Shown: in pieces, positions 1 through 26,690 of the stretch
Layout of the letters: every line of letters starts with the position of its first letter
Numbering within the stretch: position 1 is the stretch's first letter
Assembly: GCA_016205055.1 (NCBI GenBank)
Contig: JACQJK010000008.1
Coordinates: 1-26,690 of the forward strand
Direction: 5' to 3'
Origin: Candidatus Doudnabacteria bacterium
Lineage (GTDB): Bacteria; Patescibacteriota; Doudnabacteria; UBA920; 2-01-FULL-50-11
Length of the DNA stretch: 26,690 nucleotides
Made by a program: the position numbers and the translations under genes
Notes under the pieces: model-generated
What the model saw: only the letters and a program-made list of their open reading frames with translations
Databases searched by the model: none
Told to the model about the DNA's origin: nothing

Positions 1-1238
1 CCGTCTTTTTGCTGATAATTTTCCAGAATGGCGATGATACTGCGGCCAATGGCAAAAGCGGTGGCGTCGTTCATGTGCACAAATTCGCTCCTCCCGGATT
101 TTCGGCGAACTTTAGTATTCAATCGGCGCGCTTGAAAGTCGGTCATCAGGTCGGAAGTGTGAGTTTCGCGGTACTTGCCTTGACCGGGCATCCACGTTTC
201 GATGTCAATTTGCCTTGAATCCGGCATGGAAGTTTCCCCCGCGCACATCAAAACGACCTGATAAGGCAATTCGAGTTCCTGCATCATTCGCTCTTGCAAG
301 GCAATGATGAATTCTTGCTCTTTGACCGAATTTTCCGCCAGACAAAACGATTCCATTTCCAATTTGTCGAATTGGTGCACACGCAAAATTCCTCTGGTGT
401 CGCGGCCATACGAGCCGGCTTCACGCCGAAAACTCGTGGAAAAGCCCAAATACCTTACGGGCAGCTGCGATTCTTCAAAGGTGCTATCAAGGTGCAGGGG
501 CCCGAGCGTGTGCTCGGCGCTACCAATCAAGTAAAGATCGTCTTTCGGAAGGTAGTATCGTTCTTCTTTGTCTTGCTCCGTAAGACGGCCCATTTTGGAA
601 AAAATTTCCGGTCGGATCATGACCGGCGGGAGCACGGGGATGAACGGATTTGAAGAAAATCCCTTTTCGATCTTTTCCGCTACCGATGCGACTTTTTTCC
701 GGTCAGTCAGAAAATCCAAGGTAAACTGGATTAACGCAAACTGCAACAATACGGCCTGCCCCTTCAGATACGCAAACCTGGTGCCAGTTATTCTTGCCGC
801 GCTGGGAATGTCGATGATATCCAGCGCTTCTCCTAGCTGCATATGATCTCTGGGCGCAAAATCAAATTTGGGAACCGCACCGTGCTGGCGTAAGATTTTG
901 TTTGCCGACTCATCCGCTCCGCGCGGCACATCGTCTAAAAGGACGTTGGGAACCTGGTACATTAACTCCGAAAAAACGGCTTCCAGTTTGGCTTTCTGTT
1001 GGTCCAGTTTTTTAATTTGGGTCTTCAATTGCTTAAGTTGAACGATCATTGACTGATCGTTGGGCTTTGCTTTTGAGGAGAGATTTGCCTGCGCGCGGAG
1101 TTGTTCCAATTGAGTCGTAACCGCGCGCTTTTCTTCATCCAAAGCAAATAACTTTACTAAGTCAACTTTAGCTTTTTTCGCGGTGATTGCCTCTTTGACT
1201 TTTTCGGTATTTTCCCGAACGAATTTAATGTCCAGCAT
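1..1238 (-). CDS. serS: Seryl-tRNA synthetase (3' end runs off the window edge)
   Basis: Translated by hand from ATG at 1238: MLDIKFVREN..., N-terminal coiled-coil arm, then FRREAGSYGRDTRGILRVHQFDKLE (class II motif 2) and HMNDATAFAIGR (motif 3 region). No stop before base 1, which explains its absence from the ORF track. Confidence 0.96.
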   Translation of the reverse strand, partial: MLDIKFVRENTEKVKEAITAKKAKVDLVKLFALDEEKRAVTTQLEQLRAQANLSSKAKPNDQSMIVQLKQLKTQIKKLDQQKAKLEAVFSELMYQVPNVLLDDVPRGADESANKILRQHGAVPKFDFAPRDHMQLGEALDIIDIPSAARITGTRFAYLKGQAVLLQFALIQFTLDFLTDRKKVASVAEKIEKGFSSNPFIPVLPPVMIRPEIFSKMGRLTEQDKEERYYLPKDDLYLIGSAEHTLGPLHLDSTFEESQLPVRYLGFSTSFRREAGSYGRDTRGILRVHQFDKLEMESFCLAENSVKEQEFIIALQERMMQELELPYQVVLMCAGETSMPDSRQIDIETWMPGQGKYRETHTSDLMTDFQARRLNTKVRRKSGRSEFVHMNDATAFAIGRSIIAILENYQQKD

Positions 1239-1375
1239 AGTCCTTTTTCAAAAAAATTTTTAAACTTTCAACAGCTGCCCTACGGTCTCCTTCCGTTAAT
1301 TACGATAACTCGTCGAACCACTGGTGATACCTTGGGGCAAACAACAATTTGTGCTGCCAACGAGCAATTGCATAA

Positions 1376-1855
1376 CTACTGCAAAACCGCTCGCACTGAT
1401 TTCGTTTGTAATTTTTCAACGGAAACTCCCAAGGCGTAAATCTCTTCGGCCTTCAACAATTCTTCCTCTATCCCCACGTGTGGTAAGGTTGCCAAATCAG
1501 AAACGCTGACCCATCTAAAATCAGTAAAATCCCGGCTAACCTTCACGACATCTGAACCCTCAATTTCGCACAAGTAGGAAAACGATTTCGAGGTCTGCCC
1601 GTCCGGCCTTAAGATTGACTTATCCTTTAAGAGCAGCTTTCCTGGTTTTAATTTTAACCCGGCCTCCTCCCAAACTTCTTTCGATAGAGCTTCATCGACT
1701 GTTTCGTTGCCTTCCATCTTTCCGCCTGGAAAAGTAAACATCCCCGGATAAACCTTTTCGCGGTCGTGGCGCTTCAGAACCAAGTATTTACGGTCTTTAC
1801 TCCTCACTACCGCCACTACGGTAACAATGTGCAATTTAGGATTCAGTTCACTCAT
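1376..1855 (-). CDS. Nudix hydrolase
   Basis: Nudix box GGKMEGNETVDEALSKEVWEEAGL (G-x5-E-x7-KE-x2-EE-x-G-L, with K in place of the usual R), preceded by LVLKR...YPGMFTFPGG. Confidence 0.9.
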   Translation of the reverse strand: MSELNPKLHIVTVVAVVRSKDRKYLVLKRHDREKVYPGMFTFPGGKMEGNETVDEALSKEVWEEAGLKLKPGKLLLKDKSILRPDGQTSKSFSYLCEIEGSDVVKVSRDFTDFRWVSVSDLATLPHVGIEEELLKAEEIYALGVSVEKLQTKSVRAVLQ

Positions 1856-1911
1856 AAAAAGTCCGAAACGAAATGTAATTCAACACTGCTCTTGCGCTGC
1901 CATTTTCTTCT

Positions 1912-3813
1912 CTATCCATACAAGGGCAAATCCTTTGTCAGAGATTCAACCAAGGACTTTCTGCCGAAAACAAGAACTCCCAAATATTCCACATCTTTTC
2001 TATTTTTATTCTTCGTTCGCTCAATCACTTTCTTATCGTCAGTGGTCGCGATCATCTCTTTGATAAATTCGCTTACCTCTAACCCGTCATGCTTGGCACT
2101 GTCAGAAAGTTTTTGAATTATTTGACTCGAATTTGCTGACTTAATCATGATGGCGTGTTGAATATTGAGCTTAATGCGCTTTCCGTCTTTTGTTCCTATT
2201 TCATCCTGATAAAGCAATTTTCGGCCTTCTCTTGCGCCAAAAGCCGCATTCAGGTGAGCAATAGTATTCAACTCCTCCCAGAATTTCATGCCGGCGCCTT
2301 TGTTGATCACCGCCACCGCGATTTTCGTGATTTTGGATTTTCCTTCTTTCGCTGATTCTTCCTTCATCGGCGGGAAAATTACCGTTTCCCGAATCGACTT
2401 GTCCATCAGCACGGCAAAAAGCCGCTCGGACATGCCAAAACCAACCGCCGGCGGCATGCCGTACTCGAGAGCTTCCACAAAATCCTCATCGAGCATCTGC
2501 GCCTCCCGATCACCGGCCGCGCGCAACTTCATTTGCTCTTCAAAACGTTTTCGCTGATCCAGCGGATCGTTCAACTCGGACCAACCGTTGCCCAGCTCGG
2601 TGCCGGCGGCCAGAATTTGAAATCTTAAAACTTTGCGCGGATTTTTAAGGTCGCTCTTGGAAAGAGGGGAAATTTCTAAAGGGTGGCCGACAAGAAAGCA
2701 TGGCTGAATGAGCTTTTCCCTGACCGTCTTTTTGAAAATCGCATCAATCAGCCGGCCTCGACCGAAAGTCTTATCATAGACAATAGACATCCTGTCGGCG
2801 TGTTTTTTCAAATCGTCAACGGTCAAATGACTATTTAGGTCAATACCGGTTTCCTTTTGCAAGACCGTGAAATAATCAACCTTAGCCCAGTCGCCTCCCC
2901 AATTAAGCTCGCGACCGGCAAAACTGGTTTTGAAAGAACCCGCGATGTTCCTGGCGACCAGTTTAAACATTTTTTCTGCCAAGGCCATCCCCTGTTCATG
3001 ATCAGCGTATGCCCAATAAAATTCCATGTCGTCATATTCCTGCAGGTGTTCGCGGTCAATGCCTTCGTTGCGGAACAGGCGTCCAATTTCAAACACTCGG
3101 TCAAAACCGCCGACCAATAAACGCTTCAAGGGAAGCTCCAGAGAAATCCGCAAATAAAAATCGCGATCAAGCGCGTTGTGGTGAGTTACGAACGGTTCGG
3201 CGTCAGCCCCTCCGGGTACGTTCTCCAAAACCGGAGTCTGGACTTCCAAAAATCCCTCGGCTGCCAAAAAGTTTCTAATCGTCTGCCAAAAAACATTTTT
3301 GCGTCGGAGCATTTCCCTCACTTCCGCATTGACAACCATATCCAAGTAGCGACGGCGCAGGCGCGTTTCCATGTCTTTCAAACCGTGAAATTTCTCCGGA
3401 AGCGCGCGCAAAGACTTTGCCAGCAAACTCAAGTCTTTGGCCAACAAGGTTTTCTCTCCGGTTTTCGTTTTAAACACACCTCCCGCAACCCCCAGAAAGT
3501 CGCCGGTGTCGAGGAGTTCAAGCAGTGCAAAGGATTTTTGGCCCAGCTCTTCGGCTTTGAACGCCACTTGAATTTTCCCGCTTTCGTCCTCCAGATCGCT
3601 AAAAATGATTTTTCCATGAGAACGCATCGCCCGCAGGCGCCCGACCAGCTTCATTTGCTTTTTCTGGCGCTCGTAATCCTCGAATTTTCCCAAAACCTCG
3701 CCGATCAAGTGCGTCCGTTGAGCTTTTGCCGGATAAGGATCAACTCCTTGCGCTTTTATTTTTTGCAGCTTTTGCAATCGCTCGGCAAGCAACTCTGTTT
3801 CTTTTTGAGTCAT
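1912..3813 (-). CDS. lysS: Lysyl-tRNA synthetase (class II) with an extra ~140 aa C-terminal DUF2000-like domain
   Basis: OB-fold anticodon domain; FLEVQTPVL, YLRISLELPLKRLLVGGFDRVFEIGRLFRNEG, EALEYGMPPAVGFG. The core ends at IRETVIFPPMK (~aa 484) but the frame continues to aa 633. Confidence 0.96.
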   Translation of the reverse strand: MTQKETELLAERLQKLQKIKAQGVDPYPAKAQRTHLIGEVLGKFEDYERQKKQMKLVGRLRAMRSHGKIIFSDLEDESGKIQVAFKAEELGQKSFALLELLDTGDFLGVAGGVFKTKTGEKTLLAKDLSLLAKSLRALPEKFHGLKDMETRLRRRYLDMVVNAEVREMLRRKNVFWQTIRNFLAAEGFLEVQTPVLENVPGGADAEPFVTHHNALDRDFYLRISLELPLKRLLVGGFDRVFEIGRLFRNEGIDREHLQEYDDMEFYWAYADHEQGMALAEKMFKLVARNIAGSFKTSFAGRELNWGGDWAKVDYFTVLQKETGIDLNSHLTVDDLKKHADRMSIVYDKTFGRGRLIDAIFKKTVREKLIQPCFLVGHPLEISPLSKSDLKNPRKVLRFQILAAGTELGNGWSELNDPLDQRKRFEEQMKLRAAGDREAQMLDEDFVEALEYGMPPAVGFGMSERLFAVLMDKSIRETVIFPPMKEESAKEGKSKITKIAVAVINKGAGMKFWEELNTIAHLNAAFGAREGRKLLYQDEIGTKDGKRIKLNIQHAIMIKSANSSQIIQKLSDSAKHDGLEVSEFIKEMIATTDDKKVIERTKNKNRKDVEYLGVLVFGRKSLVESLTKDLPLYG

Positions 3814-3844
3814 AACAAAAATACGATCAGTAATCTTTGATCGT

Positions 3845-3853
3845 ATTATACCA
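3845..3853 (-). promoter_or_regulatory. Putative extended -10 promoter (TGGTATAAT) upstream of lysS
   Basis: Minus strand reads TG-G-TATAAT, 32 nt upstream of the lysS ATG. No good -35 at 17 bp. Confidence 0.55.
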
Positions 3854-3866
3854 CAAAAACCGGAGC

Positions 3867-4328
3867 TTACGAGATTTCAGTAACTTCGTAGGTTTTTTGC
3901 CCGGCGGGAGTTTGAATAGATACCTTCTCGTTGACCTTAGCGCCCAGTAACGATCGGCCGACCAAGGATTCGTTGGAGATCCGGCCAGTGGAAGGGTTGG
4001 CCTCGCCAGAACCAACTATGGTGTAGGCCCTTAATTCCCCGTCAATTCTTACTTTTACGGTTGAGCCCACGGCAACAATATTCTTCGGATGCTGACCGCT
4101 GATCAATTCCGCATTCTTAACCATTTCCTCAAGCTGCATGATCCGTGCCTCCATCATCGCTTGTTCTTCCTTGGCTTGCGCATAATCCGCGTTTTCCGAA
4201 AGATCGCCATGAGCAGCCGCTTCCTGGATCCTTTCAATCACCTCCGGGCGTTTAACCTTTTCCAAAACCTCAAGTTCTTTTTTTAACTTCCCCAGACCTT
4301 CTTTAGTCAAAAGGTATTTTTGTGTCAT
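3867..4328 (-). CDS. greA: Transcription elongation factor GreA
   Basis: AAAHGDLSENADYAQAKEEQ motif and C-terminal ISNESLVGRSLLG. ATG at 4328 preferred over the TTG at 4334 in the ORF track. Confidence 0.97.
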   Translation of the reverse strand: MTQKYLLTKEGLGKLKKELEVLEKVKRPEVIERIQEAAAHGDLSENADYAQAKEEQAMMEARIMQLEEMVKNAELISGQHPKNIVAVGSTVKVRIDGELRAYTIVGSGEANPSTGRISNESLVGRSLLGAKVNEKVSIQTPAGQKTYEVTEIS

Positions 4329-4356
4329 CTCCAAGTTCTTATATGATAATATCGAA

Positions 4357-4385
4357 ATTTTATTCTTTTAAGAATGCTGTGTCAA
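4357..4385 (-). promoter_or_regulatory. Sigma70-type promoter for greA (TTGACA-17-TAAAAT)
   Basis: Minus strand: TTGACA at 4385-4380, 17-nt spacer, TAAAAT at 4362-4357. Confidence 0.7.
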
Positions 4386-4431
4386 GAATCCTGTGTCAAG
4401 AGGCCGCCATGGAAAACCGCTTGTTCATTAG

Positions 4432-5286
4432 TTACCCATGGGGGTCTAAACGTCTCTTGTGTTTTAACCGGTATGCCGAAAGTAAGTTCCTAAATAACAT
4501 GGCCACTGTTAATGGCCCTACGCCGCCTGGAACGGGAGCATAATAACTGGCAACCTTTTCCACACTTTCTCGATCGGCGTCTCCGACTATGTTCCCGCCG
4601 GATTCGGAGGTGCCTGCGTCAATGACAATCGCTCCGGGTTTCAAGATTTGGCCAGTTACCAGTTTTGGCTGTCCTGCTGCCAGCACTACAACGTCCGCTT
4701 GCTTTAAAATTTGTTCCATATTCGGCGTGGCGCGATCTAAACTCTTTACATTCCAGCCCTTTTTTCGGATTAAATGCCGCACCGGTCTGCCCACAAGCTC
4801 TCCTTGGCCCAAGATCACGAATGTTTTAAAAGAAAAATCAACTGGCAATTGCGACAAGATATGCATGACCGCGGCTGCCGCGGGCGGGATATACCGAGGC
4901 GAGCCCGAGTAAAAAGCCGATAAGTTTTCAGAACCAATGCAATCCACGTCAATCATTGCTGGAATAGCTCCTAACACTTTCGCTTTATCAATGCTTGCAG
5001 GAAGGGGTAACTGCACAATCAGTCCGCAAAGCGAATCGTTCTTTTGCAATCTTTTCAGCAAATCAAGCACTTCGGAAGTCTTGGAATGTTTGGATAATTG
5101 TTCCAAACGAAAGCCAATACCGATACTAACTGCGGTTTTCTCCTTAACGCGGACATAAGATAAAGTTACGGGGTCGTCCCCTACTACCAAGTCGACCAAA
5201 AGCGGAGTTGAGCTAAAAGTCGAAATTGCGCGTCGGAACTCCTCTAACAATGTATCTGCAAGTTTGCGACCGTCAATGAGACTCAT
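4432..5286 (-). CDS. folD: Bifunctional methylenetetrahydrofolate dehydrogenase/cyclohydrolase
   Basis: IDGRKLA start, YVRVKEK, GLIVQLPLP, ILGQGELVGRP, VIDAG, APVPGGVGPLTVAMLFRN. Confidence 0.95.
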   Translation of the reverse strand: MSLIDGRKLADTLLEEFRRAISTFSSTPLLVDLVVGDDPVTLSYVRVKEKTAVSIGIGFRLEQLSKHSKTSEVLDLLKRLQKNDSLCGLIVQLPLPASIDKAKVLGAIPAMIDVDCIGSENLSAFYSGSPRYIPPAAAAVMHILSQLPVDFSFKTFVILGQGELVGRPVRHLIRKKGWNVKSLDRATPNMEQILKQADVVVLAAGQPKLVTGQILKPGAIVIDAGTSESGGNIVGDADRESVEKVASYYAPVPGGVGPLTVAMLFRNLLSAYRLKHKRRLDPHG

Positions 5287-5289
5287 ACG

Positions 5290-7254
5290 CTAATTGCGAT
5301 TTTTAGCAAACCAATCCAAAACTTCCGCGGCCACAGGCACAGCCGCCCCACTGCCCTCACCGCCAGCTTCTATTATCACCGTTATTACGATCTTAGGGTT
5401 ATTAAGGGGCGCGAACGCGGTGAACCAGGCGTGGGTACGGGACAAATCGCTCCCATCAAACTGCGAAGTGCCGGTTTTACCGGCCACCGACATCGACGGA
5501 ACGTTCAACGACTTCGCCGTTCCTTCCGTTACGGTTTTTCTCATTCCCGACTTTACCATTTCCAGATACTCACTGGCGATAAAACCGCTTTCCAATACGT
5601 CAATGTCTGCCTCGTACAAAACTTTACCGTCGCGGTCAATAACCTTGTCAACCAGCTGCGGCCGCAGGATTTTTCCGCCATTGGCTACCGCTGCTGTAGC
5701 CACCGCGATTTGCAGCGGAGTCGCAATCACAAACCCCTGGCCAATCGACATATTGTAAGTATCGCCAAGATACCACTTTTCTGCTATCAGGTCACCGGAA
5801 AATCTATTTTTCTTCCAATCCGGAGTGGGCACCAACCCCGATTTTTCTGTAGGTAAATCAATGCCGGTAACTTTCCCGAAACTGAATTTTTTCAAATACT
5901 CGGCCATGCGAACTGGGCCTAGCCCTTCTACGCTCGAGTCCTTCTGTCCGCCGCCGACCGTGTAAAAAAAGATGTCCGATGACAGGGCAATGGCGTCGTA
6001 AACGTCCACCAGACCCAAGCCCGCCGGATTCCACCCGCGAAAAACTTGAAAAACTCCCGGGCTGAACTCGTTGGGAACAAACAACGCGCCTGTATCGTTA
6101 ATCTTCGTCTTTTCAGTAATCACTCCTTCCTCAAGCGCGGCGGACGCGAAAAACGGTTTGACAACTGACCCCGGCGGATAAAGGCCGGAAGTGACTCGGT
6201 TGAATAAGGGAAAATTGCGGTCGGTGACCAGCCGCTCATATTGTTCCTGGGAGATCCCGGAAGCAAAATCATTATTATCAAAACTGGGAATGCTGACGAG
6301 CGCAAGCACCCCTCCCGTTTGGGGGTCCAAGGCCACTGCCGCCGCGCGCTTTGCTCGCCTGCTTGCGGCAACTTTGGTCAAACCGTTGAAAAGCTGGACT
6401 TGCAAATCCCCATCTAATTTTAAAACTAACTTCGCCCCGGGCAAAGCCGGATTTTCTTCAAAAGAATTTCTGACTTTTCCTCGTGCGTCGACCTCCACGA
6501 AACGCCGCCCTAGGCGCCCGCGCAGGAATTTTTCATACTGCAATTCTAAGCCCTCCTTGCCGATCTCGTCGTTGTACAAATAATTTTCTGCTTGCAACTT
6601 CTCGTACTCGCCGGCATTTAACTTTCCAGTATAGCCGACCATATGAGCGAAGACGGGCCCGTCAATGTAATTCCTTTTGGGGTTGTTCTGAATGGAAAAA
6701 CCGGGGAAAGAATTTTCTTCCGTAAAAAACACAAGCGCTCGTTCCCGCTCGACTTGTCTTTTTAAAGTCACGGGGAAAAAAGAAGAACGGTCGGCGCTAG
6801 CGACTAGGCCTTTTAAATAATTTTCGTCAAGTCCGAAAAACTCGGCAACTCGCCTGACCACCTGCGCGGTAGCGGCGGGATCAGAGGGTAAATCCAGCGG
6901 AGTGAAAACTAAATCGAAGCTCGGTTCGTTGAGCGCTATATTTTTGCCAAAGCGGTCGGTGATCAAACCCCGCGGGGCAAAAACGTACTGCACTCGCAAA
7001 CGATTGCCCTCCGCCAGCGCCAGATAACGCTCGTACTGGTGAACTTGCAGATACAAAATTCGAGCTAAAAATACCGAAAAAACCACACCCAAAAGCACTA
7101 GCCAGAATTTCGGGGTAAAGTTTACCTTCTCCTCTCGAGCCAGCTCCTTTGAAAACCGAGGGTCTGTGCTGCTCTCGTCAAATTCCAAAAACCTGCCATG
7201 CGAGACAGTCTGAACTGGCTTTCCGATTTTGAGCTTAAAGGGATCACGACTCAT
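5290..7254 (-). CDS. mrdA: Penicillin-binding protein 2 (class B transpeptidase)
   Basis: N-terminal membrane anchor, APRGLITDRFG dimerisation domain, GSVVKP (SxxK), SSD (SxN-like position), AGKTGT (KTG). Follows mreBCD. ATG at 7254 preferred over the TTG at 7266. Confidence 0.95.
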   Translation of the reverse strand: MSRDPFKLKIGKPVQTVSHGRFLEFDESSTDPRFSKELAREEKVNFTPKFWLVLLGVVFSVFLARILYLQVHQYERYLALAEGNRLRVQYVFAPRGLITDRFGKNIALNEPSFDLVFTPLDLPSDPAATAQVVRRVAEFFGLDENYLKGLVASADRSSFFPVTLKRQVERERALVFFTEENSFPGFSIQNNPKRNYIDGPVFAHMVGYTGKLNAGEYEKLQAENYLYNDEIGKEGLELQYEKFLRGRLGRRFVEVDARGKVRNSFEENPALPGAKLVLKLDGDLQVQLFNGLTKVAASRRAKRAAAVALDPQTGGVLALVSIPSFDNNDFASGISQEQYERLVTDRNFPLFNRVTSGLYPPGSVVKPFFASAALEEGVITEKTKINDTGALFVPNEFSPGVFQVFRGWNPAGLGLVDVYDAIALSSDIFFYTVGGGQKDSSVEGLGPVRMAEYLKKFSFGKVTGIDLPTEKSGLVPTPDWKKNRFSGDLIAEKWYLGDTYNMSIGQGFVIATPLQIAVATAAVANGGKILRPQLVDKVIDRDGKVLYEADIDVLESGFIASEYLEMVKSGMRKTVTEGTAKSLNVPSMSVAGKTGTSQFDGSDLSRTHAWFTAFAPLNNPKIVITVIIEAGGEGSGAAVPVAAEVLDWFAKNRN

Positions 7255-7750
7255 ATGCTGGGCCAAAAAACTTTTTTGCTAACAGCGCCACTGGAAAACA
7301 AAAAACAACAGTCAGAAGCATCGTCCAAATTTGCCCGAAACTCGCAAAAATGAAAAAATCGGCAAGCGGTATCTTAAATAAGAAAAAAACGACACTGCAA
7401 ATAGCAAAAACAGACAGTAAATATAACGGGTAAAAAACCGCTGCGCTTAAATGAACCATAAAAGAGTTTTGCTCCCTTAAAAACCAAGCAGTTGTCAACT
7501 TATGCAGCATACCTGCGAGAGCAAGAAAAGCCAGGACGTTTGTTCCCAAAAAAAATCCTCCGAACAAATCCAAGCACAGCCCGCCAACGATAGCAAGTGT
7601 CAAGAGATAATCAGCAAACCCATAATAAATCAGGATAACTACCCCGACGAAAAACAAGTTCGGGGCCCTGTTGGCTGGAAAAAAATTGGTCAAAAAAAAT
7701 TGAAATAAAATCAGCACCAAAACAAACAAAAGGGCGCGCAAGCTGGTCAT
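7244..7750 (-). CDS. mreD: Rod shape-determining membrane protein MreD (divergent)
   Basis: 168 aa, very hydrophobic, with PNLF and GGLCLDLFGGFFLG (MreD-like G-x-x-x-D-x-x-x-G). Sits between mreC and mrdA. Confidence 0.75.
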   Translation of the reverse strand: MTSLRALLFVLVLILFQFFLTNFFPANRAPNLFFVGVVILIYYGFADYLLTLAIVGGLCLDLFGGFFLGTNVLAFLALAGMLHKLTTAWFLREQNSFMVHLSAAVFYPLYLLSVFAICSVVFFLFKIPLADFFIFASFGQIWTMLLTVVFCFPVALLAKKFFGPAYES

Positions 7751-7753
7751 GCT

Positions 7754-8548
7754 TTAAAACTGCGTTATCACCATAACAAATCGAAAATTTTTCAAATCGG
7801 AAGCGGGCGTGACCGAAAATTTTTGGAACAGTTCCGACTCGCCCGATAACTGCTGATTGAGAAAACCAACAAGAATGCCAGCGGGCATTGCCCCTGTTAA
7901 ACCAGCGGTTATAATCTGATTTCCTGTTTGTGCGCTGAAGTTCTGGGTAAGAAGCTCGAAAGTTAAGCCCAAACTATGAGAACCGGTAATTAGACCAAGT
8001 CCCTTTTTCCCCACTACGCTCCCGTCAATCTTCACGCTCCCGTCAGTAACGAGAAAAAAAACAGCGGTTTCTTCATAAACTTCGCGAATCGCGCCCAGCA
8101 AATTACCATATTGATCAATAACGGCGTTCCCAGGAGATAACCCGTCACTTCTTCCGCGATTGATCGTCACTTGATCTTTAACGCCTAACGGGTCTTTCGT
8201 CACCACTTGCGCTCCTACGGTCGTGTAAGGCAATGTTTTCCTGATACCTAACATTACTCGCAGCTCTTCGTTTTCCTGTTGAAACAATTTTAAGGCAGCG
8301 TTTTCGGAACTTAAGCGCTTTTTTTCACGCAAAAGTTCCGCGCGATCGGAAACCAAAGACCCCAAATAGAAAAAAACGCCAAACGCGCCCTTGATCTTTC
8401 CGGCCAGGTTGCTCACGAATCCCACAGCCGGTTGAGTCGCGGAAAAAAGCAAACTTTTGGGCAGATACAAAAACCCGAATCCGTCTAAGATAATAAGCCC
8501 CGACAGCAAGAAAACTGCGAAAAAAAACTTGAGACGTTTTTTTTTCAT
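7754..8548 (-). CDS. mreC: Rod shape-determining protein MreC
   Basis: N-terminal membrane anchor, coiled coil (LQQENEELR-like FQQENEELRVML), INRGRSDGLSPGNAV, ITAGLTGAMPAGILVG. Directly downstream of mreB. Confidence 0.92.
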   Translation of the reverse strand: MKKKRLKFFFAVFLLSGLIILDGFGFLYLPKSLLFSATQPAVGFVSNLAGKIKGAFGVFFYLGSLVSDRAELLREKKRLSSENAALKLFQQENEELRVMLGIRKTLPYTTVGAQVVTKDPLGVKDQVTINRGRSDGLSPGNAVIDQYGNLLGAIREVYEETAVFFLVTDGSVKIDGSVVGKKGLGLITGSHSLGLTFELLTQNFSAQTGNQIITAGLTGAMPAGILVGFLNQQLSGESELFQKFSVTPASDLKNFRFVMVITQF

Positions 8549-8574
8549 CGTCGGACAAAATTCCTCGAAAAAAA

Positions 8575-9633
8575 CTAGCGAGGTATCTTCTCCACCTCGG
8601 TTTGGATCAAGACCTCCCGCAAATTCTCCAAATCTTCCAATACCACTCCCGTACCCCGCACCACCGCGGTCAAGGGGTCGTCAGTGACGTGCACCGGGAT
8701 AAGAGTTTCTTTGGCGACCAGTAAATCCAATCCGCGCAATAACGACCCGCCGCCGGCAAGAGTGATCCCGCGGCTCATGATATCGGCTACCAGTTCCGGA
8801 GGGGTTTCTTCTACCGCTTCCTTGACCGTGTTAACGATTGTTCGCACCGATCGGCTTAAGGCCTCGCGAATCTGTTCGTCGGTGACCACCACCTCCTTGG
8901 GCAACCCGGTCACCATGTCACGGCCGCGCATGACGGCTTGCGCGCCTTCTTTCTGACGATAGGCCGAACCGATTTTAATTTTTACTTCCTCCGCCGTCCG
9001 CTCTCCCAGTAATAGATTGAACTCTTCCCGAGCGTACTGAATAATACTCTCGTTCATCTCGTCCCCGGCAACCCTAATACTCCTGGACACCACAACACCG
9101 CCTAGGGAAATGACGGCAATTTCGGTGGTGCCTCCGCCAATATCCACGATCATGCTGCCCGAGGGATCTTGCACCGGCAGGCGCGAACCGATCGCGGCGG
9201 CCATCGGCTCTTCAATCAAAAACGCCGCGCGAGCGCCGGCGTTGAGCGCTGCATCCTGAACCGCCCGCCGCTCCACGTCCGTTCCCCCGGACGGGATGCC
9301 CACGACCACTTGGGGTCGGGAAAAAAAATTTAGATTTCCCTGCTGAACCTTGGTAAAAAAATATTTCAACATCTGCTCGGTGATTTCAAAATCTGAAATT
9401 ACCCCGTCAACCAATGGTCGAATCGCGACGATATGCGCCGGCGTGCGGCCCACCATGCTTTTCGCGTCGTTGCCGATGGCTAAAATTTGCTTGGTCCTGG
9501 TATTCAAAGCCACCACCGAGGGTTCGTTGATAACTATGCCTTTCCCCGAAACGTAAACCAAAGTGTTCGCGGTTCCTAAATCGATGCCGATATCGTGAGA
9601 AAAATTTTTGAAAACCCGTTCGGATAATGACAT
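8575..9633 (-). CDS. mreB: Actin-like cell shape protein MreB
   Basis: DIGIDLGTANT, EPSVVA, IEEPMAAAIG, VDIGGGTTE, LAGGGSLLRGLD. First gene of mreBCD-mrdA; TAATG overlap with proS. Confidence 0.97.
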   Translation of the reverse strand: MSLSERVFKNFSHDIGIDLGTANTLVYVSGKGIVINEPSVVALNTRTKQILAIGNDAKSMVGRTPAHIVAIRPLVDGVISDFEITEQMLKYFFTKVQQGNLNFFSRPQVVVGIPSGGTDVERRAVQDAALNAGARAAFLIEEPMAAAIGSRLPVQDPSGSMIVDIGGGTTEIAVISLGGVVVSRSIRVAGDEMNESIIQYAREEFNLLLGERTAEEVKIKIGSAYRQKEGAQAVMRGRDMVTGLPKEVVVTDEQIREALSRSVRTIVNTVKEAVEETPPELVADIMSRGITLAGGGSLLRGLDLLVAKETLIPVHVTDDPLTAVVRGTGVVLEDLENLREVLIQTEVEKIPR

Positions 9634-10874
9634 TACAATTTACTTAAATAATTGCTAAGCTCCCGCTCTTTCTCTAGTTGCGTTTTCTGGCCTGCGCGCA
9701 ATTTGTACTCCACACTCTCCCGCTCCACAGTACGCGGGGAAACCACTAATCTAAGCGGAATCCCCAATAAGTCGCTATCGGCCAATTTTGTGCCCGGGGA
9801 AAGTTCGCGATCATCATATAGTACCTCGTGGCCCTGCTTCTGTAAAGCCCGCCAAATTTCCTCCGCAAATTTCCCGACCCGCTCTTGACCACCATCCAGG
9901 GAAACTAAATGAATAAAAAACGGGGCAACGATCTCGGGCCAAATTACTCCTTTCTCATCATGGAATTTCTCCACTAACACTCCCATAAGCCGGCTGATGC
10001 CGATTCCGTAGCAACCCATTATTACGATTTGTTTTTTCCCGGCCTTGTCGGTGAAAATCAAATCAAACGAGGAGGCATATTTGGGCTTGAGTTTGAAAAT
10101 GTTACCTACCTCCGAACCCCTGGAAGCTCGCCAGCTGTTTTTTTTGCAGCGGCTGCAGGTGGCTCGCTCCGAAAAAATTTCCTTATTTTTCCCCACTTCG
10201 CAATTCTTGCAAATATAAATTGTATCTTCTCCGGTTGGTATCTCGATTTGGAACTCATCGCTGAATTCGGAAAAAGTTCCTCCGGTCGCTTCTGTGCGAA
10301 TCGCGTCTAGTCCGATTCGCTTAAAAGTTTTCAGGTAAGCCGCGCTTGCCCTTTCGTAAAATTCATTCAAATCGGCCGCGTCGGCGTGAAAACTGTACAT
10401 ATCCTTCATCCGAAACTCCCGACCGCGCAAGAGCCCGGATTTTACGCGTGGTTCGTCGCGAAATTTAGTTTGGATCTGGTAAACTGCGAAAGGCAAATCT
10501 TTGTAGGAACTAATTATCGGACGCGCCATAGGTGTGACAACCTCTTCGTGACTGGGGCCAAGGGCATACTCGTGACCGTGCCGGGATTTGATTTTAAACA
10601 GCACGTCTAATCCGCTCCACCTTCCCGTGGTCACCCAACTTTCTTTCGGATGCAAGCTCGGCATGAAAATTTCCTGCCCGCCAATCGCGTTCATCTCTTG
10701 ACGCACTACGTTTTCAATCTTCTGCAAAACCCGCAATCCTAAAGGCAGATAAGAATAAACTCCCGCCATGACCTTTTGCACAAACCCCCCGCGTTCCAAT
10801 AGCCGGGCGTTTACCGACGGGTCGTCGGAAGGTGCGGTCTTGCTGGTTTTTCCGAACAGTTGCGATTGTCTCAT
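9633..10874 (-). CDS. proS: Prolyl-tRNA synthetase, compact form lacking the INS editing domain
   Basis: GVYSYLPLG, LGPSHEE, YQIQTKFRDEPRVKSGLLRGREFRMKDMYSFH, EVGNIFKL, MGCYGIGISR, anticodon-binding domain. 413 aa. Confidence 0.96.
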   Translation of the reverse strand: MRQSQLFGKTSKTAPSDDPSVNARLLERGGFVQKVMAGVYSYLPLGLRVLQKIENVVRQEMNAIGGQEIFMPSLHPKESWVTTGRWSGLDVLFKIKSRHGHEYALGPSHEEVVTPMARPIISSYKDLPFAVYQIQTKFRDEPRVKSGLLRGREFRMKDMYSFHADAADLNEFYERASAAYLKTFKRIGLDAIRTEATGGTFSEFSDEFQIEIPTGEDTIYICKNCEVGKNKEIFSERATCSRCKKNSWRASRGSEVGNIFKLKPKYASSFDLIFTDKAGKKQIVIMGCYGIGISRLMGVLVEKFHDEKGVIWPEIVAPFFIHLVSLDGGQERVGKFAEEIWRALQKQGHEVLYDDRELSPGTKLADSDLLGIPLRLVVSPRTVERESVEYKLRAGQKTQLEKERELSNYLSKL

Positions 10875-11992
10875 AAACCGGTGATCTTTCCCCAGATTTT
10901 GCCGAATTGATCTCCAAACCTTGTGAAATCCTTAAACGTGATCCACACCATTAAAGAAATCAACAGAAAAAAACCAAAAGTATTGACATAGTTCTCTATT
11001 CGGGCGTTGAACTTTTTTCGGCGCAGTTTCTCAATCAACAAGAAAAATATCCTGCCTCCGTCAAGGGCCGGAAAAGGAATGGCGTTGATTATCGCCAGAT
11101 TGATCGACAAAATTGCGGTAAAATAAACAAGATTTGCAAAACCCAGTTCGGTTGCGTCTCGAGTTAAAACGGCAATGCCCACCGGCCCGGTTAACGACGC
11201 GACCAACGTACTATCGGTGAACAAACTGCCGATTAAACGGCCGAACGCTAAAATTATCTGCAAGGCCAAAGACCCTGTAATCCCAATCCCTCGATAAATC
11301 GCCTCAAACCAGGGATAAGAAATTTTCGCCACGAGCGCGGGCTGGACTCCCAAAGGGCCTTGACCGGCAGGAGGGCTGGTACGAGGGATGATAGTTTTTT
11401 CAAAAATACTTTTCCCGCGCTGAATCTTATATACCACGCTTACGCCAGCGTTCGCGCTGGTTAGATCCTGTAACTCCTGTATTGTCTTAACTTCCCGGCC
11501 ATCTAGAGATAACACCACGTCCCCGGCCCGCCATCCGGCAAGCTGGGCGGGACTGCCTTCTTCAACGTAAAGCAAAGCAACCTGCGCCGCTTCCGCCCGG
11601 GCCGAGGGAGGCAGCTGCTCGCCTTCCGCAACTTGCGTCGGCAAACCGACGGAGAGCGCCAGCGAAACCAGCAACCAAGCTAAAATTGCGTTCATGGAAA
11701 CTCCGGCGACCAAAACCAAAAAACGCTTGAGTGCGGATTTAGTGGAAAAAGAACCGGGCTCGGAAGTTTCCGCATTCTCGCCTAAAATCTTTACAAACCC
11801 GCCCAGAGGAATCCAGTTTATAGAATAAAGCGTTCCCTTCCTCTTAATCCCGAATAGCCGCGGGGGGAAGCCGAAACCAAACTCTTCCACTTTCATGCCC
11901 GCTCGCTTCGCCATTAAAAAATGACCGAGCTCATGAACAAAAATCAAAAGCCCTAAAATAAAAATAAACGCGATTATGGCCAGTAAAATCAT
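10871..11992 (-). CDS. rseP: RIP/site-2 metalloprotease (M50) with PDZ domain
   Basis: HELGH (HExxH), EEFGFGFPP, NWIPLGGFVKI, AGVSMN, PDZ segment, NAIPFPALDGG. ATGA overlap with proS. Confidence 0.95.
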   Translation of the reverse strand: MILLAIIAFIFILGLLIFVHELGHFLMAKRAGMKVEEFGFGFPPRLFGIKRKGTLYSINWIPLGGFVKILGENAETSEPGSFSTKSALKRFLVLVAGVSMNAILAWLLVSLALSVGLPTQVAEGEQLPPSARAEAAQVALLYVEEGSPAQLAGWRAGDVVLSLDGREVKTIQELQDLTSANAGVSVVYKIQRGKSIFEKTIIPRTSPPAGQGPLGVQPALVAKISYPWFEAIYRGIGITGSLALQIILAFGRLIGSLFTDSTLVASLTGPVGIAVLTRDATELGFANLVYFTAILSINLAIINAIPFPALDGGRIFFLLIEKLRRKKFNARIENYVNTFGFFLLISLMVWITFKDFTRFGDQFGKIWGKITGL

Positions 11993-12010
11993 GAGATCGT
12001 GCAGCGTTTC

Positions 12011-12568
12011 TTAAATTATTGCTAACTCGGTTTCCTTCTTTGTTGTCAAGTCAGTAATTTTCTCGTTATATTCGTCGATGATTTTTTTTAGCTCTTCTTG
12101 GGCCTCGTATTTGGCATCGTCTGTCAATTTCTTATCTCGGTGCAATTTCGTGATTTCCCGCCATAAGTCCTCTCGAATCCCGCGTATTCTGACCCTGGCC
12201 GCCTCGGCTAATTGACGAGTGAACTTCTGAAGTTCCCCCCGGCGCTCTTCGGTCATCGGAGGAATATTTAAACGGATAAAATTTCCGTCATTAACCGGCT
12301 GTAGTCCGATATTGGCCCCTAAAATCGCCTTTTCCATCGCAGGCAACAAAGTTTTATCCCACGGTTGAATCGCCAAAGACCGAGGGTCAGAAACCGTAAT
12401 GGATCCGATAGTGTTAAGAGGAACGAAGGAGCCGTAGCTTTCGACCTTTAAATTTTCCACAAGTGCGGGGTTGGCTCGCCCGGTCCTCACCGTCGCAAGT
12501 TCGGTGCGGAAGTGCTCAAGCGCTTTTTCGAAATCTGGTCTTTTTCCGTTGATTAATTCCCGGTACAT
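12011..12568 (-). CDS. frr: Ribosome recycling factor
   Basis: TVRTGRANPALVE, IQPWDK, IRLNIPPMTEERR, RVRIRGIR. 185 aa. Confidence 0.97.
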   Translation of the reverse strand: MYRELINGKRPDFEKALEHFRTELATVRTGRANPALVENLKVESYGSFVPLNTIGSITVSDPRSLAIQPWDKTLLPAMEKAILGANIGLQPVNDGNFIRLNIPPMTEERRGELQKFTRQLAEAARVRIRGIREDLWREITKLHRDKKLTDDAKYEAQEELKKIIDEYNEKITDLTTKKETELAII

Positions 12569-12574
12569 ATCGTT

Positions 12575-13612
12575 TCACTGCAACACCTGGCCTAAAGCCG
12601 AGTACATAATGTTAGTTTCTTCAGGATGGATTAACATTGCTCTGACGGAAGCGGAAATTGGCAGGGCTTTCACTTGCCAAGTTTTTCCGGAATCAGAAGA
12701 TTTATACAAAGTCTGCGCGATAACCGCGAAAATTTGGTTGGCATCCTTCGGGTTCACCGTAACGGCGCTGACGACTTTCGAAAGTTCGTTAGTCGGCAAC
12801 TCAACTCTTTCCCAAGTGGCGCCGTCATCCACCGAGCGATGCAACCCGCTTGCGGAAGCTAAATAAATGACGCCGGGGTTTGTTAAAACCAAAAAATCCT
12901 GATAAGGTGCTCCGCCCAACTTTTCCCCCACGATAGTCCAGGTCGCTCCCCCGTCGGTGCTTTTATACAAGCCCTTTTCCATGCTTAAAGCGTAAACTTT
13001 TTTTGAATCGCCGGCCGCAAAAGCAATCTTTAATATCCGTCCCTCCAGCTTGGAAAGCAAGTCCCAAGTGGAACCGGAATCTTTGCTTAAAATAATCTCT
13101 CCGGTCGAAAGGGCGATATAAACGTTTTTTGGACTCGTGCGATCGTACACTACCGCGGAAACGAAATTATTGCTCCTGGCTTCCGTGAAAACTTCAATCC
13201 AAGTTTGCGCCGCATCGGTTGATTTAAACAGCTTGGCTTTATCCGACCTACTGCCGCCTGCAAAAATTTCGTTTCCATCCTTCAGGTTCACTTGCAAATC
13301 GTAAACCCGGACACCGGTCAGCGTTTTTTTCCAATCGCCGCCGGAGTTTGTGGATTGATAAACTCCTTGATTGGGGCTGGCCAGGTACAAGGTTTCGCGT
13401 TCGGCAGGATCCATCCGAATTCGCGCCACGCTCACCGGCCGTAGTGATCCTTGCTCACCAACCTTATTCACCAGTTCCCAATTTTCGCCCGAATCCACGC
13501 TCTTCAACACACCTCCGGAAAAAGACTGCCCGCCGCCTAACGGGTTTAGTGAACAGGATTGGGCCAACAAAAGCAAAGTTGGCAAGACAATCAAAATTTT
13601 TGTCTTTCTCAT
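12575..13612 (-). CDS. Probable lipoprotein with seven BNR/Asp-box repeats (Ycf48/Vps10-like beta-propeller)
   Basis: From ATG 13612 (1 nt after the holB stop): signal MRKTKILIVLPTLLLLAQSC with Cys20. Repeats SVDSGENW, STNSGGDW, STDAAQTW, SKDSGSTW, STDGGATW, SVDDGATW, SSDSGKTW. Confidence 0.8.
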   Translation of the reverse strand: MRKTKILIVLPTLLLLAQSCSLNPLGGGQSFSGGVLKSVDSGENWELVNKVGEQGSLRPVSVARIRMDPAERETLYLASPNQGVYQSTNSGGDWKKTLTGVRVYDLQVNLKDGNEIFAGGSRSDKAKLFKSTDAAQTWIEVFTEARSNNFVSAVVYDRTSPKNVYIALSTGEIILSKDSGSTWDLLSKLEGRILKIAFAAGDSKKVYALSMEKGLYKSTDGGATWTIVGEKLGGAPYQDFLVLTNPGVIYLASASGLHRSVDDGATWERVELPTNELSKVVSAVTVNPKDANQIFAVIAQTLYKSSDSGKTWQVKALPISASVRAMLIHPEETNIMYSALGQVLQ

Positions 13613-13613
13613 G

Positions 13614-14555
13614 TTATATTTGCAAGACCAAATTATCAAAAACCAACCTCGTATTCAAGTTCAAACGCAAGTGCTCTGCGGCCTCCCATACGGCTTTTGC
13701 GCGCTCACCCTCTCGGACCGCCTCGGCGTTGGATTGGGAAGCGAGCAAGCGCGTTTCTGCTGCCAACAGCCACGAAAATAATACTAAATCAATTTCCTCA
13801 CCTTCTCTACCTGCCAGCTCTTGAGAGATTTTTAGTTTTTCTGATAAATCACAAGACAAAAGCTGCCGCAATAATGCCAAAGATGCAATCCACTGCTCTG
13901 CGAATTCAGGATGGATCATAAGCCGCCTCAAAAGCCCAAGCCGCCCATAGGACATGGCGACAGCACCTTGCATTGCACTGTCTCTGCCCTCTACATGCGC
14001 CGTGGAGAACCGCGCAAAATCGCTTGCGCCTGAAAGCCCAAAAAAAAGCTTTTGACAGCGCGACAGAACCGTCGGCAGAATTCTATCCAAATTGCTCGTG
14101 GTCAGAATAAAATGGGTTTTTGAGGTTGGCTCCTCCAATAATTTCAAAAAAGCGTTCGCGGCTTCCTGATTCAGATTTTCGGCGGATGAAATTACAGCGA
14201 CTTTTGCGTTTGCCATAAACGATTTTAAAACGAATTGTCTCTGTAACCGCCGAATCTGGTCAACGGTAATCTCTCCCTCCTGATCAACCACAATCATGTC
14301 CGGGTGTCCGCCTTTCACACTTCTACAATTATTGCAATCGCCGCAAGGGCGGGACCGTTCAAAAGAGTTGCATAACAAAATCTTCGCAAAGTCCAGGGCC
14401 AGCGACGTCTTTCCCACGTTCCTTGACCCCGAAAAAATCCAAGCGTGCGGCAGTCGTCCGCTTTTCAACGATTTCTCCAACACCAGCTTTTGGAACTCGT
14501 GGCCAATCGTTGACCAGACCAAATCCTCTGTTTTCAATGCACTTTTTTTTCTCAC
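13614..14555 (-). CDS. holB: DNA polymerase III subunit delta-prime (clamp loader, AAA+)
   Basis: PHAWIFSGSRNVGKT (Walker A-like), Zn cluster C...PCGDCNNC, HPD, AANAFLKLLEEP, LPTVLSRC. Length and divergent C-terminus favour holB over dnaX. GTG start is uncertain. Confidence 0.85.
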   Translation of the reverse strand: MRKKSALKTEDLVWSTIGHEFQKLVLEKSLKSGRLPHAWIFSGSRNVGKTSLALDFAKILLCNSFERSRPCGDCNNCRSVKGGHPDMIVVDQEGEITVDQIRRLQRQFVLKSFMANAKVAVISSAENLNQEAANAFLKLLEEPTSKTHFILTTSNLDRILPTVLSRCQKLFFGLSGASDFARFSTAHVEGRDSAMQGAVAMSYGRLGLLRRLMIHPEFAEQWIASLALLRQLLSCDLSEKLKISQELAGREGEEIDLVLFSWLLAAETRLLASQSNAEAVREGERAKAVWEAAEHLRLNLNTRLVFDNLVLQI

Positions 14556-14630
14556 AGTTTTTTAGGTTTCTACGAGCTTTTAAAGCGAACCTATTGGGTT
14601 TTCCGCCCGTGAGTGTACGTGCCAGACGAG

Positions 14631-14700
14631 TACTCCGTTAGAAGTCAGACGTCCAAGGACGTCTGCCGGCACGCAATCGTGCCAGACTTCTAACGGAGTA
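14631..14700. repeat. Y-shaped (three-way) palindromic element, REP/MITE-like
   Basis: Perfect 16-bp inverted repeat TACTCCGTTAGAAGTC (14631-14646) / GACTTCTAACGGAGTA (14685-14700). It encloses AGACGTCC-AA-GGACGTCT (14647-14664) and GGCACG-CAAT-CGTGCC (14668-14683). Confidence 0.85.
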
Positions 14701-14701
14701 A

Positions 14702-14731
14702 ATTATAACAGAAAAAAATTCTAGTTGACAA
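14702..14731 (-). promoter_or_regulatory. Putative sigma70 promoter for the holB operon (TTGTCA-18-TATAAT with extended TG)
   Basis: Minus strand: TTGTCA at 14731-14726, TG-T-TATAAT at 14710-14702. Confidence 0.6.
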
Positions 14732-14754
14732 ATAGCGGAAGGGGGCAGAAAAAG

Positions 14755-15837
14755 TCACTCTTCCAACACTTTCAAAGTTGCTTGCGCGGTTCGCGTCCAG
14801 GAGAATCTTTTTAAATTCTCGCGTCCAGATAAAATCAGTTTTTTTCTCAAGCTACGATCGCGCAAAAGCGTTGTTAACCCCTCCGCTATGCTCTCGGGGC
14901 TTTTTGGATCAACTAAATACGCGCCTAAACCCGCAATCTCTTTAGTTGCGCCGAAATCCGAGGTAAGGACCGGGCAACCGAAAAACTGCGCTTCCAGAAT
15001 CGGCAAGCCAAAGCCCTCATAGAATGAAGGGAAACCGAAAATCACCGCTCGCTGGTAAAGAAGTATTTTCTCCGCCTCGCTAATATAGCGCTTTATCTCA
15101 ACGGTTTTCCGCAAGCCGTTATTTTCTATAAAAGTTTTTATCTCCGCAAACCCGAAGCCGGGCTTTCCTGCCAACACCAGTTTCAAATCCGGGTGAGTCC
15201 GGCGCAGGAGCACTAAGGCCATTAACAAGCCAAGAATATTTTTCTTTTTTTCCAGTCGGCCCACAAAAAATACCGTCGGCTGAACCGCTACATCGCTCGT
15301 GTTGGGCGCTGTTGGCTGATCGTATTGCGGCGCTCCGTGCGGCACTACTCGAATTTTCTCGGGAGGTGTTGAGAAAAATGTAATTAGTTCCCGCTTCGTG
15401 AATTCTGAAGGACAAATAATTCGGTGGGCAAAGCGGGAGGCAAAGCTGACAGATAAGCGATGGTAGGATAAATCAAGAAACGAATACATGTCCGGGTAGC
15501 GCATAAAACCAACGTCGTGCACGGTAACCACTGTTTTTGCTCTGGAAAAAAACGGCAGAGCATGAGACGGTACAAACAACCGGTCAGGCGGTCTAGCAAA
15601 CGCCGCGGCGGAAAGCCGAGCTTGCGTCCAAAGTAAGCTTGGCGGCCAAGCCAGCACTAAATTTTCAAAGTTACCGGGGAGCTGACCAAGCTCGCCGGTC
15701 AACGGCTCGGACGAATAAAGCACGAATCCGTGGCTGGTGGGGAGTTTTTTCAACTCCTCAATTAAAAAATAACTGTACCATTCAGTACCGGTTTTTTGCA
15801 GCTTACCAGCTCGAGAGGCGTCAATGCCGATGATCAT
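14755..15837 (-). CDS. Glycosyltransferase family 4 (GT-B)
   Basis: IGIDAS start, VTVHD, FFVGRLEKKKN, SFYEGFGLPILEAQFFGCPVLTS (E-x7-E). Confidence 0.92.
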   Translation of the reverse strand: MIIGIDASRAGKLQKTGTEWYSYFLIEELKKLPTSHGFVLYSSEPLTGELGQLPGNFENLVLAWPPSLLWTQARLSAAAFARPPDRLFVPSHALPFFSRAKTVVTVHDVGFMRYPDMYSFLDLSYHRLSVSFASRFAHRIICPSEFTKRELITFFSTPPEKIRVVPHGAPQYDQPTAPNTSDVAVQPTVFFVGRLEKKKNILGLLMALVLLRRTHPDLKLVLAGKPGFGFAEIKTFIENNGLRKTVEIKRYISEAEKILLYQRAVIFGFPSFYEGFGLPILEAQFFGCPVLTSDFGATKEIAGLGAYLVDPKSPESIAEGLTTLLRDRSLRKKLILSGRENLKRFSWTRTAQATLKVLEE

Positions 15838-16384
15838 TTTGCTTTGCGCTTGTCAAATCTGATTTTTTTAAGTGTCGATACTCTGCTGGATAATCTATGT
15901 CAAATCTTTCACACAAAGCAGAAATGGCTTTTACATACTTGGCTCCATGTTTGTTTAGCCAAGGGGCCATAAATTTAACCATGTATTCTGCCGAGATGCA
16001 CTTTACTGGACGGCCATCGAGAGTTCCTTTTCCGATTAGTGAAGCCGCAGGATACATCGACTTTTTTTCAAGGGGACCGTAAATTCCATTTCCCTTATCA
16101 TCAAAAACGATAATGTGAAAATCAATTTCGTGGCCTTTATCATCCCCTAACACAAAACTCCATGGGCCCGTATCATCTCGCGGAACATCTTTATACCCTT
16201 GCGACTCTAATAACTCACATACTTTGGATACATCCTTCTCTTGAATAGCAATATCTAAGTCCTCATGGGGGCGCGTTTGCTCCCCTAAAAGCGCATCAAC
16301 AGCCCAGCCGCCATCCAGCCAAATTACGATGCCCAAGTTTTGTAATTGAGTGTAAAAATCCACTACATCTGCAGATGACATCAT
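15821..16384 (-). CDS. Nucleotidyltransferase of the LinA/LnuA-ANT(2'')-like family; substrate unknown
   Basis: WLDGGWAVDALLGEQTRPHEDLDI (GG...DxD), EIDFH, GTLDGRPVKCISAE. Noticeably AT-richer than its neighbours. Confidence 0.8.
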   Translation of the reverse strand: MMSSADVVDFYTQLQNLGIVIWLDGGWAVDALLGEQTRPHEDLDIAIQEKDVSKVCELLESQGYKDVPRDDTGPWSFVLGDDKGHEIDFHIIVFDDKGNGIYGPLEKKSMYPAASLIGKGTLDGRPVKCISAEYMVKFMAPWLNKHGAKYVKAISALCERFDIDYPAEYRHLKKSDLTSAKQNDHRH

Positions 16385-16440
16385 TTTTTCTCAATAGATT
16401 TCTGTCTGAACAGGTTGGCCCCCGAGTATATATTCACCAT

Positions 16441-17448
16441 TTATCTTGTCGAGATCATAGATAGCTTGTAAGTGTCCAGATGCTCGAGCGCCACGCCAGT
16501 TCCTTTGGCAACGCAAAGAACCGGCTCGTCGGCCACGTAAGCCGGCACACCCGTAGATTGGGCGAGCAGTCGGTCCAAGTTCCGCAACAAGGCCGTTCCA
16601 CCCGTTAAAACCATGCCCTTATCGATGATGTCAGAAGACAGTTCGGGCGGGGTTTCCTGCAGTACGTGTCGAACGGCGCCGATGATCTCGGTTAACTGGT
16701 CCTGAATGGCTTCCACCACTTCGTTGGTGAACACTTGAATCGTACGGGGTAATCCTTGAATCACGTCCCGCCCTCGAATTTCCAATTTTTCTTCCTTTTC
16801 CACGGGCAAGGCGGAACCAATCCGAATCTTCACCTCCTCCGCGGTTTGCTCGCCAATGGCTAGCCCGTGTTTTTTTCTGATATAATCCGCAATGGCAACG
16901 TCCATCTTGCTGCCCGCCACGCGAACCGACGTGGAAACTACAATCCCTCCCAAAGAAATTACGCTCACATCCGTGGTTCCCCCGCCTAAGTCAACCACCA
17001 AGTTACCCGAAGCGGTGCCTATATCAATGCCCGCCCCGATTGCCGCCGCGATAGTTTCCTTGATCACGTAAGCCGCTCTGGCCCCGGCGGACTGCGCGGC
17101 GTCAACCACCGCCCGCCGTTCGGTAGAAGTTATCCCTCCGGGAACGGAAATCATCACCTCGGGACGCAACAAACGGATCCGCCCGGCGGCTTTATTGATA
17201 AAATACCGCAACATTGCTTCCGTCACCCGGTAATCGGCAATCACTCCGTCCTTCATCGGTTGTTGGGCAATGATGGTTTCCGGAGTGCGCCCCAGCATTT
17301 CTTTCGCCTCTGTCCCCACGGCTAAAATCCGGTTGTCGGCGATAGAAATCGCCACCACCGTCGGCTCGTTTATAATGATCCCGCGCTTGGGGACGAATAC
17401 CAAAGTGTTGGCCGTCCCCAAGTCAATCCCCAATCGTTTTAGCCACAT
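16441..17448 (-). CDS. mreB: Second MreB/Mbl-like actin paralogue
   Basis: LGIDLGTANT, EPTVVA, VDLGGGTTD, LTGGTALLRNLD. Stand-alone, downstream of murA. ATG at 17448 preferred over the TTG at 17454. Confidence 0.95.
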   Translation of the reverse strand: MWLKRLGIDLGTANTLVFVPKRGIIINEPTVVAISIADNRILAVGTEAKEMLGRTPETIIAQQPMKDGVIADYRVTEAMLRYFINKAAGRIRLLRPEVMISVPGGITSTERRAVVDAAQSAGARAAYVIKETIAAAIGAGIDIGTASGNLVVDLGGGTTDVSVISLGGIVVSTSVRVAGSKMDVAIADYIRKKHGLAIGEQTAEEVKIRIGSALPVEKEEKLEIRGRDVIQGLPRTIQVFTNEVVEAIQDQLTEIIGAVRHVLQETPPELSSDIIDKGMVLTGGTALLRNLDRLLAQSTGVPAYVADEPVLCVAKGTGVALEHLDTYKLSMISTR

Positions 17449-17450
17449 GC

Positions 17451-18698
17451 TCAAACTTGCCTTGTTATCTTGGCTCCCAACTTAGACAGACGTTGCTCTA
17501 TCTTTTCATAACCCCGATCGATATGATGAATGTCCCGCACTACGCTTTTCCCCCGGGCAACGATGGCGGCAATCAGCAAGGTCATGCCGGCCCGGATGTC
17601 GGAACTCCTGATATTTCCGCTTTTTAAGCCGACCGGCCCGGTTATTTCGGCCCGATGAGTATCTATCAATCTAACACGCGCCCCCAGTTTTTTCAACTCG
17701 GCAAGATATCCCAAGCGCCCCTCCCAAATCCAATCGTGAACCACGCTTGTGCCGCGGCATTGCGTGGCAAAAACGCCGAAAGGCGGTTGTAAGTCGGTTG
17801 CTAAATTGGGATACAGCCCGGTCCTGATCGCGCCCGCGCGGTACGAACTTTTTGGCTTCAAAATCGTAAGCGAATCCTTTGCTAAAGAGAAGCGAACCCC
17901 CATTTCGGACATCTTGTGGTAAACCGCATCCATTTGACTGTGATCGACATTCGTGATTGTAATTTGGCTCTTCGTTGCCGCGGCCAGTAACGCAAACGTT
18001 CCGGCTTCAATCATATCCGGTATGACGGAACTGGTTGCCCCGTGCAGATTTTTCACTCCCCGGATAACGAGCGTATGAGTGCCGATCCCGGAAATTCTTG
18101 CGCCCATTTTTTTCAAAAACTTGCATAAACTTAAAACGTGCGGTTCCAATGCGGCCAGTTTGATGACTGTCGTTCCCGTGGCCAAAACTCCCGCCAAAAT
18201 CATATTCTCCGTGCCCGTGACCGAGGACTCGGCAAAAACTTCCGCTCCGTTCAGCCGTTTGGCTTTCAATCTCAAGCGGGACTGTCCGTTGGCGACAGCG
18301 CCCATCTGGCTAAACGCCCGCAAGTGAACGTCAATCGGACGCGCCCCAATTAAATCTCCTCCGGGAAAAGACAAATCTACCTGCCGACTTCGCCCCAGTA
18401 ACGCGCCTAACAGGACGACCGAAGCGCGCATGGAGCCGACCAAGACCGGATCGGGCCGAAACGTCCGCAAATTTTCAGCCGCAACTTCGACCTTGCCCGG
18501 GCGCGTTTTTACGCTACAACCGAGATCAGTCAAAATTTTCAAAAAATTTCGCACGTCCACAATATCGGGAACGTCGGTAATGACGCAACGGTGGCGCGTC
18601 AGCAAAGTCGCCGCCAGCATGGGCAAAACTGCGTTTTTTGAACCAGAAACGCGAATCCGGCCCGCCAACGGTCTGCCGCCTTCAACAATGAATTTCAT
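17451..18698 (-). CDS. murA: UDP-N-acetylglucosamine 1-carboxyvinyltransferase, Asp115 variant
   Basis: SGSKNAVLP, MRASV, FPGGDLIGARPIDVH, DMIEAGT, YPNLATDLQP, DIRAG, IDRGYE. Confidence 0.96.
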   Translation of the reverse strand: MKFIVEGGRPLAGRIRVSGSKNAVLPMLAATLLTRHRCVITDVPDIVDVRNFLKILTDLGCSVKTRPGKVEVAAENLRTFRPDPVLVGSMRASVVLLGALLGRSRQVDLSFPGGDLIGARPIDVHLRAFSQMGAVANGQSRLRLKAKRLNGAEVFAESSVTGTENMILAGVLATGTTVIKLAALEPHVLSLCKFLKKMGARISGIGTHTLVIRGVKNLHGATSSVIPDMIEAGTFALLAAATKSQITITNVDHSQMDAVYHKMSEMGVRFSLAKDSLTILKPKSSYRAGAIRTGLYPNLATDLQPPFGVFATQCRGTSVVHDWIWEGRLGYLAELKKLGARVRLIDTHRAEITGPVGLKSGNIRSSDIRAGMTLLIAAIVARGKSVVRDIHHIDRGYEKIEQRLSKLGAKITRQV

Positions 18699-18723
18699 AA
18701 CTGAATCTTATTACGTGATTTGC

Positions 18724-18732
18724 ATTATATCA
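18724..18732 (-). promoter_or_regulatory. Putative extended -10 promoter (TGATATAAT) for murA
   Basis: Minus strand reads TG-A-TATAAT 26 nt upstream of the murA ATG, in the divergent murA/PEGA intergenic region. Confidence 0.55.
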
Positions 18733-18793
18733 TACTGTTTAGAGAACCCCTGGGAACCTACAATCGGGTTAACAATCGTGATAAACTGCTGAT

Positions 18794-20089
18794 ATGCGCA
18801 AGAAATATCGCTTCAGCATCCTGGCCGCGATTATCCTGGCTTTTTTGATTATTTCCCCCTGGGCAATATCTTTTGCATTTGGATACATCTTCGAGTTTAA
18901 AAATTTCTCTTTCAAAAAAACCGGCACCTTGATCGTCCGCACCTTGCCCAAAGGGGCTCGAGTAATTATTAACGACCGGCCGACTTCTCACTTCACGCCT
19001 GCCACCGTGCGCCTGCTTTTACCCGGAGCATACCGGATTCGCTTGGAAAAAGACGGTTTTCTGACCTGGCAAAAAAGCGTCAATATTTTGCCGGGACAAG
19101 TCACTTTCCTGCCCGAAGGCGGCTCTGATATTTCTCTGTTTTTATCAGCCGGTTCCGCCGAAATCATCTCCACCGACACTCTAACCTTGATTGGAACCCT
19201 TCAAGATCAATGGGCCATCACCGCTACTTCAACCTTTGCACTTAAAAAGCTGAGCGAACCGCGAAACTTTCAAATTGACTTTCCAGCGCAAAACTTAGCA
19301 AAACCAAGCTTTCAAATTACTCCCGACGGTGAGTGGTTATTTATTTACGACGAAGGCAAGTTCAAAAGAGCCGGAAATATCTCCGCAAAAACCGTCATAG
19401 AAACCCGAGACCTGCCCAAAGGAACCGTAAACGCTTTGCCGTGGAAAAAAAACCAGATGCTGATAGAACTTGCTGACAAAAATCTGTTTTTTTGGTCGCC
19501 CGAGACCTTAAAATTTTTCAGGAAAGCGCCCCAATCCTACGCCGTGTCCGCGGACGAATTTTTGTTCCTGGAAAACGGCAATGTCTATTCACTGGACCGA
19601 GCCAGTTCGACTCTCGAGCTAATTTTCACGGACCTGCACAACTTCCCCGACCCAAAACTCTTTCCGACAAGATCGGCCGGCCTGCTCGGGTTATCCGGCA
19701 AACGGCTTTTCCAACTTACCCCACAGTTACGCCGGTTGCCGGGCGAAAGCATCGAAACCGTGACTTGGCACGAGCAATCAAAAACTCTGCTCTACGCTTC
19801 CCCTAATGAAATCTGGTTTGACAAAGCCAACCTGGGCGGTGGACCCGAGATAATCGTGCGCGCAAGCGACGCCCTGAAAAAACCCGTCTATGCTGACGCT
19901 TTACAGCAGATTGTGTTTTTGCAAGACAGTAAGATCAAAGCCGTAGAACTCTACGGACCTGCTCCCCGCAACATCACCACGCTTGTGGAAAGCGAAACGC
20001 CAATCACCGATTTCCTGCTCGACCCCCAAGCGCGGATTATCTACTTCCTGCAAGCAAACGGGGATCTTTTGTCGAAAAAAATCAGATAG
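18794..20089 (+). CDS. Membrane-anchored PEGA-domain protein with a probable beta-rich/propeller C-terminus
   Basis: N-terminal TM helix, then GTLIVRTLPKGARVIIND...TPATV..LLPGAYRIRLEKDGFLTWQKSVNILPGQVT (PEGA pattern). Only + strand gene; its 3' end overlaps that of rnhA by 8 nt. Confidence 0.8.
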   Translation: MRKKYRFSILAAIILAFLIISPWAISFAFGYIFEFKNFSFKKTGTLIVRTLPKGARVIINDRPTSHFTPATVRLLLPGAYRIRLEKDGFLTWQKSVNILPGQVTFLPEGGSDISLFLSAGSAEIISTDTLTLIGTLQDQWAITATSTFALKKLSEPRNFQIDFPAQNLAKPSFQITPDGEWLFIYDEGKFKRAGNISAKTVIETRDLPKGTVNALPWKKNQMLIELADKNLFFWSPETLKFFRKAPQSYAVSADEFLFLENGNVYSLDRASSTLELIFTDLHNFPDPKLFPTRSAGLLGLSGKRLFQLTPQLRRLPGESIETVTWHEQSKTLLYASPNEIWFDKANLGGGPEIIVRASDALKKPVYADALQQIVFLQDSKIKAVELYGPAPRNITTLVESETPITDFLLDPQARIIYFLQANGDLLSKKIR

Positions 20090-20504
20090 ACGGCTTTTGT
20101 CGTTGCAAACCCTCGTCTATCGCTTGATTGACCAGTTGATCAGCGAGCGCGTTTTGCGAACGCGGAACGTGAACAAAATTTAGTTGCACGAACTGCCGAG
20201 TTAGCGCCAGCGCTTTCGCCGCACGGTCAGCGATACTGCCGCTTTTAATTTTGTAACGGCCGGTCAGCTGTCGGACAATCAGTTCAGAATCAAGTTTGAG
20301 CGTGACCTTATCCGCGCCCAGCTCTTTGGCTTTTTGCAGCGCAACGATTACCGCCTCGTACTCGGCTTGGTTGTTGGTTAAATTCCCCAGGTATCCTTTT
20401 ATCTCGAGTACCAATTTGCCGTTGTGGTCATAAACCGCCGCGCCAAACCCAGCCGGGCCGGGATTACCGCGCGCTCCGCCGTCGGTAAAAATTGTAACTT
20501 TCAT
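20082..20504 (-). CDS. rnhA: Ribonuclease HI (archaeal-like/Bacillus-type RNase HI subfamily)
   Basis: FTDGGARGNPGPAG, TNNQAEYEA, LDSELIVRQLTGRYKIK, HVPRSQNALADQLVN. Confidence 0.93.
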   Translation of the reverse strand: MKVTIFTDGGARGNPGPAGFGAAVYDHNGKLVLEIKGYLGNLTNNQAEYEAVIVALQKAKELGADKVTLKLDSELIVRQLTGRYKIKSGSIADRAAKALALTRQFVQLNFVHVPRSQNALADQLVNQAIDEGLQRQKPSI

Positions 20505-20528
20505 GCAAATCTAATCCAAGCCATCAAG

Positions 20529-22310
20529 TTACGCGGAAGTCTTTCTTAAATCTCTAATTTTCAACTGCACGCGCCTTAGGCCGTTCCAATGGTTATGCGA
20601 GGGCTCGACCACGACTTCCAGATTTTCCCCGGGAGCAAGCCGGAGGCCTTCTTGGGCCTTGCCAAAACCGATAAATTCATAAACCCGGTCGTTTTTTGTG
20701 GCCTGCAGTTTCAAATGTTTTCCGGTTGCGCCCACCAAGCGAGTTTGCTCCAAGGTCAAATCCTGCAGCAAAACCGTAACCGGCGGATTGTCGGGACCGA
20801 ACGGCTCAAAATTTTTCAATTCCTCAAGCAACGCGTCAGTAATCTGCTCCGGCTCTGCTATGAAATCAACAAACTCCTGCCGCGAAAAATCCGACTCGGC
20901 CAGTTCGCGGCCGGCTGTAGCATCAATGTGGTTATGGAAGTCGTCTAAAAACTCGTTTTTCAAAGTTAAACCGGCCGCAGCAGCGTGCCCGCCGAATCGC
21001 TCCAAATACTTTTGGGCGCCGGATAATGCCTTGACAATATTAAAACTTCCCCACGACCGGGCCGAGCCAGTAGCCACCTCCGCTCCTTTTTCCAAAACAA
21101 TCGCCGGCCGCTGATAATTTTCCACCAAGCGGGCCGCGACCAAACCCACTACTCCTCTGGGCCAGCCGACGCCCGCCGCCAAAAGCACCTTTCTGTCTTG
21201 CTGGCCTTCCGCGATTGACTTGGCTTCGGAAAGAATCTGTTCGGTCAAGCGCTGTCGGTGCAAATTTAAACTTTCCACCTGCCCGGCATACATGGCGGCC
21301 TCGGTCGGATTGTCCGTTGCTAACAAGCGGAAAGCGATGTCGGCGTGCTGGATGCGTCCGGCCGCGTTAATACGGGGCGCAATGATAAACCCGACGGAAT
21401 AACTGTCAAAATTTGCATATTCGCTGATTCCGGCGTTTTTGACAATTTCCCATAAACCCGGCCACTTGGTTTTTCCAATGACCGAAAGACCGTATTTTAC
21501 CAAAATGCGATTTTCCCCCATCAAGCTTTGGCAGTCGGCGATCGTGCCGATCGCCACTAAATCCAAAAGCCATTTCTCCCAGCCGGGAACTATGCGCGCC
21601 CGCGCGTGCCCAAGAAAAGCAGAAAGTTTTTTTGATCCGATTTCCGGAATTTTCCAGCCGTACATCCCTTGATACTCGGATGAGTAAATTAAGGCAATAA
21701 GCGCTTGCACTAACTTGAAAGCAACCCCCACCCCGGTCAGTCCTGCAAGCACCGGTAAATCGTCAAGTTTAGGATTAATCACGGACGAGGCAGGCGGTAA
21801 ATTCCCTAAAATGTAGTGGTGGTCGGTGACAATCACGTCAACCCCCAAAGAGTTGGCAAAAATTACTTCGTCAAGCGCGTTAATGCCGCAATCCACCGTC
21901 ACGATCAAGCGCGTTCCGCGGTCAGCTATAGATTTAATCGCCTCCTGGTTCAAACCATAGCCCTCGTCGAACCGATCGGGAATGTACCAGTCGATTCGCG
22001 CGCCGAGTTTTGACAAAAACCGGTATAACACGACGCAAGCGGTGACTGCGTCCGCGTCATAATCGGCATAAATCGTTATCTTTTCCTGGTCGGCGATTGC
22101 ACTAAGTAATCGGGCAGCGGAAATCTGCATTCCGCTCATCGCAAACGGGGAAATTAACCGCTCGTATTGGGGATTGAGAAAATAATCCTGCTCACTCTCG
22201 CTTGTTAAGCCGCGATTGAACAATAGTTGCAAAATAACCCGATCGTGGTCGGGAAATTTTTTGATTAGCTCATCGCTGATTTTTTCTTTAACAATCCATT
22301 TGCGCTTCAT
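20529..22310 (-). CDS. recJ: Single-stranded-DNA-specific exonuclease RecJ
   Basis: YADYDAD, PDRFDEGYG, VTVDCG, VTDHH (DHH), APRINAAGR, GSARS, GGHAAAAG (DHHA1), C-terminal OB region. ATGA overlap with korB. Confidence 0.96.
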   Translation of the reverse strand: MKRKWIVKEKISDELIKKFPDHDRVILQLLFNRGLTSESEQDYFLNPQYERLISPFAMSGMQISAARLLSAIADQEKITIYADYDADAVTACVVLYRFLSKLGARIDWYIPDRFDEGYGLNQEAIKSIADRGTRLIVTVDCGINALDEVIFANSLGVDVIVTDHHYILGNLPPASSVINPKLDDLPVLAGLTGVGVAFKLVQALIALIYSSEYQGMYGWKIPEIGSKKLSAFLGHARARIVPGWEKWLLDLVAIGTIADCQSLMGENRILVKYGLSVIGKTKWPGLWEIVKNAGISEYANFDSYSVGFIIAPRINAAGRIQHADIAFRLLATDNPTEAAMYAGQVESLNLHRQRLTEQILSEAKSIAEGQQDRKVLLAAGVGWPRGVVGLVAARLVENYQRPAIVLEKGAEVATGSARSWGSFNIVKALSGAQKYLERFGGHAAAAGLTLKNEFLDDFHNHIDATAGRELAESDFSRQEFVDFIAEPEQITDALLEELKNFEPFGPDNPPVTVLLQDLTLEQTRLVGATGKHLKLQATKNDRVYEFIGFGKAQEGLRLAPGENLEVVVEPSHNHWNGLRRVQLKIRDLRKTSA

Positions 22311-23194
22311 TGGTACTTTTCGAGCAAGGATGAAATGTCAAGTTTGCTTAAATCATGCTTCACAAGCGGGGTTTTGGAAATTTGCGGATAATTATCCTCC
22401 AAAATCAAACGGTCTTCTTCGTACAATATACCAACGGCAATCTTCTGATCAAGGGGCTCTTGGGTCACCTCCCAGGCCTTGAAGCGATTGTCGGGCGCGT
22501 ATCCTTTATCCTCAAGTTTGTAAACCCGTTTGCGGTACCAATCATAGGACATTTCCGGATTAAAGGTCGGGCACGGCTGCATGACGTCAATAAACGAAAA
22601 CCCCCGATGCCACACGCCTTTGACGATCAAATCAGTCAGGTGCGGAATGTCGCCGGCAAAGCCGCGGGCGACGAACGTTCCGCCGGCTGAAACCGCAAGC
22701 GCCGTAGGGTTTAACTGAAACTCATTATAGCCGTCGGGGTGGGCTTTGCCTTTAAATCCTTTCATGGAAGTCGGGGACGACTGTCCCACGGTCAAGGAAT
22801 AAACGTGGTTGTCGTGCACGATATAGGTAAGGTTAACATTGGACCGAATCGTCTGAATCGTGTGGCTTAAGCCCTCGGCAAACCCGTCGCCGTCGCCGCC
22901 GATAACGATCACGTTCAGCTCGTGATTGGCAAGTTTGGCGCCCACCGCGGCCGGCAAAGCGCGGCCGTGGAGCGAGTGAAAAATGTTGGCCTTAACAAAG
23001 CTGGCAAAATTACCCGAACAGCCGATGCCAAAAACCAAAACTGTCTGGTGCGGCGCCAGGTTCAATTTCACCAGGGCGTTTTTGAGCGCGGCCCAAATGG
23101 CAAAATCGCCGCAGCCCGGGCACCAGGTGGGGAAGACTTCCGAGTTAAAATCGTCAGCGCGCAAAGGGTTAGTAAGGTCGGGATTAGAGAGCAT
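22307..23194 (-). CDS. korB: 2-oxoacid:ferredoxin oxidoreductase beta subunit (TPP-binding)
   Basis: TWCPGCGDF, GIGCSG, HSLHGRALP, GGDGDG...DN TPP motif, QPCPTFN. Start placed at ATG 23194: the ORF-track start at 23254 is a TTG inside repeat copy A. Confidence 0.92.
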   Translation of the reverse strand: MLSNPDLTNPLRADDFNSEVFPTWCPGCGDFAIWAALKNALVKLNLAPHQTVLVFGIGCSGNFASFVKANIFHSLHGRALPAAVGAKLANHELNVIVIGGDGDGFAEGLSHTIQTIRSNVNLTYIVHDNHVYSLTVGQSSPTSMKGFKGKAHPDGYNEFQLNPTALAVSAGGTFVARGFAGDIPHLTDLIVKGVWHRGFSFIDVMQPCPTFNPEMSYDWYRKRVYKLEDKGYAPDNRFKAWEVTQEPLDQKIAVGILYEEDRLILEDNYPQISKTPLVKHDLSKLDISSLLEKYQ

Positions 23195-23221
23195 GATACT
23201 CTTTAATGAAAGAATTCTATA

Positions 23222-23270
23222 CCCTCTCCATATACGGAGAGGGGGTCCGCCCAAGGCGGACAGGTGGGGT
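23222..23270 (-). repeat. Palindromic repeat, copy A
   Basis: Minus strand: ACCCCACCT GTCCGCC-TTG-GGCGGAC C CCCTCTCC-GTATAT-GGAGAGGG. Begins at the stop codon of the small membrane-protein gene. Confidence 0.8.
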
Positions 23271-23605
23271 TAATTTTGACTTTTATCCGCCGCAGCGAAT
23301 GAATTTTGATTTCTGTACTTACCCCACCTCACCAGACTCAAAACTAATAAGACCGTCAAAAAACTTAGTGAAGACCAAAAAAGAAAATTGAGCAAATACG
23401 CTTTCTCATCAAATACCTGGGCGGAAAAAGCAATTTTAAATGGCCAGCCGGTAAATCTGCATATGGCTAATTCGTGTCCCGGGAACGAACAGTAAAAAGC
23501 AGTTTCAAAACCAACATAACGATTAATTGAGAATCCTGTTATCGACCCCATTACCACACTCCACCCCACCACATGCTTTTTTGTTTTGAGACTAAAGATT
23601 TTCAT
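23270..23605 (-). CDS. Hypothetical small membrane protein (two predicted TM segments)
   Basis: 111 aa ORF, ATG 9 nt after the hairpin of repeat B. Hydrophobic segments near both ends, GWPF and LLNFLFW motifs. Fills the gap between repeats B and A exactly. Confidence 0.7.
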   Translation of the reverse strand: MKIFSLKTKKHVVGWSVVMGSITGFSINRYVGFETAFYCSFPGHELAICRFTGWPFKIAFSAQVFDEKAYLLNFLFWSSLSFLTVLLVLSLVRWGKYRNQNSFAAADKSQN

Positions 23606-23613
23606 ACAATTTT

Positions 23614-23650
23614 TCCCTCTCCTGTCGAGGAGAGGGATTAAGGATGAGGT
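23614..23650 (-). repeat. Palindromic repeat, copy B (no small hairpin)
   Basis: Minus strand: ACCTCATCC TTAA TCCCTCTCCT-CGAC-AGGAGAGGGA (10-bp stem). Head starts 1 nt after the DUF559 stop. Confidence 0.85.
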
Positions 23651-23651
23651 T

Positions 23652-24005
23652 TTATGAAACGGCGCCCTCTATCGCCTCCAAAACCCCCTCAAAATTACTA
23701 TCCAGCTCGTTATTCCACACTCTTAGGAGATCACATCCTTCGACATCGCGTAAATAATTTTCCCTGTGTCGATCTCGACTCTTAATTCCCTCTTCGTTGT
23801 GATGACCACCATCAAGCTCGATTATAAGACGCTTTTCCGGGCAATAAAAATCAACGATGTAATTTCCCATTCTGGCTTGCCGCTTGAATCTAAGTCCGAG
23901 AAACCTCCTATCTCTTAAAGCCTGCCACAATTTAATCTCCCAAGGCGTCCCTTTTCTTCTCAATGCTCTTGAAAGCTTAATGAATTGTTGAGGAACTTTT
24001 TTCAT
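23652..24005 (-). CDS. DUF559-family (Vsr-like, PD-(D/E)xK fold) putative endonuclease
   Basis: Matches the family pattern throughout: SRALRRKGTPWEIKLWQALR, GLRFKRQ, GNYIVDFYC, LIIELDGGHH, LLRVWNNE, EGVLEAI. 117 aa. Confidence 0.9.
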   Translation of the reverse strand: MKKVPQQFIKLSRALRRKGTPWEIKLWQALRDRRFLGLRFKRQARMGNYIVDFYCPEKRLIIELDGGHHNEEGIKSRDRHRENYLRDVEGCDLLRVWNNELDSNFEGVLEAIEGAVS

Positions 24006-24048
24006 ACCTCATCCGTCCTTCGGACACCTTCTCCTCGTCAGGAGAAGG
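24006..24048 (+). repeat. Palindromic repeat, copy C
   Basis: Plus strand: ACCTCATCC GTCC-TTC-GGAC A CCTTCTCCT-CGTC-AGGAGAAGG. Abuts the DUF559 ATG and fills 43 of the 48 nt up to the korA stop. Confidence 0.88.
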
Positions 24049-24053
24049 CGGAT

Positions 24054-25829
24054 TTATCCTAAAATATTTTTCACTTTCTCAACTATCTCTTCCGGCCAGA
24101 ACGGTCGGCCGTCGTACTTGCGCAAGTGATGACCTGGAATGATTCCTGTCTGCTGGCGAATTAATCCTTCGAACTGCCCCGAAAAATTATTTTCAACCAC
24201 TAACAACTGCTTGGCTTCCTCCAGTATCATAACCGCTCGGGGCGTGGGAAACGGCCAGACATAATTAAAATGCAGAAAATTGACACTTGAAGTTTCTCCA
24301 CCCTCATCCGGCCTCCGGCCACCTTCTCCCGTCGAGGGAGAAGGAAATAGAGAAAGGTCTGCTAAGGCCTGTAAAATCGGCCCTTTGGTCGAGCCCCAGG
24401 AAACGATCGTTAAGTCAGCTTGATCCGGGCCGTATAACTTAGGATCAGGGATTTGCAACAAAGCATTGTCCAACTTCCGCATGCGCTTTTGCATCTGCGC
24501 GTTGCGATTGGCGACATCCTCGACGTTATAACCGTATTCGTCGTGTTCATCGGAATTGGCCAAGTGTACTCCCCCTTCGGTCCCCGGCAGAGCGCGCGGG
24601 GAAACTCCCGATTCGGTAACTTTGTAGCGTAAATACTTTCCCTGCTTTTTAATGTCCTCTGCCGTCACCCATTCACCTCGATCGATTTGAACTTTTGCTT
24701 GATCGAATACTGGCACGGTTTTTCCGCCTTCGGCCAGGTTTTTATCCGAAAGCAAAAATACCGGCATTTGATATTTTTCCGCCCAATTAAACGCCTCGGC
24801 CGTTAAATAAAAACACTCTTCCTGATCCCCTGGCGCAATGATCATTCTGGGAAACTCATCTTGCGCCGCGTGCATCAAAAACCGCAAATCGGCTTGTCCC
24901 GACCAGGTGGGCAGTCCCGTCGCCGGGCCGGGACGCTGGCCCATAAAAATCACTACCGGCGTTTCGGTAATGCCGGATAACCCTAAGGCCTCCGTCATCA
25001 AAGAAAATCCGCCGCCGCTGGTGCCAACCATGCTCCGCGTGCCCATCCAGCCGGCGCCTATTGCCGAGTTGAGTACCGCAATCTCGTCCTCCGGCTGGCG
25101 CACGATCATGCCGAATTTCGGTCCGTTTTTGGCGACAAACTCTAACAACGACGAGGAAGGCGTCATGGGATAACCGAAATAAGCGCGGCAACCGGCTGCG
25201 ATCGCCCCCATGCCCACGGCTTCGTTGCCGGTGACGTAAATTTGCTCGCGTGGAGGGCGATTTTCGACTTTATATGCAAACGGATTTTTAAAATTCTTCT
25301 TCGCAAAATCATAACCGGCGCTTCCTGCCTTTAAATTCATGTCAATCACCGGCTGCCCTTTGCTGCCGAAAGTTTCCCTAAGCAACGACAACAGGCCTTC
25401 GATATTCGCTCCCAAGACGGCAAGCAGAGCGCCCAAGGCCACGGTATTTTTCATCAATTCCGAGCCGCCAACGTCGCGGGTAATCTGGGAAAACGGCACG
25501 GCGAAAAGCGTAAACTTAGCATTTGCATTTTTAACCTTACCCGGATCGTAAATGATCCCGGCGTCTTTGGACAACTCGGGCTGGTGTTCGTCAAAAGTCT
25601 GCTGGTTTAACGCCACCAGCAAATTCACCGGCCGGATATGATGATGGACTTTTTCGCCAATTGTGATTTCAAAAGTATTGTGCCCGCCGCGGATTAAAGA
25701 AGGATATTCGGTATAATCGAACACCTGGTACCCCATGCGAGAAAAAATTTTTCCCAGCATGGATCCGGCAACTTTGATTCCGAAACCGGCCTCTCCGCCG
25801 ATTTTAATTGTCACCAAGCGCTCCGACAT
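24054..25829 (-). CDS. korA: 2-oxoacid:ferredoxin oxidoreductase alpha subunit (fused gamma-alpha type)
   Basis: GGEAGFGIKVAG, SLIRGGHN, VTGNEA, GYPMTPSS, EDEIA, SGGGFSLMTE, QRPGPATGLPT, VSWGSTKG, VVENNFSGQF. Contains a repeat-derived in-frame insert. Confidence 0.94.
   Translation of the reverse strand: MSERLVTIKIGGEAGFGIKVAGSMLGKIFSRMGYQVFDYTEYPSLIRGGHNTFEITIGEKVHHHIRPVNLLVALNQQTFDEHQPELSKDAGIIYDPGKVKNANAKFTLFAVPFSQITRDVGGSELMKNTVALGALLAVLGANIEGLLSLLRETFGSKGQPVIDMNLKAGSAGYDFAKKNFKNPFAYKVENRPPREQIYVTGNEAVGMGAIAAGCRAYFGYPMTPSSSLLEFVAKNGPKFGMIVRQPEDEIAVLNSAIGAGWMGTRSMVGTSGGGFSLMTEALGLSGITETPVVIFMGQRPGPATGLPTWSGQADLRFLMHAAQDEFPRMIIAPGDQEECFYLTAEAFNWAEKYQMPVFLLSDKNLAEGGKTVPVFDQAKVQIDRGEWVTAEDIKKQGKYLRYKVTESGVSPRALPGTEGGVHLANSDEHDEYGYNVEDVANRNAQMQKRMRKLDNALLQIPDPKLYGPDQADLTIVSWGSTKGPILQALADLSLFPSPSTGEGGRRPDEGGETSSVNFLHFNYVWPFPTPRAVMILEEAKQLLVVENNFSGQFEGLIRQQTGIIPGHHLRKYDGRPFWPEEIVEKVKNILG
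24301..24344 (+). repeat. Palindromic repeat, copy D, in frame inside korA
   Basis: Plus strand: CCCTCATCC GGCC-TCC-GGCC A CCTTCTCCC-GTCGA-GGGAGAAGG. Its complement encodes PSPSTGEGGRRPDEG (korA aa 496-510). Confidence 0.88.
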
Positions 25830-25842
25830 TTTTTTATTCCTG

Positions 25843-26280
25843 TTAGTCCTTAAGCTGTATAAACTTTAATTCTGCTTTTCTTTCCGGAAAATTTATTTCC
25901 AAAAGTTCGATTTTCATCTGCGGTAAAACCAACTCTCTCTGCGAGTTCAACCCCAAGTAAGCAAAAGTGATCCCCGGCTGCTCTTTGCTGGTATAGCGGA
26001 ATTGCACGCCTAGCTCTTTGAGCCAAACGGTACAATTTTGATCCTCTCCGCCCGGACAAAAAGTATCGGTAATCTTTTCCAAGGTAACCGAATAGTCGCC
26101 AAAACGATACATCTGCTCTTCTTTCAGCGTTTCTACGCGCCAGGGACGAAAGATCAGAAAAGCCGACCAGGCCAGGAGCAGAACAAACATGGCAAAAAGC
26201 AGGACGATGATTACCCTGCTGGCGTAGGGCGCAACGGGCTTCTGGGAAACAAATTTTTCCGGTGAGTCAAAGTAAATCAC
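25843..26280 (-). CDS. Hypothetical single-pass membrane protein
   Basis: 145 aa, GTG start. One TM (VIIVLLFAMFVLLLAWSAFLIF), then a small domain with a Cys pair (DTFCPGGEDQNCTVW). Fills the acs-korA gap. Confidence 0.7.
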   Translation of the reverse strand: MIYFDSPEKFVSQKPVAPYASRVIIVLLFAMFVLLLAWSAFLIFRPWRVETLKEEQMYRFGDYSVTLEKITDTFCPGGEDQNCTVWLKELGVQFRYTSKEQPGITFAYLGLNSQRELVLPQMKIELLEINFPERKAELKFIQLKD

Positions 26281-26329
26281 AACTCTTGAACTTCAAACCG
26301 ATTTTTGTTCAATCGTCAAACTTAAAAAA

Positions 26330-26690
26330 TCAATCCTCCAAAGTGGAAACGTCTCCGGGATCTTCGCCCATCTCTTGGGCACGCAACACGCGGCGCATAA
26401 TCTTCCCACTGCGCGTTTTAGGCAATTTATCTACAAAAGCAATCTCTTCGGTAACCGCCAGCGGGCCGATGGTCTTTTTTAAATGCGCTTTAAGTTGCAA
26501 TACCAGCTCATCGCTCGGCTGGTGGCCCGACTTTAAAATCACAAAGGCCTTGGCGACCATTCCTTTAATCTGGTGGGGCTTGCCTATTACCCCGGCCTCG
26601 CTCACCGCAGGATGTGACACAAGGGCGCTTTCAATTTCCGCGCTGGATAAACGATGTCCGGAAATGTTCATGACGTCATCTGACCGGCCC
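26330..26690 (-). CDS. acs: Acetyl-CoA synthetase / AMP-forming acyl-CoA ligase, C-terminal part (5' end outside the window)
   Basis: [36 protein letters not shown] ... [16 protein letters not shown] ... GDVSTLED. Frame is open to the window edge. Confidence 0.9.

What the first reader, a model, noticed from the sequence alone, without database searches (positions are those of the whole stretch)
1912..2331. Class II LysRS fused to a C-terminal DUF2000-like (Pth2-fold) domain
Seen in sequence: after the normal LysRS end (IFPPMK, aa 484) and a charged linker, ~140 more residues follow in frame: KIAVAVINKG...EELNTIAHLNAAFG...TKDGKRIKLNIQHAIMIK...EFIKEM...EYLGVLVFGRKSLVESLTKDLPLY. Recognition from memory: this pattern (N-x-x-A-H-L, D-G, F-x-x-E-M, G-x-x-x-F-G-x-K-x-x-V-x-x-L-T-K-x-L-P-L) matches DUF2000, reported to have a peptidyl-tRNA hydrolase II-like fold. 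Inference: an uncharacterised tRNA deacylase or editing domain attached to a synthetase, which would give a functional clue for DUF2000. It could act in cis or in trans; the ProRS in this window lacks its own editing domain.
Basis: partly seen in the sequence, partly recalled or inferred. Interest (0 to 1): 0.62.

Follow-up and report, generated by a model that had tools for sequence, protein, structure and literature searches.

The report
Lysyl-tRNA synthetase with DUF2000 tail
The only lysine-charging enzyme of this tiny-genome (Doudnabacteria-like) bacterium carries a real, strongly conserved extra end-domain of unknown function, built like a peptidyl-tRNA hydrolase. It may be a clean-up module for wrongly loaded lysine tRNA, but nobody has tested that.

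Summary
Window 1912-3813 (-) is one uninterrupted 633-aa ORF: a full class II LysRS (aa 1-484), a 10-16-aa flexible linker, and a full-length Pfam DUF2000 domain (aa 499-632).

- **Fold:** the modelled domain (pLDDT 89.5) matches Atu0240/2GAX (Z 15.8) and archaeal/human Pth2 (Z 13.7). The next-best match scores Z 4.4.
- **Not an assembly artefact:** more than 300 proteins, named as Patescibacteria or DPANN archaea where named, share the architecture.
- **Found before:** this scan has already reported the fusion on other DNA (34 earlier notes). I found no paper on it.

New here:
- The tail is more conserved than the synthetase core (63% vs 53% identity, in 43 of 43 comparisons).
- It is absent from all 30 same-order relatives, whose LysRS sits in the same greA-lysS-serS locus.
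- Fusion or fission of DUF2000 and LysRS happened at least 3 times.
- Some relatives carry known editing modules (AlaX-type, B3/4) or an HD domain on the same LysRS.
- The genome keeps canonical Pth1, and DPANN carriers keep Pth2, so the tail is not the general peptidyl-tRNA hydrolase.
- By profile alignment the Pth2 catalytic Lys/Asp are not retained. The family instead keeps its own Asn516/His520/Met587/Thr626.

Best reading (about 0.4): a tethered hydrolase that strips wrong acyl groups from tRNA-Lys. The function is untested.

The parts
1912..3813 (-). lysS-DUF2000 gene, 633 codons plus TAG stop (1912-1914)
   Evidence: ORF list and translation. NCBIfam lysine--tRNA ligase PRK00484 566 bits (cut-off 468) and TIGR00499 502 bits (cut-off 428) over aa 7-486. 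It is the only LysRS-type gene found in the genome.
3421..3651 (-). OB-fold anticodon-binding domain, aa 55-131
   Evidence: PF01336, 53 bits.
2365..3375 (-). class II catalytic core, aa 147-483
   Evidence: PF00152, 232 bits, profile 1-307 of 308. The genome search gives the same coordinates.
2320..2361 (-). charged flexible linker, aa 485-498 (EESAKEGKSKITKI)
   Evidence: pLDDT is below 50 at aa 488-494 in the full-length model. The linker is 10-16 aa and rich in K/E/S/T/G in 42 of 44 fused homologues.
1915..2319 (-). DUF2000 (PF09391) domain with Pth2-like alpha/beta fold, aa 499-633
   Evidence: Pfam 69-73 bits. AF2 model pLDDT 89.5. Foldseek 2gax E 7e-10 and six Pth2 entries at E 2e-5 to 4e-4. 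VIA-align Z 15.8 (2gax) and 13.7 (1wn2), next best 4.4.
2254..2280 (-). helix-1 stripe W512...N516...H520; N and H are kept in 99% of 78 fused and free DUF2000 domains
   Evidence: H520 aligns with the invariant His of the Pth2 'AQxxHA' helix in hhalign.
2155..2211 (-). beta-hairpin aa 535-553 carrying the conserved KDG (D543); a possible mobile lid
   Evidence: pLDDT is below 50 in the full-length model and 74-88 in the domain-only model. D543 is kept in 82% of the family.
2035..2067 (-). motif F583-x-x-E586-M587-x-x-T590-T591-x-D593, at the place of the Pth2 'DAGxT' catalytic loop
   Evidence: M587 is kept in 99%, F583 in 86% and D593 in 85% of the family. hhalign places K585/E586 opposite the Pth2 DAG Asp.
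1936..1938 (-). Thr626 in the last helix (LTK motif), kept in 97% of the family
3867..4334 (-). greA, upstream neighbour; part of the conserved greA-lysS-(x)-serS synteny
   Evidence: Pfam. The synteny is seen in 30 fused loci and in most same-order unfused loci.

Best explanation
This is the housekeeping class II lysyl-tRNA synthetase of a Doudnabacteria-type Patescibacterium. Through a short flexible linker it carries a DUF2000 domain with the peptidyl-tRNA-hydrolase-2 fold. Shown: the architecture, the fold, strong purifying selection on the tail, and the recurrent, essentially LysRS-specific fusion. Inferred: the tail is a hydrolase for the ester bond at the 3' end of tRNA-Lys. Tethered next to the synthetic site, it would remove acyl groups that should not be there, while Lys-tRNA-Lys is spared. 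Candidate substrates are non-cognate amino acids that class II LysRS is known to transfer (Thr, Ser, Ala, Arg, Met and others) or lysine analogues. That would give this LysRS a post-transfer clean-up step that textbook class II LysRS lacks. Catalysis would rest on the family's own conserved polar residues (Asn516, His520, Thr626, with Asp543/Asp593 and Met587), not on the Pth2 Lys/Asp pair.
For: - **Fold:** it is the fold of an enzyme that cuts the acyl-tRNA ester. Foldseek gives prob 1.0 to six Pth2 structures, and VIA-align gives Z 13.7 to 1wn2 with 110 of 118 residues aligned.
- **Where conservation sits:** the family-wide conserved residues lie in the two segments that align with the Pth2 active-site segments, helix 1 and the loop after strand 4.
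- **Selection:** the tail is more conserved than the essential synthetase core, 63% vs 53% identity to the window in 43 of 43 homologues, and 60.7% vs 50.2% mean pairwise identity.
- **Partner specificity:** apart from one desaturase fusion, every multi-domain DUF2000 protein I scanned has the class II D/K/N-type synthetase core as partner. NCBIfam confirms LysRS for the window, P0003 and P0173. The fused/free state changes at least 9 times on the domain tree, with at least 3 changes forced by strongly supported branches.
- **Co-fused modules:** some of these LysRS chains also carry bona fide aminoacyl-tRNA editing modules, AlaX-type PF01411/PF07973 in P0087 and P0140 and B3/4 in P0173, or an HD hydrolase.
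- **Not the bulk Pth:** Pth1 is present in this genome, and canonical Pth2 is present in 4 of 5 DPANN genomes that carry the fusion.
- **Not a plain electrostatic RNA-binding tail:** the median pI of the domain is 7.0.
[quoted passage not shown] Free ProXp-ST1/2 factors deacylate Ser/Thr-tRNA-Lys in other bacteria (PMC11295145). The need for such a step is therefore real.
- **A second lysine link:** in one CPR lineage a free DUF2000 gene sits 13-15 nt downstream of the lysine exporter gene lysO.
Against: - No DUF2000 protein has a measured activity, and I found no paper on the family.
- PF01981 does not hit the tail, and the profile-profile match to Pth2 is weak (E 0.002, probability 13%).
- In that alignment the Pth2 'GK' Lys falls on Glu513 and the 'DAG' Asp on Lys585/Glu586, so the known catalytic pair is not retained.
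- The solved member Atu0240 has Phe where the family has His.
- The tail is dispensable over evolutionary time. None of 30 same-order relatives has it, and only 13 of 201 sampled genomes of the phylum carry the fused form.
- Free DUF2000 genes have no conserved tRNA-related neighbourhood.
- I could not read model coordinates, so the clustering of conserved residues in a pocket is inferred from sequence and secondary structure only.
Confidence: 0.4

Rival explanations
1. A dedicated peptidyl-/N-acyl-tRNA-Lys hydrolase. The tail frees tRNA-Lys from dropped-off peptidyl-tRNA-Lys (or N-blocked Lys-tRNA-Lys) and hands it straight to the synthetase for recharging.
For: The Pth2 fold is that of a peptidyl-tRNA hydrolase. 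From memory (Heurgue-Hamard et al., EMBO J 1996, not retrieved here), loss of Pth in E. coli kills through starvation for Lys-tRNA-Lys, so tRNA-Lys is the tRNA most sensitive to sequestration. The fusion partner in every synthetase fusion examined is the LysRS-type class II core.
Against: Canonical Pth1 (this genome) or Pth2 (DPANN carriers) is kept alongside. The Pth2 catalytic residues are not retained in the profile alignment. The co-fused partners are editing domains for aminoacyl-tRNA, not peptidyl-tRNA enzymes.
Confidence: 0.17
2. A non-catalytic module. A degenerate Pth2 fold is kept as a binding domain for the tRNA acceptor end, for EF-Tu or the ribosome, or for dimer or partner contacts. 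It would improve charging or channelling in reduced-genome cells.
For: The Pth2 catalytic Lys/Asp are not conserved at the aligned positions. Appended tRNA-binding domains are common on synthetases (established knowledge). The tail can be lost without loss of the gene.
Against: The near-invariant residues are polar (Asn, His, Thr) and shared by free and fused forms, which is more typical of a catalytic or ligand site. The median pI of 7.0 gives no general basic surface. Free-standing DUF2000 proteins exist in many bacteria, with Pseudomonadota the commonest named phylum.
Confidence: 0.17
3. A lysine-linked small-molecule enzyme or sensor rather than a tRNA enzyme. The domain would bind or hydrolyse a lysine derivative, for example an aminoacyl-adenylate side product, a lactam from pre-transfer editing, or a lysine analogue such as thialysine. 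Alternatively it would sense lysine.
For: Two separate links point to lysine: the LysRS fusions and the lysO-DUF2000 gene pair in one CPR lineage. A FA_desaturase-DUF2000 fusion (P0225) shows that the domain can work outside a tRNA context.
Against: The lysO link is confined to one lineage: two genomes of one family, plus two metagenome contigs that match them at 100% and 78% identity. The only characterised enzymes with this fold act on tRNA esters. Co-fusion with AlaX and B3/4 modules points to acylated tRNA.
Confidence: 0.14
4. An assembly or gene-calling artefact that joins two separate genes.
For: None found. Several 'free' 150-aa DUF2000 entries in databases start at the Met of the LysRS FPxMK motif. 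That shows gene callers sometimes split the gene, not that they join it.
Against: The frame is continuous with no stop. More than 300 homologues share the architecture and 73 species genomes encode the tail. The linker length is conserved.
Confidence: 0.01

Closest known systems
DUF2000 family (Pfam PF09391); solved member Atu0240 of Agrobacterium tumefaciens, PDB 2GAX
   Same: Full-length profile match of 69-73 bits. The structure matches at Z 15.8 with 135 residues aligned. The family residues Asn, His, Met, Gly and Thr are present.
   Different: Atu0240 is a free 135-aa protein of unknown function. It has only 16-18% identity to the tail and carries Phe at the family's His position. Here the domain belongs to a distinct long-branch clade (support 100) that is essentially always fused to LysRS.
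Peptidyl-tRNA hydrolase 2 (Pth2/PTRH2/Bit1; PF01981; PDB 1WN2, 1XTY, 1Q7S, 2ZV3, 3ERJ, 1RLK)
   Same: Same alpha/beta fold (Z 13.7; Foldseek prob 1.0, TM 0.55-0.73). The helix-1 His and the C-terminal 'T-K-x-L-x-L' end are shared in the profile alignment.
   Different: There is no PF01981 hit, and identity is 10-15%. The tail has a 12-residue Lys-rich helix insertion (aa 593-604) and a longer hairpin. The Pth2 'GK' Lys and 'DAG' Asp are not conserved at the aligned positions. It coexists with the canonical Pth.
Appended or free aminoacyl-tRNA editing modules (AlaX/tRNA_SAD, PheRS B3/4, INS/YbaK/ProXp-ST1/2, Dtd)
   Same: It is a small hydrolase-like domain attached to, or working with, a synthetase. 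In relatives it occurs on the same LysRS chains as AlaX-type and B3/4 modules. ProXp-ST1/2 already show that mischarged tRNA-Lys needs clearing (PMC11295145).
   Different: The fold is unrelated to every known editing domain. No class II LysRS editing domain has been described (PMC4173786). Activity is unproven.
LysX (LysRS fused to the MprF-type lysyl-phosphatidylglycerol synthase) and other multi-domain LysRS
   Same: A LysRS core joined to a second domain that is expected to use or act on Lys-tRNA-Lys. The LysX model scores 464 bits, below its cut-off of 742, and matches through the LysRS part only.
   Different: There is no MprF domain here. The appended domain is C-terminal, soluble, and has a hydrolase fold rather than a transferase fold.

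Membership tests
Bacterial class II lysyl-tRNA synthetase (TIGR00499 / PRK00484) | Full-length match above the curated cut-off, with OB anticodon-binding domain plus class II core | tested here: met
   PRK00484 566 bits (cut-off 468) and TIGR00499 502 bits (cut-off 428) over aa 7-486. PF01336 and PF00152 are both present.
Bacterial class II lysyl-tRNA synthetase (TIGR00499 / PRK00484) | Acts as the cell's housekeeping LysRS (sole copy, ancestral locus) | tested here: met
   It is the only LysRS-type hit in the 790-kb, 89.8%-complete genome; the second hit (C36) matches P0001 at only 25% identity over part of its length, so it is another class II D/K/N synthetase. It sits in the greA-lysS-(x)-serS synteny shared with unfused relatives. 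Its core groups with unfused Doudnabacteria LysRS.
DUF2000 (PF09391) | Profile match above the gathering score over the whole domain | tested here: met
   69 bits in the whole protein and 73 bits for the tail alone, cut-off 25, profile positions 4-132 of 133. The genome search gives 72.8 bits.
DUF2000 (PF09391) | Fold of the solved member 2GAX | tested here: met
   Foldseek E 7e-10, TM 0.74/0.78. VIA-align Z 15.8, rmsd 3.1, 135 residues aligned.
DUF2000 (PF09391) | Family-wide conserved residues (Asn/His in helix 1, Met after strand 4, Gly, Thr in the last helix) | tested here: met
   N516, H520, M587, G617 and T626 are present; these positions are kept in 95-99% of 78 domains.
Peptidyl-tRNA hydrolase 2 (PF01981) | Sequence-profile membership | tested here: not met
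   No PF01981 hit at E<=1 for the protein or for the tail. hhalign of DUF2000 against Pth2 gives E 0.002 and probability 13%.
Peptidyl-tRNA hydrolase 2 (PF01981) | Pth2 alpha/beta fold | tested here: met
   Six Pth2 entries at Foldseek prob 1.0. 1wn2 at Z 13.7 with 110 of 118 residues aligned.
Peptidyl-tRNA hydrolase 2 (PF01981) | Catalytic Lys ('GK') and Asp ('DAGxT'); K18/D86 of S. solfataricus Pth2, recalled from memory (Fromant et al. 2005, not retrieved) | tested here: inconclusive
   hhalign places Glu513 opposite the Lys and Lys585/Glu586 opposite the Asp. The alignment has low confidence and I could not superpose coordinates. As aligned, the pair is not retained.
Peptidyl-tRNA hydrolase 2 (PF01981) | Hydrolysis of N-blocked aminoacyl-tRNA | not testable with these tools
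   Needs an enzyme assay.
Aminoacyl-tRNA editing (post-transfer) domains, as a functional class | Selective deacylation of mischarged tRNA while sparing the cognate product | not testable with these tools
   Only circumstantial evidence: co-fusion with AlaX-type and B3/4 modules in relatives and the known lack of such a step in class II LysRS (PMC4173786).

The most novel reading that the evidence does not exclude
DUF2000 is a previously unrecognised structural class of aminoacyl-tRNA proofreading domain, derived from the Pth2 fold. It would supply the post-transfer editing step that class II LysRS is thought to lack. It would act in cis in many Patescibacteria and DPANN archaea, and in trans as the free DUF2000 proteins of Pseudomonadota and other bacteria.
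Probability: 0.28. Interest if true: 0.8.

Novelty: new variant of a known kind. Interest (0 to 1): 0.55.

Why it matters
Class II LysRS is the textbook case of a synthetase that mischarges its tRNA and has no post-transfer editing domain. A hydrolase-fold domain fused to LysRS at least 3 separate times, and more conserved than the synthetase core, makes two questions directly testable:
- What do DUF2000 proteins do? The family is uncharacterised, occurs in many bacteria, and has had a solved structure since 2006.
- Do organisms with minimal genomes proofread tRNA-Lys?

If the answer is yes, DUF2000 adds a new fold to the short list of editing domains and shows that the Pth2 fold was re-used for quality control. 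If the answer is no, the domain is still a strongly selected LysRS accessory that needs an explanation. The architecture is already visible in public domain tables, and this scan has reported it many times. The interest therefore lies in the family and its function, not in this particular locus.

Tried and rejected
- **Stand-in for the general peptidyl-tRNA hydrolase:** rejected. Pth1 is present in this genome, and Pth2 is present in 4 of 5 DPANN carriers.
- **Stand-in for D-aminoacyl-tRNA deacylase:** no support. Dtd was found in only 20 of 201 sampled genomes of the phylum. It was in 0 of 13 genomes with the fused form, against about 1.3 expected by chance. All four family-f22 genomes with free DUF2000 also have Dtd.
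- **Trans-editor for the INS-less ProRS of this window:** unlikely. A free YbaK/ProX-type gene exists on contig C56, and the only synthetase partner found for the domain is the LysRS-type class II core.
- **lysO-DUF2000 adjacency as a general rule:** not general. It appears in one lineage only. Other free DUF2000 genes have varied neighbours: CutA1, the small subunit of ribonucleotide reductase, Nudix, an EEP nuclease.
- **Nudix gene downstream of lysS as a conserved partner (the Ap4A idea):** not conserved, seen in 1 of 73 fused loci.
- **Riboswitch or other Rfam element near lysS or lysO:** none.
- **Internal start at Met483 making a free domain:** there is no Shine-Dalgarno-like sequence upstream. 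The database 'free' forms that start at MKP are probably split gene calls.
- **Searches that gave nothing useful:**
  - Sequence search of the PDB with the tail alone gave only 2gax at E 0.05; a profile gave 5e-15.
  - Paper searches for DUF2000, PF09391, Atu0240 and LysRS-Pth fusions found nothing relevant.
  - The ESM Atlas returned only DUF2000 clusters.
  - Model coordinates were not readable, so no residue-level superposition on Pth2 was possible.
Full report
**What is there.**
Window 1912-3813 (minus strand) is one uninterrupted ORF of 633 codons ending in TAG.
- Pfam finds the OB anticodon-binding domain (aa 55-131), the class II catalytic core (aa 147-483, 232 bits) and DUF2000/PF09391 at aa 500-632.
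- DUF2000 scores 69 bits in the whole protein and 73 bits (E 2e-20) for the tail alone. The cut-off is 25 and the match covers profile positions 4-132 of 133.
- NCBIfam calls aa 7-486 lysine--tRNA ligase above both curated cut-offs.
- The surrounding window is ordinary Patescibacteria housekeeping DNA: serS, a Nudix gene, greA, folD, PBP2, mreBCD, an INS-less proS, rseP, frr, holB, murA and recJ.

**It is not an artefact.**
- A search with the tail alone returned 301 proteins at E<=0.001. All 120 listed carry DUF2000 joined to the class II synthetase core, most as PF01336+PF00152+PF09391 chains of about 630-650 aa. Those with a source name are called Patescibacteria or DPANN archaea.
- Seventy-three species genomes encode the tail, among them Doudnabacteria, Saccharibacteria, Paceibacterota, Gracilibacteria, Absconditabacterales, Peregrinibacteria and Nanoarchaeia/Woesearchaeota. 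Where I compared both parts, it is in frame with a LysRS core.
- This scan has reported the same fusion on other DNA 34 times.
- I found no paper that mentions DUF2000, PF09391 or Atu0240, or that describes a LysRS-Pth fusion.

**Fold.**
- With a 40-sequence alignment the tail folds confidently (pLDDT 89.5, pTM 0.82).
- Foldseek ranks 2GAX (Atu0240, the DUF2000 structure) first at E 7e-10 and TM 0.74/0.78. Next come six independent Pth2 structures (1Q7S, 2ZV3, 3ERJ, 1WN2, 1XTY, 1RLK) at probability 1.0.
- A Foldseek-independent scan of 48,161 chains gives Z 15.8 for 2GAX and Z 13.7 for 1WN2. The third hit scores Z 4.4.
- The full-length model (pLDDT 87.9, pTM 0.74) has a disordered linker at aa 488-494 and a low-confidence hairpin at aa 535-553 that carries the conserved KDG.
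- I read this as a flexibly tethered domain with a possibly mobile loop.

**Is it a Pth2?**
- By sequence it is not. PF01981 does not hit.
- I took five Pth2 genes from DPANN genomes that also carry the fusion and compared profiles. hhalign aligns the two families end to end, but weakly (E 0.002, probability 13%).
- In that alignment His520 matches the invariant His of the Pth2 AQxxHA helix.
- The Pth2 'GK' Lys falls on Glu513, and the 'DAGxT' Asp falls on Lys585/Glu586.
- From memory, these are the catalytic K18 and D86 of S. solfataricus Pth2. I could not retrieve that paper.
- I could not read model coordinates, so a shift of one residue (Glu586 in place of the Asp) is not excluded.
- Across 78 fused and free DUF2000 domains the near-invariant positions are Asn516 and His520 (99%), Met587 (99%), Thr626 (97%), Gly617 (95%) and Gly612 (90%). 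Asp593, Phe583 and Asp543 are kept in 82-86%.
- These residues lie in the two segments that correspond to the Pth2 active-site segments. The same face of the fold therefore seems to be functional, but with a different set of residues.
- Atu0240 itself has Phe at the His position.

**Selection and evolution (new here).**
- Among 43 fused homologues the tail is always more similar to the window than the synthetase core is: median 63% vs 53%, and mean pairwise 60.7% vs 50.2%.
- The linker is 10-16 residues in 42 of 44 sequences.
- Even so, the tail is patchy.
  - In an even sample of 201 genomes of the phylum, DUF2000 occurs in 22. Thirteen of these have the fused form and ten have a free copy; one genome has both.
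  - In 30 genomes of the window's own order, every LysRS stops at about residue 487.
- The closest LysRS cores in the 5.8-billion-protein collection are unfused Doudnabacteria enzymes at 60-67% identity.
- On a core tree the window sits among those unfused enzymes, next to one fused form with an HD tail (P0003). It lies apart from a large all-fused clade. The fused state needs at least 4 changes on that tree.
- The gene lies in the same greA-lysS-(x)-serS synteny as the unfused relatives.
- I conclude that the synthetase was inherited vertically and that the tail is gained or lost at the native locus.
- On a tree of the domain itself, fused and free forms are interleaved.
  - I first removed nine doubtful 'free' entries that start at the Met of the LysRS FPxMK motif or are truncated.
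  - The state still changes 9 times, with at least 3 changes forced by strongly supported branches.
- Ten further distant representatives (27-45% identity in the tail) are all fusions of DUF2000 with the same OB plus class II core architecture.
- The DUF2000-LysRS link is therefore recurrent and partner-specific.

**Context that bears on function.**
- The genome (790 kb, 89.8% complete) keeps canonical Pth1 and has no PF01981. Its only DUF2000 and its only LysRS are this gene. No Dtd was found, and a free YbaK/ProX-type editing protein is present.
- Four of five DPANN carriers keep canonical Pth2. The tail is therefore not the general peptidyl-tRNA hydrolase.
- Absence of Dtd is uninformative, because 90% of the sampled genomes of the phylum lack it anyway.
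- Relatives add further modules to the same chain:
  - AlaX-type editing domains (P0087, P0140);
  - a PheRS-type B3/4 editing domain between the core and DUF2000 (P0173);
  - an HDIG hydrolase (P0003 and others).
- Free DUF2000 genes in CPR genomes have varied neighbours. In one lineage the gene lies 13-15 nt downstream of the lysine exporter gene lysO. That is a second, weaker link to lysine.
- One FA_desaturase-DUF2000 fusion exists (P0225).

**Mechanism.**
- Shown: the architecture, the fold, the selection on the tail, the recurrent fusion, and coexistence with the canonical Pth.
- Inferred (about 0.4): the tail hydrolyses the acyl ester on tRNA-Lys when the acyl group is wrong, and so acts as a tethered post-transfer clean-up step.
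- The need for such a step is documented.
  - Free ProXp-ST1/2 factors deacylate Ser/Thr-tRNA-Lys in other bacteria (PMC11295145).
- Rivals:
  - a dedicated peptidyl- or N-acyl-tRNA-Lys recycler (0.17);
  - a non-catalytic binding module (0.17);
  - a lysine-linked small-molecule enzyme or sensor (0.14);
  - an artefact (0.01).
- All of these can be separated by deacylation assays with the isolated tail and point mutants.

**Verdict.**
The ProRS hint is not supported. The feature is a new variant of a known kind: a synthetase with an appended hydrolase-type module of a fold not yet known in editing. It is widespread, already visible in domain databases, seen repeatedly by this scan, and apparently unstudied.

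Noticed in passing
L106:5999-7045 (-) and L107:2302-3346 (+); also L109, L110: In one CPR family a free 141-aa DUF2000 gene lies 13-15 nt downstream of a LysO lysine-exporter gene (PF03956, 179 bits), apparently as an operon. The pairing is not seen in relatives at 55% identity or less.
   Followed up: partly
window 9633-10874 (-): The ProRS is only 413 aa and has no INS editing domain. The genome encodes a separate 145-aa YbaK/ProX-type tRNA_edit protein on contig C56 (L084).
   Followed up: partly
window 1376-1855 (-): A MutT/NudI-like Nudix hydrolase gene sits between lysS-DUF2000 and serS. Its position next to an Ap4A-producing synthetase is suggestive, but the adjacency recurs in only 1 of 73 fused loci.
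   Followed up: yes
window 8575-9633 (-) and 16441-17454 (-): There are two MreB paralogues (475 and 445 bits) within 8 kb, plus mreC and a PBP2-type transpeptidase. This is a full rod-shape set in a 0.8-Mb genome.
   Followed up: no
window 15821-16384 (-): A 187-aa protein matches the aminoglycoside-2''-adenylyltransferase family (PF10706, 96 bits) and lies next to a GT4 glycosyltransferase. It is probably a generic nucleotidyltransferase.
   Followed up: no
P0173, P0087, P0140, P0003, P0325 (database relatives): LysRS in small-genome lineages acts as a hub for extra hydrolase modules. Examples are LysRS-B3/4-DUF2000 (906 aa), LysRS-DUF2000-AlaX, LysRS-DUF2000-HDIG, and LysRS-HD without DUF2000.
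   Followed up: partly
P0225 (568 aa) and P0233 (533 aa): There is a fatty-acid desaturase with a C-terminal full DUF2000 domain (110 bits). There is also a trigger factor-HD protein with a partial DUF2000-like stretch. Both show uses of the domain outside LysRS.
   Followed up: no
P0123, P0126, P0128, P0130, P0139 (database proteins): These 'stand-alone' DUF2000 proteins of about 150 aa begin with MKP/MKK, at what appears to be the Met of the conserved LysRS C-terminal FPxMK motif. They are probably split or truncated calls of fused genes, which would inflate counts of free forms.
   Followed up: partly
L010, L016, L021, L032 (DPANN genomes): Archaeal (Nanoarchaeia/Woesearchaeota) genomes carry the bacterial-type class II LysRS-DUF2000 alongside canonical Pth2. 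This suggests transfer of the fused gene between CPR bacteria and DPANN archaea.
   Followed up: partly

Follow-up and report, generated by a model that had tools for sequence, protein, structure and literature searches.

The array at the korA–korB junction of this genome was found to consist of repeats and small genes that did not behave as integron cassettes. In the reading that we favour, and that we hold to be somewhat better than an even bet, it comprises a mini-element in which a DUF559 gene is framed by triplex-motif repeats, the gene orf111 with repeat D, and a stray solo arm, repeat A. The DUF559 mini-element is, with about the same moderate confidence, present or past mobile DNA, and probably selfish. 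The further idea that DUF559 is the very enzyme that mobilises the element is put forward tentatively. The window denotes the whole stretch of 26,690 nucleotides that was analysed.

Layout of the korA–korB locus

The korA gene (24054–25829, minus strand) encodes the fused gamma+alpha subunit of a 2-oxoacid:ferredoxin oxidoreductase with a length of 591 aa. Its product matched Pfam POR, POR_N and PFOR_II, scored 636 bits with NCBIfam TIGR03710, above the cut-off of 483, and was aligned end to end with chain A of PDB 6n2n. The beta subunit is encoded by korB (22307–23194, minus strand; 295 aa, the same length as in relatives), the product of which matched Pfam TPP_enzyme_C and PFO_beta_C and reached 308 bits with NCBIfam TIGR02177, above the cut-off of 262. 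Between the korB start at 23194 and the korA stop at 24054 lies a gap of 859 bp (23195–24053), of which repeat B, DUF559, repeat C, orf111 and repeat D occupy 816 bp (95%). The initial annotation had given exactly this gap length and described it as nearly all repeat-gene-repeat-gene-repeat, with A and B on the minus and C and D on the plus strand, and a repeat directly after the TAA of both inserted genes. All of this was borne out: the four repeats, which are related double hairpins, were found at the positions and in the orientations given below, and DUF559, orf111 and korA each end in TAA with a repeat 0–5 nt behind it. The placement of the repeats between korA and korB held for B, C and D, whereas A turned out to lie in frame inside korA.

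Three samples from a single groundwater study, the source sample possibly among them, yielded Logan contigs in which the layout of the locus was recovered piecewise. No terminator consensus was found on the minus (gene) strand within the insert, and a T-run was absent; korA, DUF559, orf111 and korB are therefore probably still read as a single transcript. An Rfam scan of 22800–24800 at E <= 10 returned matches at chance level only.

The orf111 gene (23270–23605, minus strand) encodes a small two-helix membrane protein of 111 aa from a family without a Pfam model. An exhaustive phmmer search resulted in 38 cluster representatives at E <= 1e-3, and the homologues, which come from at least seven genomes of the order, have in common the N-terminus MKIFSLETKKHLVGWS and a helix at the C-terminus that ends in ILSLVRHFRKK. 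In G026, too, an arm of the type of D comes after the homologue. The best explanation of orf111 is a conserved small-membrane-protein gene with the right-arm-type repeat D at its 3' end. A spurious reading frame was rejected, since the word-indexed protein search was empty but the DNA search in relatives and phmmer gave a family. A defence pair formed by orf111 and DUF559 was rejected as well: PADLOC had no match for orf111 and only weak nuclease-domain matches for DUF559.

Repeat architecture and distribution

Hairpin 1 of all four repeats consists of the pyrimidine-only arm CCYTCTCC, a loop of 5–6 nt and the perfectly complementary purine arm GGAGARGG, with stems of 8–9 bp. Repeat A (24301–24344, minus strand), a solo copy of the left-arm type, is composed of hairpin 1 at 24322–24344, hairpin 2 at 24310–24320 and a tail at 24301–24309. 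In repeat B (24006–24048, minus strand) the corresponding parts are located at 24027–24048, 24015–24025 and 24006–24014, the tail touching the ATG of DUF559. Repeat C (23615–23649, plus strand), which was found as an inverted-pair partner (pair I3), has hairpin 1 at 23615–23636, a 5-nt spacer and a tail at 23642–23649, without hairpin 2. Repeat D (23222–23269, plus strand), of the right-arm type, carries hairpin 1 at 23222–23243, hairpin 2 at 23245–23261 and a degenerate tail at 23263–23269. Hairpin 2 of A, B and D is small and GC-paired. A G-rich tail closes all the repeats, GGATGAGG in A, B and C and GGTGGGG in D. The identity between A and B was 81% over 37 nt. Folding of the four repeats as single-stranded DNA into the structures described gave z-scores from -2.8 to -5.1 against shuffles.

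The tail mirrors the purine arm in 9 of 9 positions in A and B, 9 of 10 in C and about 6 of 8 in the degenerate D. Among the DUF559-flanking arms of the order, the tail mirrored the purine arm with no more than one mismatch in 45 of 61, and the mirror was better than a direct copy in 32 arms, worse in 8 and tied in 17. These features agree with the class II intrastrand triplex motif (BoxC/PIT/TM), and a triplex is predicted from the sequence. The second loop, 5 nt in C and 13–19 nt with its own hairpin in A, B and D, departs from the TMECO spacing, in which the first loop has 3–6 nt and the second 3 nt, and the repeats are thus assigned to a variant rather than to TMECO proper. We regard the anatomy of the repeats and this class assignment as highly probable.

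The hairpin-1 pattern occurred six times in the 0.79-Mb genome, four of them at this locus, and never with the reversed control; a looser hairpin pattern gave 20 matches versus none for the control. At about 76 such hairpins per 790 kb, roughly 0.1 would be expected per 1.15 kb, where four were observed. Since blastn-short of the locus against its own genome gave no other DNA-level match at E <= 0.05, the repeat family is defined here by architecture and not by near-identity. The hairpins sit at many contig ends, as is typical of dispersed repeats, and about 23 of the 76 are located in long open frames.

Outside this genome, the A/B-type arm with its 34 fixed bases was detected in more than 120 stretches, nearly letter-identical across many phyla (Pseudomonadota, Planctomycetota, Chloroflexota, Verrucomicrobiota, Patescibacteria and others). 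The closing pair of hairpin 2, which was unconstrained in the search, was Watson-Crick in 85 of 86 copies. An inverted right arm followed 16–99 nt downstream in 22 of the 86, at the place where DUF559 sits here. Five distant arm-carrying genomes all contained DUF559 genes, several of them flanked by the same arm type. In other phyla, a DUF559 gene lay within 200 nt of an A/B-type arm in 1 of 86 cases; most arm copies thus persist without DUF559 in cis, and a passenger role of the nuclease is conceivable.

Repeat A belongs to an in-frame korA insert of 57 nt, or 19 aa (24294–24350, minus strand). In the KorA alignment of five genera of the family, G001, G002 and G004 were without the insert, and in G003 its place was taken by a shorter one of hairpin type; in 6n2n, this site corresponds to a helix-to-strand turn of domain II. 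The best explanation of A is a solo left arm that became fixed at a surface turn of KorA without breaking the reading frame. A near-identical unit of about 48 nt was present on many unrelated contigs of the same metagenomes, with loose ends at 24298 and 24344–24347, and the transketolase on contig C126 holds a similar in-frame insert. A target-site duplication was looked for in the sequence around A and was absent. Pure pyrimidine and purine arms encode no stop in any frame, which would allow copies with a length divisible by three to persist within genes.

Hairpins of this kind could also be host RNA cis-elements without any mobility, serving as mRNA stabilisers, as processing or termination signals, or for the display or masking of a Shine-Dalgarno-like GGAG; their likeness would then come from the common function. 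In favour of this, three of the four repeats come immediately behind a stop codon, the orf111 ATG is preceded on the gene strand, at a good Shine-Dalgarno distance of 9 nt, by the purine arm of C, and the covariation of hairpin 2 would suit any single-stranded fold, RNA or DNA. Nevertheless, we consider this explanation improbable. Repeat A is in frame in korA, where three related genera have nothing at the corresponding site, some 23 of the genome's 76 or so hairpins fall in long open frames, and their position at contig ends is that of dispersed repeats. The insert is devoid of the T-run and terminator consensus, and near-identity over 41 nt across phyla is unexpected for a generic regulatory hairpin. 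The mirror tail would have no role in an RNA hairpin, and RNA does not form triplexes of the purine motif (PMC4666352). In addition, work cited in PMC4666352 found that PIT elements acted neither as promoters nor as terminators in E. coli.

The DUF559 element and the question of mobility

The mini-element (23615–24048, minus strand; 434 bp) is made up of left arm B, the open reading frame and right arm C. Its homology to G026:C6:49719-50158, from another family of the order, was 72% overall and began and ended at the outer hairpin ends. The left arms were identical in 42 of 44 positions and the right arms in 34 of 36, in comparison with 244 of 354 for the reading frame, i.e. 94–95% versus 69%. 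The right arm C is the inverted counterpart of the left arm and is built on a CCCTCTCC hairpin. As judged from this alignment, a single DUF559 element has B at one end and the dissimilar C at the other.

DUF559 is a very large family of 'unknown function'. The gene of the element (23652–24005, minus strand) encodes 117 aa of the Vsr-like PD-(D/E)XK nuclease family and matched Pfam PF04480 with E = 7.8e-33 and 113 bits, the curated cut-off being 20.6. Besides DUF559, only the related REase_MTES_1575 family was matched; the YcjD-type model NF007294 was covered over its full length, yet under the cut-off of the model. All the residues invariant in 31 relatives are kept, including E23, D52, E63, D65, H69 and D78. 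The element is not flanked by a target-site duplication, having ATCCG on one side and AAAAA on the other. The five DUF559 copies of the genome share 40–46% amino-acid identity with each other, which together with the lack of a DNA-level match to the locus gives no sign of recent movement in this genome.

In this genome, 9 of the 10 flanks of the five DUF559 genes bear such hairpins. A similar coupling was determined across the order for 30 loci from 30 genomes, where 46 of 59 DUF559 flanks had a hairpin within 130 nt, while the expectation per window, taken from the rest of the same loci, was 0.024. Over 121 genomes of the order, the hairpin count was correlated with the DUF559 copy number with a Spearman coefficient of 0.82, a raw value without correction for phylogeny or G+C that is partly built in by the roughly two hairpins per gene. 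The 42 genomes without DUF559 had no hairpin in 29 cases, one in 11, and three and seven in the other two. In genomes with DUF559 the median was 7 and the maximum 95, far above two per gene; 10 of 79 genomes with a DUF559 match had no hairpin by the pattern, and five of these ten had weak DUF559 matches only. The reversed control pattern gave about zero matches across genomes. A full-text literature search with DUF559 and with the arm sequence or peptide found no description of an association between DUF559 and the repeats.

If the element is mobile, its arms would extrude from the duplex as a hairpin or triplex, the DUF559 nuclease would recognise or nick the folded arms, and repair or recombination would copy the element, or short gene-less derivatives, to new sites. 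A broader conjecture, which we regard as possible but less than probable, is that DUF559 is the partner enzyme of the BoxC/PIT/triplex-motif repeats in general and that the two form a pan-bacterial mobile class. Such a class would exist in three forms, namely gene-bearing units of about 430 bp (such as 23615–24048), short gene-less inverted doublets, and solo arms. It would recognise folded hairpin or triplex DNA ends and not linear sequence. Stop-free arms would permit settling in frame in essential genes without an intron or intein, and in small genomes neighbouring genes such as orf111 would also be moved into operons.

Alternatively, triplex-motif repeats might spread and rearrange alone, through replication slippage or stalling at non-B DNA, recombination between copies, or another enzyme, DUF559 being a passenger or a host 'guardian' nuclease whose gene follows the repeats. 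We consider this unlikely, though it is the most serious of the alternatives. The solo and short forms far outnumber the gene-bearing ones, as seen in the single arm of 86 near a DUF559 gene and in some 76 hairpins against five genes, the genome's own DUF559 copies are old and have diverged, and target-site duplications were not found. Furthermore, Holder et al. tie TM repeats to local instability without naming an enzyme (PMC4666352). However, the gene is placed exactly between left and right arms in many genomes, with its start and stop codons touching the tails, and homology stops at the ends of arms that are much better conserved than the reading frame. Hairpins are almost absent from genomes lacking DUF559, and the retention of every conserved nuclease residue is not expected of a passenger.

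The initial annotation had proposed a comparison of gene content between korA and korB, and the passengers were indeed found to differ among the five genera. The gap is 25 nt in G001 and 6 nt in G002, both without a passenger; G003 has a NUDIX gene without such a repeat, and G004 has about 1 kb of similar hairpins with a broken antisense pentapeptide-repeat gene. Among 66 distant korAB loci, none had a gap of more than about 350 nt. The junction is thus filled here and empty in G001 and G002, but these are different genera with KorA identities of 63–74%. A metagenome scan with KorB for closer relatives gave a best identity of at most 54% and no strain-level pair of empty and filled sites.

The repeats had been interpreted as recombination or capture sites accumulating passengers in an integron-like array without IntI, or as sites for inversion of the enclosed segment. 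Capture sites of the attC kind or programmed-inversion sites are very improbable, even though the gene content of the junction varies, every inserted gene ends at a repeat, and orf111-family genes adjoin DUF559 elements in five genomes in both gene orders. On the gene strand, A and B are forward and C and D reverse, and B is 5' of its gene; cassettes with uniform 3' ends are thereby contradicted, as they are by B and C being unlike ends of one element and by the position of A inside korA, where recombination between A and B would remove the conserved domain II. The capture array was supported by the varying passengers and weakened by the mixed repeat orientation and by the repeat-free NUDIX gene of G003. 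No recombinase was present in the window, the sole tyrosine recombinase of the genome (PF00589) being on contig C50, and there was no attI next to the array. The part of the earlier interpretation that found support is that the repeats are mobile DNA, or DNA prone to recombination, and not palindromes that arose by chance.

Inversion fared no better, since Logan contigs from four runs showed, for this organism, the reference arrangement only, rare variants being beyond the reach of contigs. Apparent 'joints' in these data were rejected as inversions, because their sides of 22–45 nt with 90% likeness came from repeats or kor genes of other organisms. The nesting of D and A as an outer pair, or as the ends of a larger element, was likewise rejected, because the stretch that separates A from B is genuine korA sequence and is conserved in relatives.

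Comparison with known systems

The physical and numerical coupling of DUF559 with the repeats merges two questions into one, namely whether the nuclease acts on the folded repeat. The present locus displays the coupling clearly, with a bounded element, ends better conserved than the gene, a solo copy translated in KorA and a junction that varies between sister genera. For annotation, G/E/R/P/S-rich protein 'linkers' in such genomes can be repeat insertions, and a split of an operon by 859 bp need not end co-transcription.

Integron cassette arrays are based on attC sites and the IntI integrase, and they share with this locus the gene-plus-hairpin appearance and the variable genes at one site. 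In contrast to them, no integrase, attI, uniform orientation or attC architecture is found here, and the integron-like reading can be set aside.

Knowledge of the BoxC/PIT/TM repeats goes back to the 1990s, and they have been linked to genome instability with no partner protein named (PMC4666352, citing Bachellier and Hoyne/Maher); TM/BoxC loci in E. coli are prone to rearrangement by a mechanism that is not known (Holder et al. 2015, PMC4666352). The present repeats resemble them in the class II order of pyrimidine arm, short loop, purine arm and mirroring G-rich third domain, and in being multi-copy, dispersed and associated with locally variable gene content. Repeat C and the copy at G000:C82:2048 correspond to the TMECO consensus except for a second loop of 5 nt, whereas A, B and D differ from TMECO, with its 3-nt second loop, by a small covarying GC hairpin in that loop. 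Unlike published TM repeats, copies here frame DUF559 genes and some are in frame inside genes, while the published copies are intergenic (PMC4666352). TMECO was reported in Proteobacteria (PMC4666352); the present genome is a groundwater genome of about 0.8 Mb, which is a usual size among Patescibacteria.

As in the REP/REPIN-RAYT system (Bertels & Rainey 2011, PMC3116915), inverted repeats flank a gene, and gene-less singlets and doublets are dispersed. However, DUF559 is a Vsr-like PD-(D/E)XK nuclease and not an IS200/IS605 Y1 (HUH) transposase, several diverged gene copies occur per genome, and the repeats are triplex motifs, some of them intragenic, instead of REP hairpins. Vsr-fold enzymes can serve as homing endonucleases, with I-Bth0305I as the EDxHD prototype (Taylor et al. 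2011, PMC3239194). The present element resembles it in having a Vsr-like nuclease lodged in or beside conserved genes and in its probably selfish nature, and the junction that is filled here and empty in G001 and G002 may parallel the presence or absence of such enzymes at an orthologous site. I-Bth0305I is, however, a larger multidomain protein within a group I intron, whereas the DUF559 protein is a bare nuclease domain of 117 aa in an element without intron or intein and with structured inverted-repeat ends.

With Rickettsia palindromic elements and intragenic MITEs (PMC10969869), the repeats share in-frame palindromes in housekeeping genes that are translated as a surface peptide. The Rickettsia elements are about 150 bp long, come from different sequence families and are not known to be linked to a nuclease gene (PMC10969869), while the unit here is about 45–57 nt and related to the ends of a gene-bearing element. 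The inverted ends and short gene-less forms (22 of 86) are those of a MITE, from which the present repeats differ in that no target-site duplication was seen.

The korA-korB junction

The source genome, which originates from groundwater according to the public runs, comprises 0.79 Mb in 127 contigs and is about 90% complete; the window is its contig C122. All genes surrounding the repeats are carried by the minus strand, in the order acetyl-CoA-synthetase-like gene, orf145, korA (24054-25829), the Vsr-like nuclease gene DUF559 (23652-24005), the small membrane-protein gene orf111 (23270-23605), korB (22307-23194) and recJ. These are followed, downstream of korB, by an RNase H/RVT_3-type gene of 140 aa (20082-20504), which is ordinary-looking and belongs to the context only. 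The four hairpin repeats were present as the initial annotation had described them, A and B being forward and C and D reverse on the gene strand. The gap between korA and korB, the subunit genes of 2-oxoacid:ferredoxin oxidoreductase, is exactly 859 bp, of which B, DUF559, C, orf111 and D fill 95%.

The korAB gap ranged from -47 to about 350 nt in 66 distant loci. Among the sister genera of the family, it was 25 nt in G001 and 6 nt in G002, compared with 859 nt in the source genome. The 511-nt gap of G003 contains a NUDIX gene with a perfect palindrome of 13 bp in front of it, and the 1070-nt gap of G004 (L005 3211-4280) holds several CCCCTC-type hairpins similar to the repeats and, in antisense orientation, a frameshifted pentapeptide-repeat gene. 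The differing gaps and passengers within the family indicate that the korA-korB site is variable. Thus, a variable junction, as expected for the integron-like capture array without IntI proposed initially, was confirmed by the family comparison, but passengers each bearing one repeat in one orientation were not observed. No integrase was found near the korA-korB array. The integron reading and that of an invertible segment were largely rejected. No promoter or terminator consensus was detected on the gene strand of the insert. The locus is best read as a DUF559/triplex-repeat mini-element accompanied by a solo in-frame copy of the repeat and a neighbouring gene.

The neighbouring gene is orf111. 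A word-indexed search with orf111 gave no match, and the exhaustive phmmer search resulted in 38 cluster representatives; orf111 is a real gene. Its family (window 23270-23605; L237:1126-1449; L241, reverse strand, 1501-1863; L247:1497-1808; L246:218-481) comprises membrane proteins of 85-120 aa with two helices, for which Pfam has no model; common to the members are the N-terminal sequence MKIFSLETKKHLVGWS and, at the C-terminus, a helix that ends in ILSLVRHFRKK. The homologues in relatives are mostly located close to transketolase and pentose-phosphate genes, and at times the genes are tandemly triplicated (L240). In five genomes a member is the immediate neighbour of a DUF559 element, on one side or the other.

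The DUF559 element and its distribution

A DNA search of 120 genomes of the order revealed a copy of B-DUF559-C (23615-24048) in G026, a genome of a different family. The left and right arms of this copy matched at 42/44 and 34/36 positions, respectively, and the ORF at only 244/354 (75/117 aa); the similarity is limited by the outer ends of both hairpins. Judged from this alignment, B-DUF559-C is one unit. Its arms differ in type rather than forming a pair of identical inverted repeats: that on the left is of the CCTTCTCC type with hairpin 2, that on the right of the CCCTCTCC type.

In the own genome, such hairpins were borne by 9 of the 10 flanks of its five DUF559 genes. Order-wide, in 30 loci from 30 genomes, 46 of 59 DUF559 flanks had a hairpin, compared with 0.024 expected per window. 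The hairpin count followed the DUF559 copy number in 121 genomes with a rho of 0.82, a value that is uncorrected for phylogeny or G+C and partly built in. Of the 42 genomes without DUF559, 29 had no hairpin, 11 had one, and the remaining two had 3 and 7, whereas up to 95 hairpins were counted in genomes with DUF559.

The A/B-type arm, defined by 34 fixed bases, was found in more than 120 stretches from many phyla. The double hairpin of 41-43 nt is conserved almost letter for letter (L116-L195) in Pseudomonadota, Planctomycetota, Chloroflexota, Verrucomicrobiota, Elusimicrobiota, Patescibacteria and a Heliobacteriaceae MAG. The closing pair of hairpin 2, formed by two free positions, was Watson-Crick in 85 of 86 copies, with compensatory changes in the stem (C-G in 53 copies, G-C in 30, T-A in 2, G-T in 1). 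An inverted right arm was located 16-99 nt downstream of 22 of the 86 arms; these pairs are a short form with a brief spacer in place of the DUF559 ORF. A DUF559 gene was close by in only one of the 86. Five distant arm-bearing genomes all possessed DUF559 genes elsewhere, several of them framed by the same arm type. The 48-nt A unit also occurred, nearly identical, on many unrelated contigs of the same metagenomes.

Many contig ends of the own assembly are situated less than 100 nt from a pyrimidine/purine hairpin (C16:2, C39:35, C72:95, C77:21, C90:21, C101:76, C118:52). These repeats probably break the assembly; therefore, the true repeat number is likely underestimated. Two contigs start with one shared unrelated repeat of about 115 nt (G000:C92:1-148 and G000:C126:1-115), one copy being upstream of a DUF559 gene that has no left-arm hairpin and the other upstream of transketolase.

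Copies within reading frames

Repeat A is placed within korA, the reading frame of which continues uninterrupted across it. Alignment with KorA of the four sister genera revealed a 19-residue insert that is missing in G001, G002 and G004. At this site (near residue 495), a shorter insert is present in the KorA of G003, encoded by a pyrimidine/purine hairpin with another stem sequence, which points to an independent insertion or to the replacement of an older insert. By comparison with PDB 6n2n, the site corresponds to a helix-to-strand turn of domain II. About 23 of the 76 own-genome hairpins are in long open frames (open for 60 codons or more to either side), one of them in transketolase (G000:C126:1013-1055), just 5' of the conserved KPxMIIAKTIKGKG stretch. 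In-frame copies are tolerated because arms of pyrimidines or purines only hold no stop codon in any frame.

Repeat class and proposed mechanism

Hairpin 1 of every repeat consists of CCYTCTCC, a 5-6-nt loop and GGAGARGG; a small GC hairpin 2 follows in A, B and D, and a G-rich tail closes all four. Single-stranded DNA folding reproduced these structures with z-scores of -2.8 to -5.1. Genome-wide, the hairpin-1 pattern had 6 matches, 4 of them at the korA-korB locus, versus 0 for the reversed control. The mirror rule was checked on 61 arms flanking 35 DUF559 genes: in 45 no more than one position of the tail departed from the mirror of the purine arm, and where mirror and direct copy differed, the mirror fitted better in 32 cases against 8.

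The element is sharply bounded, its ends are more conserved than the gene, and the conserved nuclease residues are intact; it was also established that derivatives occur in short and solo form, that the copy numbers are coupled and that copies survive in frame. We propose that the folded arms may be recognised by the DUF559 nuclease and that the unit would be copied by break repair or recombination. Against this mechanism, no target-site duplications were found, the own-genome DUF559 copies are old, and most arms in other genomes have no gene in cis. The nuclease as mover of the repeats is put forward as a hypothesis.

The literature search found no published description of a DUF559/BoxC association. 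A pyrimidine arm, a purine arm and a G-rich tail in mirror image together define the class II intrastrand triplex motif, for which the names BoxC, PIT and TM/TMECO are in use (PMC4666352). The repeats represent a variant of known repeat classes, A, B and D deviating from the TMECO consensus by the hairpin in the second loop.

Follow-up and report, generated by a model that had tools for sequence, protein, structure and literature searches.

Closest described systems

Intrastrand triplex motifs (TM, named TMECO in Escherichia coli and earlier PIT) are DNA repeats in which a pyrimidine arm, a loop, a purine arm and a second loop are followed by a purine third strand that mirrors the arm (Holder et al. 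2015, PMC4666352). The TMECO consensus is CCCTCNCCC N3-6 GGGNGAGGG N3 GGGNGAGGG. The second loop is either short (TTA-like, type A) or long (type B), and inverted pairs combine the two types. Copies are mostly intergenic and abundant in many phyla, and TM loci are unusually rearranged between E. coli strains. Triplex formation was shown in vitro but was not detected in vivo, the motifs showed no promoter or terminator activity, and neither a link to mobile elements nor a consensus in the flanking genes was found.

REP/REPIN-RAYT systems consist of a small HUH/Y1 nuclease gene bracketed by inverted copies of a hairpin repeat that is also scattered through the genome without the gene, the gene-less copies far outnumbering the genes. 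Vsr-like (EDxHD) homing endonucleases, such as I-Bth0305I (PDB 3r3p; Taylor 2011 as cited in PMC9403480), share a catalytic fold with the DUF559 family (PF04480), and Rickettsia palindromic elements (RPEs) are short repeats tolerated in frame inside conserved proteins. DUF559 itself is one of the large bacterial families without a function. A full-text literature search for DUF559 found no description of its pairing with hairpin repeats; the nearest item was a table row listing DUF559 as enriched among predicted inversion targets (PMC9881135).

A DUF559 gene framed by two inverted repeats

We analyzed a 26,690-nt stretch of DNA (the window) from Candidatus Doudnabacteria bacterium (GCA_016205055.1, contig JACQJK010000008.1). 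An earlier note, made from the sequence alone, had described a DUF559 gene bracketed exactly by inverted head-plus-hairpin repeats, and this observation is confirmed. On the positive strand, ACCTCATCC follows directly after the CAT (the ATG of the gene) at 24003-24005, and its reverse complement, GGATGAGGT, lies 1 nt from the TTA (the TAA stop) at 23652-23654. A perfect hairpin lies outward of each head: TCCCTCTCCT gtcg AGGAGAGGGA (10 bp, 23614-23637) on one side and CCTTCTCCT cgtc AGGAGAAGG (9 bp) on the other. The features of the locus and of the rest of the window are collected in Table 1.

Table 1. Features of the DUF559 locus and other features of the window
Position	Strand	Feature	Observations
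24027-24048	-	Upstream-end hairpin (gene sense), CCTTCTCCT-4-AGGAGAAGG; outer boundary of the conserved unit	21-22 of 22 nt identical, loop included, in relatives L093 and L090 (loci of the two closest relatives)
24015-24026	-	12-nt spacer between head and main hairpin, with a mini-hairpin (GTCC ttc GGAC); long-spacer, type-B-like second loop	Compensated variants GGCC/GGCC, GTCCGCC/GGCGGAC and GTTCCGCCC/GGGCGGAAC in other copies
24006-24014	-	Upstream head, GGATGAGGT in gene sense, touching the ATG; mirror repeat of the purine arm GGAGAAGG (third-strand element)	9/9 identical in L093 and L090
23652-24005	-	DUF559 / Vsr-fold PD-(D/E)XK nuclease gene, 117 aa, intact	PF04480, 113 bits (gathering cut-off 20.6), E 7.8e-33; D52, E63, D65, H69 and R95 present; PDB 3hrl, E 2.6e-35; I-Bth0305I (3r3p), E 9.5e-5
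23642-23650	-	Downstream head, ACCTCATCC in gene sense, 1 nt after the TAA	
23614-23641	-	Downstream spacer TTAAT plus hairpin TCCCTCTCCT-4-AGGAGAGGGA; short-spacer, type-A-like end; outer boundary of the unit	Head, spacer and hairpin together 34/36 identical in L093 and L090; similarity ends at the hairpin edge
23270-23605	-	ORF111, small predicted membrane protein	No Pfam hit; homologues beside the cassette in all three related loci; GC 0.39
23222-23275	-	Third repeat copy, after the ORF111 stop: head CCCCACCT, spacer hairpin GTCCGCC/GGCGGAC, hairpin CCCTCTCC-6-GGAGAGGG	With the upstream end, bounds the 827-bp block absent from relatives G001 and G002
24298-24345	-	Gene-less repeat copy read in frame inside korA	19-aa insertion
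24054-25829	-	korA (2-oxoacid:ferredoxin oxidoreductase alpha/gamma-type subunit), upstream neighbor	Pfam POR_N, POR
22307-23194	-	korB (TPP-binding beta subunit), downstream neighbor	Likely start is the ATG at 23194
8575-9633 and 16441-17454		Two MreB paralogues, each preceded upstream by a class-II aminoacyl-tRNA-synthetase-type or MurA gene	About 70% alike at the DNA level in parts; ordinary duplication
1912-3813		Class-II (Asp/Lys/Asn-type) tRNA synthetase	C-terminal DUF2000 domain
14618-14731		Unrelated Y-shaped palindromic element, as noted separately from this finding	

Folded as single-stranded DNA, the four repeat copies of the window gave z-scores of -3.6 to -5.5 against shuffled sequences, and the head stayed unpaired. 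Together these copies form two nested inverted pairs. The copy inside korA and the copy after ORF111 were not part of the finding in the earlier note. The note had also set the low GC content of the gene against 60 to 68% in korA and korB. The gene is indeed 42.7% GC, but korA and korB are 51 to 52% GC overall (GC3 of 0.57 and 0.64); thus, the contrast is real but smaller. The ORFs of the window that were scanned against Pfam are housekeeping genes, and none showed a transposase or integrase domain. No direct target-site duplication was visible at the edges. No Rfam family, and hence no intron, matched between positions 23000 and 24600.

The D52, E63, D65, H69 and R95 residues, presumed to be catalytic, are invariant in 40 DUF559 homologues. 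By a profile search of the PDB, the protein is homologous to the structural-genomics protein 3hrl and, more remotely, to I-Bth0305I, and these homologues fix the fold; weak hits above E 0.04 were treated as chance.

The repeats belong to the triplex motif class

The head is a mirror repeat of the purine arm of the hairpin, with T allowed opposite A: GGAGAAGG goes with GGATGAGG, GGGGGAGG with GGTGGGGG, and AAGAGGGGA with AGGGGAGTT. In the 0.79-Mb genome (127 contigs, about 90% complete) we found 54 C-rich pyrimidine/purine hairpin loci. Of these, 38 had a mirror head at a match of 87.5% or better, as opposed to 1.4% of random 30-mers. Arm and head covaried across loci, and a hairpin's own flank matched it about twice as often as the flanks of other copies did. 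The repeats are therefore not a new family but share the architecture of the published TM/TMECO class. They do not fit the exact TMECO consensus, since the arms in the window are 8 to 10 nt long and the second loop is 5 nt or 12 nt with a mini-hairpin.

Many contigs end in or next to triplex-type repeats (C16:2-25, C77:21-44, C90:21-44, C39:34-56, C17:107-129, C118:62-82 and C105:12880-12902, numbered by contig of this genome), several of them sharing the same ~44-nt sequence. Near-identical copies therefore seem to break the assembly, and the repeat counts are lower bounds.

Some copies lie in frame inside genes, whereas TMECO is reported as always intergenic. About 20 of the 54 hairpins lie inside long open frames (contigs C58, C118, C33, C104, C52, C27, C73 and C107), including those of two class-I aminoacyl-tRNA synthetases, SecA, UvrC, Pol I, a PGA_cap protein (2 copies), transaldolase (3 copies) and YchF. 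In KorA, the insertion is absent from three relatives of the same family (G001, G002 and G004), whereas a fourth (G003) has a different repeat variant, giving a 12-aa insert, at exactly the same site. This is either an old insertion with compensated change or a hot spot. The tolerance of repeats in essential proteins is RPE-like, although RPEs are not known to have an associated nuclease gene and differ in sequence and structure.

DUF559 genes are repeat-flanked in many phyla

All five DUF559 genes of the genome carry head-plus-hairpin repeats with the heads toward the gene, four of them on both sides, and each gene has its own variant. A strict detector found a repeat on 7 of the 10 sides, and inspection by eye found one on 9 of 10, as opposed to about 0.009 expected per 105-nt window from the 54 loci in 790 kb. 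The five genes have a GC content of 0.37 to 0.43 in contigs of 0.47 to 0.52.

We next examined 83 homologues: 50 loci from many phyla, 29 from the same order, and the genome's own other copies. A perfect hairpin of 7 bp or more was found within 90 nt upstream in 50 of 83 and downstream in 43 of 82, about 55% per side, against a background of 0.04 per window in the same loci. The mirror head faced the gene 77 times and pointed away 9 times, so that about 10% of the flanks have outward heads. Most of the ~17 orthologous Neisseria genes showed no flank, and six had only an upstream repeat 70 to 77 nt away. In five complete genomes of other phyla (Xanthomonas, Mesorhizobium, Bradyrhizobium, Brevundimonas and a Bacteroidales MAG), most of the 16 DUF559 genes were again repeat-flanked, two of them with outward heads.

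In E. coli K-12, which has 23 TMECO copies, the DUF559 gene ycjD (b1289; locus 1351040-1351830) is of the same length class. It is preceded by a 15-bp perfect hairpin holding CACCTCAT, a repeat-like tract overlaps its stop codon, and TMECO copy no. 9 lies about 170 nt downstream. This arrangement is degenerate and rearranged: the 3' end of ycjD is partly duplicated before copy 9, and the TMECO head points away from the gene.

Across 146 genomes of the same order, the number of DUF559 genes tracked the number of hairpins, with a Spearman coefficient of 0.78 across genomes and 0.87 across 67 genera, whereas a reversed-pattern control gave near-zero counts. The 66 genomes without a strong DUF559 hit had a median of 0 hairpins, and only 4 of them had 3 or more. 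Genomes with 4 or more genes had a median of 25 hairpins, or about 15 after subtraction of two per gene. Host relatedness confounds these correlations and inflates the p-values, although within-genus contrasts point the same way. DUF559 may also be undercounted, since the PF04480 search did not recover its E. coli control despite the annotation of ycjD as DUF559.

Gene-less repeats far outnumber genes (54 hairpin loci against 5 genes in this genome). Of 105 copies of the CCTTCTCC/GGATGAGG type sampled from 80 loci in many phyla, none had a DUF559 gene on its head side, and 13 formed gene-less heads-in pairs; the gene could thus be a passenger of the repeats. Gene-less inverted pairs of the same repeat type, with heads facing each other and only 32 to 181 nt between them, occur in Caulobacterales, Methylosinus, Pseudoxanthomonas and Clostridia and look like empty or MITE-like versions of the cassette. 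By a coarse measure, the similarity of the solo repeats of this genome was 0.789 to the resident gene flanks and 0.780 to foreign ones.

The gene and its ends form one unit

The nearest proteins among 5.8 billion were only 67% and 64% identical, and their genes (loci L093 and L090) lie after a transketolase gene, not korA. In the three-way alignment, the left hairpin with its loop was 95 to 100% identical, the left head 100%, and the right head, spacer and hairpin 94 to 97%. In contrast, the coding sequence was 64 to 71% identical (43 to 55% at third positions), and DNA outside the outer hairpin edges was 10 to 28% identical. The conserved unit is therefore exactly 23614-24048, and its ends are more constrained than the protein. 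The exact left hairpin with its loop, a 24-mer, was found in only one other species genome, that of the cassette relative; homogenization with abundant solo repeats therefore does not explain the conservation of the flanks.

Left and right ends of one gene were more alike than ends of different genes (0.82 versus 0.71), and protein identity tracked repeat similarity (rho of 0.36, reached in 0 of 500 permutations). Homologues of ORF111 accompany the cassette in the three related loci in different positions (L090 2579-2902; L093 1371-1709 and 1765-1806). The first ~50 nt of this family are nearly identical between distant loci, although the proteins are only ~35% identical, and it contains a G/T-rich GTGGTGGGGTGGAG tract.

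Four relatives of the same family (G001 to G004) carry the korA-korB pair, and the DUF559 gene is absent from this site in all four. In G001 and G002, korA and korB are 28 and 12 nt apart with no repeat between them, whereas G003 and G004 carry other inserts. At another cassette locus, in genome G102, three congeners lack the cassette; the two with readable intergenic sequence (G103 and G101) show no repeats, and the third (G104) is partly masked. No recent copies were found: the most similar protein pairs look orthologous, although the comparison of genomic context did not extend to pairs above 80% identity outside the Neisseria set.

Interpretation

We tentatively favor the view that positions 23614-24048 are a self-contained selfish cassette holding an intact Vsr-fold (PD-(D/E)XK, EDxHD-clan) DUF559 nuclease gene whose start and stop codons abut two inverted repeats of the intrastrand-triplex type. 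Together with ORF111 and the third repeat (827 bp in all), it would be an insertion between korA and korB, with the gene and its ends inherited, and probably transferred, as one unit, and with the ends serving as cis-acting sites under tighter constraint than the protein. The most likely mechanism is that the nuclease recognizes the structured ends, both its own and those of the scattered gene-less copies, and by nicking there provokes recombinational copying or repair, a homing or gene-conversion style of persistence and slow spread rather than transposase-type cut-and-paste. The analysis establishes the anatomy, the boundaries of the unit, presence or absence at orthologous sites, the recurrence across phyla and the copy-number correlation, and the unit character is well supported. 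By contrast, that the nuclease binds or cuts the repeats or cleaves a cassette-less allele, that these repeats form triplexes, and the mode of movement are inferences; the interaction of nuclease and repeat is possible but remains short of an even bet. A lone PD-(D/E)XK nuclease has no known strand-transfer activity.

The earlier note had proposed that DUF559 is the cognate nuclease of this repeat family, a RAYT analogue that nicks at hairpins and spreads itself and gene-less copies. This interpretation is partly supported: the repeat-gene-repeat unit is real and its boundaries are exactly as given, whereas nicking and spreading of the repeats by DUF559 as their cognate nuclease is only inferred. 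Three conditions named beforehand as refuting were examined and none refuted it: DUF559 homologues are strongly enriched for gene-facing flanking repeats, the repeats are near-absent from related genomes without DUF559, and the gene is absent from this site in relatives. The resemblance that the note saw to RIME-like palindromes of alphaproteobacteria holds in the sense that the same repeat type is common in Rhizobium, Bradyrhizobium and Caulobacter. The proposal is weakened by the lack of recent copies, by the 0 of 105 sampled repeats with a DUF559 gene beside the head and, as far as the coarse measure allows, by the solo repeats being no closer to resident than to foreign gene flanks.

The locus shares with REP/RAYT systems a gene flanked by inverted copies of a dispersed repeat, but no HUH/Y1 domain (PF01797) was found in the protein or in the 90%-complete genome, DUF559 is multicopy and at variable sites, and its repeats carry a mirror-repeat head; it is at most an analogue, not a member. 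Like the EDxHD homing endonucleases, the gene is small and selfish-looking and is inserted among housekeeping genes. However, it is intergenic, without an intron, intein or extra DNA-binding domain, it sits at many different loci and so has no single homing site, and it carries structured terminal repeats. It has the terminal inverted repeats of a TIR transposon or MITE, but neither a target-site duplication nor, among the ORFs scanned, a transposase. In contrast to the TM repeats as published, the repeats here frame a nuclease gene.

Other explanations appear less likely. The repeats might be expression and insulation modules of the cassette, with stem-loops protecting its mRNA segment inside a host operon, the purine head acting as a ribosome-binding site, stop-free arms keeping insertions harmless, the nuclease having an unrelated target (for example, in mismatch repair or defense) and solo repeats being relics of lost cassettes. 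The heads touch the start codon and resemble GGAGG, arms and heads have no stop codon in any frame, solo repeats are tolerated in frame in KorA, aminoacyl-tRNA synthetases, SecA, UvrC and Pol I, and a Vsr-like protein paired with a cytosine methyltransferase is described in Caulobacter. However, the head is a mirror repeat, not a direct or complementary copy of the arm, which Watson-Crick RNA switches do not need, and an RNA-level SD/anti-SD switch was set aside for this reason. The GAGG-to-ATG spacing in the window is 1 nt, loop sequences are conserved too, PIT/TMECO motifs are reported to lack promoter and terminator activity, and an origin as relics would require many more cassette losses than there are genes. 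We regard this reading as unlikely.

Somewhat less likely still, the repeats might spread or arise independently as recombination-prone hot spots between which DUF559 genes merely tend to land or survive. The variability of TM loci in E. coli, the other inserts in the korA-korB gap of G003 and G004, the many repeats without a gene and, by the coarse measure, the lack of a cognate signal fit this view. Against it, the empty orthologous sites examined lack repeats altogether, which also speaks against homing into a pre-existing inverted pair although gene-less heads-in pairs exist elsewhere; the flanks stay 94 to 100% identical with the gene while the context changes; the exact left hairpin occurs in only one other species genome, that of the cassette relative; head orientation is strongly biased; and repeats are near-absent where DUF559 is absent. 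A domesticated REP/RAYT-type arrangement, the strict form of the note's proposal, in which a host-beneficial, vertically kept nuclease maintains a genome-wide repeat population, is doubtful. The inverted flanking copies of a dispersed repeat and the correlated copy numbers favor it, but the lack of an HUH/Y1 domain in the protein or the 90%-complete genome, the five divergent copies per 0.8 Mb rather than one per repeat family, the nonconserved positions and the atypical composition of the gene do not. Chance juxtaposition of GC-rich palindromes with a short gene has nothing in its favor beyond the low complexity of the motifs and is all but excluded by the enrichment statistics, the conservation of the flanks and the reversed-pattern control.

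A broader reading, unlikely on present evidence but not excluded, is that DUF559 is the long-missing protein partner of the TM/TMECO/PIT repeats: a Vsr-fold, structure-specific nuclease that would recognize the folded hairpin-plus-third-strand DNA at its own cassette ends and at the many gene-less copies. It would thereby drive their copying, their dispersal, even in frame into essential genes, and the genomic instability reported at these loci, and would represent a new class of selfish element built on a PD-(D/E)XK nuclease rather than a transposase.

TM/TMECO/PIT repeats have been catalogued for decades without a partner or mechanism. A tight, cross-phylum, orientation-specific link between them and DUF559 turns both puzzles into one testable hypothesis, including in E. 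coli K-12. If the nuclease acts on the repeats, this would be a REP/RAYT-like partnership that arose independently with a different enzyme fold and a triplex-type DNA structure, and it would also explain repeat-derived inserts in essential proteins of streamlined genomes. If it does not, the cassette is still a clean example of a compact, operon-tolerated selfish gene with unusually constrained ends.

Follow-up and report, generated by a model that had tools for sequence, protein, structure and literature searches.

Gene content of the korA–korB region

The window analyzed here, a stretch of 26,690 nucleotides, belongs to the fragmented metagenome-assembled genome (MAG) of a groundwater member of the Patescibacteria (0.79 Mb, 127 contigs, 89.8% complete). 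Contig breaks are frequent in this MAG at repeats of the kind described below. The gene korA (24054–25829, minus strand) encodes the alpha subunit of a 2-oxoacid:ferredoxin oxidoreductase (OFOR) and is intact, with 591 amino acids. It displays the features of an OFOR alpha subunit, namely the Pfam domains POR (gamma-like, aa 15–174) and POR_N (TPP-binding, aa 208–446), a domain II at the C-terminus, and korB nearby. Residues 4 to 588 align to PDB entry 6n2n_A (E 2.9e-87), all 66 columns that are invariant in a 60-sequence alignment are retained, and the AlphaFold2 (AF2) model is confident outside of a single loop (mean pLDDT 90, pTM 0.91). The beta subunit gene korB (22307–23194, minus strand; Pfam TPP_enzyme_C and PFO_beta_C) is intact, too. 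Its start codon is most likely the ATG at 23194 and not the TTG at 23254, because the 295-aa alignment to relatives begins at the former.

A gene encoding a DUF559 (Vsr-like) endonuclease (23652–24005, minus strand; PF04480, E 7.8e-33) is located between korA and korB and is bracketed by two copies of a short repeat. Copy C (24007–24052, plus strand) is intergenic, between the korA stop (24054) and the nuclease start (24005), and has the layout and orientation of copy D. The inverted copy B (23609–23650, minus strand), which is devoid of the small hairpin, directly follows the nuclease stop. Copy A (23218–23273, minus strand), located upstream of korB, comprises a head, a small hairpin (GTCCGCC/GGCGGAC), and a long hairpin. 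Copy D (24301–24344, minus strand) is the conserved repeat unit of 44 nt situated in the korA frame and is solo, with no nuclease gene of its own. Its coordinates, frame, and peptide, which had been proposed in a sequence-only reading of this DNA, were reproduced when the sequence and the minus-strand ORF were read again; around copy D, the ORF reads ...WGSTKGPILQALADLSLFPSPSTGEGGRRPDEGGETSSVNFLHFNYVWPFP....

Structure of the repeat unit

In the korA sense, copy D consists of a Y arm CCTTCTCCC, the loop TCGAC, and an R arm GGGAGAAGG, followed by T, a small hairpin (GGCC-GGA-GGCC), and a third domain of the reverse-Hoogsteen type, GGATGAGGG. The two arms form a perfect 9-bp stem with a loop of 5 nt. 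At all 9 of its positions, the third domain is the mirror of the R arm, and the second loop, 12 nt in length, forms the 4-bp small hairpin. Folded as single-stranded DNA with ViennaRNA, whose model covers Watson–Crick hairpins only, copy D adopts the 9-bp and the 4-bp hairpin (z = −3.0 and −3.2 for the two strands). The mirror match is likewise complete in copy C (9/9, fold z −5.0), nearly so in copy B (9/10, z −4.0), and reaches only 6/8 in copy A. A 28-nt pattern with three free positions matched copies D (24302–24344) and C and nothing else in the window (0 matches expected in 100 shuffles). The long hairpin is likewise confined to these two copies and not expected by shuffling. The common layout of copy D and the intergenic copy C, as previously claimed, is borne out.

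The limits of the shared unit were placed at 24301 and 24344, because the loose ends of other contigs begin exactly there. Copy D is free of stop codons in five of the six frames. A search of positions 23200–24600 against Rfam at a permissive threshold returned chance-level matches only (best E 0.3), and no curated RNA family covered the repeat. In the source sequencing runs (X1–X3, groundwater samples), two Logan contigs from different runs, record 6 of X1 (24024–24534) and record 21 of X3 (24239–24697), bridge copy D with 0 differences and extend at least 60 nt beyond it on each side, which settles in favor of the segment the assembly check that had been proposed for it. The depth in these runs shows a spike at 24236–24356, because the same repeat is present in other organisms.

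The extra segment in KorA

The alignment of KorA with its homologues revealed that the additional sequence exceeds the repeat unit. The extra segment (24295–24351, minus strand) comprises 57 nt or 19 codons, that is, the 44-nt unit plus 13 further bases, and encodes LFPSPSTGEGGRRPDEGGE at about aa 494–512. The earlier assignment of the repeat and its peptide was right, whereas the extent of 15 aa given there was too small. A gap of about 19 aa is present at this site in 10 of the 14 closest KorA homologues (61%–74% identity), and all 63 metagenome relatives with a readable loop have a short loop and no such insert, in accordance with the gap of 15–20 aa that had been predicted beforehand for close homologues. 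The sequences from the genomes G001, G002, and G004 are also gapped here, as is 6n2n_A at the same position. A relative with more than 74% identity was not found among 5.8 billion proteins, the JGI metagenome contigs, or the source runs. Contigs that skip the insert, that is, an empty-site allele, were not detected in the source runs or the JGI metagenome contigs. For a comparison with MITEs, which are defined by terminal inverted repeats and a target-site duplication, no empty site is available; the flanks of the insert, TTTCTC and GAGAAA, are complementary but consist in part of host codons.

In the AF2 model, the insert is positioned between a helix (residues 479–491) and a strand (516–521), which correspond to the first helix and the second strand of domain II. 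Residues 492–515 are coil, and the pLDDT is below 50 for residues 495–511. An insertion into a loop of the C-terminal domain with an unbroken frame, as suggested before, agrees with this position. The insert is probably read as a disordered loop of Pro, Ser, Gly, and charged residues. The 57-nt segment is predicted to be translated, in which case the tryptic peptides GPILQALADLSLFPSPSTGEGGR and RPDEGGETSSVNFLHFNYVWPFPTPR would be characteristic of the insert-bearing KorA, and the protein is presumably active. The OFOR enzyme is most likely unaffected by the insert, which would therefore be a tolerated passenger. An intein or an intron was rejected as the nature of the segment: it is too small with its 57 nt, catalytic blocks are absent, and the korA frame continues through it.

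Further copies in the source genome and in other phyla

For the genome-wide search for repeats, an exact hairpin finder and blastn-short were used. Such hairpins immediately adjoin four of the five DUF559 genes in the source genome. In addition, Pfam assigns at least 12 more copies to nine other conserved genes; copies lie within or between the domains of SecA, YchF, PolA (two copies), a class I aminoacyl-tRNA synthetase, PGA_cap (two), Sua5, transaldolase (two), and UvrC. The claim that the repeat can create new protein sequence is supported, insofar as further copies are predicted to be read in frame in other conserved genes. In YchF, the repeat substitutes for a longer native stretch, so the in-frame copies are not in all cases simple insertions. 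The comparison of SecA with PDB entries gave no clean gap; the copy resides in the variable N-terminal part, ahead of the start of the alignment. The homopurine and homopyrimidine arms were tested as a cause of a scarcity of stop codons in the repeat and proved to be a minor factor only, with 72% of frames open genome-wide compared to 61% in random segments.

A mirror domain with at most one mismatch was found for 27 of 33 hairpins in the genome versus 17 of 33 in a direct-repeat control, a statistic weakened by low complexity, since shuffled controls already match at 79%. On the C-rich strand, with T not accepted opposite A, the test gave a weak signal (0.84 vs. 0.74 in shuffles); the purine-motif version was clearer.

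The 28-nt pattern from copy D, with 24 specified bases, occurs in at least 120 genomes from many phyla. The single free pair of the small hairpin covaries among 85 copies (C-G 52, G-C 29, T-A 1, T-G 1, unpaired 2). These matches represent a near-invariant composite form of the repeat that is common to many phyla and not genome-specific. Among 80 loci in other genomes, a single one has a DUF559 gene within 150 nt; for this reason, the link to the nuclease comes from the cassette copies and not from the solo copies. Literature searches for triplex repeats together with DUF559, or for the repeat's own sequence strings, found nothing. That the repeat moves independently of the nuclease gene, as had been proposed, is inferred from the solo position of copy D.

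The same KorA loop in related lineages

Inserts at the same KorA loop were found in the homologues P0003, P0004, P0006, and P0007. Those of P0004, P0006, and P0007 are of the triplex type and differ in sequence; as in copy D, their G-rich third domain is found on the sense strand. The insert of P0003 is degenerate. The insert-bearing sequences are not monophyletic in the KorA tree, the base of which is a polytomy. In both genomes in which this could be checked, the source genome (G000) and G003, the KorA insert matches the genome's own set of repeats, and three siblings of the G003 insert are present in that genome. The 99% complete genome G001 has no KorA insert and neither of the two hairpin types searched for. 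Extensions unrelated to the repeat exist at the same loop in P0090 and P0098, which belong to other lineages. None of the five insert-bearing KorA sequences has PF17147 in its precomputed domain list; all 10 insert-less sequences of the close clade have it.

At least three lineages that are not monophyletic carry different triplex-type repeats in this loop. Because four other lineages have extra sequence at this loop, its history seems to comprise more than one simple insertion. In view of the polytomy, the insertion may be older and followed by losses, or a turnover by gene conversion may be involved.

Relation to known repeat families

As judged from its sequence, the repeat follows the layout of the class II intrastrand triplex motifs of the BoxC/PIT/TMECO type (Holder et al., 2015, PMC4666352, citing Bachellier et al. 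and Hoyne et al., 2000); in addition, its second loop contains a small hairpin. The BoxC/PIT/TMECO repeats and copy D have the same order on one strand, that is, pyrimidine arm, purine arm, and mirror purine domain. Both groups are rich in G and C, have arms of 8–9 nt, and are dispersed in many copies in many phyla. The arms of copy D (CCTTCTCCC, GGGAGAAGG, and GGATGAGGG) depart from the E. coli TMECO consensus CCCTCNCCC N3-6 GGGNGAGGG N3 GGGNGAGGG; other copies in the source genome, CCCTCCCC...GGGGAGGG TTA GGGAGGGG, are nearer to it. These other copies even contain TTA as the second loop, as in TMECO type A, and their layout fits the description of TMECO (PMC4666352). The loop limits given for the published searches are 0–10 nt (Hoyne et al.) and 1–6 nt (ITxF), with N3 as the second loop of TMECO; by these figures, the second loop of copy D, with 12 nt and its own covarying hairpin, is beyond the limits of both. 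TMECO was described as always intergenic in E. coli (PMC4666352), in contrast to copy D, which is located within a reading frame and predicted to be translated. The TMECO triplex was characterized by CD/NMR and melting (PMC4666352), whereas the triplex layout of copy D is deduced from the order of its bases.

The Rickettsia palindromic elements (RPEs), which had been named as a precedent, resemble the family of copy D in that they are gene-less and palindromic, occur in intergenic regions as well as in frame in unrelated conserved genes, and add a peptide to the host protein. The precedent appears apt: repeats in conserved genes that are predicted to be read through in frame were found here in korA and nine other genes. 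RPEs are about 150 bp long and form ten families in Rickettsia (RPE-1 to RPE-10), each with a conserved peptide (Ogata et al., 2000, as cited in PMC10969869). Copy D, with 44 nt, a triplex-motif layout, and a distribution across phyla, is set apart from them by description and not by alignment. The REP/REPIN-RAYT systems also consist of short dispersed hairpins, and here, too, inverted copies bracket a small enzyme gene; in this case, the gene encodes a DUF559 Vsr-like nuclease instead of the RAYT, a Y1 transposase. REPs are extragenic by definition. A Y1 transposase (PF01797) was not matched in the source genome (89.8% complete).

Origin of the korA insert

Very probably, copy D belongs to a family of short, gene-less DNA repeats and has become part of korA, where it is now translated. 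The repeat, composed on one strand of a polypyrimidine arm, a loop, a complementary polypurine arm, and a G-rich third domain mirroring the purine arm, would have spread at the DNA level, possibly aided by the DUF559 nuclease, the genes of which it flanks. In korA, the 44-nt unit and 13 bases would have landed in the domain II loop with the frame staying open. Selection would have left only those copies that keep the frame, contain no stops, and reside in permissive loops.

The recurrence of inserts at one loop in five lineages might also be explained by a single old insertion in the ancestor of the clade, whose hairpin was kept as a useful DNA or RNA structure or as a protein loop and was lost in the insert-less relatives; pausing of transcription or translation between domains and a recombination or binding site are possible uses. 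Copy D and three others are of the triplex type in the same orientation (three of these four with perfect 9-bp stems), the 3' junction is identical at the loci L010 and L011, and copy D shows no decay, all of which would fit such an origin. We nevertheless regard it as improbable. The insert-bearing sequences are interleaved with insert-less ones that all have the exact 8-residue loop of the clade, the arms differ completely between lineages, with those of G000 and G003 matching repeats of their own genomes, and the L009 insert is degenerate and forms no hairpin. G001, as mentioned above, has neither the insert nor the hairpins, and in E. coli, PIT elements were reported to act neither as promoters nor as terminators (PMC4666352). 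The repeated events at one loop could instead reflect a targeted hot spot, at which a sequence- or structure-specific enzyme (the candidate is the adjoining DUF559 nuclease) inserts or converts repeats time and again, copy D being a by-product of the DUF559 cassette rather than a chance survivor. Copy D lies only 295 nt from its nearest sibling, copy C, which forms one end of this cassette and has the same orientation; hairpins flank most of the DUF559 genes, and extra genes are found in the korA–korB spacer at four of five insert-bearing korA loci. Such targeting is doubtful, given that L009 has an insert without spacer cargo and L005 spacer cargo without an insert, that DUF559 is not encoded in any spacer of the other loci, and that the nuclease is a candidate only; the non-repeat extensions in P0090 and P0098 would fit a merely permissive loop.

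It is extremely improbable that the segment is an artefact of assembly or binning or that korA is a decaying pseudogene. The fragmentation of the MAG, the contig breaks common at such repeats, and the depth spike caused by the same repeat of other organisms could raise the suspicion of an artefact, but the two contigs from different runs cross copy D without a difference. Against a pseudogene, the ORF has its full length, all invariant residues of the family are kept, the AF2 model is of high confidence except in the loop, and korB is intact.

Implications of a repeat within a reading frame

BoxC-type repeats are strictly intergenic in E. coli as described, and the repeat analyzed here is situated in frame in an intact gene of central metabolism. 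Siblings of the repeat are found in about ten housekeeping genes of a single 0.79-Mb genome, where they are predicted to be translated, and related lineages have had one and the same protein loop filled by different repeats of this kind. To our knowledge, BoxC/PIT/TMECO repeats, although abundant, have had no known enzyme, function, or spreading mechanism since the 1990s. The copies beside DUF559 genes suggest a candidate enzyme that is testable in vitro. As a speculation that we consider rather unlikely, triplex-type (BoxC/PIT-like) repeats and DUF559 Vsr-like nucleases would constitute one pan-bacterial mobile system, in which the nuclease from repeat-bracketed cassettes spreads gene-less copies that repeatedly land at specific places, the KorA domain II loop among them. 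If this were true, the system would serve as a general supply of new surface loops for proteins in bacteria with small genomes, and the missing enzyme partner of a long-unexplained class of repeats would have been found. For genome annotation, such inserts call for caution, because they break Pfam domain calls (PF17147) and seed spurious low-complexity peptides.

The repeat copy in the korA reading frame

The korA gene (24054..25829, minus strand) encodes the alpha subunit of a 2-oxoacid:ferredoxin oxidoreductase. The 591-aa ORF contains the Pfam domains POR (aa 15-174) and POR_N (aa 208-446), and residues 4-588 align to 6n2n_A, the alpha subunit of the Magnetococcus 2-oxoglutarate:ferredoxin oxidoreductase (E 2.9e-87). 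The in-frame repeat peptide quoted in the sequence-only reading, ...ILQALADLSLFPSPSTGEGGRRPDEGGETSSVNFLHF..., is present in the translated minus-strand ORF. The underlying copy D (24302-24344) reads CCTCATCCG-GCC-TCC-GGC-CACCTTCTCCC-GTCGA-GGGAGAAGG on the plus strand. Three further copies were identified in the window: the intergenic copy C (24007-24052) and, on the minus strand, copies B (23609-23650), in which the small hairpin is absent, and A (23218-23273). A 28-nt pattern with three free positions derived from C and D matches only these two copies in the window (0 expected, 100 shuffles). Folded as single-stranded DNA, either strand of copy D forms two hairpins, one of 9 bp and one of 4 bp (z = -3.0 and -3.2).

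The predicted gap of 15-20 aa in homologues was found. Of the 14 KorA proteins nearest to this one (61-74% identity), 10 have a loop of the eight residues LEELSxxS versus 27 residues here, which corresponds to an additional segment of 19 aa (57 nt); the same gap occurs in the family-level genomes G001, G002, and G004. The repeat copy is part of the korA frame and lies in a variable loop of an otherwise fully conserved gene. The loop was readable in 88 of the best 120 KorA homologues. Among these, inserts that are triplex-type (pyrimidine arm, purine arm, and a third, G-rich mirror domain) or degenerate (P0003) are confined to five close-clade proteins, while P0090 and P0098 carry an unrelated 15-aa extension at this position. 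Among KorA relatives encoded on metagenome contigs, the loop could be read in 63, and no such insert was detected in any of them.

An AlphaFold2 model of KorA based on a 60-sequence alignment (mean pLDDT 90, pTM 0.91) shows pLDDT values below 50 only at residues 302-308 and 495-511. In the model, a helix (479-491) is followed by a coil (492-515) and a strand (516-521), and the HMMER alignment to 6n2n_A has its gap at the insert site, between the helix end (…AMQRL) and the next strand (LKVKAMY). The insert site is the turn between the first helix of domain II and the strand after it. Of the earlier claim that the element entered a surface loop, the loop itself is borne out as a low-confidence coil between helix and strand; its surface exposure is probable, judging from variable length, hydrophilic composition, and low model confidence. 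PF17147 (PFOR_II) is listed for all 10 insert-less KorA proteins of the close clade (P0001-P0015) but is missing from the entries of all five insert-bearing proteins, which indicates that a repeat insert suffices to break the domain call.

Support from assemblies and reads

The stretch is present in three groundwater metagenome runs (X1-X3). Copy D is not an assembly artefact, as Logan contigs from two of them bridge it with 0 differences (X1 record 6, 24024-24534; X3 record 21, 24239-24697). Because these runs may be the assembly source of the genome (G000, a 0.79-Mb Patescibacteria bin of 127 contigs), this represents an independent assembly rather than an independent sample. The sole lineage-named close KorA match is labelled Doudnabacteria. 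In the bin containing the repeat (24236-24356), the depth is increased 10- to 100-fold, and 24301 and 24344 are the positions where loose ends of further contigs start, which points to near-identical copies elsewhere in the community with 24301-24344 as the shared unit. One contig of run X2 (depth 8.5 of 53) lacks a single base at 24333; most likely, it represents another repeat copy of the community and not a frameshifted korA allele.

Classification of the repeat

An exact hairpin scan of G000 (arms at least 85% C/T) revealed 78 loci with pyrimidine-rich/purine-rich hairpins, whose arms mostly measure 8-12 bp. Many carry a C-rich head on one side, which on the other strand is a G-rich domain located 3' of the purine arm and mirroring it. 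This is the order of class II motifs among the known BoxC/PIT/TMECO "intrastrand triplex" repeats, namely pyrimidine domain, purine domain, and reverse-Hoogsteen domain (Holder et al. 2015, PMC4666352). The TMECO consensus of Escherichia coli is CCCTCNCCC N3-6 GGGNGAGGG N3 GGGNGAGGG with TTA as frequent second loop; in this species the elements are described as "always located intergenically", with no function or association with mobile elements known for them (PMC4666352). When the third domain was scored by purine-motif rules (G opposite G, A or T opposite A), the mirror match to the purine arm was 9/9 in D, 9/9 in C, 9/10 in B, and 6/8 in A. Of 33 perfect G000 hairpins, 27 have a mirror domain with no more than one mismatch versus 17 of 33 in the direct-repeat control (mean match 0.93 versus 0.82, and 0.79 in shuffles), a support that is collective and not per locus because low complexity inflates the controls.

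In contrast to the published BoxC/PIT/TMECO motif, the second loop of D and C comprises 12 nt with a hairpin of its own, which exceeds the loop limits of both published triplex-motif searches. A G000 subfamily of the form CCCTCCCC-loop-GGGGAGGG-TTA-GGGAGGGG (C44:2431, C94:2253, C118:62, C86:8925, C73:3983) is very near E. coli TMECO type A, and its G-rich strand matches the canonical four-run G-quadruplex pattern. Several of these copies are located at contig ends, so that the repeats probably break the assembly.

Occurrence of the composite form across phyla

One genome per species was scanned for the 24 specified bases of the C/D pattern. At least 120 genomes, from phyla that are very distant from each other, carry the composite repeat CCTCATCCG-NCC-NNC-GGN-CACCTTCTCC with all 24 of these bases identical. 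Among the matches listed are Xanthomonas, Stenotrophomonas, Rhizobium, Legionella, Pseudomonas, Planctomycetota, Acidobacteriota, Bacteroidales, Armatimonadota, Bifidobacteriaceae, and other Patescibacteria. In the 85 copies read, compensatory variation is clear at the single free base pair of the small hairpin (C-G 52, G-C 29, T-A 1, T-G 1, unpaired 2). The loop of the long hairpin varies in length and sequence, and the exact GGAGAAGG arm lies within 40 nt in 71 of the 85 copies. A few cross-phyla copies also lie inside long open frames, the protein context being judged by eye from flanking motifs: at locus L036, FPSPFGEGGRRPDE precedes an ABC-type VSFQY motif, and at L094 the copy follows GFLIGGV..DFGVSARLG in an Mpl-like frame of Stenotrophomonas.

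The sequence strings of the repeat were not found in a literature search. In-frame palindromic repeats are known from Rickettsia (PMC10969869), and the BoxC/PIT/TMECO class has been described (PMC4666352). Compared with both, and as far as searched, the new features are the composite with its covarying second-loop hairpin, near-invariant across phyla, the fact that conserved genes contain it as translated sequence, and the repeated occupation of one protein loop.

Translated copies in other genes of G000

Open frames of G000 that cover a hairpin well inside the frame were checked with Pfam, and further translated copies, for which the sequence-only reading had suggested a search, were found in recognised genes from SecA to UvrC. 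Copies lie inside domains in SecA (aa 62, SecA_DEAD 14-437), Sua5 (aa 105, domain 29-215), and a PGA_cap protein (aa 307 and 320, domain 80-350). DNA polymerase I carries two, at aa 137, where 5_3_exonuc_N is split into two stretches, and at aa 418 inside the 3'-5' exonuclease domain. In a class I aminoacyl-tRNA synthetase, the copy lies within the gene (aa 608) and tRNA-synt_1 is matched in two stretches; in transaldolase (aa 248 and 313), the 285-position profile is spread over 347 residues. The copy of UvrC (aa 173) is located between GIY-YIG and UVR and that of YchF (aa 217) between two Pfam domains. In YchF (L013, G000:C107:87-1163), the repeat peptide HNAPHPPLNLRGGEGE at aa ~208-232 replaces a longer native stretch of Thermus 2dby_A rather than adding sequence, for which reason "in-frame copy" is the safe wording for this gene set.

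The repeat would spread at the DNA level, and genic copies would persist only if the length they add is a multiple of three, they are free of stop codons, and a flexible loop is tolerated where they land. Runs made up entirely of pyrimidines or entirely of purines are free of stop codons in every frame; the former encode Pro/Ser/Leu/Phe and the latter Gly/Glu/Arg/Lys. Copy D is open in five of six frames, and genome-wide 72% of the repeat frames are open versus 61% of random segments. Stop-free arms help a little, the genome-wide effect being small.

Repeated occupation of the KorA loop

Four other close-clade proteins (P0003, P0004, P0006, P0007) carry extra sequence at the KorA loop. At the DNA level, the inserts of P0004, P0006, and P0007 are triplex-type and, like D, have their G-rich third domain on the sense strand. 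They read TCTCCCCCT-GCCGG-AGGGGGAGA-TAA-AGATGGGGT in P0006 (L003) and CCCCTCCTT-TAC-AAGGAGGGG-CTA-GGGGAGGTG in P0007 (L011), each with a mirror match of 8/9. The insert of P0004 (L010), in which the exact-stem scan detected no hairpin, was read by eye as an imperfect stem with a nested segment, the small hairpin GCCC-GAA-GGGC, and GGGAGGGG. That of P0003 (L009) is degenerate and lacks the hairpin.

In a maximum-likelihood tree of KorA with the insert masked, the insert-less P0008 groups together with P0003 and P0006 and branches within that group (support 100/99 and 99/95), the insert-less P0012 stands beside P0004+P0007, and P0001, the protein encoded here, is unresolved among insert-less sequences. 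Three siblings of the G003 insert hairpin lie at other places in G003, and two of these have a nearly identical loop; in G000, C and D are the only copies of the CCTTCTCC type. In G001 (99% complete), the insert is absent, and neither the G000 nor the G003 hairpin type was found. In both genomes that could be checked, the insert resembles the genome's own repeats, a likeness that favours repeated insertion or local conversion at this loop over passive inheritance of one old insert. With a polytomy at its base, the tree does not fix the number and direction of the events. Within the pair L010 and L011, the identical 3' junction points to a single event followed by internal remodelling.

The korA-korB spacer and the DUF559 nuclease

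The 860-nt spacer between korA and korB contains a gene for a DUF559 (Vsr-like) nuclease and a 111-aa ORF without known family, each bounded by repeat copies. The listed start of korB, TTG at 23254, would run through copy A. The alignment to relatives begins at ATG 23194 (296 codons including the stop, MLSNPDLTNPL...), so that copy A is intergenic and the long TTG start is probably wrong. In the clade, the spacer is a variable slot (window 23194-24054; L003:974-1495; L005:3207-4281; L010:5416-6237; L011:5758-6499), and korA and korB are adjacent in L002, L004, and L009. The L003 spacer holds a NUDIX-like ORF (motif, by eye); those of L010 and L011 hold reverse-strand ORFs of 171 and 151 aa without a Pfam family.

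Hairpins lie directly beside four of the five DUF559 genes of G000, and on both sides in three of these four. The gene on C90 (52-375) is flanked by hairpins at 21-44 and 451-474 and that on C77 (4491-4778) by hairpins at 4447-4468 and 4839-4859; on C92 (158-469), a hairpin follows the gene (481-503), and in the window the repeat-flanked stretch spans 23609-24052. A Y1/RAYT transposase was not found in the 89.8%-complete G000, and the literature search returned no paper with both "triplex" and "DUF559". In other phyla, a DUF559 gene lies no more than 150 nt from the repeat at only one of 80 loci, which argues against a simple dependence of the repeat on the nuclease. As a solo copy, D is consistent with the earlier claim that the repeat would move without a nuclease gene linked to it. 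Downstream of korB, the window (20082-22310) encodes a RecJ-like exonuclease (DHH, DHHA1, RecJ_OB) and a 140-aa RNase H / RVT_3 protein.
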